Origin: an uncultured Acidobacteriota bacterium
Lineage (GTDB): Bacteria; Acidobacteriota; Terriglobia; UBA7540
Direction of reading: 5' to 3'
NCBI GenBank assembly: GCA_963804995.1
Contig: CAWDSK010000006.1
Location: forward strand, 1,792,001-1,856,000
DNA: 64,000 bases
Shown here: positions 1 to 64,000 of the stretch, piece after piece
Layout of the letters: the number at the start of each line of letters is the position of its first letter
How positions within the stretch are numbered: the first letter of the stretch is position 1
The notes under the pieces: generated by a model
Databases searched by the model: none
What the model was told of the DNA's origin: nothing
The model's input: only the letters and a program-made list of their open reading frames with translations
Program-made: the position numbers and the translations under genes

Positions 1-33
1 TCTGTAGTGAATCTTATCTTCGCGCCCCCCGCA

Positions 34-591
34 CTACAAATTCTTTTTCAGATGTTCCAGCGCCTGCTCGGGCGTATTAAACAGCGTGACGATCTCCATG
101 GCCGGCGCGAGCCACTCGGGGTCCAGGCCGTTAAGCTGTCCCTCCTGTTTCAGACAGTCGATAACGGGCTGCCAGTACGGCGCCCTCACCAGAACCGGTT
201 TTCGCCCGCCCACGGTTTCGGAGAGTGCCCCCTTATTCATCATTTCCCAGACCAGCGCAAGTTCAGCAAGCGTTCCGGTACCGCCTGGAAGAACAATGTA
301 GGCGTCCCCGCGCTCGATGAGCGTCATCAACCGCTCGCTAAAGGTTTGAGTGCGGATTTCTTCGACGATGTAAGGGTTGGCGGCGCGCGGCCAGAGGACG
401 CAGGTGATGCCGATCGTGTGTCCGGCAACTTCGCGCGCCCCCCGCGCCGACGCTTCCATCAAGCCTCGATAGCCACCATTGCAAACCGCATAGCCGGCTT
501 CGGCCAGCAGGCGGCCCAGGAGTTGCGCCTCAATGTAAGCCGCACTGCCCTCAGTGGGCTGCGAGCTTCCGAATACCGTGATGGTTTTCAT
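34..591 (-). CDS. LOG family (lysine decarboxylase-like) nucleotide-binding protein
   Basis: ITVFGSS, NGGYRGLMEA and PGGTGTLAEL (PGGxGTxxE) motifs; start taken at MKTITVF. Confidence 0.88.
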   Translation of the reverse strand: MKTITVFGSSQPTEGSAAYIEAQLLGRLLAEAGYAVCNGGYRGLMEASARGAREVAGHTIGITCVLWPRAANPYIVEEIRTQTFSERLMTLIERGDAYIVLPGGTGTLAELALVWEMMNKGALSETVGGRKPVLVRAPYWQPVIDCLKQEGQLNGLDPEWLAPAMEIVTLFNTPEQALEHLKKNL

Positions 592-701
592 GATGTCATT
601 CTCTCGTCGGCGGCGCAAAACATCTATTCTAGCCATGATATTTGACCGGAGTATTACAAATGAATTTTTATGCGTTCTTCATCGCCTGTTTGGATGTGAG
701 A

Positions 702-1024
702 GTAATTATCCTCCGGCAAAGCCGGAGGCTTTACGGTGGCTGGACCCTCAAAGGGGCCTGACCGCCACCGTCGGGAAAAGACCCCTCACCCGACCTCGTC
801 CCTCGGCCACCCTCTCCCCAAGGGAGAGGGAAAGGGTTTCACCACGCGGTAGCGCCCCCAGAGAAACCCCCGCCCTCTCCCCGGGGAGAGGGTGGACCGC
901 CGCCGGCGTTTTCATCAGCCGGGGCGGGACGGGTGAGGGGTCTTTTCCCGGCCAACGAACCGTTACTCCAGAAGATGTCAAACTCTTACTGCCTCACCGG
1001 CAGAGCCGGGGGATCTCCCGACGA
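702..1024 (-). mobile_element. Non-autonomous IS200/IS605-like element (both hairpin ends, no tnpA) carrying a REP doublet
   Basis: Subterminal hairpins CCTCCGGCaaaGCCGGAGG (710-728) and CCGGCagaGCCGG (997-1009) resemble IS200 ends; the interior (~782-941) is a CCCCTCACCC REP pair. Confidence 0.65.
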
Positions 1025-1107
1025 ATTAGCACGAGCACACGGATGTGGGTGGGGAGCCGGTCGACGTCCCTCTCGACCGACGCCCGATATCTAATCTCCC
1101 AGCTCAT
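1021..1107 (-). pseudogene. Truncated RelE/ParE-like toxin N-terminus
   Basis: ATG at 1107 gives MSWEIRYRASVERDVDRLPTHIRVLVL; overlaps the end of the upstream ORF; cut off at the IS200-like end. Confidence 0.55.
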
Positions 1108-1366
1108 GCTTGTATTTTTTCAACAGTTTAGTAATCGGTTGGACGGGCTCATGCTTGCGGGAATCGCATATCAGATTCAGCGCTTCATCTTCGCTTAGCG
1201 GGCGTCTTTCGTACGGGATTCTTGCACGTTCCATGATTGCGGTGACGCCGGGTGCATTGCGCAGTGATACCAAGCGCGGAAGAGGAGAGAGGTGCTCATC
1301 CACCTGGCCTACGGGATTCTTCATGAGAGGCCGTTTTGTGGCTGCGTTGTTGCGCCGCTTTCTCAT
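1091..1366 (-). CDS. Small hypothetical protein, putative antitoxin
   Basis: 91-aa ORF overlapping the RelE-like remnant. Confidence 0.5.
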   Translation of the reverse strand: MRKRRNNAATKRPLMKNPVGQVDEHLSPLPRLVSLRNAPGVTAIMERARIPYERRPLSEDEALNLICDSRKHEPVQPITKLLKKYKHELGD

Positions 1367-1448
1367 ATCTACAAGTGTTCCCCACCAGGGAAGTGATGGC
1401 CAGAAAAACCGCGAATTTCAGGAACAGAGGTCTGCGATACCTGCCTTC

Positions 1449-1661
1449 CTAGTGTGGTGTCCCGTGTTAGAGTTGACAATGGGTAGAACCCCCTCACCCG
1501 TCTGGCATCGGCTGATGAGAACGCCTCGGCCAGCCACCCTCTCCCCCAAAGGGGCGAGGGCAAGAAAATTAACTCTCCCCTCGCCCCCTTGGGGGAGAGG
1601 GGCTGGGGGGGGTGAGGGGGTCGGACAGCCTTGTCAAATAGTAACCGGGACACCACACTAG
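1449..1661. mobile_element. CTAG-flanked MITE type A (IS630-like ends) with REP doublet cargo
   Basis: CTAGTGTGGTGTCCCG ... CGGGACACCACACTAG; interior has two inverted CCCCTCACCC REPs. Confidence 0.85.
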
Positions 1662-1678
1662 AGACCTCGGAATTCGGC

Positions 1679-3311
1679 CTATCTTCCTCGTCTTGCGAAC
1701 CACTTGTAAATCTCCAGAGCAATCGCATCGAGCGTCGCCGCTCCCGTCTTGTCTTTTAGGGGATGATTGTTGGCGAGAATCGAAAAAGCCAGGCGTTTGC
1801 CCGTAGGCAGGTCCATATAACCGGAAAGCGTATTGACGTGCTCAACCGACCCTGTCTTGGCGTGAATCTTACCCTTCACAAGGTCCGCCTCCAAATGGTG
1901 TGCCAGGGTGCCATCGACCCCTGACACCGGCAAGGACGCAAAAAAAGTCGCGAAGTGCGGCGAGTTCGCCATGTAGAGGAGCAACTTCACGACCGCGTGC
2001 GGCGCCACCAGAATCCTCACGGGAAAGGCCTGAGCCGTCGGAAAAATAGGTCTCACCTGGCAGGATGCCCACCTGCTGGGTTGTAAACGTGTTGAGCACT
2101 TCAAGCCCCACGGTCAAACTGCCGAAGTTTTTCACCACGTGGCCCAGGGTTCGCAGCAGCATCTCCGCATGCAGGTTTTGGCTCTCCTTGTTGATCGCCT
2201 TGATCGCTTCGCTGAGCGGAGGCGAATCGTGCTCCCCCAGGACCTGCCGTGCCGGAGCCTTTGCGTAGAGATCCGGCTGCGAAGCGCCCTCCAGACGCGT
2301 CCAGTGGCGGACTTCGACCGGTCCCCTCACTTCAATGCCGCGGGCCACAAGGGCGCGCCGGAAAAGTTCCCCAACCAACCGGGGAGGATCGAGGATCGCC
2401 ACCGTGTCGATGTCCTCGGCGGCATCGGCAGGAATCTGGCCCCACACGTCGAGTTGCATGGCGCCGGGCAAGCGCTCAACAAAGATGCGCTTCTCGGTTC
2501 CGGGCGCGGTGGTCTCAACGCGATTTCGCAACTGGTAATAATCGGCCACAGGCTCCAGGCTCACAGCGGCAGCGACCCCTGCCTTCTCACCCGGCTTCAC
2601 GTGCAGTGTGAGCGCATTATCATTGAAGGCCAGCGCCGTGACGGGAGCGCCGTAGCCCCACTCAAGATCATCGGCAGCCCAGTTGGGCGCGAAAGGTTCC
2701 CAAAGAAAGTAACTGTCATCGGCAACCAAGGGTCCTGAGACCTCACGCACGCCGCGCGCTTTGACCTGCTCGGCAAGGTCCTCAAGGAATTTGTCCGCCG
2801 CTTGGTGCGGTCCGTGGAACGTGTAGGGGAAGGTGCGGCTGCCGAGATTCGGATCCCCACGCCCCACCAGATAGAGATTCGCGACGCGCCCCTCGGTATC
2901 CGGTGCGGCATCGCTTTCCACGGTGGTCCGGAACACATAACCAGGGCCCAACTTTTCAAGCGCCGCGGCGGTGGTGAACATCTTCATATTCGAAGCCGGA
3001 ATGTAAAGGTGATCCGCATCGCGCTCGTAAAGCAACTTTCCACTGGGAAGTTCGACAACCTCGATCCCCCAGAAGCCGCGTCGCGCATCATTCACGCCCA
3101 GAATTTGGTCGATGCGCCGGTCCAGCGCTTGGTTCCTCGGCGCGTGGGCGGCGGTGGCGGGAAGCTTCGAACCTCCCTCACCGGCAACCCCTGACTGCAC
3201 GGCTGGCTGCGTTTGCCCCACAGTCAGCGGCGCGCGCGGCTGCACCGCCCAGGCAAAGAGCAGCACGAGCAGTGCACCAATCCGTTTCGGGTGAAGTGGG
3301 ATTTTATCCAT
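1679..3311 (-). pseudogene. dacB: D-alanyl-D-alanine carboxypeptidase/endopeptidase (PBP4, peptidase S13), frameshifted near 2012
   Basis: PASNMK (SxxK), KESQN (SxN), DGSGLSR, AKTG (KTG); one extra base splits it into ORFs 1869-3386 and 1679-2104. Confidence 0.88.
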
Positions 3312-3476
3312 CTCGGCCAAAGTGGTAGCTTGGCGTGTCCATCTAAAAAGCAGTGGATAGTGGTTAGTTCTTAGGGCACCAACCACTCAAGGCTGTTCAA
3401 ATTAGCGAGCGACCCCAGCGGCTTCGGTCGCCGCGGCGACAAAGCCTCTGGCTTTCCGGCCCGATCCGCTTGATTT

Positions 3477-3709
3477 CTAGTGTGGTGTCCCGGTTAATAT
3501 TTGACAAGGCTGTCCGACCCCCTCACCCCCCAGCCCCTCTCCCCCAAAGGGGCGAGGGGAGAGTTAATTCTCTTGCCCTCGCCCCTTTGGGGGAGAGGGT
3601 GGCTGGCCGAGGCGTTCTCATCAGCCGAGGCCAGAAGGGGGCCCCACGTTCTGCTTGTCGTGGGGGTGAGGGGGTTCTACCCCTTGTCAAATCTAACTCG
3701 GGACACTAC
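3477..3709. mobile_element. MITE type A, opposite orientation, with REP doublet and an extra inserted hairpin
   Basis: CTAGTGTGGTGTCCCGG ... CGGGACACTAC; matches the reverse complement of 1449-1661. Confidence 0.8.
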
Positions 3710-3772
3710 CTGATTTCTCTTCCTCCGCGCCCCACACCGCCTGCAATCCAAAATCAAAAATCCAAAATCAGT

Positions 3773-4744
3773 TCAGCCCAGCAGGCGGGCCACTTCTTTA
3801 GCGTAATAGGTGAGAATAATGTCGGCGCCCGCCCGGCGAATGCAGGTCAGCGCTTCCAGAATGGTGCGTTCGCGATCAATCCAGCCCTGGCGCGCCGCAG
3901 CTTCGATGAGCGAGAATTCACCACTCACCTGATAGGCGGCGATGGGAACATCAAACTCCCGCCGGGCCAGCGCAATGATATCCAGATAGGGGAGCGCGGG
4001 TTTTACCATGATGATGTCCGCGCCTTCTTCCAGGTCGAGCGCAATCTCGCGCATCGCCTCGCGCTGGTTGGCGGGGTCCATCTGATAGGATTTGCGGTCG
4101 CCGAACTTGGGGGCGGAATCCGCCGCCTCGCGGAAGGGGCCGTAAAAGGCCGAGGCGTATTTCGCCGAGTAAGCAAGAATGGGCGTTTGCGTGAACCCGT
4201 GCGCGTCCAGTTCCTGGCGAATGGCGCCCACGCGGCCATCCATCATGTCGGAGGGCGCCACGATGTCAGCGCCGGCCTCAACCTGCGTCAGGGCGGTTTT
4301 GGCGAGCAGCGGCAAGGTGGAATCATTATCGACCTCGCCGTTCTTGATAAGGCCGCAATGGCCATGGCTGGTGTATTCATCCAGGCAGACATCGCAGATA
4401 ACCATCAGGTCCGGCAACGCCTGCTTTACGGCGCGCACGGCCCGCTGCACGATGCCGTCCGGATCGTAAGCGCCGGACCCGACGTCATCCTTGCTTTCCG
4501 GAATGCCAAACAGGATCACGGCTGGGATGCCCAGAGCGTGGGCGGACTTGCATTCCTCGACAAGCCTGTCCACTGACCAGCGGTAGTTGCCCGGCATGGA
4601 TTTGATTTCGTCCCGGACGTTCGAGCCCGGGCAGACAAAGAGCGGGTAGATGAACGAGCGCACACTCAGTCGCGATTCGCGGACGAACCCGCGAAGCGCC
4701 TCCGTGCGCCGCAATCGTCGAGGTCGGTGGGTAGGGAATGGCAT
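3773..4744 (-). CDS. hemB: Porphobilinogen synthase (ALA dehydratase)
   Basis: [50 protein letters not shown]. Confidence 0.97.
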
Positions 4745-4793
4745 GGGATCGTCCTTCGTCCGTGGTCAGTTGTCAGTTGCGAGAAGTTAGGAG

Positions 4794-5035
4794 CTAGTGT
4801 CATGTAACAGAAGTTCGCTGATTATTGGAAAACCCCCTCACCCCCCAGCCCCTCTCCCCCAAAGGGGCGAGGGGAGAGTTAATTTTCTTGCCCTCGCCCC
4901 TTTGGGGGAGAGGGTGGCTGGCCGAGGCGTTCTCATCAGCCGAGGCCTGACGGGTGAGGGGGTTCTACCCCTTGTCAAATCTAACTCGGGACACCACACC
5001 AGCTTAATCAACGGACTTCTGTTACAGGACACTAG
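4794..5035. mobile_element. Chimeric MITE: type B outer TIRs enclosing type A cargo and one type A arm
   Basis: CTAGTGTCATGTAACAGAAGTTCG ... CGGACTTCTGTTACAGGACACTAG, with an internal CGGGACACCACAC at ~4987-4999. Confidence 0.8.
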
Positions 5036-5053
5036 AATAAAAGCGGCAGCCTT

Positions 5054-5176
5054 CTAGCGTAGCGTCCGGTAATTAACTGGACATCGTAGCGCCCCGATCC
5101 ATCGGGGCATTTGCCGGCAGGATGCCGGCGCTACGGCCAACACATTTGTCCAGCCATTTCCCGGACACGACACTAG
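5054..5176. mobile_element. CTAG-flanked MITE type C with GTAG-REP cargo
   Basis: Imperfect TIR CTAGCGTAGCGTCCGG...CCGGACACGACACTAG; interior GTAGCGCC...GGCGCTAC. Confidence 0.7.
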
Positions 5177-5214
5177 CCCCTCACTTCTAACTTCTGACTT
5201 CTGCCCCCGGACCC

Positions 5215-7548
5215 TCAATACAATCTTTCTCGCGGCTTCAGGTTACCGAAGGTTCCGACGTTGGCGAGCGCCAGCGCCACGCGAAACTGGCTTTCATGGC
5301 GCAGCGGTCCGAGGTCGAACTGCCGGTATTCGATATCGATTCCGAAACACCCAAAATTATAGCTGACCTGACCCACCGCCTGCTGGGCTATTCTCTGCGT
5401 AAAATTGTAGTCAAGCCCGAATGCGCCGCTGAAGCCTTTGCGGTTCACGTCACCATAGGTCAGAACGTTGCGCAGCAGGTGGAAAGAGGGCAACTCCGAC
5501 ACGGGAATATTAGGCGCAACCGGAATGTTCAAGGAGGCCGTGCGATTGATGAAGAAGTCCGTGAAGGCGAGCCCAAACAACCCCCGTTTAATGTGGGAAG
5601 TGATACCGGCATTGAGAATACCTCCGCCGCCGGTGGGGCTCATGTCAGTGCGGAGTTCCGTATCGTAGTTCGAGAAGGGGGCGAACTTGAGAACCGACTC
5701 CACGGGAGAGAGCCGCTGCCCATGCGCAAACGCAAATCCCGTAAGCGAAATCGTGGAATCGAAGACGTTGTTCTGGCCCGGCACCAAGGCGCCGCCAAAG
5801 GTCGGGTCGAAATAGTACTTCTCAGACAAACGCCAGGAGAAGATTTCACGCGCCTGGGGCGGATTGGGTGTCCCGTCTGGCGCCTCCTGGCGCGCGAAAA
5901 TCGTATTGGTCAACGAGTATTCAATCTCATTGGTCTGCGTAAAGATATCCAACTGATCGAAGCGCACGATGTCGAGGATGTCTGCGGGGTCGTGGGCGCG
6001 CACCAAATGGTATTGGATATCGGGCTCAATCACGTGCTTCAAACGCCGCCCCTTGATGGGTTTGGTGAAGACCCTCTCCAAGGAAGGCGGCCGCAAGTCG
6101 AACCCCAGTTCCCCCAGCAGGCGATTGATGGGTGCATGGTTTAGCCCGAGGCTGGTGCCATATTGCGTGGCCTGAAACCCTAACAGGGGAGTGAAATGAA
6201 AATGCCAGAACTCCTTCGGCCGCAGCAGGAGTTGGGGGTGAATATACAGGCGGTCGCTCAGAAACGGGAGCATCAACCCCGGCTCCGTGCGGCCCACGGC
6301 GTCCGCCTGGGCATCAAAGGAGAAGTAGAGTGGCGAGTTGCCGATTTGCTTGTCCTCTCCCGAAAGCTCCACGCTGGGGGCATGGCGAATGATGACGGCG
6401 TTCCCCGGCACTATTTCCGTGGAAAGAAAATTCTCATAACGTTCGGCCGAAATATTCAAGCTGTACGCATCGAAATTCTTACTCACGAATCCGGACAACA
6501 CAGCTTCGGAACTGACGGCTTCCGTAAAATTCGACGACCACGTCAAGCGGAAGGCCATGGTGTTGACGTAATCAACGTTTAGTGCGCCCCTGAACCCGCC
6601 GCCCAGGTCGTCGTCTTTGCCCACCGCATGCAGACTTTCGCCGGGGGCACGCAGGGTCGCGTTACTATCCTTATCGTTGACGCCGAAGTACTGAACATTC
6701 AGGCTGCTGTCCTGGGTGGGCCGCGCGCGAAATTCTCCTCGTTCGGCGACTCCCCGCTTGCTGTAATCCTCCAAGCCGAACATCAAATCCGTGCTGGGAT
6801 TAATGGCCCAGAAAAACCCCTCGCCGATAATGTAGCCTTTCTGGGAGGAATTCCCGACATGCGGAAGCAGGAACCCGGTCTGGCGAGGCTCCTTGGCTAT
6901 GGACTCCATCAGGAAGGGAAAGTAGAAGAAAGGGATGCCCAGCAGGCGGAAGAGGGCGCCGTGCGCGACCAGCTTATCATCGACGGTGACGCGGGCCTGT
7001 TGTGCGGAAAGTGACCATCCCTTCTTCTCACAATCGCAAGAGGTCAGGCGGGCATGATTCACCACGTAGGTGTCTTCGTCCAGGCGGTCCACGGTCGAGC
7101 CCGAAATATAGAAAGGGTTCTCCGACCGCAGAACCCGCGGCCGGGGCTGCCCTCGGGGGTGGACAAACCCCGTTCCGTTGCTGAACCAACCCTTTTGGGT
7201 TCGGACGTTGTAGTGGACCTCCTCAGCATTCAGATGGCTCTTGGGGTCGTCAAAGACCACGTGGCCACGGGCCATCACCTCACCGGAACTCAGGTCGTAG
7301 GAAGCCTCATCGGCATGCACCTGCATGTCCTCATATACGATTTCAACGTGACCGCGCAGGTGGTAGGTATCCTTATCCTTCTGTTGCGTGTCGGCACGGA
7401 TGCTGACCTCTTTTCCGGAAGCCCGAAGGTCCGGCGGAGAGGAGATTTGCTGTGCGGATGCCGTCGCCACCAGAAATGAAATGAGCAGGACGGCGGCCGT
7501 GAACCGCCAGCCGCCACGTTTTGGAATCGAATCAAGAAGAAGATGCAT
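5215..7548 (-). CDS. lptD: LPS assembly protein LptD
   Basis: Signal peptide, OstA-like N-domain, RQTGFLLP, KHVIEP, beta-barrel C-domain. Confidence 0.9.
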   Translation of the reverse strand: MHLLLDSIPKRGGWRFTAAVLLISFLVATASAQQISSPPDLRASGKEVSIRADTQQKDKDTYHLRGHVEIVYEDMQVHADEASYDLSSGEVMARGHVVFDDPKSHLNAEEVHYNVRTQKGWFSNGTGFVHPRGQPRPRVLRSENPFYISGSTVDRLDEDTYVVNHARLTSCDCEKKGWSLSAQQARVTVDDKLVAHGALFRLLGIPFFYFPFLMESIAKEPRQTGFLLPHVGNSSQKGYIIGEGFFWAINPSTDLMFGLEDYSKRGVAERGEFRARPTQDSSLNVQYFGVNDKDSNATLRAPGESLHAVGKDDDLGGGFRGALNVDYVNTMAFRLTWSSNFTEAVSSEAVLSGFVSKNFDAYSLNISAERYENFLSTEIVPGNAVIIRHAPSVELSGEDKQIGNSPLYFSFDAQADAVGRTEPGLMLPFLSDRLYIHPQLLLRPKEFWHFHFTPLLGFQATQYGTSLGLNHAPINRLLGELGFDLRPPSLERVFTKPIKGRRLKHVIEPDIQYHLVRAHDPADILDIVRFDQLDIFTQTNEIEYSLTNTIFARQEAPDGTPNPPQAREIFSWRLSEKYYFDPTFGGALVPGQNNVFDSTISLTGFAFAHGQRLSPVESVLKFAPFSNYDTELRTDMSPTGGGGILNAGITSHIKRGLFGLAFTDFFINRTASLNIPVAPNIPVSELPSFHLLRNVLTYGDVNRKGFSGAFGLDYNFTQRIAQQAVGQVSYNFGCFGIDIEYRQFDLGPLRHESQFRVALALANVGTFGNLKPRERLY

Positions 7549-7659
7549 GAGCGCGCCGAAGAACGGCCATTTTACTCGAAAGGGCTTTGTTCTTCCGAAT
7601 GAATTTGCTAAGATGCCCGGAAGAGCAGCAAATGCTGCCCGGAGGATTTAACACTAGCA

Positions 7660-8889
7660 GTGAAGTGCCCCAAATGTGGATTTGTCAGCTACGCTGGGCT
7701 GCCACAGTGTAAGAGGTGTGGCTACAAGTACGTGAAGGCTCCCCCCAAGGGGTCTCCCTCCCTCGCGACTTCTCCAGTTACTTCTTTATTCCCGGAAGGA
7801 ACCCACCCGCTCCTTTCCTCTTCGCCACCGCCAACCCCGAAACCTGCGGAAGATCCGATCCCGGTGAAGCCGGAGTTTTCGGCTCCAGACGCTTCTTTGC
7901 CCAGGCCCGCGCCGGGATCTGTGCCCGTTTTGAGTGCGCCTGTAACTGACCGCTCTCAGGTTAACGAAGCCGTCGAAGACTGGAGAGAAATGCGCGCCAC
8001 GGTGGTCCCCGTACCGTCTTCCGAGGATACCGATCCCGGCTGGAGAGAAGAACTCTCAAAACGTGTTGAGACATTCCGCAGGCGGCGAGCCCGCTTGCAC
8101 CCGTCCGAGGATTCCGCCGGGAATCTCCAAATGGAATTCGAAAACGTGGGCGAGGCTGACGATCCTTTCCTCCTCGATGAGGCGGCGACAGGCAACGAAA
8201 GAAGTGGGCACGGCTTCGATCTGGACCTTGGGGATCACGACGAAGCGCGCCTCGAGACGGGGAAGAATCTTGAGACCATCCCCTTCCAGAAAGCGAGTGA
8301 AGACGGGATGCAGTTTGAACCGGCGCCCGCACCCGGCGAGGACATGTCGTGGGAAGTGAGCGCCCCGGAAGGCAGGCCGATGGAGATTGTGGTGGGTCTG
8401 CCGGATGAACCTCTGATGGGCAGTGAACAGGAAGCGGAAACGATTACTTTGGCGCCGGTGGGTCATCGCTTCCTGGCGGGCTTGACCGATGCCTTGGTGC
8501 TGGTTCTCAGTGCCGTCGTATTTGGGGGCATTTTTTGGCGCTCCGGTGGTCACATGTCGCCCAATCCCATCAACCTGGGGGTGGCGGGAGCAATCGTTAT
8601 CATCCTCATTTTCTCCTACTTCGGATTGTTCACTGCGCTCACATCCACTACGCCCGGATTGCTGTGGATGGGTTATGAAATCCGTAACCTGCACGGGGAC
8701 CGTCCAACCCTGCGCGAATCTTGCTGGCGCGCCTTCGGCGTACTGGTTTCGCTTTCGGCGCTGATGTTGGGCTTCATCTGGGCCTGGGTGGACAGCGAGA
8801 GCCTGACTTGGCACGACAGAATGTCAGGCACGTTCATCTCCGTGGCACCGAGCGGGCATGGGACTCCGCACACGGAAAGAGACATTTAG
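7660..8889 (+). CDS. RDD family membrane protein with N-terminal zinc ribbon
   Basis: CPKC..CKRC; RFLAGLTD, TPG, WHDRMSGT. Confidence 0.85.
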   Translation: MKCPKCGFVSYAGLPQCKRCGYKYVKAPPKGSPSLATSPVTSLFPEGTHPLLSSSPPPTPKPAEDPIPVKPEFSAPDASLPRPAPGSVPVLSAPVTDRSQVNEAVEDWREMRATVVPVPSSEDTDPGWREELSKRVETFRRRRARLHPSEDSAGNLQMEFENVGEADDPFLLDEAATGNERSGHGFDLDLGDHDEARLETGKNLETIPFQKASEDGMQFEPAPAPGEDMSWEVSAPEGRPMEIVVGLPDEPLMGSEQEAETITLAPVGHRFLAGLTDALVLVLSAVVFGGIFWRSGGHMSPNPINLGVAGAIVIILIFSYFGLFTALTSTTPGLLWMGYEIRNLHGDRPTLRESCWRAFGVLVSLSALMLGFIWAWVDSESLTWHDRMSGTFISVAPSGHGTPHTERDI

Positions 8890-8966
8890 TCCATCTTCCT
8901 TCCCCGTGCTCGGATATGCCCCTATAGCCCCATTTAGGGTTTATTATGGGTTTAGTCAGGTTTGTA

Positions 8967-8979
8967 AATCAAAAACTTG
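8967..8979 (+). promoter_or_regulatory. IHF-consensus site
   Basis: AATCAAAAACTTG matches WATCAANNNNTTR. Confidence 0.35.
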
Positions 8980-9229
8980 GCAAGCGCATGAGCCGCAAGT
9001 TCGAATTGCTCCGCTCCGAACTTGCCGGTCGCATCAAACCGCAGGCGACGAACACCGTGGACTTCAAACTCCCCAAGAAGGGGCCCTCCCGCGAGAGAAA
9101 ACCTCCCACCCCGTAAGACCTTCACCGGCACGATTGCCTTGGCCATCAAATGGTATAATGAAGGAACTTCGTCGCCAGATGTGCGAAGAAGGCCGCTCAG
9201 GGAACCTGCAAAACGACAGAGGAGGATTC

Positions 9230-9820
9230 ATGAAGTTTCGGTTCGTGCTCACCCTTATCTCGATGGCGGCGTTGGCAGCAACCGCTTCCGCTCAATCGGA
9301 CGCCTGGCAGCTTGACCCCAACCATACCGCCGCGCAATTCTCTGTGCGCCATATGGGCATTTCCACAGTGCGTGGCGCATTTACGAAAGTGACCGGAACG
9401 GTTCAATACAATCCCGCCGACCTGCCCAAGACTACCATCGACGTGTCGATTGATGCCGCTTCCGTAGACACTCGCGTGGAGATGCGTGATAAGGACATCC
9501 GGAGCCCGAAGTTTTTGGACGTGGAGAAGTATCCGACGATTACCTTCAAATCCAAGCGCGTCGAAGCAGCGAGTGGGGGCAAGCTGAAGGTTACGGGCGA
9601 CCTCACCCTGCACGGCGTCACCAAAGAGGTCGTGCTGGATGTGGATGCCCCCACAGGCCCCATCAAGGACCCGCGCGGGATTCAGCACCTGGGCACTTCA
9701 GCGACCACCCAGATCAACCGGCAGGATTTTGGAGTGAGTGGCGTTCCCTCCGCCATCGTCGCAGATGACATTGGTATTACGCTTGACGTGGAGTTGAAGC
9801 AGGCTGCCGCTACCCCGTAA
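9230..9820 (+). CDS. yceI: YceI family protein
   Basis: WQLDPNHTAAQFSVRHMG, GDLTLHGVTK, INRQDFG; GGAGG SD before ATG 9230. Confidence 0.92.
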   Translation: MKFRFVLTLISMAALAATASAQSDAWQLDPNHTAAQFSVRHMGISTVRGAFTKVTGTVQYNPADLPKTTIDVSIDAASVDTRVEMRDKDIRSPKFLDVEKYPTITFKSKRVEAASGGKLKVTGDLTLHGVTKEVVLDVDAPTGPIKDPRGIQHLGTSATTQINRQDFGVSGVPSAIVADDIGITLDVELKQAAATP

Positions 9821-10024
9821 GTTCCCATGTCATTGAAAATAGCTCGCCCCTTCAGGGCTGGTTCTGGCAATCTGTGCCGCAACCACCCCCTGGCCCCTCC
9901 TTTTAAGGATGGGAATTATTTAACCGAAGAAGCCCCGCGCGCCCCCTGTGCATCCAAACAGAGGGCATGTTATAATTCTAGGCACCGGGGCCACGGAAGC
10001 CCGAGCAAAAGGAGCACTCCCAGC

Positions 10025-11242
10025 ATGACAAACCGCGTTCGCGCCATACTTATCACTGTGTCCCTGATCCTCATCTTCTACATCGTGGTAGGAGGGCTGC
10101 TGGGAAAAAACGAGAACGGCACCGAACAAACCTACCGCGACCTGGGCGTGTACAGCGAGGTCCTGAATCGCATCAAGCAGGAATACGTGACGGAGCCGGA
10201 TCTGAACAAGGTCACGGACGGGGCCATCCGGGGACTCCTGGAATCGCTGGACCCTTACAGCACCTATCTGACCCCGCAACAATATCAGGACTACTTGCAG
10301 CACCCCGACCCGGGACCAGCGGATGTTGGAGTTTTTGTCTCGAAGCGGATGGGATATGCCACGGTGATTGCGGTGCTTCCAGGGAGCCCGGCGGAGAAAG
10401 CCGGCGTCAAGCCGGGTGATCTGCTTGATAAAGTCGATAACACACCGGCTCGCGAGCTCTCCGTCCTGCAAATCGAACGGCAGTTAGCAGGACAGCCCAA
10501 TACCAACGTTAGTGTCACGGTAGTCCGCGAAGCCCGCGGCGATCCGCAAACTATCACCATCACCCGCGCCGTTCTGAACTACCCTCCCGTCATATCCAAG
10601 ATGATTGAAGACGGGACAGGCTACTTGCGCGTGGCGACCTTCAACAAAGGCAAGGCCCAGGAGATTTCCGACAAAATCAAGGAGCTCACCTCCCAGGGCG
10701 CCCACAAGATTGTTCTGGACCTGCGCAACTGTGCGGGAGGAGATGTGCAGGAGGCCGTAGACACCGCCAGCCTTTTCATCGATAAGGGTCTGGTCACTTA
10801 CATTGCGGGCCAGCGCTTTCCTCGCCAGAACCTGGAAGTCCACCCTACCGGTCCAGTTTGCCATCTTCCACTCGCGTTGCTGATCAACCAGTCCAGCGCC
10901 GGGCCTTCCGAATTGGTGGCCTCCGCGATTTTGGGTAACAAACGCGGCGAAGTGGTGGGAGTGCGCAGTTTTGGCATCGGTGTTTATCAGAAACCCGTTC
11001 CCGTGGGCGATGGCTCTGCCCTGTTGCTATCTGTAGCCAAGTACTACGGGCCGGACGGCAAAACCATCAACGAGAACGGCGTCACCCCCAGTGTGGTCCA
11101 GGCGGCCGCCAGCGAACCTGAAAACGCGGACGAAGAAAATCAGCCCGAGGAGCCGGAGCACTTCGGTGGCAAGGATGACTTGCAGCTCCGCAAGGCAATC
11201 GAGATTCTCAACACGTCGATAACAGCCACCAAGGCCGCTTGA
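10025..11242 (+). CDS. S41/CtpA-family carboxyl-terminal protease homolog with PDZ domain (catalytic residues substituted)
   Basis: LDPYSTY, PDZ (PGSPAEKAG), DLRNCAGG, D.QL.KA C-terminus. Confidence 0.88.
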   Translation: MTNRVRAILITVSLILIFYIVVGGLLGKNENGTEQTYRDLGVYSEVLNRIKQEYVTEPDLNKVTDGAIRGLLESLDPYSTYLTPQQYQDYLQHPDPGPADVGVFVSKRMGYATVIAVLPGSPAEKAGVKPGDLLDKVDNTPARELSVLQIERQLAGQPNTNVSVTVVREARGDPQTITITRAVLNYPPVISKMIEDGTGYLRVATFNKGKAQEISDKIKELTSQGAHKIVLDLRNCAGGDVQEAVDTASLFIDKGLVTYIAGQRFPRQNLEVHPTGPVCHLPLALLINQSSAGPSELVASAILGNKRGEVVGVRSFGIGVYQKPVPVGDGSALLLSVAKYYGPDGKTINENGVTPSVVQAAASEPENADEENQPEEPEHFGGKDDLQLRKAIEILNTSITATKAA

Positions 11243-11286
11243 TCGATTCGTCATCCGCTGCGCAGGAGCGGGGGCAATTCCGACAT

Positions 11287-11512
11287 CTAGTGTCGTGAGT
11301 CAGAAATTCGTTGATGATTCGAGAACCCCCTCACCCCCGGCCCCCTCCCCCAAAGGGGCGAGGGGGGAGTTTATTTGAGTTTACTGCCCTCGCCCCCTTG
11401 GGGAGAGGGTGGCCCGCCGCCAGCGTTTTCATCAGCCGGGGCGGGACGGGTGAGGGGGTCGCCCTGCAACCCAGTGAGACTTTGTCAGCGAACTTCTGAC
11501 TCAGGACACTAG
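11287..11512. mobile_element. CTAG-flanked MITE type B with REP doublet cargo
   Basis: CTAGTGTCGTGAGTCAGAAATTCG ... CGAACTTCTGACTCAGGACACTAG. Confidence 0.85.
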
Positions 11513-11642
11513 GAGCCTGCGTCTTGCCTTTCTGGTCCCGTAGGAGGCGTAAGGCCTCACGCGCCGCGGCGTCCTTGCTGCTGCTTCTCTCTCGATTCTG
11601 GCCCTGGCTACAGGCGCCTGCCAATGGTTTCACCCCCCACCT

Positions 11643-12662
11643 TTGAAAGAGTCGGAACGCCGCAAGCTGGCGGAGCATTTCAGGGACTTGGTTGCCGGCA
11701 CCGGGGGCCCCGAGGTCTGGATCAAGCGCCCGGCCGGTCCCCGTCATGGGACAAGGGCTGAGGCGCCCCTCGAAGCCGTGGCAACTCCGGACGCCTACCG
11801 CGCCGTGCTGTCGGCTGTCCAACTTGAATGTGCAAAGGACGAGTTACAGCTTGGCGGGTCTCAGACTTCCACCGGTGGCCTCCATACGATCGGTCTGGAC
11901 GTTACCCGGCGTGGGCAGCCTATCTGCCGAATCAATCTGCGCGAGGTGCCGCGCCTGCTGCGTGCCGCCATCGTGATCGACGACCTGGGTCAGGACCTGG
12001 AGGCGGCGCACAAGCTCCTGGCCTTGCCCTACCCGTTCACTTTTTCAGTCCTTCCCCATCTGCGCTATTCGGGGACAACCGCCGAGGAAGCGCATCGCCG
12101 GGGACGCGAGGTGATGTTGCACTTGCCCATGGAAGCCCAACCGGGCGCCCATCCCTCGCCGGGTCAAGGGGACATCCACACGGGCATGAGCGCTGCGGAA
12201 GTCCAAGCGGCAGTCCAGAATGATTTGGCGACGGTTCCGTTTGCGGCAGGTGTCAACAACCACATGGGCTCCCAAGCCACGAAAAGCGTGGTATTGATGG
12301 CTGAGGTCATGAAGGTCCTGGCGGAACACCAACTCTACTTTATTGACAGCCGAACCACCGCCAATAGCGTGGCGCTCGATGTAGCGCGCCAGCAGGGACT
12401 CCCGGCCTTCTATCGCGCGGTTTTTCTGGATGACACGGAAACCGTTCCCTACACCTTGGGACAGTTGCGGGAGTTCCGCCGGGTCGTGGAAGACCAAGGG
12501 GCGGCATTGGCCATCGGGCACCCGCACGCGACGACCATTGCGGCCCTGGCAAAGTTCCTGCCGGAACTCGATCCCGCCGATATTGAGATCGTCAAGGCTT
12601 CTGAGCTAGTCCACCTGCCGGAGGTCGCCCGCCTGCACCCCCGGGCCAAGCCGGGGACGTGA
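11643..12662 (+). CDS. Divergent polysaccharide deacetylase family protein (true start possibly ~11524)
   Basis: AIVIDDLG, HLPME, GVNNHMGS, FIDSRT, FLDD, IGHPH. Confidence 0.9.
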   Translation: MKESERRKLAEHFRDLVAGTGGPEVWIKRPAGPRHGTRAEAPLEAVATPDAYRAVLSAVQLECAKDELQLGGSQTSTGGLHTIGLDVTRRGQPICRINLREVPRLLRAAIVIDDLGQDLEAAHKLLALPYPFTFSVLPHLRYSGTTAEEAHRRGREVMLHLPMEAQPGAHPSPGQGDIHTGMSAAEVQAAVQNDLATVPFAAGVNNHMGSQATKSVVLMAEVMKVLAEHQLYFIDSRTTANSVALDVARQQGLPAFYRAVFLDDTETVPYTLGQLREFRRVVEDQGAALAIGHPHATTIAALAKFLPELDPADIEIVKASELVHLPEVARLHPRAKPGT

Positions 12663-12681
12663 GGAGTTTGATTTGAATATA

Positions 12682-12762
12682 TAGCCCTCGCCCCCTTGGG
12701 GGAGAGGGTGGCCCGCCGCCGGCGTTTTCATCAGCCGGGGCGGGACGGGTGAGGGGGTCAAA
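12682..12762 (-). repeat. REP-like element downstream of the DUF559 gene
   Basis: 81-bp inverted copy of 13233-13313 (4 mismatches). Confidence 0.92.
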
Positions 12763-12788
12763 CGCCTGCGCCAGTACTTCGCCGCAGC

Positions 12789-13205
12789 TCACGACTCATC
12801 GGCAAAGGCATCGGGTAGCGACCGGACTATTTTCAGTACGTTCTCCACGAACAATTCGGGCGCCTTAAGAACCATTCCGTTTGGAAATCGTGTCACAACG
12901 TATCCCAGGTCTTTGAGTAGCGCGTCCCGGCGTGTGTCCCGTTTGGCCTGACTCGGCTGCCCGTGCACGCTGCCGTCCAGTTCCACAACCAGTCGCCGCC
13001 GCGGGCAGCAAAAATCGACGATGTATTGGCCGACGGGGTGCTGCCGACGAAATCTAACACCCTTGAATCTGAGAGTACGTAATAAATACCAGGCGATTAT
13101 TTCTGACTCAGTCTTGTCTTGGCGAAGGGTGCGCGCCCTGGCAATTGGTTCTGCGCCACGTGCAAGTGAACGTCGCTTGCGGCGGGGCGGGGCGCGTTTG
13201 GTCAT
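12789..13205 (-). CDS. DUF559 family endonuclease (Vsr-like PD-(D/E)XK)
   Basis: ARTLRQDKTESE, FRRQHPVGQYIVDF, VVELDGSVH, RD..RD..L...GY.V.RF.N; AGGAG SD before ATG 13205. Confidence 0.92.
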   Translation of the reverse strand: MTKRAPPRRKRRSLARGAEPIARARTLRQDKTESEIIAWYLLRTLRFKGVRFRRQHPVGQYIVDFCCPRRRLVVELDGSVHGQPSQAKRDTRRDALLKDLGYVVTRFPNGMVLKAPELFVENVLKIVRSLPDAFADES

Positions 13206-13232
13206 GTTCACCGTCTCCTTCTCCTTCACAAT

Positions 13233-13313
13233 TTTGACCCCCTCACCCGTCCCGCCCCGGCTGGTGAAAACGCCGGTTGCGGTCCACCCTCTCCCCCAAG
13301 GGGGCGAGGGCTA
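13233..13313 (+). repeat. REP-like element upstream of the DUF559 gene
   Basis: TTTGACCCCCTCACCCGTCCCGCCCCGGCTGGTGAAAACGCCGG...GGGGCGAGGGCTA. Confidence 0.92.
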
Positions 13314-13415
13314 GGATCCTTCCGTTTTGAGACTCGGCCATGGCTAAATTGGGCACCAATATACTTGACTCATCCACTGGGTTTTGGTATAGTTTTGCTT
13401 GTGAGGAGCGAAACC

Positions 13416-14384
13416 ATGCGCGAACCCCGTACCCTGCAAGAAGCCATTATCTATTTTTCGAACCCTGACAATTCCCGCGCCTACCTTGTGGCGAAGCGCT
13501 GGCCCCAGGGCGTCATCTGCCCAACCTGCGGGTCGGAAAAGGTCAAATTCAATCCGGCTCGCGGCGTCTGGCAATGCCCCCGCCATCATGCCCGGCGGCA
13601 ATTCTCCGTCAAGGTGGGCACCCTGTTTGAGGATAGCGCCATCGGCCTGGATAAGTGGCTCACGGCGGTGTGGATGCTCACCAACTGCAAGAACGGTATC
13701 AGTTCCTATGAAGTAGCCCGCGACCTGGGGGTCACGCAAAAGACCGCCTGGTTCATGCTGCACCGCATCCGGCTGGCCTTGCAGGACGAGGGCGGCGGCA
13801 AGTTGGGAGGAGAAGTTGAGGTTGACGAAACCTTTATCGGCGGCCTCTCCCGCAACATGCACATCGGTAAGCGGCGGGAGAAAATCCAGGGCACGGGCGG
13901 GCGCGATAAAATTGCGGTCCTGGGAATTCTGAAACGGCGAGGCAAAGTTCGCACTTCGGTCGTTCCCGATGTGACCCTCAAAACTCTTCGCGGCAGCGTT
14001 GTCGAAAACGTTTCGGCGGGCTCGCAGGTTTTCACGGACGCTTGGATTGGTTACCACGGGTTGGATTCCGAATATGTTCATAGCGTTATTGACCATGCCC
14101 AAGCCTATGCCGTGGAAAACGTCCACACCAACGGCCTCGAAAACTACTGGAGCCTTTTGCAGCGCACCCTCCAAGGGACCTACGTTAGCGTCGAACCGTT
14201 CCATTTGTTTCGTTACCTTGACGAGCAAGCCTTCCGTTACAACCAGCGCGAAGGACTTGATGATCGTGGCCGCTTCGATGCGGCGGTTTCCAGGATCATC
14301 GGTAAGCGCCTCACCTGGAATCGCCTCGCCGGAAAGACGCAAGCTCGTCCAACCTGTTCTAACGCACAAGGCAAGGCAACGTGA
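13416..14384 (+). CDS. IS1595 family transposase
   Basis: CPTCGS zinc ribbon, TQKTAWFMLHRIR HTH, EVDETFIGG, FTD, HTNGLENYWS, YLDEQAFRYN. Confidence 0.95.
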   Translation: MREPRTLQEAIIYFSNPDNSRAYLVAKRWPQGVICPTCGSEKVKFNPARGVWQCPRHHARRQFSVKVGTLFEDSAIGLDKWLTAVWMLTNCKNGISSYEVARDLGVTQKTAWFMLHRIRLALQDEGGGKLGGEVEVDETFIGGLSRNMHIGKRREKIQGTGGRDKIAVLGILKRRGKVRTSVVPDVTLKTLRGSVVENVSAGSQVFTDAWIGYHGLDSEYVHSVIDHAQAYAVENVHTNGLENYWSLLQRTLQGTYVSVEPFHLFRYLDEQAFRYNQREGLDDRGRFDAAVSRIIGKRLTWNRLAGKTQARPTCSNAQGKAT

Positions 14385-14401
14385 GCGCCGGGGGAAGCGG
14401 G

Positions 14402-14548
14402 TCAAGCCTTCGCCCGCTTCTTCCGCTGGCGTTGCTTCTTCCACTCCGCTTTCCTTCGCTGTAACTCCTCCCGCGGGACGGAGAAAATCTTGCTGATTGC
14501 AGCGTCGAAATTCTGGAATTCTGAGGTTTTTATCCCCTTCTGGCTCAT
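14402..14548 (-). CDS. Small basic passenger ORF inside IS1595
   Basis: MSQKGIKTSEFQNFDAAISKIFSVPREELQRRKAEWKKQRQRKKRAKA, convergent to the transposase. Confidence 0.55.
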   Translation of the reverse strand: MSQKGIKTSEFQNFDAAISKIFSVPREELQRRKAEWKKQRQRKKRAKA

Positions 14549-14726
14549 AAACATTAAATGCCTCAGTCCGTGACAATACCTTATCCACTCAACATCGTAC
14601 ACCTCCAACCCGTTCATCTCGCACCTTTCGAATGGATGAGTCAAGTAAGTTGGTGCCCTAAATTGGACAGGCTTGGCTTAGAAAAGGCGCGGCAAGGTTC
14701 ACTGGAATGGGATCGTACGTGAACGG

Positions 14727-15373
14727 CTACTTTGCGGCAGGGATAACCATGGTGACGTTGCGGTCCAGGCGCATACCCACTAGCGAGCCGGCGGCCAAGG
14801 CAGCCTGTTTGCCTTTGGGGATCAGGACGGCAGACATTACGCCGGCAGCTCCCAAAGCGATCGCGGTGCCCGGTCCCGCGGCGGCTCCCAGGGCAGCGGG
14901 GACTGCGGCCATAACGACTTGCTCTTTACGATTGGGGCCCTTGCCCTTAAGTTCACCTTCCGGGCCCACGTTGGGATCGCTCCCGGTTTCGCTCAGAAAA
15001 CCTCTGTTAATGACCCGATGATGGCAACCTTCTGTCCATTCGGCAGCTCCACGGTGTCGAAAACGATGGTGAGAAAACCACCCTTGCCTTTTCTCGCCGC
15101 TGCCCTGACCTCGCCCACGTGGCCATCCACTCGCACGCCCTTGGAGAGCACATCCTGGTCCTCCACTGCCACCGGGTCGATTAAGGTGGTTAGAATGCGA
15201 TCGCCCACTTTTGAGCTTTTGGAATTAAGGGTGGTGTGCAACTGAAGCTTGAACTCCGTGCCCTCCGGGATGGTGATTTCGTCTACATTTGCTGTTTCTT
15301 GCGCGACCAATGGTAACGCCATGCCCAGAACCATTGAGCACGCCGTCAGCATCGCCAGGATTTTCAACTTCAT
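14727..15373 (-). pseudogene. Secreted hypothetical protein (TrbI/VirB10-like), frameshifted near 14994
   Basis: Signal peptide, TIPEGT..LNSK.SKVGD; continues in another frame as SETGSDPNVGPEGELKGK. Confidence 0.65.
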
Positions 15374-15539
15374 TACGATGTCCCCCAAGCGTAGACTGGC
15401 CACCATCCGGTGACGAGCCCTCAAGCCAATCTATGATTTCACCACTAAACAGCTAACACAGTCAAAGGTAAAATCAAGACCCAAAGGTCCATGCTCTCTT
15501 CGATGCAGATGCCGCTCCGGGGTTGGATGGGTTTAGAAC

Positions 15540-15737
15540 ACGGGATACGGGGCACGGGAAACGGGATACGAGAATCGCTTGGGACTTGGTGTTAAAGGCC
15601 ATGGATTAGGGCTTCGGAATTAGGGGTTCGGGCGAAAAACCCGATTTCATGATTTAGATAGCCCCACCATTGTAAGACCGGAAATCGCACACGAAACGCG
15701 TGTCCCGTATCCCGTTTCCCGTACCCCGTATCCCGGG
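15540..15737. repeat. Inverted pair of heptamer arrays (ACGGGAT / ATCCCGT)
   Basis: cgggata cggggca cgggaaa cgggata ... tcccgta tcccgtt tcccgta ccccgta tcccg. Confidence 0.7.
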
Positions 15738-16400
15738 TTATTCCCGCGTTTCCGCGTGGTGGCGGACGTCCACACCCTGCACCAGAAACAGGACGTCCTC
15801 AGCGATATTGGTCGCGTGGTCGGCAAGGCGTTCCAGGTTGCGCGCCACGAAGATCAGATTGATCCCCTGGCGGATGGTCTTGGGGTCGCGCTCCATGTAG
15901 CCAATCAACTCCTCGTAGATGGAGCCACATAACTCGTCCACTTCGTCGTCAGAGACCAGCACATTGCGGGCGAGATCCGGATCCCTCTTCACGAAAGCGT
16001 CCAGGCTCTTGCGGATCATGGCCTGGGTACGCTCTGCCATCAGCGGGATATCCACCAGGGGTTTCAGCAGTGGCTCGCCAATCAGCGAAAGGGAGCGCTC
16101 TACAATGTTGACGGCCAGGTCTCCCATACGCTCCAGGTCATTGTTGATCTTGATCGCCGAGGTAAGAAATCGCAGATCGGTGGCCATGGGTTGTTGCAGG
16201 GCCAGGAGCTGCGTGGCCAGATCGTCGATCTCGATCTCCATGCGGTTGATCTCCGCTTCGTTGAGAAGAACCTTCTGCGCCTGCTGCGGATCTTTCTCAG
16301 TAAGGGAGAGCACACTTCTGTACACGGAGTCTTCCACCAACCCGCTCATCACCAGCAGGCGGCTGCGCAAATAGTCCAGTTCCTCAACAAAGTGGCGCAA
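15738..16400 (-). CDS. phoU: Phosphate signaling complex protein PhoU
   Basis: QQPMATDLR, DLERMGDLA, LERLADHATNIAE. Confidence 0.96.
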   Translation of the reverse strand: MRHFVEELDYLRSRLLVMSGLVEDSVYRSVLSLTEKDPQQAQKVLLNEAEINRMEIEIDDLATQLLALQQPMATDLRFLTSAIKINNDLERMGDLAVNIVERSLSLIGEPLLKPLVDIPLMAERTQAMIRKSLDAFVKRDPDLARNVLVSDDEVDELCGSIYEELIGYMERDPKTIRQGINLIFVARNLERLADHATNIAEDVLFLVQGVDVRHHAETRE

Positions 16401-16434
16401 AGGTCAGTTCCCCTTTCATCCCCCGCACTTCATT

Positions 16435-17250
16435 CTAGCCGAACCTGCCCGTGATGTAATCTTCCGTTTCCTTACGGGCGGGAGTTTTGAAGATGATCGC
16501 GGTCTTGTTGAACTCGATCAACTTCCCCATCAGGAAGAAACCGGTAACATCCGCAACCCGCGCGGCCTGCTGCATGTTGTGCGTGACAATGACCATGGTG
16601 CAGAGATCTTTCAAATTGAACAGCAGATCCTCGATTTTGGCGGTGGCAATCGGATCCAGCGCCGAGCAAGGCTCATCAAGCAGCAGCACCTCCGGCTCGA
16701 CAGCCAGCGCCCGCGCGATGCAGAGGCGCTGTTGCTGGCCTCCCGAAAGCGCATAGGCGGACTTGTGCAGTTGATCTTTGACTTCATCCCAGAGCGCGGC
16801 GCGCCGCAAGCTTTTCTCCACCGCTTCCTTCAACCCACCGCGGGTGGCCATTCCGTTGATGCGCAAGCCGTAGGCGATGTTGTCGAAAATCGACTTGGGA
16901 AAAGGATTGGGCTTCTGGAAAACCATTCCGACCCTGCGCCGCAGGCTTACCACATCCATCGAGAAAATATCCTCGCCATCGAGGAGCACTTCCCCCTCGG
17001 GGCGCGCGTGGGGAACCGTCTCGTACATGCGGTTCAGGATTCTCAGGAAGGTGGTCTTGCCGCACCCCGACGGCCCGATGAGCGCCGTGATGCGTCCGGA
17101 GGGTACCGTCAAGCCGATGGTATGCAAGGCTTGCTTGCCCCCGTAATAGAAATCCAACCCGGTGGAGCGCATCTTGACGTCGCTCGGCCAGGCCGGCGTT
17201 ACTGCCCCTTCACGCTCTGTGGGACGAGTTTCTTCAGTCATCTTCACCAT
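16435..17250 (-). CDS. pstB: Phosphate ABC transporter ATP-binding protein
   Basis: [37 protein letters not shown]; start approximate. Confidence 0.96.
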
Positions 17251-17309
17251 AGTTGAAACACTCGATGCAGAATTCACGTTTCACACCTATCAAGTCGTGG
17301 GGCCGATTG

Positions 17310-17379
17310 CTGTAGCGGCGGTCTCTGACCGCCGACTTTTCATTCAACAAATTCCGGCGGTCAGAGACCGCCGCTACAG
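17310..17379. repeat. GTAG-type REP doublet (REPIN)
   Basis: CTGTAGCGGCGGTCTCTGACCGCCG...CGGCGGTCAGAGACCGCCGCTACAG between pstA and pstB. Confidence 0.85.
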
Positions 17380-17393
17380 CGAGCCACTGAGAC

Positions 17394-18239
17394 CTATGTA
17401 CGAGCCACCCCTCGGGAAACCATCATACGAGCCCCGATGTTGGCCAGCAAAACAAACCCCAGCAGGACCAGACCGGCCGCCCAGGCTTGCCGGTGCCAAT
17501 CGTCGTAAGGAGAAATCGCGTAAGTGTAGATCATCACCGGCAGGGATGCTATGGGTTGATTCCAGCCGGAACTCCAGAAGCGATTGCTGAACGCGGTAAA
17601 GAGCAGGGGCGCGGTCTCCCCGGCCACGCGCGCCACGGTAAGCATAATGCCCGTAACAATTCCGCGAACCGCCGCGGGCATGACCACCGTCGCCACCATC
17701 TTCCACTTGCTCGTTCCCAATGCCAGGGCGCCCTCTCTCAGCATGCGCGGGACACCCAGCAACGATTCCTCCGTGGTGCGCACGCCGATGGGAATCATAA
17801 TCACGCCCAGCGCCATGCCGCCCGCCAGCGCCGAAAAGTGCTTCATGGGCAGCACGATGACCGTATACGCAAAAATTCCCATAACAATCGAGGGCACGCC
17901 GTTCAGCAAGTCCGTGGTATAGCGCACGAAGAATGAGAACGTCTGCCCCCCGAATTCTGCCAGGTAAACTCCCCCCAGAATCCCGATCGGGATACCCAGC
18001 ATGGAAGCCAGGAGGATAAGCTTGCCACTGCCCACGATGGCATTGGCCATCCCGCCGCCAATTTCGCCCACCGGCTTGGGCAGTTCGGTAAAGAATGCCC
18101 AATTCAGCGACTTACCTCCGTACCACAACAGATAACCCAGAATGAAGAAGAGGACAGAAACCGTGAACAAGGCGCAGACACCGGTGAGGCTGAGCATGAC
18201 GAAATTCAAGGATTTGCGCCAAATGCTACGAAAATTCAT
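17394..18239 (-). CDS. pstA: Phosphate ABC transporter permease PstA
   Basis: GVPSIVMG, ARVAGETAPLLFT. Confidence 0.95.
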   Translation of the reverse strand: MNFRSIWRKSLNFVMLSLTGVCALFTVSVLFFILGYLLWYGGKSLNWAFFTELPKPVGEIGGGMANAIVGSGKLILLASMLGIPIGILGGVYLAEFGGQTFSFFVRYTTDLLNGVPSIVMGIFAYTVIVLPMKHFSALAGGMALGVIMIPIGVRTTEESLLGVPRMLREGALALGTSKWKMVATVVMPAAVRGIVTGIMLTVARVAGETAPLLFTAFSNRFWSSGWNQPIASLPVMIYTYAISPYDDWHRQAWAAGLVLLGFVLLANIGARMMVSRGVART

Positions 18240-19219
18240 CCGCGTGCCGACCCTTTCTGCGTGGTCGCTATGATCACCAGTCGCCCCAGGCCGTTGAGCA
18301 AAATGGTCAGCAGGAAAAGAACCAGCCCCAACTCAATCAAAGCTTGCAGATACAAATCACCCGTCGCCTCGGTAAATTCGTTGGCGATGACCGCGGCAAT
18401 CGAATAGCCCGGGGCAAAGAGCGAGGCATTGATCTTGGGATCATTCCCGATCACCATGGTCACCGCCATGGTCTCCCCCAGGGCGCGCGCCAAGGCCAGG
18501 AAAACCGAGGCGAAAATTCCCACCTTCGCAAAGGGCACCACGATCTGCCAGGTGGATTCCCACTTGGTGGCTCCCAGCCCCAAAGCCGCTTCGCGTTGCT
18601 CCACCGGCACGGCCAGTAACACTTCCCGCGAGACGGAGATGATAAAGGGAACAATCATGATGGCCAGAACCACTCCCGCCGCCAGCATGCTGACCCCGTA
18701 AATGGGCCCCTTGAAGAGAGGGAGAAATCCCAACGTGTGCTTGAGGAAAGGCATCACCGGTTTACGTAATATTGGAATCAGAACGAAAAATCCCAAGAGA
18801 CCATAGATGACACTGGGCACGGCGGCCAGCAACTCAATCACGAACGTCGTAATGCTGGAAATGCGCGGCGGCGCCAGCTCGGAAAGGAAGACGGCGGCGC
18901 CCACACCCAGGGGCACAGCAATCAGGAGTGCCAAAGCCGAAGAAACCACGGTGCCGTAAATAAAAGGTAAAGCACCGAAATCCCCGCTGACCGGGTCCCA
19001 GGTCTTGGTCACGAAGAATTCCAAACCAAATTTGTGGCGGGGCAGTGCGGAATTGATAAAGAGCTGGTAAACCAGCATGAGGGTGACCACGATAATGCTG
19101 GTAGCCGCGAGCAAGGTGATGAGGTGCGCCGCCTCATCCCCGCGCCGCAGGCGCCGGACAAAGTCCCGCGCGCGCCGTTTAAAGCGCGCGCGGTCATCGG
19201 TATTCACAGCATTCGTCAC
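18236..19219 (-). CDS. pstC: Phosphate ABC transporter permease PstC
   Basis: ELLAAVPSVIYGL, RALGETMAV, IANEF. Confidence 0.95.
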   Translation of the reverse strand: MTNAVNTDDRARFKRRARDFVRRLRRGDEAAHLITLLAATSIIVVTLMLVYQLFINSALPRHKFGLEFFVTKTWDPVSGDFGALPFIYGTVVSSALALLIAVPLGVGAAVFLSELAPPRISSITTFVIELLAAVPSVIYGLLGFFVLIPILRKPVMPFLKHTLGFLPLFKGPIYGVSMLAAGVVLAIMIVPFIISVSREVLLAVPVEQREAALGLGATKWESTWQIVVPFAKVGIFASVFLALARALGETMAVTMVIGNDPKINASLFAPGYSIAAVIANEFTEATGDLYLQALIELGLVLFLLTILLNGLGRLVIIATTQKGSARG

Positions 19220-19220
19220 G

Positions 19221-20285
19221 CTAGTTAACCTGTGAAATGGCTTTGGTTTCTTTGACTACAATTTCTTTCGGCAGTTTCGCGTAGCTCAGATTCTCCACCA
19301 TCCCCTGGCCGTCCTTCAGCATCCAGCGCAGAAAATCCGTGATGGCCTTCTTTTTGCCGGGATCGTCAATCTTACTGGGCACCAACAACCACGTGAAGGT
19401 GGAAATGGGGTAAGTTGCCTTCCCGGGCCCATCCGTGATGGAAACCCGGAAATCGTCCGGCATCGACTTCGCTGCCCCAGCCGCCGCGGCAGTGACGCTG
19501 TCCAAATTCGCCTTCACGAACACCCCCGCCGAATTTCGCACCTTGCCGTAGGCCATATTGTTCTGGACGGCGTAGATCAGCTCGACGTACCCAAAGGCGC
19601 CGGGCTGCTGCTTCACCAACCCCGCCACGCCCTCATTGCCTTTGCCGCCCAGTCCCACCGGCCAGTTGACGGCAGTGTTCTTGCCCACCTTGGTCTTCCA
19701 CTCTGGACTCACCTTGGAGAGATAATCAACCCAAACATAGGTCGTACCGCTGCCGTCCGACCGGTGCACCACAACAATGTCCAGGTCAGGCAGCTTCACG
19801 CCCGGGTTAGCGCTGGCGATGGCCTTATCGTTCCAATTGGTAATCTTTCCCAGGAAAATCCCGGCCAGTACGTCACCAGTAAAATTGAGCTCCTGGTTTG
19901 CTCCCGGAATGTTGTAAGTCGGGACAACCGCACCCATCACGGTCGGGAAGTGCAGGATTTTAATTTTGGCTTGACCCAACTGCTCGTCGGTCATGGGGCC
20001 GTCCGTGGCGCCGAAATCGACCGTGCCAGCCAGAACCTGCCGAATGCCGCCGCCCGAGCCAATCGATTGATAATTGAATTGCAGATCAGGATGAAGCTTG
20101 TGGTACTCGTCGAACCACTTGGAATAAATTGGGTACGGAAACGTTGCACCCGCTCCGTTAATCAGTGTCGCCGGAGCTGGTGCAGGCGCCGGGGCCGCCG
20201 AGGGAGAATTAACAAATGTGATCACTCCCGCAACCACCAGTACCGCGCCTAGAACAATACTTGTGATGGAACTTTTGAGATTCAT
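19221..20285 (-). CDS. pstS: Phosphate ABC transporter substrate-binding protein
   Basis: GAGATFPYP, YQSIGSGGG, HRSDGSGTT, GGKGNEGV. Confidence 0.97.
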   Translation of the reverse strand: MNLKSSITSIVLGAVLVVAGVITFVNSPSAAPAPAPAPATLINGAGATFPYPIYSKWFDEYHKLHPDLQFNYQSIGSGGGIRQVLAGTVDFGATDGPMTDEQLGQAKIKILHFPTVMGAVVPTYNIPGANQELNFTGDVLAGIFLGKITNWNDKAIASANPGVKLPDLDIVVVHRSDGSGTTYVWVDYLSKVSPEWKTKVGKNTAVNWPVGLGGKGNEGVAGLVKQQPGAFGYVELIYAVQNNMAYGKVRNSAGVFVKANLDSVTAAAAGAAKSMPDDFRVSITDGPGKATYPISTFTWLLVPSKIDDPGKKKAITDFLRWMLKDGQGMVENLSYAKLPKEIVVKETKAISQVN

Positions 20286-20321
20286 AGTTTGTTGCCTCCG
20301 CCGTTAGTGTGAGAAAACTGT

Positions 20322-20409
20322 GTTACGGCTGAATTAACCCTTGGTTATTCCTAGATTTAGCTGCATGGCAGATCAATATTGTTGGGCCTGTATGTTACAA
20401 ACAGATTAA
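20322..20409 (-). promoter_or_regulatory. Two Pho-box-like sites upstream of pstS
   Basis: TTAAT-N6-GTAAC on the minus strand at 20322-20337 and 20394-20409 (11-bp period). Confidence 0.5.
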
Positions 20410-20530
20410 AGATGTGTTGCGAGAGGATAAAGGGGTAGGAGAGGGGTAAATTTGTCCGATTTATTTGGGCGGCATCCCCGGGACATCGCAGACCCCAAAG
20501 AACGGGGGTCTGCGCCAGCCTTGTGGGGGG

Positions 20531-20796
20531 CTAACCCGCAATTCTCATCACGGCTTTGGAAGGGCGGGGTTTAATCCCCGTCGTTAAAGGCCCTTTCTGA
20601 TGGTTTCCGCGTCCGCCACGATCGAACCGCTTGTCGGGGCAAATTTCGGAGTGCGGGAGCTCGCTCCCGCTTTTTCTACCGCTGACTCGTCAGCGCTTAG
20701 TGATTCGCCGCGACGAGTCGCGGCGTCGGAAAGCGGCGACGAGTCGCCGCACTCCAAACTTCGGTTCGCTTGCCCGTGGTGAGAATTGCGGGCTAA
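20531..20796. mobile_element. MITE type D (CTAA TSD) carrying two REP types
   Basis: CTAA-CCCGCAATTCTCATCACGG ... CCGTGGTGAGAATTGCGGG-CTAA; interior GGAAGGGCGGGG hairpin and a GGAGTGCG...CGCACTCC doublet. Confidence 0.75.
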
Positions 20797-20871
20797 TGAA
20801 TAACTGGCAGGGGACAACAAACAACTGACAACTGGCCACGGACCACGGACAGCTCTTCCAACCCACCCGCC

Positions 20872-22461
20872 TCAATGCAACTGCCCAAGCTGATAATTGA
20901 GGACCGCGTTTTGGGTCTCGTAATCGTACTTGGCGCTGGTGTTGGCGATTTGCGCCTGGGTGAGGTTCAATTGCGCCTGCGAAAGTTCCACAATCGAACT
21001 GAGCCCCAGATTGTAGCGCCCTTGTGCGAGTTGGAACGCCAGGGTGGCCTGCTCCAATAATTGAGCGGTGACGTCAAGCCGCTGGAACGCCGTGCCGGCA
21101 TCCAGCCACGCGGTGCGCACGTCGCGGGCGATGCGGTCCACCAAGTCGCGTGTCTCCTGGTCCGCCGCCTTGGCGCGCAGGTTGGCCTCCTGATGGCGGG
21201 CGGAAAAGAGGAATCCATTAAAGATCGGGATATTCACGTTGATGCCCGCCGCTGCGTAGCGGTCGGTAAGCGGAGCTTGATAAGCCGGCGTAAGGCCAGC
21301 CGCACCCGCCGCGCTGATGGTGGGCATCCACAAATCGCGTTCGGCGCGGGCATAACGCAGGGCGGCCTCTTCGCTGAAGCGGGCGCTCTGTAGGTCCGGC
21401 CGATTCTGCAGAGCCTGCGCGACGAGGTCCGTGGGGTCAGGGGGAGGCGCCGAGGGCATGGGTTCATCCACGAGGTTAAAGGGCTGAGGGGCGGCAAGCC
21501 CGAGGGCAGTGGCCAGATCCGCATAAGCCGCTTTTTCGTCGTTCTGCGCCTGGACCAGCAGCAGTTGCGCCTGCGCCAAATTTACCTTGGCGAAGCTGAC
21601 GTCCAGAAGAGACTTCAGCTTGTTCTTTTCGAGCGTGGTCACCTGCTCTGCCAGAATCTGGCGCGCCTTGACGGTCTCCTCCGCCACCTTGAGGACAGCC
21701 TCCGCGCGCAAGACGCCGAAGTAGGAGCGATTGACGCCCAGCAGCACATCCTGTTCAGTTTGCTTGGCGCTCAGGGAAGCGGCCTGCGCTCCCAGCCGGG
21801 CTGAGCCCACCAGGTTGGAAGTGCGCCCGAAGTCCGTAATGAGCTGGTTGACCATGAGACCGTTCGAATAACGGTTTAGGACGTTTGGGTCGTTCAGGAA
21901 GCCCGCGGCGATGCGGCTATTGGACATGGCCCCGGCCCCCGTCAAGCTGCCGTTGGCGGTCGGCAAGTAGGCGGATTTTGCTTCACGCGTCACTTGCTCA
22001 GCCGCCTGCGCATTGAAGGTGGCGGCCTGCAACACGGGATGATTCCGCAACGCCATCGCCTCCGCATCTTTCAAGGAAAGGTTGGGTGTTTGGGGTGGCG
22101 CAGCCAGAGCTGGGGCCATCACGAGCATCCCCAAAGTCACGGAGAAGACACGGAGAAAAAACTGTAGATCAACAGAATAGGGAATCGTAATTCCTAACCG
22201 CTTAACTCGAAGCGCTTTTCTCTGTGGTCTCTGTGCGCTCTGTGGTGAGTCTTTTCTCCGCGGCACGAGAAGGAAGGATTTCACCACAGAGGCCACAGAG
22301 GTCACAGAGAAGACACGGAGAAAAAACTGTAGATCAACAGAATAGGGAACCGTAATTCCTAACCGCTTAACTCGAAGCGCTTTTCTCTGTGGTCTCTGTG
22401 CTCTCTGTGGTGAGTCTTTTCTCTGCGGCACGAGATGAATTAATGTGAGAACATTTCTCAT
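20872..22461 (-). CDS. TolC family outer membrane efflux protein
   Basis: LSLKDAEAMALRNHP, RYNLGLSSIVELSQAQL; ATGA overlap with the upstream permease. Confidence 0.9.
   Translation of the reverse strand: MRNVLTLIHLVPQRKDSPQRAQRPQRKALRVKRLGITVPYSVDLQFFLRVFSVTSVASVVKSFLLVPRRKDSPQSAQRPQRKALRVKRLGITIPYSVDLQFFLRVFSVTLGMLVMAPALAAPPQTPNLSLKDAEAMALRNHPVLQAATFNAQAAEQVTREAKSAYLPTANGSLTGAGAMSNSRIAAGFLNDPNVLNRYSNGLMVNQLITDFGRTSNLVGSARLGAQAASLSAKQTEQDVLLGVNRSYFGVLRAEAVLKVAEETVKARQILAEQVTTLEKNKLKSLLDVSFAKVNLAQAQLLLVQAQNDEKAAYADLATALGLAAPQPFNLVDEPMPSAPPPDPTDLVAQALQNRPDLQSARFSEEAALRYARAERDLWMPTISAAGAAGLTPAYQAPLTDRYAAAGINVNIPIFNGFLFSARHQEANLRAKAADQETRDLVDRIARDVRTAWLDAGTAFQRLDVTAQLLEQATLAFQLAQGRYNLGLSSIVELSQAQLNLTQAQIANTSAKYDYETQNAVLNYQLGQLH
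22136..22435. repeat. 165-bp-period duplication of a TTCACCACAGAG...CTCTGTGGTGA palindromic element, in-frame in the TolC gene
   Basis: 22136-22270 is near-identical to 22301-22435. Confidence 0.88.
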
Positions 22462-25400
22462 TCCCCAACCTCCTTGGGACCCAATGCCGGGCTTGCCTGC
22501 CGCCGGCCGTACACCAGCAGATAGGCGGCGGGAACAATAAAAATCGTCAACAGCACGGACGAAGTCAGGCCGCCGATAATGGCGCGCGCCATGGGTGTGT
22601 ACTGTTCGGCCCCCGTCCCCAATTTCATGGCCATGGGAATCATTCCGATGATGGTGGCGAGTGAAGTCATCAGGATGGGCCGCAGGCGCACGCGGCAGGC
22701 CGTAATCACGGCATCAGCGGGCGACATCCCTTGCGTCTCCAGGTTATGCGCGAAGTCCACAATCAGGATGCTGTTGGAATCGGCGATGCCCACCAGCATC
22801 AACACTCCCATCAGCGACATCACGTTCAGCGTGCTGTGGGTGAGCGGCAGGATAATCAGCACTCCCACAAAGCCCATAGGAATGGCCAGCATGATCAGGA
22901 AGGGGTCGACGAAGGAACGAAACTGCGCTACCAGGATGAGATACAGCAGCATGAAAGAGAGCAGGAAGCCCAGCCCGAAACTCTTGAAGGAGGCTTCCAT
23001 GCCATTCACCATGCCGCGCAGATTAACCCGCACGTTGCCCGGGATATCGGTCTTGCGCAGGATGCCCCGTATTTCATCGGTGAGTTTCCCCAGATCCTCT
23101 CCCTTGGGGGTCACATACACATCCGAAACCCGCTGAATCTGGTAATGGTCTACTTCCGTGGGCGACTGCAGCGGGGTGAGTTTCACGACGCTGTCGAGCG
23201 TCGTAGGCTCTTTCAGGTTAGGCGCCCGCAGCGGAATATTCTTCAGGTCCGCGGGGTTGTGAATCGCTGCTGACCCGTTCTCGAAGTATTGCACGGTCAG
23301 GAAGTAGTCATTGCCGGTTTTCCGGTCCACCCAGTAGTTGGGCGCAATCATCAGGTTGGAATTAAGGGCGGTGATGACATTGTCCACCACATCCTTCTGA
23401 CTCAGCCCCAACTCCCCGGCGTGTACGCGGTCCACATCCAAACGCAGCGCGGGATAGTTCATATCCTGCGGAATATAGACTTCGCCCACGCCCCGCAAAC
23501 CGCGGATCTGCCGGGCCAGGTCCTCCGCGATCCCATAGCTCTGCTCCAATCTCGAACTGCTCACCTGCACATCGATGGGCGCCGGCATTCCCATATTCAA
23601 AATCGCATCCACCATGGAGCCGCTGGAGAAGAACGTGCGAATCTCCGGATCGTGCTCCCTCAACTCCTCCTGCAACTTCTCCATATAATCGAAACTGCTG
23701 CGCCGGTGGTCATCCTGTAACTGCACTTGCACGGTAGCCGTGTATTCCCCGGCGTTGGTGGTATAGAGCGAGGAGAAATCCGGTGTCACGCCGATGTTCG
23801 AGACCACCAGCTTGAAGTCCTGGGGATCCACGGTCTTCCGGATCAGGTTCTCCACCTTGGCCACGTACTGCTCGGTCACTTCTATGCGCGTGCCGGTGGG
23901 GGCCTTCAGGTTGATGGTGAATTGCCCCGCATCGGTGCGCGGGAAGAAGGCCAAGCCCAGAAAGGGGTAGATGGCCAGGCTGGCCAGGAACACTCCCGCC
24001 AGGAGCGCGACGGTGCGCCCCGGATGCACCAGCGCCCGCCGCACCCAAGACTCGTAGAAATCCAGAAGCTTGTTGAATTGCCGGTTAAATCCGGCATTAA
24101 ACCTCTCCCACCGGGAACGGTCGGCCGGCGTGGTCGGCTCAATTTCGTACTCGCCTTCTTTCTTCCCCTCGGCGTGCGGCACCTGCTTCAAGAAACGCGA
24201 GCAGAACAGCGGAATTACCGTCATCGCCACCACAAAAGATGCGAGGAGCGACAGGCAGAAAGCCAGAGCCAGCGCGGAGAAGAGAAATTTGCTGACGCCA
24301 TAGAGAAACACCACGGGGAGAAAATCTCCCAACGTCCACCAGGGTTGCGGCGAGGACGGCCAGATTCACTTCCGCCCCTCCCACCTCCGCCGCCACCATG
24401 GGTAAGGCGCCCATCTCCAAATGGCGATAGATGTTTTCGAGCGAGATCACGGAATTATCGATGACACGTGAAAAAGCGAGCGCCAGTCCCCCCAGAATCA
24501 TGGTGTTCACGGTGCTGCCCATCAGATTCAGCGCCACAAACATGGTCAGGGCGGAAAGTGGAATGGAAAGCAAAACCGCTGTGGTGGCGCGAAAACTGCC
24601 GAGAAAAACCAGAATCATGATGCTGGTGAGCAGCAGTCCCAGCAGGCCCTCATGCAGCACGGTGTGGATCGCTTCCTTGACGTACACGGATTGATCGAAC
24701 ACTAGGGTGGCCGTCATCTGCTTGGGAATGTCAAACAGGTGGCCGAGCAGCGCCCGTACTCCGTCCACCACCTCGATGGTGTTGGTATCGCCCCCTTGCT
24801 TCATGATGGGGATGTAACTGGAGCGCTGGCCGTCTACCCGCACCACGTTGTACTGAATTTGATTGGCGTCTTCGGCGTGCCCCACGTCTCCCACCGTAAC
24901 CCAGGAGGTCCCCACCGTCTTGATGGGGATACTGTTCAAGTCCTTCACCTGGTCCACCAGGCTATTGGAATAAACGTAGAAGTCGGTAGGGCCCATCTTC
25001 ACATCCCCGGCGGGCAGAATCAGGTTCGATTGGTTCACCGCATCCACCACGTCCATGGGAGTCATCTGGCGTGAAAAGAGCTTGTAGGGGTCCACGTACA
25101 CCATGGCCTGCCGGTATTTCCCGCCAAAGGGCGGCGGTATCGTTGCCCCCTTCACCACCGCAATCTGGTTGCGGATGGCAAACTGGGCAAAGTCGTGAAG
25201 TTGGGTTTCGTTGAGCCCCTCTCCTTTCACCGTCACCAGGCAAACGGGGAGGCTGGAGGCATCGAACTTCAGCACCACGGGCGGCAGGGTGCCGGGCGGC
25301 AGGCGCTTCAGGTCGGCGAGGGCGAGGTTCGAGAGTTCCGTCACATCCGCGTCGGCGTTCGTCCCGGGCTGGAAATAGACCTTGATGATGCTGACGCCCA

Positions 25401-25650
25401 ACATCGAACGCGACTCCATGTGGTCGATACCGCTGGCCATGGTGAAAAAGCGCTCAAGGGGGTTGGTGATGTCGATTTCGATATCCTGCGGAGGCATGCC
25501 GGAGTAAAACGTCGCCACCACCACCTCGGGGATATTGATGGGGGGGAAAAGGTCCACCGGCATGCGCGCCACACTGGTCACACCCAGGAGCAGCAGCACC
25601 AGACAGCAGACGATGATGAAATACGGGTTGCGGATTGAAAATCTTGGCAT
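22458..25650 (-). pseudogene. RND efflux permease (AcrB/CzcA family), frameshifted near 24328
   Basis: MPVDLFPPI, IDNSVISLENI, RLRPILMT; split into ORFs 24139-25650 and 22458-24332. Confidence 0.88.
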
Positions 25651-25680
25651 AGGACTTCCACCCTCACCTTTTGAGGAGTA

Positions 25681-25740
25681 GCTTTCAGTTTTCAGCTGTC
25701 AGCTATCAGCTATCAGCTTTCAGCTCTCAGCTATCAGCTC
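25681..25740. repeat. Heptamer tandem array (TCAGCTN)
   Basis: tcagctg tcagcta tcagcta tcagctt tcagctc tcagcta. Confidence 0.8.
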
Positions 25741-25836
25741 TTTGTTGGACCGCCCTGAAGCGGGGGCCTAACCCCGCCCAGGCCAGCGGCCCACCAGCGT
25801 TAACCAATGTCCACGAAGTCCCTGGACACTACCCTA

Positions 25837-26149
25837 GCCCTCTCCGAGGGGAGAGGGTGGACCGCGGCCAGCGCTTTCACCAACTGGCGCGGGACGGGTG
25901 AGGGGTCACTTCGTCAGCTTCGCCCCACCTGAAGCATCACCCGGCCACGCAGCGCCAACCCGTTCGGAATTCGCAACAATCCCTACGGAGGGAAACCGCG
26001 TGTAATCGTCTCTTGCCGCGTCTTTCCGTCTCCGAATCGGCCGTGAGCGAATACGGCTCAATTCCTCGCACGGAATAACCCCTCACCCGTCGCGCTTCCC
26101 GATCAAGTGCATCGGGACAGCGCGCCACCCTCTCCCCTCGGAGAGGGCT
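25837..26149 (-). pseudogene. Decayed REP-DUF559-REP cassette
   Basis: REPs at 25837-25905 and 26078-26149, oriented as around the intact gene; the interior translates to IRSRPIRRRKDAARDDYTR / GLLRIPNGLAL. Confidence 0.65.
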
Positions 26150-26220
26150 ATGAGTTCAGACTTACGTCAGCCCTGGGTTTCGCCTATCCCGACTCTGTCG
26201 GGACTCGCACAAAGCGCTCG

Positions 26221-26381
26221 CTGCCTACTGCTTTCTGCCTACCGCCTACTGCTTTCCGCCTTCTGCCATCCGCCTTCCGCCTTCTGCCATCCGCCTTCTG
26301 CCTACCGCTTACTGCTTTCCGCCTTCTGCCTTCCGCCTTCTGCCTTCTGCTTTCTGCCTTCCGCCTTCCGCCTTCTGCTTT
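26221..26381. repeat. Heptamer tandem array (CYGCYTW), about 23 units
   Basis: ctgccta ctgcttt ccgcctt ... directly after the adaptor gene stop. Confidence 0.9.
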
Positions 26382-26386
26382 CCCCC

Positions 26387-27916
26387 CTACTGCCCCACCC
26401 CGTGGTACTGCAGCATCTCAACAACCTGCGGACGCACTTCCTGGCCCGGCTTAAGACCGCTGCGGTCGCTCACAACCACCTCATCGCCCTCCGCGAGACC
26501 GGAAACAACTTCCGCATCGGTCGAGGTTTCAAGTCCCACCGTTACGACTCGAAGCTCAACCTTGCCGGCGGAATTCACCACATCCACGGTGGTCTGGCTG
26601 CCCTCACGGCTCACCGCCTCCAAAGGCACCACCAGCACGTTATCTTTCGCTTCCAGGGTTAGCGTGGTTTCCGCATACATTCCCGGCATCAAGAGCCGGT
26701 CGGAGTTGGGAACGTCGACCTCGGTGTGCATGGTGCGCGTGCCCTCCTGCACGTCCATGGAAAAACGGGCCACTTTGCCGGGAAAAGTACGGTTGAGAGC
26801 CGGCACCCGGACCTGGACGGCGTCTCCCACCCGGATGTAGCGCACCGAGGACTCGGGAACCGGGATAACCAATCGATACAAATCATCCTGGGATAATTTG
26901 ACCAGGGGCATGGCCTGGGTGCTGGAGCTCGTGCCCGCCTGCATCAAGGTTCCCAGGTTGGCGTAACGCTCGGTCACCACACCTGCGAACGGCGCGGTGA
27001 TGCGCGCGTAGTCGAACAGCGCCTGGTCGTGAACCAGTCTGGACCTATTCACCAGGAGCTGGCTTTCGGCGGCCGCCAGAGCTGACTCACCCGCGTCCAC
27101 CTGCGACGCTGCCGCCAGGTCTTTGCCCTGGGCATCGTCAACTTCCTGCTGCGCCACCAGGCCGGGCTGGCTTTCGAAGACGCTATTCAAGCGGGTAAAT
27201 TCGAGGTGAAGCACCCTGTACTGCGCCTGATACCGTTTCAGTTGGTGCTGGGCGCGGGAAACTTCGTCCGTGGCATTCTTGATGGAGGCCTGGTCCGTTT
27301 GCAATTGCGCCTCGAGCTCCGGTATTTCCAGCGTGGCCATCAGTTGACCCGCTTGCACGCGGCTGCCGTAATCGACGTACAACTTTTTGACGAACCCTGA
27401 CTCTTTCGCGTAAACGTCGATTTCCTGAAAGGGAACGAGCTCCGAGGAAAGCGTAATCTGCCGCTGCAAAGATTTCCGGGCTACTTTCGTCACCCCCACC
27501 GTGAGGACTGACTGGGACTCGCCCTTGGCTCGAACTTTTGTGCAGGAGGGGAGAAACACAAGTAAGATGGCGGCGAGGGCGACGGCTGCCCTGCGGCTAA
27601 AACTCCAATCAAGATTCGCTAAGCGCCAACTTCTTCTAAGCCTGCAAAAAATGGATTCACCACAGAGTACACAGAGACCACAGAGAAAAGAACTTATGTT
27701 TGCAGGGCCAGGGATAACGCTTCCTTCTTTTGAGACCCGCAGTTCTTTCTCCACATTCTCTCTGTGTCCTCCGTGTCCTCTGTGGTGAAATCTTTTTTGG
27801 GTTGCGGCCCGGTCGCGCCAGGTTAAATCTTTTCCGCCCACTGCGGCCAGAGAGAAAAGCCTTCCGGCAGTCCGTGGGAATCCGGCGCTACCAGGGAATC
27901 TCATTGTCTTAGTCAT
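26387..27916 (-). CDS. RND efflux periplasmic adaptor (MFP) subunit
   Basis: Lipobox LPSC, VYAKESGFV, ITAPFAGVVT, GLAEGDEVV; ATGA overlap with the upstream gene. Confidence 0.9.
   Translation of the reverse strand: MTKTMRFPGSAGFPRTAGRLFSLAAVGGKDLTWRDRAATQKRFHHRGHGGHRENVEKELRVSKEGSVIPGPANISSFLCGLCVLCGESIFCRLRRSWRLANLDWSFSRRAAVALAAILLVFLPSCTKVRAKGESQSVLTVGVTKVARKSLQRQITLSSELVPFQEIDVYAKESGFVKKLYVDYGSRVQAGQLMATLEIPELEAQLQTDQASIKNATDEVSRAQHQLKRYQAQYRVLHLEFTRLNSVFESQPGLVAQQEVDDAQGKDLAAASQVDAGESALAAAESQLLVNRSRLVHDQALFDYARITAPFAGVVTERYANLGTLMQAGTSSSTQAMPLVKLSQDDLYRLVIPVPESSVRYIRVGDAVQVRVPALNRTFPGKVARFSMDVQEGTRTMHTEVDVPNSDRLLMPGMYAETTLTLEAKDNVLVVPLEAVSREGSQTTVDVVNSAGKVELRVVTVGLETSTDAEVVSGLAEGDEVVVSDRSGLKPGQEVRPQVVEMLQYHGVGQ
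27654..27792. repeat. TTCACCACAGAG...CTCTGTGGTGAA palindromic element, in-frame in the adaptor gene
   Basis: Same family as 22279-22415. Confidence 0.82.
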
Positions 27917-28653
27917 CGTTTCCACTCTTTTGCTCCATCCCGAAGGTGATCCGCATTAAAATCGAGTAAATCCTTTAGCGCCGCGCTGAGTTCCGCGGGC
28001 GTGGCGCCCGGCTTTTTCGATAAATCAATAACCTGCTGCTTCATCTCCGCGATCTTGCCGGCCACCGCGGGGAGGTCGGGCATGAGATGCTGTGGAACGG
28101 TAACAATGCCGTGCCGGTCGCCGTGAATTAATTCACCGGGCTGAATCGCGAGGCCCCCCACCTCCACGGGTCCGCCGAATTCCACCACGTGAATATAGGC
28201 TCGGGAGATAGCCAAACGCCCCGCGAAAACCTGAAAACCGGCGGCTTCGATGCCGGGCAACTCGCGCGCCGCTCCGTTGGTGACCACTCCCACACAGCCC
28301 ATGGCCGTCAGGATATTGGCGTGCACCTTGCCGAAGAACGCGCCGGTGCCGGGTGGGTCGTCAATGTCTTGCATCACCACTACGCGCGGCGCGGGAATTC
28401 CGCCAATGTGCTCCCACCAGTCGGTCCGTTCCTCGTAGCGGCTGCCCACGATGGGGGGATCCGCGGAACGAACTTTGCACGTAGCCGCGTAGCCTACCAT
28501 GGGAGGCAGGCTTTTGAAGAGACAGCGAAAGCCTCCGGTGGCAATCCCTTCGTTGCGCAAACGGACGCCGAAGCTTTCAATGGCATCCGCCATGACACAA
28601 GTGTCGATGGCCTGGAGCTGCTGGATTTGCTCGGCGGTCAAAGGACTGTGCAC
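27913..28653 (-). CDS. RraA / HMG-aldolase family protein
   Basis: DTCVMADAIE, PMVGYAAT, VTNGAARE, PGELIHGDRHG; start approximate. Confidence 0.88.
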   Translation of the reverse strand: MHSPLTAEQIQQLQAIDTCVMADAIESFGVRLRNEGIATGGFRCLFKSLPPMVGYAATCKVRSADPPIVGSRYEERTDWWEHIGGIPAPRVVVMQDIDDPPGTGAFFGKVHANILTAMGCVGVVTNGAARELPGIEAAGFQVFAGRLAISRAYIHVVEFGGPVEVGGLAIQPGELIHGDRHGIVTVPQHLMPDLPAVAGKIAEMKQQVIDLSKKPGATPAELSAALKDLLDFNADHLRDGAKEWKR

Positions 28654-28904
28654 GACCCTACCCCCTCGAAGGAAGTCGAAAATCCGCCACGGAACCCCGG
28701 GCACTGACTGGTGACAACTGACACAATGTCAACAACGCCCTCAACGGTGAGCGCCCCCCGAGTGTCGGCGCGGGGTGTCCCACTTGTTGCCTTCCGCGGG
28801 GCATAGCGAGCGAGGTCCCACTTAAAACTGGAGGCGCTGGCGAAATTCACCCCGTGAAAAAAGCCAGAAGTTGGAAATCTCCTTGCCCCCATTAAGGAAC
28901 GGAA

Positions 28905-29243
28905 TTAACCAAGAGCCGGTGGAGATCGAAAATGGCGGATTTGTTCGACAAGGGAAAGAACCGGAGGGATTGTTTCTTCGCGCGGGAAATAGATCGAGAG
29001 GAGTGAGGCCGGCGAATCTTTCGGAGCAGGTTGGCGCGTGTGGGCCTCAGCAGTCACGCGCAGCTTGCAGATTTCCTGCGCCTCCGACTTGGTCATGTGA
29101 CCAGACTTCCAGAGGTGCCACGGTCCGGTCGACACGTGGAGGCAGGGCCTTCGAGTGGCCGTCGAAAGCACCACCACCCCAGCCAGTAAGAGCAGAATAC
29201 TGACCGCCAAAAAACGTCGAGAGCGCAGGACGATTCGCGTCAT
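28905..29243 (-). CDS. Small membrane-anchored protein ending HFRSPPALG (candidate arrest-peptide leader)
   Basis: N-terminal hydrophobic segment; C-terminal RxPP. Confidence 0.6.
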   Translation of the reverse strand: MTRIVLRSRRFLAVSILLLLAGVVVLSTATRRPCLHVSTGPWHLWKSGHMTKSEAQEICKLRVTAEAHTRQPAPKDSPASLLSIYFPREETIPPVLSLVEQIRHFRSPPALG

Positions 29244-29571
29244 GCTTTCAAAGAGGAATGCCAAAGGTGCCCCAGAACTTTCAACCTTTATAATGCCACT
29301 TAACTCGCCGTCCGGCAACACACTTCGGAATGAAACAGCGAAATCCCTCGCAGCTCAAGCGTTGCGGTTATGCTCCCGACGTGTGTCCATAGCATGCCTA
29401 TTGATTAGAAACACATTGAGTCCAAGAAGATGCCTGAGGGGAAATTCCCAGGGTGCGGGCGCGCTGAAAAGGTTCTTCGGATTTAGGAGGAATCAGCATT
29501 CACTTCAGTGTGAGCCGAGACCCACACTGAAGTGATGCTGTGTTTGACCCAATGACCCCGCGAGGGGCTGC

Positions 29572-31428
29572 TTACTTCCCGAGCGTCGGAGCAGAACCCG
29601 GCAGCGTGTAACGCAGGTTGAAGAACACCATGTTGTTCGTGGCATTCGGGGGCTGGCCGGTGTGAAAATTCACATACCAGGGATCGCGCAGAAGGTACGA
29701 GTACTGGCCCATGAAATTGATGGCGCCCCACTTGGCATCCTTCCAGATCGTCTGGTTGAAGCCAAAAGTGGCCTCCTGGATGTCGCGGTTCTGCCCGCTC
29801 GAGGCGCCTGAGTAGCCATAGCCCAGAGTCGGCACTTTTTTGCCCATGTCGATGGCAGTGTTGCGCATGATGTAAATGCCGCCATAATACGCGTAGATCA
29901 TCACTTTCTTCTGGGTGTACTCAAAGCCGCTCACCGTTGAGCCGCTGTGAATGGGAGAAAGGGAGCCGTCGGCGTGCGCGATCACGTCTGGGGCCTGACC
30001 AAAGATGTAGCGGCCACCGCCGTCACTCCAGAAGTTGTTCGTCAAGATGCGGAATCCCTTAAACGGTTCCACATGCAGATTCACGAAACCGCCCCCGCCC
30101 TGCAATGAAAAGGTGCCGGGAGCGACGGCAGGGGTTGAACTAGTGGCAACGGCGCCGGGATTGTAGACTTTGAAGTTCCGCTCCACTCCCCCGATTTCAA
30201 AGTGAACCTGTTTGTAAGGATCAAATGCCAGTTTCGCAATGACATCAGGAGCAACGTTGGGAGTAGCTATGCCACCCGAGCTTGCGCCAAAGTCCAATTC
30301 AGCCGCATAGGGTGTAGCGAGACCTGCGGGAAGGGTGATGGAGCCGCCGCCTGATGAACCGCCACCATACTGATCAGGACTGTCGAGTGCCACCGCGAAG
30401 GCCACTGTCTTGGTGGGGTGGTAAACCACCCGCAATTCCGGGATGCGTCCCCAAAACAAGCCCGCCTGGTAATTCACGTCTATATCTTGCGAGTAAAAGA
30501 GATCACCGGGAAGAGGCGAAATACCTTTGCGGCCCGGGGTGAGCAAACTCCACGTCTGGCCGCCGAGGACTTCCCACGAACCTCTTCGCACGTCGACCCA
30601 GTACAACCGCGACCGGAGAAGGTTGCTGTTACTCGTCACCGCAATGTTTTGGCTGGCAGGGGTGCCCAGAAAGTCGGCTTCCATGTAACCGATTACGTGC
30701 GCGCCTTTCACGTCCGCGTCGGCGCGGAAGCCAATCCGGGAGTTCTGCATGCTCAGACGGAACTCGCTCAGATTGGTCTGATAGGGAAGGATGCCACCCG
30801 TCGCCACGGCGGCATAGGGAATGCTTCCGAAGCTGGTCCCGATGTTCCCACCCGCTGTCTTGGTACGAAATACGCTGGTGAAATCCATAAACCCAACCGG
30901 CATCAAAGTCGCACTGCCAATGTGGAACTGCAGGGGTGATGTTTCATCCCCCGCCGGCGCTGCGGATTTCGGTGTCGGCGAAACTCCCCCCGCCGAGGGA
31001 ATCAAGGTGGAAGAAATCAGATTCCCACCGATACCGGCAGTGGATTTCTCTGCGGTGTGCGGAATGATCGGGGTGGTTGAGGCCACCTGGCCAAGGTTCG
31101 GTGACTGGGGCTGCAGGGGTTGTGGCTGCACCGCTTGCTGCGTTGGTGCAGCGGGTTGCGACAACTTTTCGAGCAGTTGCTTCTGAGCCGCTAGGGCCTT
31201 TTGCATTTGCTCGATCTGCTGCTGTTGCAGGGCCATCTGTTGCTTGAGAAGAGTGATTTCATCATTCGTGTCTGTTTTGGTTTTGGCGGCCGTCTCCGCC
31301 GGAGGTGTTGCCTTCTTCTCCGTCGAGGACGGGTTATCACTGCCAAAGTTCGACATGGGGGACAACCACACGAGTAGCGCCACCATACCCACAAACAAAC
31401 CTGTAACCAGCCTGCGTTTCTGCATCAT
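29572..31428 (-). CDS. Outer membrane porin-like protein with N-terminal coiled coil
   Basis: Signal peptide, Q-rich coiled coil, beta-barrel-like segments (QNSRIGF, EADFLG, FNLRYTLP); AAGGAG SD. Confidence 0.75.
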   Translation of the reverse strand: MMQKRRLVTGLFVGMVALLVWLSPMSNFGSDNPSSTEKKATPPAETAAKTKTDTNDEITLLKQQMALQQQQIEQMQKALAAQKQLLEKLSQPAAPTQQAVQPQPLQPQSPNLGQVASTTPIIPHTAEKSTAGIGGNLISSTLIPSAGGVSPTPKSAAPAGDETSPLQFHIGSATLMPVGFMDFTSVFRTKTAGGNIGTSFGSIPYAAVATGGILPYQTNLSEFRLSMQNSRIGFRADADVKGAHVIGYMEADFLGTPASQNIAVTSNSNLLRSRLYWVDVRRGSWEVLGGQTWSLLTPGRKGISPLPGDLFYSQDIDVNYQAGLFWGRIPELRVVYHPTKTVAFAVALDSPDQYGGGSSGGGSITLPAGLATPYAAELDFGASSGGIATPNVAPDVIAKLAFDPYKQVHFEIGGVERNFKVYNPGAVATSSTPAVAPGTFSLQGGGGFVNLHVEPFKGFRILTNNFWSDGGGRYIFGQAPDVIAHADGSLSPIHSGSTVSGFEYTQKKVMIYAYYGGIYIMRNTAIDMGKKVPTLGYGYSGASSGQNRDIQEATFGFNQTIWKDAKWGAINFMGQYSYLLRDPWYVNFHTGQPPNATNNMVFFNLRYTLPGSAPTLGK

Positions 31429-31558
31429 TCGCTCCTTAACTTGTTGTGCTGTGAGACTGCCCAAGGTTTCTTGAAATACCTTGGAACAACTACGACCATA
31501 TTGTTCTGACAGTCGGAGTCATGGTGACGGAGCACGATTACCAAATTGTGTTACGAAT

Positions 31559-31575
31559 GTGACAGGAAGGTTACA
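31559..31575 (-). promoter_or_regulatory. Pho-box-like site upstream of the porin gene
   Basis: Minus strand TGTAACCTTCCTGTCAC (11-bp period). Confidence 0.45.
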
Positions 31576-31813
31576 TTGTTCGGCTTGACTGGTTATCCTG
31601 CGACAGAATGGCTTGTGCCGGGGGCTTATTACCACAAAGTTAATTCAGCCCACATCATTCGCGACCAGTGGCCCGCCTCCCGGAAAGTCCACGAACTTAC
31701 CCGAGGGCGCCAAGCCGGTGGGCAGCCATTTCTGATGCTCGCGGAACAAGCGTAGGCTTCCGTGCTCTTTCGTAGACCGCAAGCGGGCTAGAGCTTCAGG
31801 AATTGGTTCCCCA

Positions 31814-32851
31814 TTAACGTGCCGCGGGATGCGCTGCCACTCTCGGTGTCGTCGCCGCTTCGCGAAACGAAAACTTCTTGTCGACCCCCTCAAACGGCTT
31901 GCCGTCGACTTCCACATAGGGGTAAATGAAGTAGTTCAGGGGCTCACCGGCCTGCCTGGGCTGGAGCACCAAGTCGCGGCCCACCGAAAATTGCACGCGG
32001 TTGGCGTCCAGCGTCCCGAAAAAGTAGTCATGCTTGTGGGGATCTTTCCAGGCTTCAGAAATATCCACCGGCACCCAGCCCGGGCCATTCACAAAGAACT
32101 CCGCCCAGCAGTGATAGCCGGGAATGTTGCCCTCGGAGCCTGTGGGCAGCGGGAAGCCGATTTCAAATCGCGCAGGAATCCCCTCGGCTCGCGCCATGGA
32201 AATGAACAAAGAGTGGAAATCCGTGCAGTTGCCGTGCTTGGCATCGCACACCCAAAGCGAATCGCCGCGTCCCCAGCCGTTTCCGGATTTGTCGTATCGC
32301 ACCGTTTGAAATACGTAATCATAAAGCGCATGCGCCCGCTCGATGGCGTCTTGCTTGCCGCGGGTGTTTTCGTCCGCCAGCTCTTTCATCCTTCCATCAA
32401 TCGGGACCAAGCGGTCGGGGGCGAGGAACCTCGCCAGATTTCTTGGCCCTCCGGTGGTTTCCTGACCAGCCTTGGCCAGAGTCGTATAATCGCCCTTCGA
32501 ATACTCCATTCGAGTCACCTGGTACTCCACCGTGAAATCCGCATTGCCTGGCTGCGGGTGCAGGATTTCGCCGTAGAACATGTGATTTCCGAAGGCCGCC
32601 TCGCGGGTCTCGCGAAGAGGCACTGGTCCCTTGACGCCCTTCAATACGACCGTTTGATTGGGGTCCGAAACGGCGCGTGGAATCCAGATGCGGACGCGAT
32701 TGGCGTCGGTGGGAATCGCCTTGAGTGTGACCTGATACGTGAACGTGAAAGTCCGTGAGGGGGGCGAGAATTCTTCCGGCGTGCGCGCCACCACCGGCAG
32801 CCCCAGCAGGACCGATAAACTTAAGCACAAAAGCACACGGTTCGGCTTCAT
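31814..32851 (-). CDS. Transglutaminase-like domain protein
   Basis: GNCTDFHSLF, HCWAEF, WVPVD (Cys-His-Asp triad). Confidence 0.9.
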   Translation of the reverse strand: MKPNRVLLCLSLSVLLGLPVVARTPEEFSPPSRTFTFTYQVTLKAIPTDANRVRIWIPRAVSDPNQTVVLKGVKGPVPLRETREAAFGNHMFYGEILHPQPGNADFTVEYQVTRMEYSKGDYTTLAKAGQETTGGPRNLARFLAPDRLVPIDGRMKELADENTRGKQDAIERAHALYDYVFQTVRYDKSGNGWGRGDSLWVCDAKHGNCTDFHSLFISMARAEGIPARFEIGFPLPTGSEGNIPGYHCWAEFFVNGPGWVPVDISEAWKDPHKHDYFFGTLDANRVQFSVGRDLVLQPRQAGEPLNYFIYPYVEVDGKPFEGVDKKFSFREAATTPRVAAHPAAR

Positions 32852-33100
32852 AAAATCCTCCGACTTGGAAATGATCTGTGGAAGTGGAAACAATCGACCC
32901 GCGATCGGAGACGTCACATTCAGGTGAAGCCACTGCGGAAGGCGGTAAGTGCAAAGTCAGGTTTGTACATTCTTCGGCCCTGCGTTGTAAAGATGCCTCT
33001 CTATTTTTCCGTTAATTCCTCCCCAGTGTCAAGTCTGAGACATGGCCGGGGTGCGCGACATAAATGTAACGCTCTGGGCTGGCTCTTTTTTTGTCGCTTA

Positions 33101-33129
33101 TATCCTAACGTATATGATACGTTAGGATA
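33101..33129. promoter_or_regulatory. 13-bp perfect inverted repeat (candidate operator) upstream of IS orfA
   Basis: TATCCTAACGTAT-ATG-ATACGTTAGGATA, overlapping TATGAT, just before the GAGGAGG SD. Confidence 0.55.
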
Positions 33130-33143
33130 GAGGAGGCCTTAAC

Positions 33144-33548
33144 ATGCCCCAATCCCTTGACGTCCTGGAGAACCAACGGGCGGAGTTGATCCGCCAGATC
33201 GCCCAACTGGGTGACCTCCGCAGTGGTTCGATCACCAGCATTACCGCCCGCTGCGGCAAGTCCAACTGTCACTGTCATCAGCCCCATCATCCCGGCCACG
33301 GCCCTAACTTCCGGCTCACTTACAAGGTGCAGGGCCGGACCGTCAGCGAAACCTTCCCCAGCCCTGCCGCCCGGCACCAGGCGGAACGACAGATTGCCGA
33401 GTTCCGCAGGTTTCAACAACTGCGCCGGGCCTTCGTGGAGGTGAACGAAAAAATCTGCCGTCAGCGCCCCCTCCCCCAGGAGGCCGAAGCGGCGGAGCAG
33501 GAAAAAAAACGGCGGAAGCCATTCAGCGGGAAGTGGCGCGAGAAGTAG
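33144..33548 (+). CDS. IS orfA (DUF6788-like, CGKxxCxC...HGP)
   Basis: GDLRSGS, CGKSNCHC, HGP; ends just after an A8 run. Confidence 0.8.
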   Translation: MPQSLDVLENQRAELIRQIAQLGDLRSGSITSITARCGKSNCHCHQPHHPGHGPNFRLTYKVQGRTVSETFPSPAARHQAERQIAEFRRFQQLRRAFVEVNEKICRQRPLPQEAEAAEQEKKRRKPFSGKWREK

Positions 33549-34861
33549 AGTCCCTGCTGGCGGTGATCTTTGCTGGGCGGCGCAAGTCCGGGACGCTGGA
33601 TTTGGAAGCCGTCGAGATGGCCACACGCGCGGCCTTGCACCGGGCGGGGGCGGCGGTGCTGGAGGAGTTGCTGGCCGCCCCGGACGAGTGCCCTCGCCAA
33701 GTTCCCTGCGGCTGTGGTCGGGGGGCCCCCTACCGCGGCAGGCGTCGGAAGCAACTGCTGACCGTGCTGGGGCGGGTTGAGACCGAGCGTCCCTATTACG
33801 TTTGTCCGGCCTGTCACCGGGGACAGAGTCCCCGCGATCAGGAACTGGATGTGGAGGGCACGGAATATTCTCCTGGGGTGCGACGGATGATGGCGGTGGT
33901 GGGCAGCGAAACCTCCTTTGCGCTCGGTCGAGAACAACTGCAACTGCTGGCCGGGTTGGAGGTGACCACCAAGGCCGTGGAACGGCAGGCAGAGGCTCTG
34001 GGCGCCGAGATTGCCGCCCAGGAACAAGCCTCGATCCAGCAAGGCCTGCAACGGAACTTGCCGCAGGTGAGGGGACCGGAAATTCCGGTACTCTATGTGG
34101 AGATGGATGGGACGGGAGTACCGGTGGTGAGTTCGGAAACCGAGGGTCGAGCGGGGAAACAGAGCGAGCAAGCGCGCCCGCGGGAAGTGAAATTAGGTTG
34201 TGTCTTCGCCCAGACGACACGGGATGCCCGGGGCCGACCGGCGCGCGAAGAAGGCTCCACCACCTACACGGGAGGCATCGAAACGGCCGAGGTTTTTGGG
34301 CGGCGCATCTACCTCGAAGCATATCGTCGGGGCTGGAACCGGGCCCAAAAGAAAGTGGTGATCGGCGATGGTGCTCCTTGGATTTGGAACCTCACCGCCG
34401 AGCACTTTCCGGGAGCCATTCAGATTGTGGATCTTTATCATGCCCGACAGCACTTATGGGAGCTGTCGGGCCAGCTCTGGCCCACCGACGAGCGCCACCG
34501 CCGAAGGTGGACCAGAAAACGGGAGGAGAAGTTGGAGAGCGGGCGGATCGAATCCCTAGTGCGCGATTTGCGCTCGCTGTTCCCAGCCACGCCCGAAGCC
34601 GCCGAACTCTTGCGCCACGCGGCAGATTATTTTACCGTCAACGCCCAACGGATGCGCTATCCGACCTTTCGGCGTCAGCATCTGTTCGTAGGTTCCGGGG
34701 TCGTCGAAGCCGGCTGCAAAACCCTCATCGGCACTCGGCTGAAGCGCTCCGGTATGTTCTGGAGGGTCCGCGGGGCCAATGCCATCATCGCCCTTCGCTG
34801 CCATCGCTTGAGCGGCAAATTCGAGGATTACTGGGAGAACCGTCGCCCCCGCGCGGCCTGA
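33533..34861 (+). CDS. ISKra4 family transposase
   Basis: CGCG, YYVCPAC, EMDGTGVP, IGDGAPWIW, DLYHARQHL, GSGVVEAGCK. Confidence 0.92.
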   Translation: MAREVESLLAVIFAGRRKSGTLDLEAVEMATRAALHRAGAAVLEELLAAPDECPRQVPCGCGRGAPYRGRRRKQLLTVLGRVETERPYYVCPACHRGQSPRDQELDVEGTEYSPGVRRMMAVVGSETSFALGREQLQLLAGLEVTTKAVERQAEALGAEIAAQEQASIQQGLQRNLPQVRGPEIPVLYVEMDGTGVPVVSSETEGRAGKQSEQARPREVKLGCVFAQTTRDARGRPAREEGSTTYTGGIETAEVFGRRIYLEAYRRGWNRAQKKVVIGDGAPWIWNLTAEHFPGAIQIVDLYHARQHLWELSGQLWPTDERHRRRWTRKREEKLESGRIESLVRDLRSLFPATPEAAELLRHAADYFTVNAQRMRYPTFRRQHLFVGSGVVEAGCKTLIGTRLKRSGMFWRVRGANAIIALRCHRLSGKFEDYWENRRPRAA

Positions 34862-35124
34862 CCCACACAGATTTGTCGCACACCCACATGGCCGGCCGCG
34901 GGTCTGGTTGCTGTCGAGGTGCCCAGCCCAATCCTGATGCACCCAGGCGCAACTCACGCGGGCAGACCGGCAAAGGTTTTGCTGAAAATGTTATACTGAC
35001 TTTTCAGGGTTGAATTCCGCGACGGTGATTTGAGGGGCGGCAGTGCGGGTACGATCGCATAGATCGTCGCTTCTCGGGCGGGAAGTTGAATCCTGAATAT
35101 CCCTATCTTAAGGAGCAAATCACG

Positions 35125-35550
35125 ATGGCAGCACGAACTTCGGAAGCCGAATGGAAGGGCAATCCTCGTGAAGGCAAGGGGACGATGAAACTCGGAAGCG
35201 GCGCTTACGAGGGTCCGTATTCCTTTGCCTCAAGATTCGAGAGCGGCACAGGCACCAACCCCGAGGAACTAATTGCCGCGGCGCACGCCGGCTGTTTTTC
35301 GATGGCACTCTCAGCGGGATTGGGCCGCGGAGGCTTTACCCCCACGCGCATCCACACCACGGCCACGGTGCATCTGGAGAAAGTGGGCGAGGGGTTTGGC
35401 ATCACCCGGATTGAACTCAACACCGAGGCCCAGATTCCCGGCATCAACGCGCCCACCTTCGAGAAATACGCCGATGACGCCAAGAAAGGCTGCCCGGTGT
35501 CCAAAGTGCTGGCCGGAGCTCAGATTAGCCTAACGGCCAAGCTTGTTTAG
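35125..35550 (+). CDS. osmC: OsmC family peroxiredoxin
   Basis: GTNPEELIAAAHAGCFSMAL, AKKGCPVSK. Confidence 0.95.
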   Translation: MAARTSEAEWKGNPREGKGTMKLGSGAYEGPYSFASRFESGTGTNPEELIAAAHAGCFSMALSAGLGRGGFTPTRIHTTATVHLEKVGEGFGITRIELNTEAQIPGINAPTFEKYADDAKKGCPVSKVLAGAQISLTAKLV

Positions 35551-35649
35551 CCCGGATTTCTCACGACGGGTGGGGAAGGGCGGGGTTTCAACCCTGCCCT
35601 TCCAGCAGCCCGAAGAAATCGGTTTAGCCTGGTGAGAAAATCAGACTAG
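35547..35649. mobile_element. Short MITE related to type D, with hairpin cargo
   Basis: TTAGCCCGGATTTCTCAC ... GTGAGAAAATCAGACTAG enclosing GGAAGGGCGGGGTTTCAACCCTGCCCTTCC. Confidence 0.6.
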
Positions 35650-35667
35650 AATGGCGCAGGGAACAAA

Positions 35668-36588
35668 GTGCATTCTCACCATCACCATCCAAAGGCGACG
35701 GGCTGGGTCATAAAAATTGCGCTGGTGGCGACGCTCGCCCTGGTGGCCACTGAATTCATCGCCGGCACGCTCGCGCATAGTCTGGCGCTGGTGAGTGACG
35801 GCTGGCACAACCTGACCAACGTCCCCACTCTTATTCTTTCCTGGATTGCTCTGTACGTTGAGCACAAGCCTCCCGACCACAACAAGACTTACGGTTATCA
35901 GCGAGCGGGCGTCCTGGCGGCTTTCGTGAACGCTTTGATCCTGGTGGGCGTCGCGCTGTTTCTCTGTTACGAGGGCTACGAGCGCATTGTGCGGCCTGAG
36001 CCTGTGACCTCCAGCACGATGCTGATCGTGGGCGTTATTGCTCTGATTGTACACGGCACGATTTCCTGGGGCCTGGCGAGTGGACGCGATGATCTGAACC
36101 TGCGCGCGGTCTTCATCCATAACCTCGGCGATGCGCTTTCCAACGTAGCCATCATCGGGGGGGCCTGGCTGATCCACGCCACGGGGAAGACCCTCATTGA
36201 CCCGGCCATCGGGTTTCTGATTTCAGGAATGATCTTGTGGACGGCGGTGGGAATCATCACCGACGCCGCCAACATCCTGTTGGAAAGCCTGCCCAAGGGC
36301 ATGAGCCTCGCGAGGGTGGCGGCCGCCATGCTCCGTGTCGAAGGGGTCAAGGGAGTTCACGACGTGCACATCTGGAGCCTGGGTTCGAATTCCCACGCCC
36401 TTTCCTGCCACGTGCACATTCTCAACATGCCGACTTCGGAGAGCGAGCAGATTTGCCACCAGCTTCGTGAGGTGCTGGCCCGCGAGTTTGGGATCCATCA
36501 CACTACGATACAATTTGAGCACACCCACCCGCCCGGCGAATTCCACATGTACATGCCGGACCCGGCGCCTTCCAGCAAAGGGAAATAG
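35668..36588 (+). CDS. Cation diffusion facilitator (CzcD/ZitB-like)
   Basis: His-rich N-terminus, SLALVSDGWHN, TYGYQR, HNLGD, VHDVHIW, HTTIQFE. Confidence 0.92.
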   Translation: MHSHHHHPKATGWVIKIALVATLALVATEFIAGTLAHSLALVSDGWHNLTNVPTLILSWIALYVEHKPPDHNKTYGYQRAGVLAAFVNALILVGVALFLCYEGYERIVRPEPVTSSTMLIVGVIALIVHGTISWGLASGRDDLNLRAVFIHNLGDALSNVAIIGGAWLIHATGKTLIDPAIGFLISGMILWTAVGIITDAANILLESLPKGMSLARVAAAMLRVEGVKGVHDVHIWSLGSNSHALSCHVHILNMPTSESEQICHQLREVLAREFGIHHTTIQFEHTHPPGEFHMYMPDPAPSSKGK

Positions 36589-36621
36589 AAACAGCCAATT
36601 GAAACGAGGTAGGCCGAGGTT

Positions 36622-37902
36622 TCAGGATTTCGGCGTGATGCGCTCCAGGCCGTCGAGGTAAGGGCGCAGGGCTTTGGGGATGATGACGGAGCCGTCGGCC
36701 TGCTGGTAGTTTTCGATGAGGGCAAGCCAGGTGCGGCCCACGGCCAGACCGCTGCCGTTGAGCGTGTGCAGAAATGCCGTCTTGCCGGCCTTGCCGCGGC
36801 GAAAGCGCAGGTTGGCCCGGCGAGCCTGAAAAGCCTCGAAGTTCGAGCAGGAGGAAATCTCTTTGTACTCGCGCGCCGCGGGCAACCAGACCTCCAGGTC
36901 GTAAGTCTTGGCGGAGCTGAATCCCAAATCGCCCGTACACAGCGTGATGACGCGGTAGGGCAGCTCCAGCCGCTGAAGAATTTCCTCCGCATCGTGCGTA
37001 AGGCGCTCGAGTTCATCGTAGGAATTTTCCGGTAGCGTGAACTTTACGAGCTCCACCTTCTGGAACTGGTGCTGACGGATAATACCGCGCGTGTCCTTGC
37101 CGTAGGAGCCCGCCTCGCTGCGGAAGCAGGCCGTCCAGGCGCAATGTTTGACCGGCAGATTCTCAGCCTCCAGCACCTCATCCCGGTAGAGATTGGTCAC
37201 CGGAACTTCCGCCGTCGGGATCAGCCAATAATCCGTGCCCTCCAGCTTGAAAAGGTCTTCTTTGAATTTCGGCAACTGGCCCGTACCAAAAAGGCTGGCG
37301 GAGTTCACCACAAAGGGCGGCAGGATCTCGGTGTAACCATGTTCCCGCGTATGCACATCGAGCATGAAGTTGGCAAGCGCCCGCTCCAGTTTCGCGCCGA
37401 CTCCGACATACACCGCGAAGCGCGCCCCGGCAATTTTGGTGGCGCGTTCGAAATCCAGAATGCCCAGGGCCGGGCCCAGGTCCCAATGCGCCTGGGGCTC
37501 GAAATCAAACTGGCGCGGCTCACCCCAACGGCGCACTTCCTGATTGTCCTCGGCGCCCTGCCCCACCGGTACACTCGAGTCCGGCACATTGGGCACGATG
37601 CGCAGCACCTCGCGCAAGCGCTCATCGCAGGCCTTGGCCTGCTCGTCCAGTTGCTGGATCTCTTCGGACAGTGGCTTCATTTCCGCAATCAAATGTGAGG
37701 CGTCCTGCTTCTGTTTTTTGAGTGAGGCGATCTCGTCGGAAACCTTGTTGCGCCGCGCCTTGCGGCCTTCAACTTCCAGGAGCAGCCTGCGCCGTTCGCG
37801 GTCCAGCGTTTCAAAATCGCCCAGCACCTTGGCGAGGCCGCGTTCGCGCATCTTCTGCTTCACCAATTCCAAGTTGTCGCGTACAAAACCAAGGTCCAAC
37901 AT
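36622..37902 (-). CDS. serS: Serine--tRNA ligase
   Basis: [43 protein letters not shown]. Confidence 0.98.
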
Positions 37903-38399
37903 GGGAACCATCCACCCCTTCGCGCGAAGCCATCAGGAAAATCATCCGGCGATGCCAGGCACAGCCAATCTAAACCACCCGCCCACACCTGTCAAACTTC
38001 CAGACCTCGCGGACCCCGAGGGGCTCGCCAGAACCGCGAAAGTGCTGCCTAAACCCTTCACAGGATCAACTATAATTAGAGGCTAGAACAAGAAAAGGCT
38101 GATTTAATGCGGGGGTACGAGGGGCGAGGGGCTACGCAAAGCGCACACTTTAAATGCTTCAATTTTGTGCAAAACTATTTCTTGGAATTAGTGTTTTTGG
38201 CAAGAGTATTTTTGTCATAAAGAGTACGGATATATCGCCATCAGTGCTTGTAACCCATTGAAAACACAGGGCGATTCATGCCAACCCTGAGCGGGACCCG
38301 CATGAATGGCGGGTGGCATCACCACATCGTTACGCCCAATCACGAATACTTTTTCCACAAGATTTTCCACAGCGACTTTTCCGTCGGATTGGAAAAGGC

Positions 38400-39674
38400 T
38401 TACCGCTTTTCCAAGGGTTCTCGCTGGGAGGATTTGAGCCTTTCACGCACCGACTCTGGGACCTTGGCGCGCACTCGAATTCGGCCCGCTTCATAATGCG
38501 TGGAGACCACAGTTCCTGATTGGTGCAAAAACGCCAATTGCTTTCCGTCACTCGCGGACAGTTCAAAATCCTCTTCCACGACTGGGTCTGCCCCCAAAGC
38601 TTCGTCAATCTGTTGCCGCAAATCCTCCAGACCCTCACCACTCTGGGCGGAAACGCAGACGTTGGAAGCGCCGGCTTCGAGCTTGCGTCGTTCCCCGGGT
38701 TCGAGCAGGTCAACCTTGTTCCAAACGTGCAGTCGCGGAGTAGAGGCCACGCCCAGGTCTTCCAGCAACGCCTCCACGGCAGCGTCTTGCGAATCATGCT
38801 GCGCATCCGAAGCGTCTGTGACGTGCAGCAGCAGGCTCGAATCCTCCAACTCCTCGAACGTGGCGCGGAAGGATGCGACGAGGTGATGCGGCAGCTTGCG
38901 AATGAAACCCACGGTGTCGGAAAGCAAGACGGGCCGGTGAGAGGCGAGCGGCAGCGCGCGGACGGTGGGGTCCAACGTGGCGAAGAGGCGCGCTGAGGTC
39001 TCCACTCCCGCCGAGGTCAAGGCATTAAACAAGGTGGACTTACCTGCGTTCGTATAGCCTACCAATGCCACAGTCTTGAAGTTCTGGTCACGCCGGTGGG
39101 CGCGATGCAAGGCCCGCTGCGAGCGGACGCGTTCGATGGAATCCGTGAGATGGCGGATGCGCCGCCGGATGCGACAACGGTCGACCTCAAGCTGTTGCTC
39201 ACCAGGACCGCGGGTGCCGATTCCGCCGCCCAGCCGCGAAAGCAGGGTTCCCCGCCCCGAAAGCCTGGGCAGCAGGTAATTCAATTGCGCCAGCTCCACC
39301 TGGAGCTGGCCTTCGCGGCTGCGGGCCCGGCGCGCGAAGATGTCGAGAATAATCTGGGTACGGTCGATGACCTTCAGCTCCAGAGATTTTTCGAGGTTGC
39401 GAAGCTGGGTGGGGGTCAGATCGTTGTCAAGGATGACCAGGTCGGCCGCCGTGGCGCGCGCCTGCGTGCGCACTTCGTGGACCTTGCCGCGCCCCAGCAG
39501 CGTGGCCGGGTCAGGCTCGGGCGTGCGTTGCAACAGCGTCCCCACCACCCGGGCCCCGGCGCTGAGGGCAAGTTCGCGCAGTTCCTGCAGGGAATCCTCT
39601 GCGTCGCCAATGCTGACGGGCATTCCCTCGCGCCGGGTAGATTCCCAGCCGGCCAGAAACGCTTTCTCCATCAC
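38400..39674 (-). CDS. hflX: GTPase HflX
   Basis: GGIGTRGPGE, GYTNAGKST, LFATLD, DTVGFI, NKVD. Confidence 0.97.
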   Translation of the reverse strand: MMEKAFLAGWESTRREGMPVSIGDAEDSLQELRELALSAGARVVGTLLQRTPEPDPATLLGRGKVHEVRTQARATAADLVILDNDLTPTQLRNLEKSLELKVIDRTQIILDIFARRARSREGQLQVELAQLNYLLPRLSGRGTLLSRLGGGIGTRGPGEQQLEVDRCRIRRRIRHLTDSIERVRSQRALHRAHRRDQNFKTVALVGYTNAGKSTLFNALTSAGVETSARLFATLDPTVRALPLASHRPVLLSDTVGFIRKLPHHLVASFRATFEELEDSSLLLHVTDASDAQHDSQDAAVEALLEDLGVASTPRLHVWNKVDLLEPGERRKLEAGASNVCVSAQSGEGLEDLRQQIDEALGADPVVEEDFELSASDGKQLAFLHQSGTVVSTHYEAGRIRVRAKVPESVRERLKSSQREPLEKR

Positions 39675-39693
39675 TCCGGAGCGTCGAATACTT

Positions 39694-39939
39694 TTATCCT
39701 TCCGCAGTCACCGCGAGGGGTGGCGCGCCAATCGAGCGCGGCAGCACCACCGTGGCAACCGCGTGCTTGAAGACCATCTGTTCCTGGTGGTTGCTTTCCA
39801 GAATCAGCGAGTACTTGTCAAAACTCCGGATGCGTCCTGTCAGTTTGACTCCACTCAACAGGTAAACCGTGACCAGAGTTTTTTCCTTGCGGGCGGAATT
39901 CAAAAAACCGTCCTGAATGTTTTGCGGTTGTTTATCCAT
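39694..39939 (-). CDS. hfq: RNA chaperone Hfq
   Basis: [23 protein letters not shown]. Confidence 0.96.
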
Positions 39940-40057
39940 TTTTTCTCTTTTCTTGTCCGGCAGGGCGCTGGAAACTTCCGCGTGCGCGGGAAGCGGCGAT
40001 CCGGCCGCTACCTTTTTTCGAGCGCCCTCCCAGAAACAATCAAGGATTGCCCTGACG

Positions 40058-41236
40058 TCAATGTCCCGGCGCCGGCGAAATCACAGGGGGGTCGAGTTTA
40101 AAATTCCCCGCGAGGGCCGGCATCCGGCTCAGGGTCTCCATAATGCGACGTTGAACGTCCGGGTCGTCGCCAAGCCCTTCGTACCAGGTGATGTCCGCCT
40201 CGCGCCGGAACCAGGTGATCTGGCGCTTGGCATAGTGCCTCGTGGCAATTTGCGTTAAACCCAAGGCTTCTTCTTGACTGGTCTTGCCTTCCCAAGCGGC
40301 CGAGGCTTGCCGATAACCCAAGGCCCCTAAAGCTTTGATGCATTCCGCGTCCGGACGGGCAAGCAGGGCGCGAGTTTCTTTCATCAATCCCGCCGCGAAC
40401 ATGCCTTCGACGCGCCGGTTGATGCGCTCGTAAAGTTGTGCCCGAGGGGGAGCGAGACCGATTTTAATGACGCGAAACCCCTCGAGCCCCACTCGCCCGC
40501 GCGCGTGCAGCGTGGAGAGCGGCTGGCGCGCCAGGATGCACACCTCGAGAGCACGGATCAGTTTCTGCGTGTCGCGAGGCAGAATGCGCCCGGCGGCCAC
40601 CGCGTCGAGGCGCCGAAGCAGGCGATGCAGAAATTCACGCCCGCGCCGCCGGGCCACAGCCCTCAAACGCTCCCGCAAAGCCTCCGAACGCGCCGGCCCC
40701 TCGAAAAGTCCCAGAAGCAGCGCTCGCAGGTAAAGCCCCGTGCCGCCCACCAGGATGGGCAGCATTCCACGCGCGCACACATCGCCTAAAACCTTCTGCG
40801 CCTCGCGCCGGTAGTCCCCCGCCGTGAAGACCTGACCGGGTTCCAGGCAATCCAGCAGGTGGTGCGGAATTCCCCGCCGCTCCTCCGGCATCAGCTTCCC
40901 TGAACCCACGTCGAAGCCGCGGTACAACTGAACGGAATCGTAATTTACAACTTCCCCGCCCAGGCGCTCGGCCAGCTCCAGAGCCAACGTAGACTTGCCG
41001 GCGGCGGTGGGGCCCACGATCGCTACGAGAGGATAGTCTCCCCCGCCTGGCTCGATTTTCTTGAGGCGCCGTGCCCACTGAACAGCATCGACCCCTTGGT
41101 CTGATGCGGTGTGGGCACTGGATCCACCCTGCTGGATCGCGAGATCCAATGGCGAGAGGCGTGAGTCGGAAGCACACGTCAATGAAGCCACCGCGGAAGT
41201 GCGTTCGGCATCTTGATCTGTGCAGGGGAATGCCAC
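40058..41236 (-). CDS. miaA: tRNA dimethylallyltransferase (true start probably nearer 41080)
   Basis: [32 protein letters not shown]; miaA-hfq-hflX synteny. Confidence 0.93.
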
Positions 41237-41435
41237 TACGGAATTCTACCATATCCCGCGAAGCTTTTTGTCCCTGGCGCGTTGATGGGTGGTGTCGCAG
41301 TTTGCCGCAGAGGCGGCTTGATGCCACGATCAGCACGACCCGTTTATATTGTCAGCACCACCCCGGCGCTCGGCCCCGATCATCAATTTGGAAAGAACGC
41401 GCTATCGGGGCTCGGCGCGTCACCCCTCCTCATCT

Positions 41436-41534
41436 GAGGCTGTCTCAAAACTGGCAAATTCACGGTTTTTACGACGAATAATCAATAACTTACGCTGTGC
41501 AAAAGTCAGAAATACCTAGTTTTGAGACAGCCTC
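41436..41534. mobile_element. 99-bp MITE (IS1182-like ends) inserted in a hairpin loop
   Basis: TIR GAGGCTGTCTCAAAACT / AGTTTTGAGACAGCCTC; TSD ATCT; internal IHF consensus at 41480-41492. Confidence 0.85.
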
Positions 41535-41797
41535 ATCTGAGGAGGGGAGTTCTTTAATAACTCCCATCCATATTTCTCACTTTTCGTCCCCTGCGATTTA
41601 ACCCCACCTTCATCAATCCCTCGATCATCCGTAACGGTCGGATGGGATACTGTGCCTCGGAGCGAAACCGCGGAAAAAACGAGTTGTGGCCAAGCAACAG
41701 GTGACGTCATTGCGGCGGGGCCTGTGTTCGAAGCCGGCGTGGAGGGCGGCGTGGGTAGTGCCGCTCTTCTCGTCGGCGAATTTGGAGGTTATTCACT

Positions 41798-42001
41798 ATG
41801 AATACCAAAGCGCAAGTAGGTGAAGCGGCTGGGGAGGTCTGGCGCCTACTCGATCAGCATGGACCGCAGACGCTGGCTCAACTGAAGAAGAGAATGAACG
41901 GCAGCAGCGAACTCCTGAGCTTCGCGATCGGCTGGCTGGCGCGCGAAGACAAGTTGGAGATCCACCCGGAAAGGAAATCATTCAAGCTGCAACTGAAGTA
42001 G
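41798..42001 (+). CDS. Winged helix-turn-helix protein (DUF2582-like)
   Basis: VGEAAGEVWRLL...AIGWLAREDK. Confidence 0.85.
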   Translation: MNTKAQVGEAAGEVWRLLDQHGPQTLAQLKKRMNGSSELLSFAIGWLAREDKLEIHPERKSFKLQLK

Positions 42002-42058
42002 CACGCCGTTAGCCCGGATTTCCCACCAGGCGGAACCATTTTTTTCGAGCGGCTGAAA

Positions 42059-42320
42059 GGGCGGGGCTTATGGTTTTTAAATTTTTGACTTGTGGAATTC
42101 TCGAACGCCCACGTGACCCCTCACCCGTCCCGCCCGGGCTGATGAAAACGCCGGTGGCGGTCCACCCTCTCCCCTCGGAGAGGGCTAGGCAGCGTAAGTC
42201 CCAACCTTCTCCCAGGGGGAGAAGGTGGCCGACGTAGGAGGACGGATGAGGGGTTACTTCCACGCGCGGGGCGTCGGAACAATCTACACCTTATGAATTC
42301 GAAAGCCATAAACCTCGCCC
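42059..42320. mobile_element. MITE type E enclosing a REP doublet
   Basis: Imperfect TIR GGGCGGGGCTTATGGTTTTTAAATT / AATTCGAAAGCCATAAACCTCGCCC; REP pair at 42116-42255. Confidence 0.6.
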
Positions 42321-42341
42321 TTCGAGGAACAGGGAGGGATT

Positions 42342-42821
42342 ATGAATGAGAAAATCAAGGCTCTGCTAGTGCAAGCCCAGCCCGATCCGTGCGACGCTCT
42401 GCGCATGGAGCTGGAAGAACATGCGATGGATATTCGCATCGCCAGGAATTGCGGCGAGGCAGCGATGATTCTGTGGTCTGACCAGCCGCCGCATCTGGTG
42501 TTCACAGAAGTTCAGCTTGCCGATGGCCATTGGAGCGATGTTCTGACCCTGGCCGCCAAAGCCTCCGCGCCCGTCAACGTAATCGTGGTGGCCGCGCACG
42601 TGGATGTGGGCTTCTATATTTCGGCAATCGAGCGCGGCGCCTTCGATTTTATCGTCCCGCCCTTTGCCGCGCCTGAACTCCTGCACATTGTCCGCAGCGC
42701 CGCGCAAAACGCGTTGAGCCGCCGCCAGGCACAAGCCCTGACCGGGGCGCCGGCCTCTCTCCTCGATTTACAGCCTGCCGAGCACAAGAAAGAACATGCC
42801 CTGGCCGGCGCCGAGGACTAA
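42342..42821 (+). CDS. Atypical single-domain response regulator (pseudo-receiver)
   Basis: Receiver fold pattern (PHLVFTEVQLADG, AIERGAFDFIVPPF). Confidence 0.8.
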   Translation: MNEKIKALLVQAQPDPCDALRMELEEHAMDIRIARNCGEAAMILWSDQPPHLVFTEVQLADGHWSDVLTLAAKASAPVNVIVVAAHVDVGFYISAIERGAFDFIVPPFAAPELLHIVRSAAQNALSRRQAQALTGAPASLLDLQPAEHKKEHALAGAED

Positions 42822-42919
42822 GCCTGAAAGACCTCAACTTCATCATTTGGACTCAACCCTCCCCCAATGAATGAGTCTCGAAACCGGTTGGCGGAACCTA
42901 CCGAGACGACTGAAAATTC

Positions 42920-43927
42920 CTATTTTCCTCCCCGCGTCTTCTTCGGCTCGGCGATCGGCCCGATGTAGGACGTGGCGGCGACCACGTCGTCAAACCACTT
43001 CCGGTTCTCGCGGAGGTCGTTGGGACGCAAGTAGAGCCCGATGCCGAAGGTGTTGATCTTGAGGCTTGCCACGTCGCGGAATCTGAAGTTGGGGAAATCC
43101 GCGATCAGCTTGCCGTCCACCCACAGGGCGACACGCCCGTCGCTCTGGCCCGGCGTATTGGCCTGGACCATGAACTCGTAGCAGTACCAGCGGTCCAACT
43201 CCGGAATGAAGTCCGGGCGGGGGACAAACTGCGGTCCGAAGGAGATCGGTGGCGGCGCCGGTGATCGTACGATGGAGGGCACGACCTTGCCGGTGGGGTA
43301 AATGTGATCGCCGAAGCTACCGCCTTGCTCGGGATGGTAGACATAGATATTGAGCGGGCCTGGCGACGGACTATCGCCCCGCTCGGTCTCGAAGTTGACC
43401 AGGAACTTGTTGGTTCCGTCGGCGGGAAATCCCGGGGTCGCTCGCCCCTCGGGGGTGTTGTAGTGAGCGGCGATCATTCCGCCGTTGTGAGTCGAGCCGC
43501 CGGGATGGTCATAGCCCTTCTCGAACTTCGCATAGAAGCGCAGGAAGACAACGTCCTGTTCATTCTTGATGTACTGGGTGAGCCCGATGGAAAGCCCTTC
43601 CCGTTCGAGGGGCATCGCGAACTCGACCGCGCGTTTGCCCTGGTGGACGTTGGCAGGCTCTTCGGCGATGCGCATGTTCGCCTCATGATACACGGCGCTC
43701 CACTTCTGATGGAGATCCGCCGGCTGCGCGTACTCCTCGAAGCCATCGTGGAAAAGGACCGCGGGATCGCTCTCAATACCCTCGTCGCCGGGATATCTCG
43801 CGGCAATCCCCGCATCGCCCTCCGGCAACCGCGGCAGCGGTGCGGACGCGGTCGTCTGACCGGCGGCCGCAACTGCCCCGGCAAGCATCATGAACGTCAG
43901 AACCAGCCAACCGCTGCGCATCACCAT
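42920..43927 (-). CDS. Secreted hypothetical protein (polysaccharide-lyase/ConA-like fold suspected)
   Basis: Signal peptide; WYCYEFMV..NTPG..DG...LWVDG, WFDDVV. Confidence 0.7.
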   Translation of the reverse strand: MVMRSGWLVLTFMMLAGAVAAAGQTTASAPLPRLPEGDAGIAARYPGDEGIESDPAVLFHDGFEEYAQPADLHQKWSAVYHEANMRIAEEPANVHQGKRAVEFAMPLEREGLSIGLTQYIKNEQDVVFLRFYAKFEKGYDHPGGSTHNGGMIAAHYNTPEGRATPGFPADGTNKFLVNFETERGDSPSPGPLNIYVYHPEQGGSFGDHIYPTGKVVPSIVRSPAPPPISFGPQFVPRPDFIPELDRWYCYEFMVQANTPGQSDGRVALWVDGKLIADFPNFRFRDVASLKINTFGIGLYLRPNDLRENRKWFDDVVAATSYIGPIAEPKKTRGGK

Positions 43928-44131
43928 TGCAACTCCTGCCTTGCCAACCGCTCGGCTCTCCGTATGGTTGACCCGGAACTTCCGATTTCAGCTTTACGTC
44001 TCGGCAAAATCATACGCCTGCTGCCAAACCGGGTCAAAACCGAATCACCGTGGCCTCTTTTGGATGGCTTTGGGCCTCGTTTTGGCTGTTGCACTCACTC
44101 TAACCGGCCCATGACCTCACGGCCACTCTGG

Positions 44132-44641
44132 TCACGTCTCTCTTAGCAATGTCCAGATCCAGCCAATGAAGGTCATAACGAGGAAGGGATATGCGAAGAA
44201 CGGCAACGGTGATGAGGTTGGCAACAACTGTTCACCCCCGAAGATTCTGGCAGCCGTAATCGCAAACAGGATTGAACTGGCGACGCCCACCAAGCGAACC
44301 AACAGGGGGAATTCTTTCGGAATACTGATTAACAAAATGGAAGTAGCCCAAAGGGCCGTACCCGCCGCAAACGCCGGGACGCTTCCGGCCAGACTCGCAG
44401 CCGTCCCCGAAAGCATGACGGCCTCTCCAATCGCAAATACCAGGAACCCCGCGGCCACGAAGTCATTCCCCTTTCGGAAATACTTCAAAGTCAACAAGCT
44501 GGTGGCCATCACCAGGCCGAGGCTATCGAACGCCCATAAACTGTTGCGAAGTTCCGGCTGCGCGACGAAGGTCCCCGCCATTCCAAATATTGCGCCAATG
44601 GCAAGGCCAACTGCGGCTGCGACGTTCAGTGAGTTTTTCAT
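44132..44641 (-). CDS. Hypothetical membrane protein
   Basis: About six hydrophobic segments, starting MKNSLNV. Confidence 0.7.
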   Translation of the reverse strand: MKNSLNVAAAVGLAIGAIFGMAGTFVAQPELRNSLWAFDSLGLVMATSLLTLKYFRKGNDFVAAGFLVFAIGEAVMLSGTAASLAGSVPAFAAGTALWATSILLISIPKEFPLLVRLVGVASSILFAITAARIFGGEQLLPTSSPLPFFAYPFLVMTFIGWIWTLLRET

Positions 44642-44765
44642 TTCGGTCGCTCCGTATGATGCTGGAATCCTGCGGGCGGCAATTCCCGCCAAGTTGAGCC
44701 AGCGGATTGACTCGTCACCGCTGCGCTTGCCGCCCGCGCGCAAGGTGCGGGGCAAGCACCGTAGT

Positions 44766-44858
44766 AGGTAGCCACGGTCAGAGCTCTTGTGACCGTGGTC
44801 TTTTCCTCAGATAAAGAACCCACGGTCAATTCCAAAAACGAATTGACCGTGGCTACCT
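44766..44858. repeat. GTAG-type REP doublet
   Basis: AGGTAGCCACGGTCA...TGACCGTGG ... CCACGGTCA...TGACCGTGGCTACCT. Confidence 0.8.
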
Positions 44859-44878
44859 GCTCGCAAGGGAACAAACCC

Positions 44879-45841
44879 CTAAGGCACCAGCACAATCTTG
44901 CCGAATGCACCCGGTTCCATGACGGCACGATGCGCCTTGGCTACGTCTGCCAGGGGAAATTCCCTGCCCACCACGGGGCGCAGGGTTCCACTCGCGAGCC
45001 CCGCCCCCAGCGCGGCGTGGATGGCCGCAAGCTCTTCCCGGCTGGCGTTGAAGAGAACCATTCCCAAGACCGCCGCGTCACGGCGCATGATCTCGCGGGG
45101 GTTGATCTCGATGGCTCCACGGTTGCCAATCACCACCACGCGCCCTTTTTGCGCCAGCACGGTGAGGTCCTTGGCAAGATTCACATTGGCCAGCATCTCC
45201 AGGACGATATTCACTCCGCGACCCGCCGTGAGTTTTTGAATCTCGTCGAGATATCCCGGCGCATGATGGTCGAGCACGTGGTGCGCGCCCTGTACGGCAA
45301 CCAGCTCGCGCCCGCGTTCAGTGCCCGCCGTCCCGATCACGGTCAGACCCGCGGCGCGCGCCAATTGCACGCTTGCCACGCCCACTCCGCCGCTCGCCCC
45401 GTGAACGAGGATCGTCTCTCCCGGCTGGGCATGCCCGATTTGGAATAATCCGCGATAGGCCGTCGCGTAAGGTACATGCACCGCGGCTCCTTGCGCAAAA
45501 GTCACGTTGGGAGGAAGCGGGTGGACCTGCCACGCCTCGCAGAGCGCCTGCTCCGCGTAAACTCCGCTGAGGGCCCAGCCGGTGTAAACCCGGTCACCGG
45601 CCCGGAAGCCCTCAACCCCAGGCCCCACGGAATCCACCACGCCCGCCGCGTCACTGCCCGGGGTGTAAGGGAGCGCGGGCTTGATGGCATAGGTTCCGGT
45701 GCGAATGTAAGACTCCACGGGATTCACTCCCGCCGCTTTTACCCGCACTACCACTTGGCCCGCCGCCGCCACGAGGTCGGGAGCCTCTTCCAGCTTCATG
45801 ACTTCCGGATCACCGAATTCATGGACTCGTATAATTTTCAC
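44879..45841 (-). CDS. qor: NADPH:quinone reductase (zeta-crystallin family)
   Basis: AAGVNP, PYTPGSD, HGASGGVG, GKIVL. Confidence 0.92.
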   Translation of the reverse strand: MKIIRVHEFGDPEVMKLEEAPDLVAAAGQVVVRVKAAGVNPVESYIRTGTYAIKPALPYTPGSDAAGVVDSVGPGVEGFRAGDRVYTGWALSGVYAEQALCEAWQVHPLPPNVTFAQGAAVHVPYATAYRGLFQIGHAQPGETILVHGASGGVGVASVQLARAAGLTVIGTAGTERGRELVAVQGAHHVLDHHAPGYLDEIQKLTAGRGVNIVLEMLANVNLAKDLTVLAQKGRVVVIGNRGAIEINPREIMRRDAAVLGMVLFNASREELAAIHAALGAGLASGTLRPVVGREFPLADVAKAHRAVMEPGAFGKIVLVP

Positions 45842-45896
45842 AGTTTCTCTCCTTGCCTGTTGGCTAACAGGCTATTCAAAACCCCCTACGGTGCAA

Positions 45897-45969
45897 CGTA
45901 GCGGCGGGTTTACCCCGCCATATCGCCAACGATTTCGACAGCGGATGGCGGGGTAAACCCGCCGCTACG
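45897..45969. repeat. GTAG-type REP doublet
   Basis: CGTAGCGGCGGGTTTACCCCGCCAT ... ATGGCGGGGTAAACCCGCCGCTACG. Confidence 0.85.
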
Positions 45970-46165
45970 CCTTTCATCATCAGCACTAATTTACCATCAG
46001 CCCCGCGTTATGTCTGATTCCCTGCCGCTCATACTCTTATGTTGTGTATTTTCAATAACATCGCCGCTAAAGGGAAAAGTGGCACCAACAACGTGTCTGT
46101 TCGTATTGATCCCAAAGAACATCGCCAGACTCACCTTCATTTTAACATCTTTTTTTCCGCCAAGT

Positions 46166-46399
46166 TGGTCGCCACTCAAAGCCGCCGCAAATTTGCGGGC
46201 CAAGCTGCTGATCATCCACGGCACGTCCGAGGACAATGTGCATCTGCAAAACACCATCAACTTTCTCAACGCGCTGATCCGTGCCGGCAAGCCTTATGAG
46301 TTTCACTTGCAGCCGGGACAGAAGCACGGCTTTCAGGGAAATATTCCCCGAACCTACGTCGACCAGCGCATCCTGGACTTCCTTAAACAAGGCTTGTGA
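46166..46399 (+). pseudogene. C-terminal fragment of an S9 (DPP-IV-like) peptidase
   Basis: SPLKAAANL..KLLIIHGTSEDNVH...HGF; no N-terminal part or GxSxG. Confidence 0.75.
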
Positions 46400-47050
46400 G
46401 GGGCGAGTTGGGGAGTAGAGAATTCCCTGCATCTTCAATAACCCCTTTTCTTTTCATCAACATCTTAGGAAGAGAGCTTTATCTCCCTTATTTTCAATAC
46501 TATGGTAGAAGGGCATGAAACCGACATTTTTTCTATATTTGTTTTCAATAAGATAGTTAAACATACCTTCATTTTTGCCCCCCGCGTTTTGTAGCCCCCG
46601 GAGCCACCGCTCATGTTAACTTGTGTAAATCCAATGAGTTGACAGTTTATTGGGGTCGCAGCTAATTCTCCTAACTGCCTTTATTATCATCAACATATTC
46701 TGAGGAAAATCGTAATTTGTCTGCTTCCCACAAGGTCATTTCCAACCCTTTTTCTTCACATCCCCCCGAGGGGCGGGACTCGTGATTCTGAACTCGTAAA
46801 TTGCGCTCGCTGCCCAATGCCTACTGCTGCTCCCTGGCACCCGGCGCCTAGCACTTAACATATAGATTAACATTTATTGTTGGGGTAATTGCAACAGAAA
46901 GATTTACGCGCGGGCTACCGGTAGCCCAGAAATGAAATGGATCGGACAAATCGCCCGTCGCCGGGAAGAAATATGCGTAGAGAAAACTAAAAGCGCCCCA
47001 AGGGCGGGCGCGTGATGTGGTTATTGCGAGCAGCGCTTGGCGAACAAAAA

Positions 47051-47168
47051 CTAGTGTGGTGTCCCGTGTTAGAGTTGACAATGGGTAGAACCCCCTCACC
47101 CGTCTGGCCTCGGCTGATGAGAACGCCTCGGACAGCCTTGTCAAATATTAACCGGGACACCACACTAG
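47051..47168. mobile_element. Internally deleted MITE type A
   Basis: Same TIRs as 1449-1661; central hairpins missing. Confidence 0.85.
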
Positions 47169-47215
47169 GCGACGCATTTGGGGTAAGATAATCTTTGCTA
47201 ATCAGGGAAGGCGCA

Positions 47216-48421
47216 ATGCGCAGGCGAAGCGAGCGAGACACACAGATGAGGGAGTCGTTGCATTCCGGGTCATCAACTCGATACCCCGATCCGAGGATAG
47301 GTTGGCGCGGCCGTCGCGCGATAGGGGTGGCGCTTGCAATCGCGGCTTTACTAGTGACGGGGAGCGACCTCCGCACACCCGCTCAAAACCCCACGCCGCC
47401 AGCGGCACCAGCAGCAACCCCCGCGGCAAGCGAACCGGCGCATCAAGAGGAGACTGCGCCCCCCGCGACCAAGAGTATTGAACGGGTTCGAGTCGAAGTC
47501 GTCAACGTCCCCGTGACCGTCCTCAACAAGCGGGGACAGGTGGTCATTGATCTGACCAAGGATGATTTCGAAATCTATGAAGATGGAGTGAAGCAGAATA
47601 TCCGCTACTTCAACCGCGAGACGCAAACGCCCCTGCACATTGGGATCATCCTTGACACCAGCAACAGCGCGCGCCGCCAGTTACCCTTTCAAAAGGATGC
47701 CGCCACCGAGTTCGCGTACACAATCCTGCAAGGCAGAAGCAGTAAGAACAAAATCTTTCTGCAAACCTTCGACTCCACAAGTTCCGTTATTCAGGATTTT
47801 ACGAACGATCCGGATCTCCTGAATGAAAAGATCCAGGAGCTCAAGGCCGGCGGTGGAAAGGCCCTTTTCGACGCGATCTACTTTGCCTGCCGGGAAAAAA
47901 TGCTGAAGTCCGGCGACCCCGAGGAAACTCGACGAGTTCTGGTCGTCATGAGCGACGGCCTCAACGTGCAGAGCCAGCACACCCTGGACGAGGTCATTTC
48001 CATGGCGCGCCAGGCCGAGACCATGATCTACACTATCGGCAACGCCGCCTATGGGTACACGAATACGGGAGACGACTTGCTTGAGAAGTTGGCCGACGCC
48101 ACCGGGGGAGCAGCCTTCTTCCCGCTGAGGGTCTCGCCCGGCGCCGACATGGAGACGGGATACCTCTCCCACGGGCAAATCGGTGAGACCTCCCAAAACA
48201 AAGGCCTGGGAGCGGAGACAGGAAAGTACTCAGCGGAGCGCGGGATACAATTGGCGGATGCCTTGGAGGCCATCAGCCGCCAACTGGATGAGCAGTACAA
48301 CATCGGCTACACGCCGTTACGTAGCGCCCTGGACGGAACATATCGCTCCATCAAGGTTGTAGGCACGCGTCGCGGTTTGAACATGCGTTGGAAACCCGGC
48401 TACTTTGCTGCAGTGCAATAA
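47216..48421 (+). CDS. VWA domain protein (Acidobacterial VWFA-related type)
   Basis: VNVPVTV, DFEIYEDG, LDTSNS (MIDAS), SDG, ATGG, QYNIGYTP; start uncertain. Confidence 0.9.
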   Translation: MRRRSERDTQMRESLHSGSSTRYPDPRIGWRGRRAIGVALAIAALLVTGSDLRTPAQNPTPPAAPAATPAASEPAHQEETAPPATKSIERVRVEVVNVPVTVLNKRGQVVIDLTKDDFEIYEDGVKQNIRYFNRETQTPLHIGIILDTSNSARRQLPFQKDAATEFAYTILQGRSSKNKIFLQTFDSTSSVIQDFTNDPDLLNEKIQELKAGGGKALFDAIYFACREKMLKSGDPEETRRVLVVMSDGLNVQSQHTLDEVISMARQAETMIYTIGNAAYGYTNTGDDLLEKLADATGGAAFFPLRVSPGADMETGYLSHGQIGETSQNKGLGAETGKYSAERGIQLADALEAISRQLDEQYNIGYTPLRSALDGTYRSIKVVGTRRGLNMRWKPGYFAAVQ

Positions 48422-48462
48422 TCACCTCTTTTCTCAGATAACACTTCAGGTTGGAGGATACG

Positions 48463-49179
48463 ATGAGCAACGCCCTGGAGGCATTGGCCGCACTTCGCCA
48501 CGCGCGGGTGATCGATTTAAGCCAAACCTTGGAAGAACACATGCCGCATTTTCCCACTCACTCCAAGTTCTTCCACACCCTTTGGGGGTCCTATTGGCAT
48601 GGAGGGCGTTCCTTGAGCTACCAATTAGTGATGCACGAGCACAATGGGACCCACGTGGATGCTCCCGCTCATTTCATCAGCGACGCGAAACCGGAGGCCC
48701 ATGTGACGATCGAGCAGGTGCCGGCGACACGACTCCTCGGCCGGGGCGTGCGAGTGAATTGTCAGGGGATGCGACCCGGTGAATATGTTTCTAAGCACCA
48801 CCTCGTCGATTGGGAGAGCCAGCACGGCACCCTCCAGGCCGGTGACATCGTCTTGTTTGATTTTGGTTGGTCGGTGAAATGGGGATTGCGTCCTCACGAT
48901 CAGAGTTACGCCGAGGATTGGCCAGGGGTGGGCATGGAAGCCGCGGAGTATCTTATTTCAAAGCAGGTCGCCGCCATCGGCGTGGACACGCTCTCGCCAG
49001 ATCCGCCCGAAGCGCTGCGCGCCCAACCCATCCATCCCGTAGTTCTCGAAAAACAAGTCCTGATCATTGAGAACCTTTGCAACTTGGACCAGCTTCCTGA
49101 TTTTTTCCTCTTCGCCGCATTGCCGCTCAAAATTCGCGCGGGATCTGGTTCGCCCATTCGTGCCGTGGCGCTTGTCTAG
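48463..49179 (+). CDS. Cyclase family protein (kynurenine formamidase-like)
   Basis: HNGTHVDAPAHF, GVDTLS, IIENL, GSGSPIRAVA. Confidence 0.92.
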   Translation: MSNALEALAALRHARVIDLSQTLEEHMPHFPTHSKFFHTLWGSYWHGGRSLSYQLVMHEHNGTHVDAPAHFISDAKPEAHVTIEQVPATRLLGRGVRVNCQGMRPGEYVSKHHLVDWESQHGTLQAGDIVLFDFGWSVKWGLRPHDQSYAEDWPGVGMEAAEYLISKQVAAIGVDTLSPDPPEALRAQPIHPVVLEKQVLIIENLCNLDQLPDFFLFAALPLKIRAGSGSPIRAVALV

Positions 49180-49219
49180 TGGCCATGGTAAGTCTCCGCA
49201 AATGCCGACCCGAGTTTGA

Positions 49220-50491
49220 CTATTCACGTGGTGGCGCATGCGAGTGCAGAAGGAGGGTCAACCCCGCGGCAACAAGATATCCCAGACTGAGCAGCCCGAA
49301 CGCATGCAGGAAATTGCCGGTGCGATGGTTGAGGAATCCGACGGCAAGCGGGCCGAAGTAACCTCCCAGGTTCCCCAACGCGTTCACCAGACCCATGGCG
49401 GATCCCGAAGACGATCGAGGCAAAGTTTCCGTGGGGATGGCCCAAAAAGATCCCAGCACGCCGTAAGAGCCGGCGCCCACAAGCGAGATCGCCAGGAAGG
49501 CCAAACCGGGAGTGCGGGCGAGCAGAAGGATTGAGACCAACATCAAGACTCCCGCCCATGCCAGCCCGAAGGCCACATGCCCGCGCCGCTCGCGCCGCTT
49601 GTCAGAGTCACGCGAAATGAGGACCATGCCTACACCAGTCACCACGTAGGGAACTGCAAACAGGATCCCCACCAGCAGATTGCTCATCTTCTTGGCATTC
49701 TCGAGCGCCGAGGGAAGCCAAAACAGGTAGCCATAATTTCCAACGTTCAGTAGAAAGTAAACACCCACCATCACGAGAACCTGATACTGGAACAAGGTGC
49801 GCCAGATGGGGTCAGGTTTTACAGGCTGGAGTTCCTGGGACTCCTCGTGGAGAATAGTTTCAAGATGGGTGCGTTCCTCCGTTGATATCCAGCGGGCTTG
49901 GTGAGGGTGATCGTAGATGAAAACCCACCAGATGATCAGCCACAAAAAAGGAAGCGCGCCCTCCGCGATCAGCAACACCCGCCAATTCCAATGGCCTAGT
50001 ATCCAGCCCGAGAGCGGAGACGATAGGATGACGGAAACGGGAAGGCAGAGCATCCAGTAAGCATTGGCGCGGGCGCGCTCGCGGCGCGGGAACCAGTGCG
50101 AGAGCAGCACCAGGACCGCAGGCCACACCCCGCCCTCCGCCACTCCCAACAGAAAGCGCATCACCCAGAATTCCCGCCAGGTCGTGACGAACCCGCAGCC
50201 CATCGAGCATAAGCCCCAGAGGACCAGCAGAATGCTGACGAATCGTTTGGCGCTCCAACGCTGGGCCAGGTAGCCACCGGGAATCTGCAAAAACATGTAT
50301 CCCCAAAAGAAGATTCCTGCCGCATCGCCCGCTTGCGTCGGGTCCATGTGAAGTTCACGGCTCATGGAGGGCAACGCCAGCGAGATGTTCGTCCTGTCGA
50401 TGAACGCAATGGTGTACATGATGAACGCGACCGGGATGATGCGCAGCCAGCGTTCAGCAGGGGCCTGCGGGAGAGGTAAGGTAGACTCCAT
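49220..50491 (-). CDS. MFS transporter (anion:cation symporter-like)
   Basis: DRTNIS, RFLLGVAEG, WFPRRERARA, GNLGGYFGP. Confidence 0.93.
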   Translation of the reverse strand: MESTLPLPQAPAERWLRIIPVAFIMYTIAFIDRTNISLALPSMSRELHMDPTQAGDAAGIFFWGYMFLQIPGGYLAQRWSAKRFVSILLVLWGLCSMGCGFVTTWREFWVMRFLLGVAEGGVWPAVLVLLSHWFPRRERARANAYWMLCLPVSVILSSPLSGWILGHWNWRVLLIAEGALPFLWLIIWWVFIYDHPHQARWISTEERTHLETILHEESQELQPVKPDPIWRTLFQYQVLVMVGVYFLLNVGNYGYLFWLPSALENAKKMSNLLVGILFAVPYVVTGVGMVLISRDSDKRRERRGHVAFGLAWAGVLMLVSILLLARTPGLAFLAISLVGAGSYGVLGSFWAIPTETLPRSSSGSAMGLVNALGNLGGYFGPLAVGFLNHRTGNFLHAFGLLSLGYLVAAGLTLLLHSHAPPRE

Positions 50492-50676
50492 GACGTTTAA
50501 GTTAACCTCAGGAACTCCCTATATCAGGGGGCAAGATGAACGCACCGGACATTCCCAGGGTTCTTTGCCTTAGTGCGTTAAGCGGAATCTCTTCTTCATC
50601 CGAAGGAGCGGGGGCAGGATACCAGCAACTGTCGGTTGGATGCAATGCGGCATGAATTGTCTTCGGGCAGAAGGTA

Positions 50677-50903
50677 TTAGTGACCTGAGTCACAAGTTCG
50701 CTGATTATTAGAGAACCCCCTCACCCGTCCCGCCCCGGCTGATGAAAACGCCGGTGGCGGTCCACCCTCTCCCCCAAAGGGGCGAGGGCGACAAATTCAG
50801 ATTAACTCTCCCCTCGCCCCTTTGGGGGAGAGGGGCGGGGGTGAGGGGGTCGTCCTGGAACCCATTGAGACTTTGTCAGCGAACTTCTGACTCAGGACAC
50901 TAG
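50677..50903. mobile_element. MITE type B with inverted REP cargo
   Basis: TTAGTGACCTGAGTCACAAGTTCG ... CGAACTTCTGACTCAGGACACTAG. Confidence 0.85.
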
Positions 50904-50950
50904 TGACTCGTGCGTACGGAAGGCAATCGATGCGCCAATCAGCAGCAGCC

Positions 50951-51824
50951 TCAATTCCGGTCAGCTTGCGTCCGCGCTGCTTCCCAGGCCAACATGGCTT
51001 TTTTCCGCGCCGCGCCCCAGTGGTAACCGCCGATTCCTCCCGCTTTGCGGACGACGCGGTGGCAGGGAATGAGAAAGGCAATGGGATTCTTGCCCACGGC
51101 TCCCCCTACTGCCCGCGCGGCTCGTGCGCTGCACACCGTGCTGGCAAGATCTTCATAGGGGACCACCGAACCCATGGGAATCCTCAGCAAAGCTTCCCAC
51201 ACCTTGATCTGGAAATTTGTGCCGCGCAGGACGAGGGTTAGCGGCCGCCCTCCGCTGCTCTTCTCGCTGCCAAAAATGCGGCTAATATAAGGCTGTGTAA
51301 TCCGCGCGTTTTCTTCCAAGCGGGCTTCCGGCCAACGCTCCTGAAAATCACGAAGCGTCTGGGCAGGTCCACCGCTGTCCACAAATCCCAAACCGCAGAT
51401 GCCTCTGTCGGTCACCGCCAGCAGGCATTCGCCAAAGGGGCTCGGGTGAAAGCCATAGCAAATGTTGAGCCCGGCCCCTTGGGCTTTAAACTCACCCGGC
51501 GTCATGGCCTCAATGTTAACAAACAGGTCGTGCAGCCTCCCGGGACTCGAAAGGCCAGCGTCGTAAGTCGCGTTCGAGCACGCTATGGGAATCCGCCAAT
51601 AGTTTCTTGGCGTGCTCGAGGGTCAGGAATTGAATGAACCGCTTGGGGCTTATGCCCGCCCAGCGCCGGAACAGGCGCTGGAAGTGATACTCGCTCAAGT
51701 GCACGCTCTGGGCGACCTCGCGCAATTCCGGTTGGCGGTGATAGTTCTGTTCCAAGTAAAGGATGGCCTTCTCGATTCGCGAGTAATCCTGACTTGTCGA
51801 TTCCATATTTTTCGAGTCCTCCAT
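50951..51824 (-). pseudogene. ada: Ada-like AraC-HTH / methylated-DNA--protein-cysteine methyltransferase, frameshifted near 51573
   Basis: HFQRLFRRWAGISPKRF; SPGRLHDLFV; IPCHRVV. Confidence 0.88.
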
Positions 51825-51969
51825 TCAATCCTGATCCATCTTGAACGGAGCACAACGGTTGGGCAACCCGAATCTTGCTATCTTTGCGGCACGGGATTCG
51901 GGGTTAAGAACTTGAACTTCCGATTTGAGGCCTCTGAAAAGCCCGAACCCCAAATCCCGAATCCCAGCT

Positions 51970-52956
51970 TCATCTGTCAATTCCCATCATCCGCTCCTCG
52001 TCCAAGGTTGGGAGTCCGTCCGTGTCGGGAGCCACCGCCATGGGTCGCGCGGGATGGGAGAGAATCAAGGCCACCGCCCCAACAATCGTGACGGTAGCCA
52101 ACAATTCTCGCGACGAGACCCTCTCCCCCGCAAACAACCACCCAATAAAGACAGCCACAATTGGATTAACATACGCATAGGTGGAGATGCGCGCGGTTGA
52201 AACCACCTGCAGCAACCAGATATAAGCGGTAAATCCCAGGAGGGAACCGAATCCGACGAGATAAACCAGTCCGCCTGCGGAGCGCAGCGTAATCGCCCGC
52301 CAGTGCAGTTGACCACTTTCGCCCGCCAGGAAACCCAGCACGATGAGCATCGCGCCACCTGCCAGCATCTCCATCGCCGAAGCCAGGAACGGTGAGGCGG
52401 GAAGATTTGCGCCGCGCGAGTAGAGCGAACCGACCGCCCACGAGAGAGCCCCCAATACCAGCACGCTCGCGCCCAGGATGTCCACGCGGGTGCTTCCCCA
52501 AAGCTTCGCAGGCCCGACCAGAATCACCAGGCCGGTTACGGCGATTCCCAGTCCGCCCGCCACCCCGCCCACGAGCCGAGTACCGTCTTTACGCAGGCTA
52601 TCCAGTAGAACCATCCAAATGGGAATTGTGGCGAGCAGAATTGCTGCCAGACCGGAAGGAACGCGCTGCTCCGACCAGACCAGTGCCCCATTTCCGGCCA
52701 ATAACAGCAAGCCTCCCACCTTTGCTGCCGCCAGCCAGTTTTCACGCGTGGGCCGCGGGGCGCCCCTCACCCGCATGAACGCAAACAGAATCGACCCCGC
52801 AACCAAGAAACGCACCCCCGCCATCCAAAAGGGGGGGATCGTCTCGATCGCGAACTTGATCGCCAGATAAGTCGATCCCCACAAGACGTAAATGGCGGCA
52901 AACGCCAACACTATTTTGGCGCGTGATGGATGGCCGGCGTGAGGATGGTTAGCCAA
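51970..52956 (-). CDS. EamA/DMT family transporter (YedA-like)
   Basis: IYVLWGSTYLAI, STYAYVNPIVAV. Confidence 0.92.
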   Translation of the reverse strand: MANHPHAGHPSRAKIVLAFAAIYVLWGSTYLAIKFAIETIPPFWMAGVRFLVAGSILFAFMRVRGAPRPTRENWLAAAKVGGLLLLAGNGALVWSEQRVPSGLAAILLATIPIWMVLLDSLRKDGTRLVGGVAGGLGIAVTGLVILVGPAKLWGSTRVDILGASVLVLGALSWAVGSLYSRGANLPASPFLASAMEMLAGGAMLIVLGFLAGESGQLHWRAITLRSAGGLVYLVGFGSLLGFTAYIWLLQVVSTARISTYAYVNPIVAVFIGWLFAGERVSSRELLATVTIVGAVALILSHPARPMAVAPDTDGLPTLDEERMMGIDR

Positions 52957-53165
52957 GAACGCCTCCCCGGAAGTTTGTAGGACCCACGGTGAGTATTATT
53001 TTACCCGCTCTACAACGTCAAGGTCGATTTCGCCTTCATTCAACTGCGGAGGGTTCCACGTGTATTGCCCCCGCTGTCCGGCAGGCCTGGAAGTAATAGG
53101 CTTGACCCTTCTGCGACATCTGGGGGTATGATGTCTCCCGTGCAAGGCAGCACTTCTTAGCGACG

Positions 53166-54020
53166 ATGCGGAGTCTCCATTCCACCCCGACTGTAGCCCT
53201 GTTCTGTTTGGTTTGGGGAATGTTCTCACCTCAAACCCCCACAGTTCTGACCGCGGACCTGAAGCCTGAGACGCTGGCGGCTTTTGCTCGATACATGCAA
53301 ATCACAGAAGTACGCACCGCGAATGAATTGGCTCGGCCAGGGGCGTTTCTTTATATCGAGGGACTTCCCGAATCCGAACATTTACAAGCCCTCACTAGCC
53401 TTCATAAGGGCGAAATATTCATGAAACAGCTTCTCGCGCGCGATGTCTCTGGTGCAGCGATTGAGGCTCCGGGTGGGCTGATCCACGACTGGGTAGGCGC
53501 GGTCTTCATTCCCGGAGCGAACCTCCGCCAGGTTCTGGATTTGGCCGAAGACTATGACCACCATCAGGACATTTACAAACCGGAGGTGGTGCGCTCCCGT
53601 TTGATCCAGCACGAGGGCAACGACTACAAGATTTATTATCGGCTGAGGAAAAAGAAAGTTATCACGGTCACCCTAAACACCAACCACGACGTGCTGTACT
53701 TTCCTGTCGACGCCACGCACTGTCACAGCCGTTCGGTCTCGACTCGGATTGCTGAGGTTGTTGACGCCGACCAGCCCAATGAGCATGAGATGCCCGTGGG
53801 GCAGGATGGCGGATTTCTTTGGCGGATGAACTCCTATTGGCGATTCGAAGAGAAAGATGCGGGCGTGTACGTTGAGGTCGAATCGGTTTCGCTAACGCGT
53901 GACATCCCCACCGGCTTTGGCTGGCTCATCAAGCCCTTTGTGACCAGCATCCCGCGGGAATCTCTGCTTATGACGCTCGGCTCGACGCGCTCGGCTGTCG
54001 AAGCCAGGATTCAGAAGTGA
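53166..54020 (+). CDS. Secreted hypothetical protein
   Basis: Signal peptide; GLIHDW.G, GFLWRMNSYWRF, SLTRDIP. Confidence 0.75.
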   Translation: MRSLHSTPTVALFCLVWGMFSPQTPTVLTADLKPETLAAFARYMQITEVRTANELARPGAFLYIEGLPESEHLQALTSLHKGEIFMKQLLARDVSGAAIEAPGGLIHDWVGAVFIPGANLRQVLDLAEDYDHHQDIYKPEVVRSRLIQHEGNDYKIYYRLRKKKVITVTLNTNHDVLYFPVDATHCHSRSVSTRIAEVVDADQPNEHEMPVGQDGGFLWRMNSYWRFEEKDAGVYVEVESVSLTRDIPTGFGWLIKPFVTSIPRESLLMTLGSTRSAVEARIQK

Positions 54021-54139
54021 GGAGTTAGAAAGCAGGAGTTAGGAGTTAGGAGTCAGGAGCTAGAATAAAGCTGCCCACCAACCAACTCCCGGCTCCTTGA
54101 TTCCGACTTCTAACTCCTGGCTCCTCACTCCTAGCTCCT
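54019..54139. repeat. Inverted pair of heptamer arrays (AGGAGTT / AACTCCT)
   Basis: aggagtt aggagtt aggagtc aggagct ... aactcct ggctcct cactcct agctcct, between convergent genes. Confidence 0.8.
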
Positions 54140-54147
54140 TATCGCGC

Positions 54148-55170
54148 TTACAGCGGCAGCGCCACCGGCCGCCCCTCGTGCGCGGAGATTTCCGATGCAA
54201 AGCAGATCTCGTGCGTCAGAGCGGCGTCTTCCAAATTGGCGTGTGACTCGCGGTCATTCAAAATGCAATCTACAAAGTGCTGGATTTCATCCTGAAACGG
54301 ATGGTGCGAGACATCGCCGCTGTCCGGCATTATGGTCGGAAAAGTAGCCCAACCTTTCTGCCCCGTCCAGCGTTTGGAGAAAACCTGGTTGTTCCGAATC
54401 GTCCCCTGATCACCGAAAAGTGCAACGTTGAAAATGTAAGGCTGGACGCACTCGACCGAGGATGTGACTTTCCCGATCGTCCCGTCCTCGAACTTCACCA
54501 ACGTCACGCTGTTGGGCTCGTACTCATACCGCAGCGGATTCTGCCGGCTGGCGTTGGCATAAGCACTCACTTCCACCGCTCGTTTGCCGACGAACCAACG
54601 CAAGCCATCCACCGCATGACAACCGGCGGTCAGAAGACTGCTCCCCCCGATCTCTTTCTTGATGTTCCATTCATACTGCGCGTACCAGGGGCCGAGGCCG
54701 TGGAGATAATCGACTTCGGCAAGAAAGAGATTTCCCAGGATGCCGTCCGCGAGAAATCCTTTTATCATTTCGAAAAGGGGATTCCAGCGCAGCACGAAGC
54801 TGACTACGGTTTTGACCTTCGCAGCGCGCACGGCGGCCTGAAGCTCACGCAAACTGCTAAGGTTGAGCGCCACGGGCTTTTCCAGGACCAAGTGCTTCCC
54901 CGCCCTCGCCGCGGCAATGCCCTGCGCGACATGCAGATGATGGGGTGTGCAAATGACCACGATGTCGATGTATGAATCCGCCAGCAGGTCTTCCAGCCGG
55001 TCGTACGGACGGCAATGCGGGGCGTGCATGGCCTCCGCCTTCGCCTGGGCTTGAGCTTTGTCTCGACTCACCACCCCTCGCACCTCGGTGTGCGGGTTCA
55101 ATCCAAACACCCGGAAATACTCACCCGAGACCCAGCCGGTTCCAATAATGCCCACACCCATTTTTTCCAA
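54148..55170 (-). CDS. Gfo/Idh/MocA family oxidoreductase
   Basis: GIIGTGW, CTPHHLH, LEKP. Confidence 0.92.
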   Translation of the reverse strand: MEKMGVGIIGTGWVSGEYFRVFGLNPHTEVRGVVSRDKAQAQAKAEAMHAPHCRPYDRLEDLLADSYIDIVVICTPHHLHVAQGIAAARAGKHLVLEKPVALNLSSLRELQAAVRAAKVKTVVSFVLRWNPLFEMIKGFLADGILGNLFLAEVDYLHGLGPWYAQYEWNIKKEIGGSSLLTAGCHAVDGLRWFVGKRAVEVSAYANASRQNPLRYEYEPNSVTLVKFEDGTIGKVTSSVECVQPYIFNVALFGDQGTIRNNQVFSKRWTGQKGWATFPTIMPDSGDVSHHPFQDEIQHFVDCILNDRESHANLEDAALTHEICFASEISAHEGRPVALPL

Positions 55171-55184
55171 GGGATTCCTCTCTT

Positions 55185-58100
55185 TTACGCCCGCGCGCGT
55201 GTCAGGTAAAAGTGCACAGCAGGCGTGATGACCAGCGACAGTACCATGGAAATCAAAACGCCACCGATTACGGCGATGGCGAGCGGTTGCAGTATCTGCG
55301 CTCCCGCTCCCAGTGCCAGCGCCAGGGGCAGCATGCCGGCCACGGCCGCGAGCGCCGTCATGGCAATGGGCCGCAAGCGGCGGCGGCCGGCCTGCACCAT
55401 AGCCTCCTCCGCGGAAAATCCCACGGAACGAAACTTCTGATCCGCGTCGAGCAGAAGAATTCCATTCTTGGCCACGATGCCGACCACCATGATGAGGCCC
55501 ATAAACGACGAAATGTTAAAGGTGGTTCCCGTAACCAGGAGCGCCACAAAAACGCCTGAGGTGGAAAGAACCGCGGAAGAGAGAATTGCCACCGGGGCGC
55601 TGAAAGTGCCGAATTCGAAGAGCAGCACCAGGAATACCAGCACGAGAGCCAGCAGCAGAACGATCAGCAGATCATGAAACGACTGCTGCTGTTCGCGATA
55701 AGTTCCGCCGTACACGACGCGAATGGAAGGCGGCAGTTTCAAGTCATCTACAGCCTTCATTACCGCCGCGACACCGGTACCCAGGTCCACACCTTCGAGG
55801 CGCGCCGTCACTGCTACATCGCGCTGCAGGTTCTCACGCAGAATTTCCGTCTGCCCAGGCAATTCCGTGACGGCCGCCAGTGACCCGAGCGTGGCGGTCT
55901 GCCCGGTGGCGCTAACCAGCAGCGTGCTGTTCATGGCATCTAGAGAAGACCGGTTGGCGGCGGGAAAGCGCACGCGCAACGTCCGCGCCTGGCCGTTGAC
56001 GACCACGGGCGTGGCAGCCGGTTCACCCTCCATGATGGCGGAGGCGTCAAGCTCCACCTCTTCCGTGGTGAAACCGGCCCGCGCTGCGGTTTGGGGATTG
56101 ACTTGAAAAACCAGTGCCGGACCACTCGTGGCGTTATCGACCCCATTCACAATATCCACCACGGGCTTCTTCCCCCGCACCTGGACTTTGCTGATGGCTT
56201 CGGCCACCCGCGGCGCCAACTGGTTCAGCAAGTTCCCATCGGGGTTGAACATCTTGATCTGAATCGGCTGAGGGGCGCCGGTGAGATCGCTAATCATGTC
56301 CTGGAGCAACTGGGCAAACTCGACATCGACTTGCGGCTCTTCTTTCGTGACCTTAGCTCGAACTTCACTGATGATTTCATCGATATCGCGGTGGCGGTCT
56401 TCCTTGAGCTTCACCGAGATGTCGCCGGTGTTCGCCTCCGTGACAGCCGCCAGCCCGAGCTGGAGCCCGGTGCGCCGGGAGGTGCTTTCCACTTCCGGAA
56501 CCGCGCGGCAGATCCGCTCCATATGGGCGACCACGCGGTCAGTTTCCTGGAGTGAGCTGCCCGGAGGCATCACGTAATCGAGGATGAACCCGCCTTCATC
56601 CATGGCCGGCAGTAAATCCGTTCCCAGGCTGCGGTAACAAATGTAGGAAGCGATGACGAGCACCACGCACATCGCCGCCAGCCATCGGGGGCGCTCCAGG
56701 GCAAGCCGCAGCCAGCGTTCATAGAAGCGGATGACCTTGCCGAAGAATCCCGTCAGGGAGGCCTCTTCGGCGGCCATCAGGCGGCGTATTTCCTCCGCGT
56801 TGTCCGTCGCGGGAGCGCCGGAGTCCTTCGCCGGTTCGTCCGCCGGCCCCGGTTCATCCGGGTGCTTTCTGCGCACAAAGTACAGCGCCAGGTTGGGCGT
56901 CCAAACCAGCGCCAGGGCGAGAGAAGTGAAAAGTGCGACGGACATGGTCACGGCGAGGGCGCGAAAGAACGTGCCGGTGACACCGGAAATGGAAATGAGC
57001 GGCAGGAAAACTACAACGGGCGTGATGGTAGATCCCACCAGCGGGACGGTAATTTCCTTGAGCGCGCTATGGATGGCCTCCAGGCGGCCTTCGCCGGCGT
57101 CTCGATGCAGGACGATGTTTTCCACCACCACAATCGCATCGTCGATGACCAGCCCCACAGCCGCTGCCAATCCCCCCAAGGTCATCAGATTGAAACTTTC
57201 GCCCAGCGCCTTGAGGGCAATGAAAGTCACCAGCAGGGTAATAGGAATTACCAGGCCGGCCACCAGCGATGCACCCCAATCCCGCAGGAAAAGAACCATG
57301 ATGATGGAAGCCAGAATCAGGCCGATCAGGATAGCGTCTCGTACACTGTGGATGGATTGGGTGACGATGGTGGATTGATCATAGAAGGGCCGCAGATGCA
57401 CGCCGTGGGGCAGTGTCTTCTGGATCTGAGCAACTTCGTCGTGCACCTCCTGCGCAACCGCCACCGTATTGCTCTCCGGTTGACGATTGATGCTGAGCAG
57501 CACGGCAGGCTTGGTATCTGCGGTGACGATGGTGTATACCGGCTTCACCGAGGGGCTGACCGTTGCCACTTCCTGGATGCGGATGGGCACGCCGTCTTTC
57601 GTCGACTTGACGACGATATTCGCAATCTCTTCCGGGGTGTGGACCTGCGCGCTCACCAGTCCCAGGTAAAGCTGGTGATTGCGTTCAAGCAGGCCGGGAG
57701 AATCGATCAGGTTCGTACGCCGGACGGCGTCCAGAATATCGGTCACGGTCACGTGGGTCTCAAGCAGCTTCGCGGGGTTCGGGCTGATCTGGAATTCCGG
57801 CTCTTCCCCTCCCTGCACGAGCACTGTGGAGACACCATCCAAACGGTTCAGGCGCGGCTTGATCTCATAGGTCGCCATCTCCCAGAGGTCGGTCTGCGGC
57901 GTCGTATCCGAAGTGAGGCTGTAACCTATAATGGGGAAACTCGCAAACGTCAGGCGATGCGTTTCAATGTGCACAGTGGGTGGCAACGCGCTTTGCGCAG
58001 TCGCCACGGCGGAGTTGACCCGCTGCAGGGTCTGGAACATGTCGACGTTCCAATCGAAGTACAGGTCAATTTCGGCGGAACCGCGGCTGGTGACGGATTG

Positions 58101-58370
58101 AACCGTCTGCAACCCTTCCACACTGTTGACGGCTTCCTCCAAGGGGTGCGTGATGGTCACCATCATCTGGTCGATGGGCATGACACCATTATCAACACCG
58201 ATAATCACACGAGGGAAATTTGTGGAGGGAAACACCGCTACGGGAATGGTGAAGGCCTGGTAGGCACCTACGAACGCCAGGGTGAGAATGAGGAAGATAA
58301 TCGATTTCGAGTGGCGAACAAACCAGTATGGCGATTCCGATTTCAAGACCGAACCCTCCTTGCCCAACAC
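55185..58370 (-). CDS. RND efflux permease (CusA/CzcA-like)
   Basis: GLVIDDAIVVVENI, GIVAKNGILL, RRLRPIAMT. Confidence 0.95.
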   Translation of the reverse strand: MLGKEGSVLKSESPYWFVRHSKSIIFLILTLAFVGAYQAFTIPVAVFPSTNFPRVIIGVDNGVMPIDQMMVTITHPLEEAVNSVEGLQTVQSVTSRGSAEIDLYFDWNVDMFQTLQRVNSAVATAQSALPPTVHIETHRLTFASFPIIGYSLTSDTTPQTDLWEMATYEIKPRLNRLDGVSTVLVQGGEEPEFQISPNPAKLLETHVTVTDILDAVRRTNLIDSPGLLERNHQLYLGLVSAQVHTPEEIANIVVKSTKDGVPIRIQEVATVSPSVKPVYTIVTADTKPAVLLSINRQPESNTVAVAQEVHDEVAQIQKTLPHGVHLRPFYDQSTIVTQSIHSVRDAILIGLILASIIMVLFLRDWGASLVAGLVIPITLLVTFIALKALGESFNLMTLGGLAAAVGLVIDDAIVVVENIVLHRDAGEGRLEAIHSALKEITVPLVGSTITPVVVFLPLISISGVTGTFFRALAVTMSVALFTSLALALVWTPNLALYFVRRKHPDEPGPADEPAKDSGAPATDNAEEIRRLMAAEEASLTGFFGKVIRFYERWLRLALERPRWLAAMCVVLVIASYICYRSLGTDLLPAMDEGGFILDYVMPPGSSLQETDRVVAHMERICRAVPEVESTSRRTGLQLGLAAVTEANTGDISVKLKEDRHRDIDEIISEVRAKVTKEEPQVDVEFAQLLQDMISDLTGAPQPIQIKMFNPDGNLLNQLAPRVAEAISKVQVRGKKPVVDIVNGVDNATSGPALVFQVNPQTAARAGFTTEEVELDASAIMEGEPAATPVVVNGQARTLRVRFPAANRSSLDAMNSTLLVSATGQTATLGSLAAVTELPGQTEILRENLQRDVAVTARLEGVDLGTGVAAVMKAVDDLKLPPSIRVVYGGTYREQQQSFHDLLIVLLLALVLVFLVLLFEFGTFSAPVAILSSAVLSTSGVFVALLVTGTTFNISSFMGLIMVVGIVAKNGILLLDADQKFRSVGFSAEEAMVQAGRRRLRPIAMTALAAVAGMLPLALALGAGAQILQPLAIAVIGGVLISMVLSLVITPAVHFYLTRARA

Positions 58371-59749
58371 TCACTCCTTCGCGTCGCCCTTGCCCTCGTC
58401 TCCACCCTTTTCCGTTTCGGGGGCGGCGGGCGCTTCGATCTGCACTTTGGTCTTCTCCAGAACATCCGGGTCTTCTTTGGAGAGGTCGTATGCCCCGACG
58501 GTCACCACGCGTTCGCCCGCCTTGATCCCTTCCGTAACTTGAGCGTCGTCGCCATCGCGGATGCCAAGTTTCACGCTCCTCTGGTGCGGTTTATTCTGCG
58601 CGTCAACTACCATCACGGAGGTGCCGCCGTCCGGAGCAGTCAGGATCGCGACGGCGGGAATCACTACGGCTTTCGGCACCGTTTCCGCGATGATCGTAAG
58701 TCGCGCGCTGCCCCCCGGCCGTATCTGTTCGTGGGGATTGGCAGCCTGCACCCAAACCTCCACCGTGGTGCTCCCCGGATCCAGCGCGGGGCTTACCATC
58801 GTCACCTTGCCGGGAACGTCGTCCGCAATTCCGGGCGCCGAGATACTGGCGGCATTACCCACCTTGAGAGCCGCAGCCTGCTGCTGGTCGATGTGAGCGC
58901 GAGCCACCACCTGCGCAAGATCCATCACCGTAATCAGGGGGGAACCCGCCGCGGCCATCTCTCCGGGATAGAGCGGCCGGTCGGTCACTACGCCGTCGAT
59001 GGGGCTACGGATCTCGGCGAAGCTCAGTTGCGCCTCCGCGCCCAGATACTTTCCCCGTGCGGAACGTCAGTTGGCCTTCCGCGGATTTCAATTCCTGCTC
59101 TTTGCCGAATTTCTGGAGGGAATCCAGGTGTCGGCGTGCGATGTCATACTGATTGCGGGCCTGGATATAGGCAAGGTTGGCATCGTCCACGTTCTTGCGT
59201 GCCGTGGCGCCTTGCTTGAAAAGATTTTGCTGGCCCTCATAAACCTTCTGCGAGGACTGCATGGCCTGCTGGGCTGCCCTGGTGTCAAGCTCGGCTTTCC
59301 GAATCTCCTCCGGCAACGCTTGCTTGGTGGCGGTTTCATACGCCGCCTGGGCCTGGTCGTAAGCCCCCTTGTTATCGGTCACGGCGGCGACCAAATCCTG
59401 ATTCTCAAGCTGCGCCAGCAAGTCGCCGGCGTGGACGTGGCTTCCACGTTCCACAAAGAACTTGCGTACCGGCGCGCTGATCTTGGGAACCAGAGCAGCC
59501 TGACGCAGCGGATAAATGACTGCATCGGCCGAGATCTTGCGATCGATCTTTTCCGTCTCCGCCGTCGCCACCTGGACGGTGACGGTGGGCGCAACCTCAC
59601 CGCCCTCCTTTTTCGAACACCCCGGCCACGTTGCCAGAGCCAGCAAAAGAAGGCTGGGAATGATCGCTCGAGGCGTGCGGGCGTCGGGCGTGCATTCTCC
59701 GCGGGTCCGACCCGTATCTACGCAGCCGGGTTATCGAGTAGTCTGCCAT
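58371..59749 (-). pseudogene. RND periplasmic adaptor, frameshifted near 59063 (possibly also in the signal peptide)
   Basis: Lipobox WPGC; ORFs 59005-59646 and 58371-58988 join as QLTSARGKYLGAEAQLSFAEIRSPIDGVV if one base is removed. Confidence 0.82.
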
Positions 59750-59769
59750 GCGCTTGTCCCCAATCACGG

Positions 59770-61257
59770 TCAGAAGGATCCTGTCAGCGTTTGCAATTGC
59801 GCCAGCGCCAGCCGGAAGCGCGCTTGTGCATCATCATAAGCGTTGCGGGCCTGGGTGAGCGTGTTTTGTGCATCCACGACTTCCAGCGCCGAGGCTTGCC
59901 CGGCCTGATACCTCAAGGTCGTCAAGCGCGCCCCCTCGCTCGCCAGGTTGGCGGTTTCACGCAAGGTGTCCACCATCGACTTGGCCGTCTGAGCTTCGTT
60001 ATAAAAAGAATACAACTCACTGATCGTCTGCCGCTGGGCCAAGGTCAATTCCACGCGCGCCTGCTGGCGGTGGTATTCCGCCTGCCGAAGCTTACTGCGC
60101 AACGAGCCCCAGTCCCAAACCGGCAGATTCAGAGTTATGGTAGCAAAATATCCGACGTTGGGAAGAGGGCCCTTTTCAGGAAAGGCCGACACCACGCTGC
60201 GGAGAGCGAAGGCATTGGCTTCGATACCATAATCAAAATCGGTGGTGATGGAGGGCAGCAGCGCGGAGCGCGCAGCGGAAACGCCGAGATTTGATTCTCG
60301 CACCGCTTCCATGGCCACGCGCAGGTCCGGGTTCTCACGTGCCGCCATCGCCCGCGCGTCAGAGAAAGAGGGCAGGCTCTGCCCCTGGTCAAGGTCGTCG
60401 ACTACGGAAAAGTTTTCCGTGAGCGTGGGAAAAACCAGAACCGCAAGCGTCAGGCGGTCGTTTTCCATCTGCAACTGCGTGTCCCGCAAGATCGCCTGCT
60501 GCTGGTTGAACTGAATCTGGGCCTTGATGACGTCACTGTGCGCGGCCTCGCCCTGGCGTTCCTGGTCCTTCGTCATTGCCAGGAAGCGCTCCGACTGCTT
60601 CAGGCTCTCCTCGGTGGTCTCGTATTTTCTCTGTGACACCACCAGGGCGTAATAATCTTTGGTGACGGTGACCTTCAACCCGCGGTGGGCGATTTCAGCC
60701 TTGGCTTGGGCCAGCGCCTCGAGAGCTGCGCCCCTTCGGTCCCCTACCATGGTTAGCGTGCTGAGCGAAAAATCCTGGTGCACCACGCCCCACTGGCGGT
60801 AGACGTGGACGCCGTCTTGGGTGACGTACCTCCCCGTGGAAATCTTTCCGTTGCCCTGCGTGAGAAGGGCGGCCGTTTCGAGACCGAGCGATGGGAGCCC
60901 CGCCGCGCGCGCCTGGACGTGGTCTTCCTTGGCGATTTTCGCATCGGTGACTGCCGCGGAGTATTGCGCGTCATTCCTTTCCGCGCGGTCAAGCGCATCC
61001 TGAAGCGTGATCGTCAGGTGAGGAGAGGTTTGGCCAGGCTCAACCGGCTGCACGAGCTGCAATCCGCTCTCATCCGGACCGCGTGAATCTACGTTTTGTG
61101 CCGCCATGGGAGCGGGCAGCGCCAACACGTATAGCAACGTCCCCAGCACCACAAGCGTCGCTGTGCGTTCCCGGCATCGAACCTCGCGGTTCAATCGATT
61201 TGGCCTCAGGCGGGGAACCCAGCCCTTGCGGGTCCCGGCGTTATTTCCCACGCGCAT
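59770..61257 (-). CDS. TolC family outer membrane efflux protein
   Basis: ITLQDAL, LPVWDWG, RYQAGQASALEVVDAQ; start uncertain. Confidence 0.9.
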   Translation of the reverse strand: MRVGNNAGTRKGWVPRLRPNRLNREVRCRERTATLVVLGTLLYVLALPAPMAAQNVDSRGPDESGLQLVQPVEPGQTSPHLTITLQDALDRAERNDAQYSAAVTDAKIAKEDHVQARAAGLPSLGLETAALLTQGNGKISTGRYVTQDGVHVYRQWGVVHQDFSLSTLTMVGDRRGAALEALAQAKAEIAHRGLKVTVTKDYYALVVSQRKYETTEESLKQSERFLAMTKDQERQGEAAHSDVIKAQIQFNQQQAILRDTQLQMENDRLTLAVLVFPTLTENFSVVDDLDQGQSLPSFSDARAMAARENPDLRVAMEAVRESNLGVSAARSALLPSITTDFDYGIEANAFALRSVVSAFPEKGPLPNVGYFATITLNLPVWDWGSLRSKLRQAEYHRQQARVELTLAQRQTISELYSFYNEAQTAKSMVDTLRETANLASEGARLTTLRYQAGQASALEVVDAQNTLTQARNAYDDAQARFRLALAQLQTLTGSF

Positions 61258-61345
61258 ATGCTTCCTCCTATGCTTCTGTTCAATTGGATCCCCGAGTTCT
61301 CAAAAGAAGGTAATGATAACCTGATTCCATTACACAGGCATGACC

Positions 61346-62743
61346 TCAACGAATCGTTATCCCGCCGAAGTCGTACCAGCCGTCGGGTTGGAGACCCTCG
61401 CTCGCGAGCTTGATGGCGGGCTGGCCGGTCCGTGGGTCCAACAGCGCCACGCGCACGCGATAGTCGCCAGGCTTCAAAGATTCGGGGATATAAACCGGTC
61501 CGTCAAATACCGCGTCGCCCGGCAACCACTTGCGCACATCCACAGGCAGCTTGATTGCCGCGCGGCCGGTTGCAGAGTACAACTCCAATTCCAGGTCATA
61601 CGCGCGATAAACCGGAGCCACGCCAGCATTCAGCCACCACATGTGGACCGTCTGCATCGTGCCTGCCTGGACAGCCTGCGGATATTCCAGGCGGCGCAAA
61701 ATGAATCGGTAGCCCATCTTCTTTTGGAAATCGTCAAACGCCTTTTTCCACTCGGGGGGAATCGCGGACGATTTGAGATTCACCGACAACACATGCCAGC
61801 GCAGCGCCTGACTTATGATGTAGTCGAGATCCCAGCCGCTTTGTTTCCAACCTCCCGGCACCCCGCAGGTTTCAAGGGACACGGCGCTTCGTTGCCAGGC
61901 GTCTTGGATGCCGGCGCGGACAATCTGCTGCGGGTAAAAATCCAGCATGTGGCACCAGTGCGCGCCCGTGGTGCTGCGCATATCGCCCCAGCAGTCGAGC
62001 CGCCAGCCCGCACCCTGCCCGGTCCCATAGGCCAAGGCCTTTTCCTGATCGAAGTTCATCAGCAACGGGGTGTGCTTGAACGCTTCCAGCCAGATATCAA
62101 TCAGTTCTTTCTGAACTTCAAAGGCGGGCATGTAGGGACTCCAGCCCTCACCCCAGTAGCCCACCGACGAAACATCCACGCTTTCGAGATCCGGATGCCC
62201 GTCGTACCGCTCACCCGCGGCCGCCACCAGCGCTCCCCAGTATTTCATATACAAGGGGTCCGCAAAGTCGGGCTGCCAAATCTCGCCGTCCTTGTCGGTG
62301 GGTTGGTTGGCTCGCCGTGCGCCTGACTTGCGATACCACTCCGGCAAGGGGTGCTTCTGATCGTAGGGCATTAAGCGGATTGCGAGCGTTTGATGGTGCG
62401 CGTGCGCTTGACGCAAAGCTTCGTCCAGAATCTCCCAGCGGACCTTGCCCTGCTCCGGCTCGATCGCCTCCCAGAACCAACGGCAGTAAGAAATCGACAA
62501 CAGCGGAATATCCGTCGCATTCGTCGCCGGCGCCAACTTACCCAAGGGACCTTCTTCTGACCATCCAAGCGCCGCGTTGAGCGCATCACCATTGAAGCGC
62601 TGGAACGTCTGAATGCCCATTCCAGGATTCACCAGCACTGCGTCGATTTCCTTGGGGCGAACCACCACCGTGCCACTCTGCGCCACCGCGACAGCAGCGA
62701 GCGCGAACAGGCTGACCAGGCTCAAAACAAGTTTTCGCAACAT
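61346..62743 (-). CDS. DUF4832-domain / glycoside-hydrolase-like secreted protein
   Basis: NPGMG, W..IEP..G...W, G.WGEG, MGYRFIL, N.GVAPVY. Confidence 0.8.
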   Translation of the reverse strand: MLRKLVLSLVSLFALAAVAVAQSGTVVVRPKEIDAVLVNPGMGIQTFQRFNGDALNAALGWSEEGPLGKLAPATNATDIPLLSISYCRWFWEAIEPEQGKVRWEILDEALRQAHAHHQTLAIRLMPYDQKHPLPEWYRKSGARRANQPTDKDGEIWQPDFADPLYMKYWGALVAAAGERYDGHPDLESVDVSSVGYWGEGWSPYMPAFEVQKELIDIWLEAFKHTPLLMNFDQEKALAYGTGQGAGWRLDCWGDMRSTTGAHWCHMLDFYPQQIVRAGIQDAWQRSAVSLETCGVPGGWKQSGWDLDYIISQALRWHVLSVNLKSSAIPPEWKKAFDDFQKKMGYRFILRRLEYPQAVQAGTMQTVHMWWLNAGVAPVYRAYDLELELYSATGRAAIKLPVDVRKWLPGDAVFDGPVYIPESLKPGDYRVRVALLDPRTGQPAIKLASEGLQPDGWYDFGGITIR

Positions 62744-62981
62744 GGCAGCAATCCTTATGAGGGTATTTGACCTCAGGCATTCTACTCCAGTCCTTCTGGG
62801 CTGCAAGCGACGATCGCGCAGGCTTGGCGTGTGCCATGTCGCGCTCAACAAGCCCTGACGCATGTGATTGAAATATGTCCCACGGACTTTCGCGCCACCG
62901 GAAATCAGCATGTCCCGCCACAACCCCTTTAACACGGACCTGCAACCCCGGACGGTCAATTTGCCCTCCTGCTTCGTTCCA

Positions 62982-63208
62982 CTAGTGTCCTGAGTCAGAA
63001 GTTCGCTGACAAAGTCTCACTGGGTTCAAAGGGGACCCCCTCACCCGTCCCGCCCCGGCTGATGAAAACGCCGAGGGCGGGCCACCCTCTCCCCCAAGGG
63101 GGCGAGGGCAGTAAATTCAAATGAACTCCCCCCTCGCCCCCTTGGGGGAGAGGGGCCGGGGGGAGGGGGTTTTCCAATAATCAGCGGACTTCTGACTCAG
63201 GACACTAG
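62982..63208. mobile_element. MITE type B with REP doublet cargo
   Basis: CTAGTGTCCTGAGTCAGAAGTTCG ... CGGACTTCTGACTCAGGACACTAG. Confidence 0.87.
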
Positions 63209-63314
63209 ATTTCGCTTCACGTTCCGACTATTATCGGTTCCTTCTCTGTAGCTTCAGTTCGAGGGTGGCTGCCGCCGCCTTGATAATCGCTGGAGAAGGA
63301 AACGGAGTTCCGCA

Positions 63315-63971
63315 ATGAAACATGTGCTCGTGGCATTATGTGTATCCTTCCTTCTGGCCGTGCCAACGGGGGCTCAGGCGCCCGCGGGAAACGGCTGGAT
63401 TTCCCTCTTCAATGGTACAGACCTGAATGGGTGGAAAAATAACGGACAGGAAAAATGGGTTGTGGACAATGGCTCCATCCTGGGCGAAAGCACGGTGGGT
63501 CACTACGGCTACCTCACGACGGAGAAGACCTACGGTGATTTTTCGCTGCGCCTGAAATTCAAACCCGAAACCGATGGCAACAGCGGAGTCTTCACGCGCT
63601 CGCGCATCACCGGTGACTCGCCCAAGACCGGCCCGGATATTGAAGGCATGCAGGTGGAAGTCGATCCCACCCGGCACACGGGCGGGATTTACGAGAGCGG
63701 CCGTCGGGGCTGGGTGGCGATGCCCTCGCCCGCCTGCGAAAGCGCCATCAAGCCCCGCGACTGGAACGATCTGGAAATCGCCGAAGAGGGTCACCACTAC
63801 GTCACGCGGTTGAACGGCGTGCCCTGCGTGGACTATATCGATCCGGATCCGAAGTTCACGGATGGCGTGATCGGTTTGCAGCTCCACACCGGCGGTGGGG
63901 TGAAGATCCGCTTCAAGGATATTTACCTGCTCCCTCTTTCGATAAACCCCGGCACACCCTCCTCGAAGTGA
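63315..63971 (+). CDS. DUF1080 (3-keto-disaccharide hydrolase-like) protein
   Basis: WISLFNGTDLNGW, GNSGVF, IGLQLH, FKDI. Confidence 0.92.
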   Translation: MKHVLVALCVSFLLAVPTGAQAPAGNGWISLFNGTDLNGWKNNGQEKWVVDNGSILGESTVGHYGYLTTEKTYGDFSLRLKFKPETDGNSGVFTRSRITGDSPKTGPDIEGMQVEVDPTRHTGGIYESGRRGWVAMPSPACESAIKPRDWNDLEIAEEGHHYVTRLNGVPCVDYIDPDPKFTDGVIGLQLHTGGGVKIRFKDIYLLPLSINPGTPSSK

Positions 63972-64000
63972 GAAGCCAGCTCAACGGGAACAGGGGGAAT

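Follow-up and report, generated by a model that had tools for sequence, protein, structure and literature searches.

A DUF559 nuclease gene between inverted BoxC/TM-type triplex repeats: a candidate non-HUH repeat-plus-nuclease cassette in an uncultured Acidobacteriota bacterium

What a small nuclease gene does between two inverted copies of a dispersed, folding repeat is the question raised by positions 12,682 to 13,313 of a 64,000-nucleotide stretch of DNA (the window) from an uncultured Acidobacteriota bacterium of the UBA7540 lineage (GenBank assembly GCA_963804995.1, contig CAWDSK010000006.1, positions 1,792,001 to 1,856,000). In an initial annotation, the locus was described as a DUF559 endonuclease gene whose layout mirrors that of a RAYT REPtron, and this description stands: the gene lies between inverted copies of a dispersed, doublet-forming repeat, and the enzyme is of the PD-(D/E)XK/Vsr-like type, not HUH. 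The left arm (12682-12762, + strand; nhmmer 86.1 bits, rank 35 of 391) and the right arm, an inverted copy of the left (13233-13313, - strand; nhmmer 86.9 bits, rank 24 of 391), are long-type TM repeats of 81 nt each that lie 470 nt apart and are complementary at 77/81 positions (95%), the four mismatches counted originally being recovered. Read on the + strand, the left arm begins with a tail hairpin, CCCTCGCCCCC-TT-GGGGGAGAGGG, which has one G.A mismatch, continues with a 38-nt middle hairpin and ends with a G-rich, gene-adjacent head, GGGTGAGGGGG; the head of the right arm, CCCCCTCACCC on the + strand, borders the start of the DUF559 gene. Folding of each arm as single-stranded DNA with ViennaRNA gave two hairpins, the tail one interrupted by a single mismatch and the middle one longer, and left the G-rich head unpaired; the two hairpins and head described earlier were thus retained, with a middle hairpin longer than stated. 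A 25-nt head probe found 10 matches in the window at ≤3 mismatches, the expectation from 100 shuffles being 0. Of the words sampled from 12300-13340 of the window, no more than 12% were found in any one sequencing run, and these most likely stem from the repeat only. The left neighbor of the cassette is a polysaccharide-deacetylase gene, and an IS1595-family element (~13344-14665) lies to the right, ~30 bp beyond the right arm. This element is one of four near-identical copies in the genome and starts outside the arm, and it was excluded as a component of the cassette on these grounds.

The gene between the arms (12789-13229, - strand; open reading frame and Pfam PF04480) is intact and is predicted to encode a Vsr-like PD-(D/E)XK nuclease of 146 aa from a GTG at 13229, or of 138 aa, the length first given, from an ATG at 13205. 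The product matches PF04480 (DUF559) with an E value of 2.1e-33 and a score of 114.9 bits, the curated cut-off being 20.6. The gene is separated from the left arm by 26 nt at its stop codon and from the right arm by 3 nt at its GTG start, in accordance with the original statement that both arms lie within ~30 bp. A ribosome-binding site for the gene may be supplied by the upstream arm's head, which ends 9 nt before the GTG, a spacing that recurs, with a conserved GTG, in other cassettes. D64, E75, D77, H81, D90, and R93 are invariant among 16 aligned relatives, and these residues, with their E-x-D...H region, are the presumed catalytic residues by analogy with the family. The nearest solved structure is 3HRL (E 1.2e-25), an 'endonuclease-like protein' of Neisseria gonorrhoeae which, like E. 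coli YcjD, is a fellow DUF559 protein with no role assigned, and the homing endonuclease I-Bth0305I (3R3P) is a weak match (E 0.36). Vsr, DUF559, and I-Bth0305I are placed in one group in the accessible text of an earlier study (PMC3424549). Within the genus the gene is multi-copy and patchy, with up to 28 matches per genome, many of them broken, and the open reading frame is kept in 16/26 DUF559 units. With a median dN/dS of 0.22 over 75 pairs, within-genome copy pairs included, the genes of these units evolve under purifying selection, which extends to copies sharing one genome, while individual copies often decay. Selection on the protein combined with decay of single copies is what is expected of an active selfish gene.

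Catalogues of BoxC/PIT/TM repeats go back to the 1990s and the repeats are present in hundreds of genomes, and we know of no established origin or partner enzyme for them. It is to this intrastrand-triplex class, already described by Holder et al. (2015, PMC4666352), that the arms belong by the order and letters of their blocks, with an extra hairpin added; the earlier label of a REP-like element was accordingly dropped. As given in the available part of that paper, the TM consensus reads CCCTCNCCC-N3-6-GGGNGAGGG-N3-GGGNGAGGG, and 23 E. coli copies are tabulated, mostly with one mismatched triplet (PMC4666352). Both arms run from a pyrimidine strand through a purine strand to a G-rich third strand and carry the same mismatch as the published copies, so that the likeness covers the order of the three blocks and nearly all of their letters, and also a dispersed, intergenic distribution, often as inverted tandem pairs (PMC4666352). 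The third block mirrors the purine strand, with G placed on G and either A or T on A, the pattern required by a purine-motif triplex, and with this symmetry present the arms are candidate triplex formers when single-stranded. Intrastrand triplex formation has been demonstrated experimentally for TMECO oligonucleotides only, and the purine-motif triplex is unable to form in RNA, according to the same text (PMC4666352); the TM fold thus points to single-stranded DNA. Unlike the published class (PMC4666352), the arms hold a 38-nt hairpin in place of the consensus N3, and the repeat reaches hundreds of copies per genome. Short copies without the middle hairpin also occur in the window (e.g. 11328-11366 and 1577-1619) and fit the consensus spacing, the common one-mismatch 'A mm' form included. 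A further difference is that no partner gene is named, and the word 'endonuclease' occurs 0 times, in the accessible text of Holder et al. (PMC4666352), whereas here a nuclease gene lies between two copies.

A motif finder written for this analysis, which looks for a hairpin plus a mirror third block, found 659 TM elements in the genome (7.55 Mb), compared with 16 in a reversed-sequence control, and nhmmer with the long-type model found 391 copies genome-wide. By arrangement, 360 of the 659 elements form 180 head-out doublets and 255 are solitary, with 36 head-in pairs; by head type, 380 carry GGGTGAGGG, 166 GGGGTGG, and 113 other letters. The head-out doublets (55% of TMs) are not products of cassette decay alone, and the idea that dispersed TMs are plain cassette remains was ruled out as a general account. 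In the window, 12 long copies were found with nhmmer and 19 elements at ~12 loci with the motif finder, close to the ~21 copies at 11 loci reported initially, of which the locus near 47090 proved to be a partial copy with the head half only (47085-47127, + strand; nhmmer). Heads face inward at the gene and outward in gene-free doublets, as had been noticed, with six head-out doublets in the window by the motif finder. These comprise a gene-free doublet of the repeat family of the cassette at 783-939, a gene-free doublet of a long element and a classic short TM at 1490-1619, and a doublet of a classic short TM, without the middle hairpin, and a long-type TM at 11328-11457 (all three by the motif finder), as well as doublets at 4833-4961, 42118-42252, and 50717-50849 that were found by both nhmmer and the motif finder. 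The remaining copies are a motif-finder element at 3518-3562 beside an nhmmer copy at 3572-3639 (together 3518-3639), two copies with heads facing each other and ~175 bp between them at 25838-26147 (motif finder), and a copy or copies at 63036-63150 (nhmmer and motif finder). In solitary TMs, the strand able to form the triplex is the GC-skew-positive one in 115 cases and the opposite one in 77 (p 0.007), a weak hint only because the GC skew of the assembly is noisy.

The pairing of gene and repeat recurs at three scales. In the source genome, 3/4 DUF559 genes adjoin long-type copies at 2-30 bp: in the cassette under study and at C8:30370-30780, each side of the gene carries a copy whose head points inward (2/4), and the gene at C6:1390717-1391025 is preceded by a copy at 18 bp and followed by a truncated head; the fourth is distant, lies within a longer open reading frame, and has no adjoining repeat. 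Across the genus loci L001-L020, the long-type model is matched beside the gene at 15/20 (L001-L015), of which 11 have full-length arms on both sides, three have one arm partial, and L013, whose gene lies at a contig start, has an arm on its single available side; L004 has its nearest copies at a distance of ~160 bp. Genes at the five loci without long-type arms are <50% identical, and in at least one of these loci (L017) the flanks are doublets of another subtype. Arms were also present in 22/22 further genus units, 18 of them both-sided and four cut by contig ends. Beyond the genus, 80 related loci were retrieved across phyla, of which 79 were testable; flanking inverted repeats exceeded the 99th percentile of 273 shifted controls at 57/79 DUF559 loci from many phyla, and a triplex motif with its head adjacent to the gene was found at 62/79 DUF559 loci (40 both-sided) against 7/275 controls (0 both-sided). 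The enrichment of repeats at DUF559 genes that the initial annotation had proposed to look for was therefore found in the genome, in the genus, and across phyla, and chance as the source of the arms/gene pairing is ruled out by the shuffles and by the shifted-control comparisons across phyla. The letters of the head vary by lineage and mirror the purine strand of the hairpin, GGGAGAGGG occurring with GGGTGAGGG, GGAGGGG with GGGGTGG, and GGGAGAAGG with GGATGAGGG, and the two arms of a single cassette are often of different subtypes. In E. coli K-12, the 3′ end of ycjD (annotated as DUF559) overlaps a TM-like hairpin, and TMECO no. 9 lies ~170 bp past the gene with a duplicated piece of the ycjD 3′ end between them; unlike the present cassette, this locus is degenerate and one-sided.

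Repeat load was set against gene presence by counting long-type matches in 24 congeners and 16 outgroup genomes and comparing the counts with a protein search. At a cut of 55% identity, chosen post hoc after the data had been seen, genus genomes with a DUF559 protein at or above the cut (n = 13) hold 25-297 long-type copies and those without (n = 12) hold 1-14; the 16 outgroup genomes hold 0. With an alternative cut of E < 1e-30, the carriers also include G015 (4 copies) and G022 (14 copies), whose arms belong to other subtypes, and the two ranges then overlap. One genome, G009, has 103 TM matches and no DUF559 gene found at 80% completeness, metagenome-assembled genomes being prone to lose repeat-flanked genes. 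Because the genus genomes are not independent, an rpoB tree with sister contrasts was built from 22 genus rows and three outgroups, leaving out G004, G009, and G012, for which there was no rpoB match. The gene state changes at least five times on this tree, at least three of them on well-supported branches, and the independent pairs on supported branches all agree in direction (3/3; e.g. 36 copies in G013 against 6 in G005, and 25 in G008 against 1 in G001), with a sign-test p of 0.25 that reflects three pairs, a number that cannot reach significance. Ten of the 36 long copies in G013 adjoin a DUF559 gene or fragment. In sum, at the ≥55% identity cut the arm subtype is abundant in the genus solely where the cognate nuclease clade is present, and the originally suggested relation between copy number and gene presence held in its ranges and sister contrasts, subject to the post-hoc cut and the small number of pairs.

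With the RAYT parallel in mind, an HUH enzyme would be the obvious partner for such a repeat. None of the 14 Y1/HUH (PF01797) genes of the genome lies closer than 600 bp to a long-type copy found with nhmmer, and an HUH/RAYT partner for the long-type repeat was excluded on this count, which eliminates the obvious alternative without being positive proof for the nuclease. Another possibility is that the gene is a structure-specific repair nuclease with a host function at replication-stalling triplex or hairpin repeats, the flanking copies being regulatory or incidental. The Vsr-like fold of DUF559, the purifying selection on it, and the greater number of repeats where the gene is present would all fit such a role, as would the association of TM repeats with genomic instability described in the available text of Holder et al. 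(2015, PMC4666352). The patchy, multi-copy distribution of the gene, with its many broken matches, and the arrival of the cassette as a lineage-specific insertion speak against it, and we regard a host repair function as very unlikely.

That arrival can be traced at the orthologous site. The region downstream of the orthologous deacetylase gene contains no cassette, long-type copy, or GGGTGAGGG head in 22/22 congeners, which indicates an insertion in the source lineage; in G023, a GGGGTGG-type repeat lies downstream of the orthologous gene. The left edge of the insertion falls within a few bases of the tail of the left arm. The right flank of the cassette is broken by the IS1595 element and downstream synteny is not kept in congeners, and the exact empty site was not obtained. 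Similar events were sought in G013, in which two of four 20-kb regions (4 of 8 long TMs) were searched and three sites were resolved, L189 and L191 being unused; the regions were compared with the sister genome G005 and with G017 and G021. All three resolved TM blocks (3/3) are missing in G005 and in the outgroups G017/G021, at TM-free sites. They comprise one head-out doublet and two head-in pairs whose arms are 55-57 bp apart, and the spacer of one of these pairs opens with the junction that intact cassettes themselves have, through to the GTG start. No target-site duplication was readable through the divergence at the three G013 insertions. The arm-x-arm blocks and the present cassette are thus insertions at sites that lack the repeat in relatives (with the GGGGTGG-type repeat of G023 as the exception).

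These sites bear directly on the view that the gene is a free-standing homing endonuclease gene that copies itself into pre-existing triplex repeats and has no role in their spread. DUF559 shares a fold group with the EDxHD homing endonuclease I-Bth0305I, the arms of a cassette can differ in subtype with both subtypes common as dispersed copies, and many copies have decayed, as they would in a homing cycle. The likeness to EDxHD/Vsr-like homing endonucleases such as I-Bth0305I (3R3P; named in PMC9403480 and PMC3424549) also covers a selfish, patchy distribution and cycles of decay; the differences are the marginal match to 3R3P itself, a free-standing gene in an intergenic insertion without intron or intein, and flanks that are inverted repeats and not a split host gene. 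Arm-x-arm blocks that arrive at repeat-free sites argue against simple homing into existing repeats, and relatives have no TM where the cassette lies (22/22, G023 with its GGGGTGG-type repeat aside) or where G013 has its two head-in blocks. Nor was an unoccupied head-to-head site that such a gene could have entered seen among the long-type copies: the smallest gap between full-length copies is 151 bp, and the smaller gaps of 66 and 93 bp each involve a partial long-type copy. Homing alone is, on this evidence, quite unlikely.

A mover other than the nuclease has also to be weighed. The repeats might be moved by a DDE transposase acting in trans, or by recombination or replication errors at folding DNA, with DUF559 as cargo or merely tolerated. 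Among head-in pairs <600 bp apart in the genome, 9/16 hold an intact or remnant DUF559 gene, and three of these nine share one internal deletion. The cassettes of G021 and G003 are near-identical, and together with the three deleted copies in the source genome they reach ~60 bp past the arms to end in a 17-bp inverted repeat, GGAGTTTCTACATTT, which has 53 matches in the genome. The same 17-bp ends bound a DDE_5 insertion sequence of 1.8 kb, present in 8 copies, and 171-bp miniature elements, and the G021, G003, and deleted cassettes, the insertion sequence, and the miniature elements each lie beside duplicated hairpins. A DDE_5 transposase may therefore have been the mover of the G021 and G003 cassettes and of the three deleted copies. 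The resemblance to MITEs served by DDE transposases lies in gene-less miniature derivatives bounded by inverted repeats and in some cassette copies being inside such an element; unlike these, the present cassette has the 81-nt folding arms as its sole inverted repeats and the nuclease as its sole protein. None of the 53 genome matches (0/53) to the 17-bp terminal repeat lies at the present cassette, and the repeat is also absent from the C6b copy and from the G013 insertions; with its ends absent, the DDE element with the 17-bp repeat was excluded as the mover of the present cassette. Two other observations favor a passive gene: the 166 GGGGTGG-type TMs have no cognate-flanked DUF559 gene in the 92%-complete assembly, and four ordinary genes in the genome likewise lie between head-in long copies. 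Against it count, besides the missing ends, the fixed orientation in which arms adjoin the gene in phyla without that insertion sequence, the purifying selection on DUF559 even among the copies of one genome, and the abundance of the arm subtype solely alongside the nuclease clade. A passive role for the nuclease is therefore considered unlikely.

The reading preferred here, to which we give an about even chance, is that the locus is a free-standing, intact copy of a widespread selfish cassette whose Vsr-like nuclease cuts the folded arms and so moves the cassette and its gene-less derivatives. In such a cycle, the nuclease would recognize the single-strand fold of the arm, a hairpin plus a third strand, and would introduce breaks that initiate movement; the insertion would then be finished by host repair or replication, and gene-less pairs and doublets might be mobilized in trans, as REPINs are by RAYTs. 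Counting against nuclease-driven movement, we know of no strand-transfer activity for a PD-(D/E)XK nuclease alone. A broader proposal is held more tentatively, at somewhat less than an even chance: DUF559 could be the missing partner of the BoxC/TM triplex repeats, forming with them a non-HUH repeat-plus-nuclease mobile system, found from candidate phyla to E. coli, which recognizes a folded single-strand triplex at the 81-nt arms and moves the cassette and gene-less pairs. The closest known counterpart is RAYT/REPIN, in which an HUH Y1 transposase-like gene, single-copy and vertically kept, is flanked by inverted REPs and diversifies with its repeat. Both systems place a small nuclease-type gene between inverted copies of a dispersed hairpin repeat, and in both the repeats are mostly inverted doublets (180 head-out doublets here) whose subtype and abundance follow the gene. 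They differ in the enzyme, which is PD-(D/E)XK/Vsr-like here and HUH Y1 there, in the third-strand block that is added to the repeat, and in the gene, which is multi-copy, patchy, and often decayed in the case of DUF559.

In a literature search of openly accessible papers, none was found linking DUF559 to REP or BoxC/TM triplex repeats; among the matches listed, no DUF559 paper was about repeats by title or abstract opening, and searches on bacterial intrastrand-triplex repeats or on BoxC and endonucleases returned nothing relevant by title or abstract. In the accessible text of a study of predicted programmed inversions, 'DUF559 domain-containing protein' is among the enriched products (PMC9881135), which would fit a gene lying between inverted repeats. 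The repeat class and the gene family are thus each known, and their partnership and the transposon-like arm-gene-arm unit are, as far as searched, apparently unpublished.

DUF559 is a very large family with, to our knowledge, no assigned role, and HUH RAYTs are the only repeat-maintaining enzymes known to us. The oriented and phylogenetically recurrent pairing of DUF559 with triplex repeats gives each side a testable function, and the genus offers a test bed in which sister species differ in gene and repeat load and in which intact, deleted, and miniature forms coexist. If the pairing is functional as proposed, a PD-(D/E)XK-based system would join the HUH RAYTs among repeat-maintaining enzymes, and it would suggest that a nuclease can recognize a triplex fold of DNA.

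The cassette of the window, in which a gene for a Vsr-like DUF559 nuclease lies between inverted TM arms (BoxC/PIT/TM intrastrand-triplex repeats, with their G-rich heads facing inward) at 12682-12762 and 13233-13313, is followed about 30 bp beyond its right arm by an IS1595-family element (13344-14665) that encodes a transposase with Zn-ribbon and DDE_Tnp_IS1595 domains and is present in 4 copies in all, with an identity of at least 99%. Besides the DUF559 gene, the sole small ORF of the window located between head-in long TMs, i.e. the type with an extra hairpin, is a 91-aa ORF on the minus strand (1094-1366), flanked by copies at 870-943 and 1483-1566 and without a match in Pfam.

Other DUF559 units display further arrangements. 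The cassette at locus L004 (G020:C20, from a congener) has tandem arrays of directly oriented long TMs on either side (locus positions 588-1334 and 2080-2910), in which the copies recur at intervals of 221 bp and of about 330-420 bp. At L142 in another congener (G021:C58:25781-29100), three arm-gene-arm units follow one another head to tail within 2.2 kb, the gene being broken or frameshifted in two of the three. The third DUF559 unit of the window's own genome (G000; L161, C6:1390500-1391120) has an approximately 42-bp direct repeat on either side, which begins with ATTGCGGGAAAACGTCC and lies outside both the upstream doublet (an inverted TM pair) and the truncated downstream head. Across G000, the triplex-forming strand of solo TMs coincided with the GC-skew-positive strand in 115 cases vs 77 (n=192; p 0.007), as read against a noisy assembly skew profile.

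Throughout G000, the sequence GTCGCCGCGGCGAC, a 14-nt palindrome, is present in about 95 places, among them a site in the window near 3427 (C6:1795427) and both arms of a deleted cassette (C3:684039 and 684412). In most of the places read it occupies the apex of a hairpin, and these hairpins belong to at least two unrelated repeat families, the tail hairpins of TMs and GTAG-type REPs; the palindrome appears to have replaced the original loop and inner stem of its host hairpin.

G000 further contains a 1.8-kb insertion sequence encoding a DDE_5 transposase (C3:518780-520605 and 6 further copies), with 17-bp terminal repeats (GGAGTTTCTACATTT). Miniature forms are found at C6:703457-703627, C6:1258123-1258293, C6:1411797-1411967 and C5:1182937-1183095; these 171-bp relatives enclose triplex doublets of the second, GGGGTGG-type TM family. 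The copies of the insertion sequence that were read have a hairpin of roughly 20 bp, which varies between sites, at either end, and this pair looks like a whole hairpin target that has been duplicated. In the congener G013, a GTAG-type REP pair adjoins a TM doublet present only in that genome (L190, G013:C42, about 137150-137290); its frame consists of short inverted repeats (GTGTCCTAATTTG / CAAACTAGGACAC) plus a 12-bp direct repeat (TACCGTCCGCGA), and it looks like a small element of its own, with a target duplication.

Follow-up and report, generated by a model that had tools for sequence, protein, structure and literature searches.

The gap in the RND operon and the unit within it

The intergenic gap that separates a membrane-fusion gene (26387-27925) from an AcrB-family gene starting at 25650, both identified with Pfam, occupies positions 25651..26386 on the minus strand of the window, the 64,000-nt stretch of DNA analysed here. 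The gap is rich in several repeat types and measures 739 nt. Among 29 fetched loci of relatives, the 20 in which both genes are visible have gaps of 8-1092 nt; because these relatives are of other species, no exact empty-site junction is readable. The relatives' gaps hold unrelated repeats, with single arms of the kind described below in two of them, and the site is empty in that neither the present unit nor an intact cassette occurs at any of the 20 loci. Judging by its contents, the gap appears to be a landing ground for repeats. Arrays of 7-nt repeats stand on both sides of the unit in the same gap (26215-26386 and 25680-25740). The AcrB-family gene itself is read in two frames on the minus strand, 24139-25650 and 22458-24332, with a one-base shift near 24330, and most relatives' AcrB-family loci have a single frame of ~1070 codons or more; the split may be real or an assembly error. 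Also on the minus strand, a 630-aa ORF (29572-31464) has no significant Pfam match.

Within the gap lies a gene-less stretch of 316 bases composed of two inward-facing hairpin repeats of ~73 nt, here called arms, and a 170-nt interior (25907-26076). The left arm (25834..25906, plus strand, 73 nt) is a BoxC-like double-hairpin repeat downstream of the gene remnant, with its G-rich head pointing inward; it scores 60.7 bits with nhmmer, as one of 403 matches to the arm family in the 7.55-Mb genome, and is predicted to form two hairpins at -19.3 kcal/mol (DNA parameters). The right arm (26077..26151, minus strand), which was the upstream arm of the former gene, likewise has its head inward, scores 46.1 bits and has a predicted fold of -22.9 kcal/mol. 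The arms are thus 73-75 nt long, each with a predicted fold of two hairpins, and share two perfect inverted repeats, an outer one of 26 nt (25835-25860 / 26125-26150) and an inner one of 14 nt (25893-25906 / 26078-26091); their middle hairpins are not alike. The first-pass annotation of the window had described this as a repeat pair around a DUF559 remnant and as the only inward-facing pair besides that of the window's intact nuclease. The pair is real, with its repeats where they had been placed, but it is not the only other one, as the repeats at 869-941(+) and 1489-1561(-) also face inward, 547 nt apart and without DUF559 similarity.

Read on the minus strand, the interior retains parts of the 3' half of a DUF559 gene of the short subfamily, a shorter type found in relatives within the genus, in which the stop codon abuts the repeat head. 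A 5' junction of ~19 nt (26058..26076) is colinear in all five copies of the family described below (alignment A1). Its comparison with upstream spacers gave weak similarity, and neither a spacer origin for these first 19 nt nor an 8-nt deletion of the LD codons, both of which were considered, was established. The core remnant (25950..26057) runs from just past the lost ELD motif to a PNG-x-x-L motif. The two minus-strand peptides in different frames that had been read by eye are present at 26052-25996 and 25982-25950, and the shift between them is one extra base at ~25983 relative to an intact gene. Some 39 nt are then missing, by comparison with the intact short-subfamily gene L060, before a remnant of the last codons and stop (25907..25938; 23/30 identity to the 3' end of L060). 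This tail abuts the repeat head as intact short-subfamily genes do, most of which have a Lys-stop-repeat junction. With homology that begins only after ELD, a one-base frameshift and one stop, the remnant has no open frame with a start and an ELDG motif, and the copy in the window is itself dead, non-coding DNA.

Origin of the interior in short-subfamily DUF559 genes

A DNA HMM built from 22 intact short-subfamily genes, all from relatives and none from this genome, recognised the interior with a score of 29.4 bits (E 5.7e-7) when run against the whole genome, whereas a long-subfamily HMM built likewise gave it 3.7 bits. None of 1000 dinucleotide shuffles of the interior reached the real score with the short-subfamily model, the best scoring 4.6. 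Compared with L060, the interior is identical at 73 of 107 positions in addition to the tail, with none of 500 shuffles as high. The similarity to intact PF04480 genes is therefore significant, colinear and on the sense strand. A model made from the interiors retrieved 38 non-self matches, mostly inside PF04480 match coordinates (compared by eye). Homologues carry the NCBI label Terriglobia. A six-frame search of the genome with Pfam PF04480 at E<=10 did not detect the interior, and blastn against 40 relatives returned just three weak matches to it, one within a DUF559 gene.

The choice of subfamily decides what these comparisons yield. The first-pass annotation had aligned the interior by eye with the intact nuclease of the window, and that alignment is not significant (DNA score 25, with 134/500 shuffles as high); positions 25907-26076 are absent among the matches listed in a tblastn search of this nuclease against window and genome, and a frameshift-aware protein profile of 119 of its homologues is borderline at 24.1 bits, with 1/150 shuffles as high. 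It is with the short-subfamily DNA HMM that the predicted significance over shuffled controls holds. The failure of the window's own nuclease to give a significant match might suggest that the resemblance is fortuitous, an explanation with a negligible chance of being right and refuted by the genome-wide E value, the shuffles with the right subfamily and the 38 matches of the interior model. The interior is, with near certainty, of DUF559 origin, and from the DNA comparison, the HMM scores and the tree its parent was of the short subfamily and not the window's own nuclease. The exact parent type was not found as an intact gene in this 92%-complete assembly. The sole trace in this genome of the part lost from the five copies described next is at C2:770643-770746 (locus L006), where the 5' portion of a short-subfamily DUF559 gene, interrupted by a stop in frame, is found.

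A family of five copies with shared deletions

Used as a query, the interior retrieves four further copies, at C3:608200, C3:809340, C3:1154178 and C5:791393, and there is no sixth significant match in the genome search. The five copies of this family (family A) lie on 3 contigs, are 158-170 nt long and colinear, and all stand between inward-facing arms. Each has lost the start together with some 60 initial codons, up to ELD, and three of them begin to align slightly later than the others. Before the stop, every copy is 39-44 nt short of L060, as judged by length for C5:791393, whose tail aligned poorly. Frameshifts vary from copy to copy. In a tree of 35 rows, from which one duplicate and one locus without a match were left out, a branch that lies within the short subfamily sets the five copies apart from all other rows, with a support of 84/66 that is not strong (66 being the SH-aLRT value); four of the copies are grouped at 96/89, and the window's intact gene is placed far from all five. 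The interiors are 60-86% identical and the arms 83-100% identical between copies, a contrast to be expected of arms that serve as conserved cis parts; alternatively, arm conservation could stem from gene conversion among about 400 copies.

The simplest reading of the shared 5' and 3' deletions is a single deletion history followed by copying, and on the sequence comparison this is very probably what happened. The first-pass annotation had instead proposed that the window's own cassette inserted a second time and then decayed in place. What stands of that proposal is that the interior arose by internal deletion and that the cassette of repeats and nuclease is mobile; the second insertion does not stand, since the remnant belongs to another subfamily, and neither does decay at this site, since four more copies elsewhere share both deletions, which most likely preceded insertion here. 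The more general possibility that whole cassettes inserted at every site and were each eroded locally draws some support from the frequency with which independent deletion families arise and from the age that identities of 60-86% allow. It is nonetheless improbable and largely refuted, as the 5' breakpoint would have had to recur identically, and the 3' deletion almost so, in five copies, independent miniatures in relatives vary in their breakpoints, and none of the relatives' loci compared holds a cassette here.

That the interior is retained for a function, for instance as an RNA element tuning the efflux operon, is very improbable: length and both ends are kept in five diverged copies and the window copy lies between two co-oriented genes, but the branches of the copies (0.09-0.53) exceed the tree's median end branch of 0.081, their frameshifts are unlike, relatives' sites hold unrelated repeats, and a search of 28 further genomes of the genus, with 100 candidates scored per genome, did not recover the full-length form. 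Exact-pattern scans for family-A junctions returned 0 loci in genome contigs and 0 in metagenome contigs. The search for target duplications was negative for all five copies, the best flank repeats being <=10 nt and far from the ends, although a very short or decayed duplication could escape. Among the sequencing runs listed, six DNA runs of small share and no RNA run contain this DNA; no piece in the four that were compared spans the stretch, and hence no full or empty allele was read. Three of the five copies have a common downstream neighbour beyond the arm, which suggests movement within larger pieces.

Intact cassettes and other deletion derivatives

An intact repeat-DUF559-repeat cassette of the long subfamily is found in the window at 12684..13310 on the minus strand, with its gene at 12789-13229 (Pfam PF04480, E 2.1e-33; 3hrl_A, E 4.7e-17). 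It is a relative of the remnant's parent and not the parent, and it is absent downstream of the same gene in 24/24 relatives' loci. A 414-aa ORF that adjoins it (13344-14588, minus strand) has neither a significant Pfam match nor an NCBIfam match. PF04480 matches occur in 27/29 genomes, and among 39 intact genes examined, 3 of them from this genome, simple patterns place a repeat head just 3' of the gene in 37 and on both sides in 21. After masking of the cassette, the proteins encoded within ~1.5 kb have none in common among 24/24 short-subfamily and 17/17 long-subfamily loci, some of which are short. Different neighbours at all 41 intact cassettes argue that the repeat-nuclease-repeat cassette is mobile. 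Direct repeats flank some intact cassettes, of ~40 nt at L003 (G000:C6:1390500-1391130) and, ending in a stop codon, of 27 nt at L051.

Gene-less derivatives have appeared more than once. A second miniature family in this genome, with 3 copies of 247-255 nt, derives from the long subfamily and has kept both gene ends and lost the core; together with a lone 179-nt miniature of the same subfamily, it is located at C2:342850, C3:684109, C6:2041739 and C6:617626. At L111 (G008:C2:209700-212800), three full short-subfamily cassettes alternate in a tandem array with three miniatures whose breakpoint is unlike that of family A and two of which have 164-nt interiors. In the relatives' loci that were fetched, which were a selection from the matches, 16/62 inward-facing pairs score as DUF559-derived. 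From these comparisons, deletion derivatives of the cassette have arisen time and again. The idea that miniatures converge on ~165 nt was dropped, as the relatives' DUF559-derived interiors span 164-260 nt. In G010 and G019 (L176, L186 and others), interiors of ~110 nt lie between repeat heads in >15 copies per genome and on many contigs, without DUF559 similarity in the loci scored.

The window copy had also been put forward as independent support for the association of repeat and nuclease. It does not serve as such, since the five copies amount to one event; the association holds for other reasons, namely the intact cassettes and the separate deletion families here and in relatives.

Insertion-sequence ends around arms and miniatures

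A second source of dispersal has to be considered, as two insertion-sequence types of this genome have ends that bound MITEs of 160-515 bp. The first is an 1830-bp IS701-like element with 7 near-identical copies (C1:327296-329125, L205, and six others), the transposase of which has IS701 as its best match at E 1.9e-38, below the curated cut-off. Each copy is flanked by an 18-22-nt palindromic duplication, the element thus targeting other hairpin repeats, and among the MITEs delimited by its ends are some with intact or deleted DUF559 cassettes inside. The second is IS630, with at least 2 copies, one of them at C2:723858-725021. MITEs of ~227 bp with IS630 ends and of ~211 bp with related ends carry hairpin arms, and those of these types in the window are at 62982-63209, 50677-50904, 11287-11512 and 1449-1662. 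An arm is found inside 25/27 inward end pairs of the ~227-bp type and 47/50 of the ~211-bp type. Genome-wide, 107 of the 403 arms lie within 200 nt of one of three such end motifs, and about three quarters are not near them.

For family A, IS630-type ends (scores 38-54, against a median of 18 in random windows, 2/300 of which reach >=40) are present on both sides of C3:809340 and on one side of C5:791393. None is found at the window copy or at C3:608200, and C3:1154178 has at most a possible IS-like end, which cuts its arm, and no IS630-MITE ends. In the second miniature family, IS701-like ends are present and stand on both sides of 2/3 copies, and in relatives they adjoin the DUF559-derived miniatures on at least one side in 12/16 cases and on both sides in 8/16. 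For intact genes the corresponding figures, with the patterns used, are 5/39 for IS701-like ends on both sides and 0/39 for IS630-type ends, from which it follows that most intact cassettes moved without those two insertion sequences. Equally, IS-type ends around so many miniatures mean that dispersal alone is no proof of mobilisation by the nuclease.

What moves the miniatures

One question raised by family A is how a unit that encodes nothing is copied. The reading that we hold, just tilting toward acceptance, is that the miniature derives from a hairpin-DUF559-hairpin cassette and spread as a unit after its deletions, probably in part through intact DUF559 nucleases acting on the arms. Taken separately, the view that a DUF559 nuclease is a mover of the miniatures is mildly favoured. 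In such a scheme, an intact cassette would supply the nuclease in trans; this would bind arms folded in single-stranded DNA and nick beside them, and host repair would then place a copy of the segment bounded by the arms at a new intergenic site. Of the four duplications, that of C3:809340 / C5:791393 was more likely carried by an IS630-type MITE. The nuclease step is suggested by the layout, by the kinship of DUF559 with Vsr and homing endonucleases in the accessible part of PMC3424549, and by the activity of SsnA in that of PMC11893778. The different flanks of all intact short and long cassettes speak for the scheme, and the long direct repeats at L003 and L051 would fit insertion by cutting and repair. 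Against it stand the lack of a target duplication at the five copies and the IS701-like ends of 12/16 relatives' miniatures, as known transposases explain much of the dispersal; no biochemistry of DUF559 on these arms was found in the literature.

Alternatively, the miniatures could be passive cargo, with a cassette deleted once and later copied by other machinery, the nuclease playing no part in their case; IS630-/IS701-like transposases acting on enclosing MITEs, RAYT-type elements, or recombination between arms could all serve. We consider this a plausible but rather doubtful account. The MITEs that share their ends with the 7 IS701-like and at least 2 IS630 elements, the 107/403 arms within 200 nt of such ends, the IS630-type ends at two of the five copies, and the IS701-like ends in the second miniature family and in relatives all favour it, and the tandem array of G008 fits plain recombination. 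It is at odds with the window copy and C3:608200, which have no such ends, with C3:1154178, where an IS-like end is only possible, and with the roughly three quarters of arms that lie away from the three tested end motifs, which cover IS701-like and IS630 ends only. Furthermore, intact cassettes are mostly without these ends and nonetheless all occupy different places.

Partial involvement of the nuclease stays the reading adopted here, and a broader proposal can be offered tentatively, with slightly less than even confidence: hairpin-DUF559-hairpin units may constitute a class of selfish elements moved by a single Vsr-like nuclease without a transposase, which would also copy miniatures and spread BoxC-type repeats, as a PD-(D/E)XK counterpart of the RAYT-REP and Ssn-NTS pairs.

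Comparison with known systems

The unit is MITE-like. Bacterial MITEs are described, in the accessible text of PMC3733652 and PMC3184786, as short, non-coding, inverted-repeat-bounded elements in dispersed intergenic copies that come from a gene-carrying unit, and the remnant likewise has perfect inverted repeats of 26 and 14 nt, no intact frame and 5 dispersed copies with the same ends. It differs in that its ends are 73-nt double hairpins instead of the 15-30-bp TIRs given for MITEs in those portions, in that its parent gene is a PD-(D/E)XK nuclease instead of a DDE transposase, and in that no target-site duplication was found, with no direct repeat >10 nt beside any of the 5 copies. The IS630-type ends around 2/5 copies confound any sign of movement by a cognate enzyme in trans.

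In layout the parent cassette resembles NTS-ssnA-NTS or a REPtron, though its enzyme is that of neither. In the available portion of Chenal et al. 2025 (PMC11893778), NTS-ssnA-NTS is a small nuclease gene between hairpin repeats, hundreds of which are scattered, and is likened to a mobile element; SsnA is reported there to cut its own hairpins in ssDNA. The DUF559 cassette is also a small nuclease gene between repeats scattered in hundreds of copies. However, SsnA is a GIY-YIG enzyme and Pfam gives only PF04480 and PF18741 here, cleavage was demonstrated for SsnA whereas the DUF559 cassette is known here from sequence alone, and it is for DUF559 units that gene-less internal-deletion families are the point. 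DUF559 is never mentioned in the accessible portion of that paper. As in REPtrons and REPIN-RAYT systems, an enzyme gene has palindromes on its two sides, and many more palindromes occur elsewhere without an enzyme. Here, however, the enzyme is PF04480 and not an HUH tyrosine transposase, and the repeat is a 73-nt double hairpin instead of a palindrome of 20-40 bp tagged with GTAG or CGTC; the arm has no GTAG end, and a GTC-containing word occurs at its head. Moreover, the DUF559 cassette as a whole is mobile, whereas REPtrons do not self-propagate according to the sections of PMC3733652 at hand.

The arms resemble BoxC/PIT/TMECO triplex repeats, near which no mobility gene is reported in the accessible part of Holder et al. 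2015 (PMC4666352). Both arms have a C-rich tract, a G-rich partner and a third G-rich tract in the same order as BoxC/TMECO, and the spacer before the third tract, which holds the second hairpin, is 38 nt in one arm and 39 nt in the other as against 3 nt. A 38-nt spacer is found in 236/397 genome copies, and the strict BoxC consensus fits only 1 site; from the order of the tracts, the arms are best described as a putative long-spacer form of the BoxC/TMECO repeat. Finally, the intact gene matches the DUF559/Vsr-like nucleases both by PF04480 and by PDB 3hrl, a group placed with Vsr and a group I intron homing endonuclease in the portion of PMC3424549 available, but the remnant encodes nothing, and no intron or intein is present here.

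Significance of the family and a feature of the intact genes

No description of a DUF559-hairpin link was found in the literature searched, which had most subscription papers outside it. What is new here is the proof of copying from shared deletions, together with the size of the insertion-sequence confound. The value of the window copy is as evidence, in that the deletions common to all five copies indicate that a unit with arms but no gene can be copied. Family A also supplies a natural substrate, consisting of the arms and ~165 nt, on which a large nuclease family of unknown function could be tested. Were the nuclease to prove the mover, the spread of BoxC-type repeats would be accounted for, a spread to which Holder et al. 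could link no mobility gene in the accessible part of their paper (PMC4666352). A warning accompanies these points, because most dispersed DUF559 miniatures in the genus ride in IS701-like or IS630 ends and copy number alone is consequently no sign of nuclease-driven mobility.

With regard to the intact genes, a -10-like hexamer, often with TG upstream, lies ~6 nt before the start codon of short-subfamily DUF559 genes in 17/19 loci scanned (L062-L064, L083-L093, L096, L105, L106, L108 and L109), a position that suggests leaderless transcripts.
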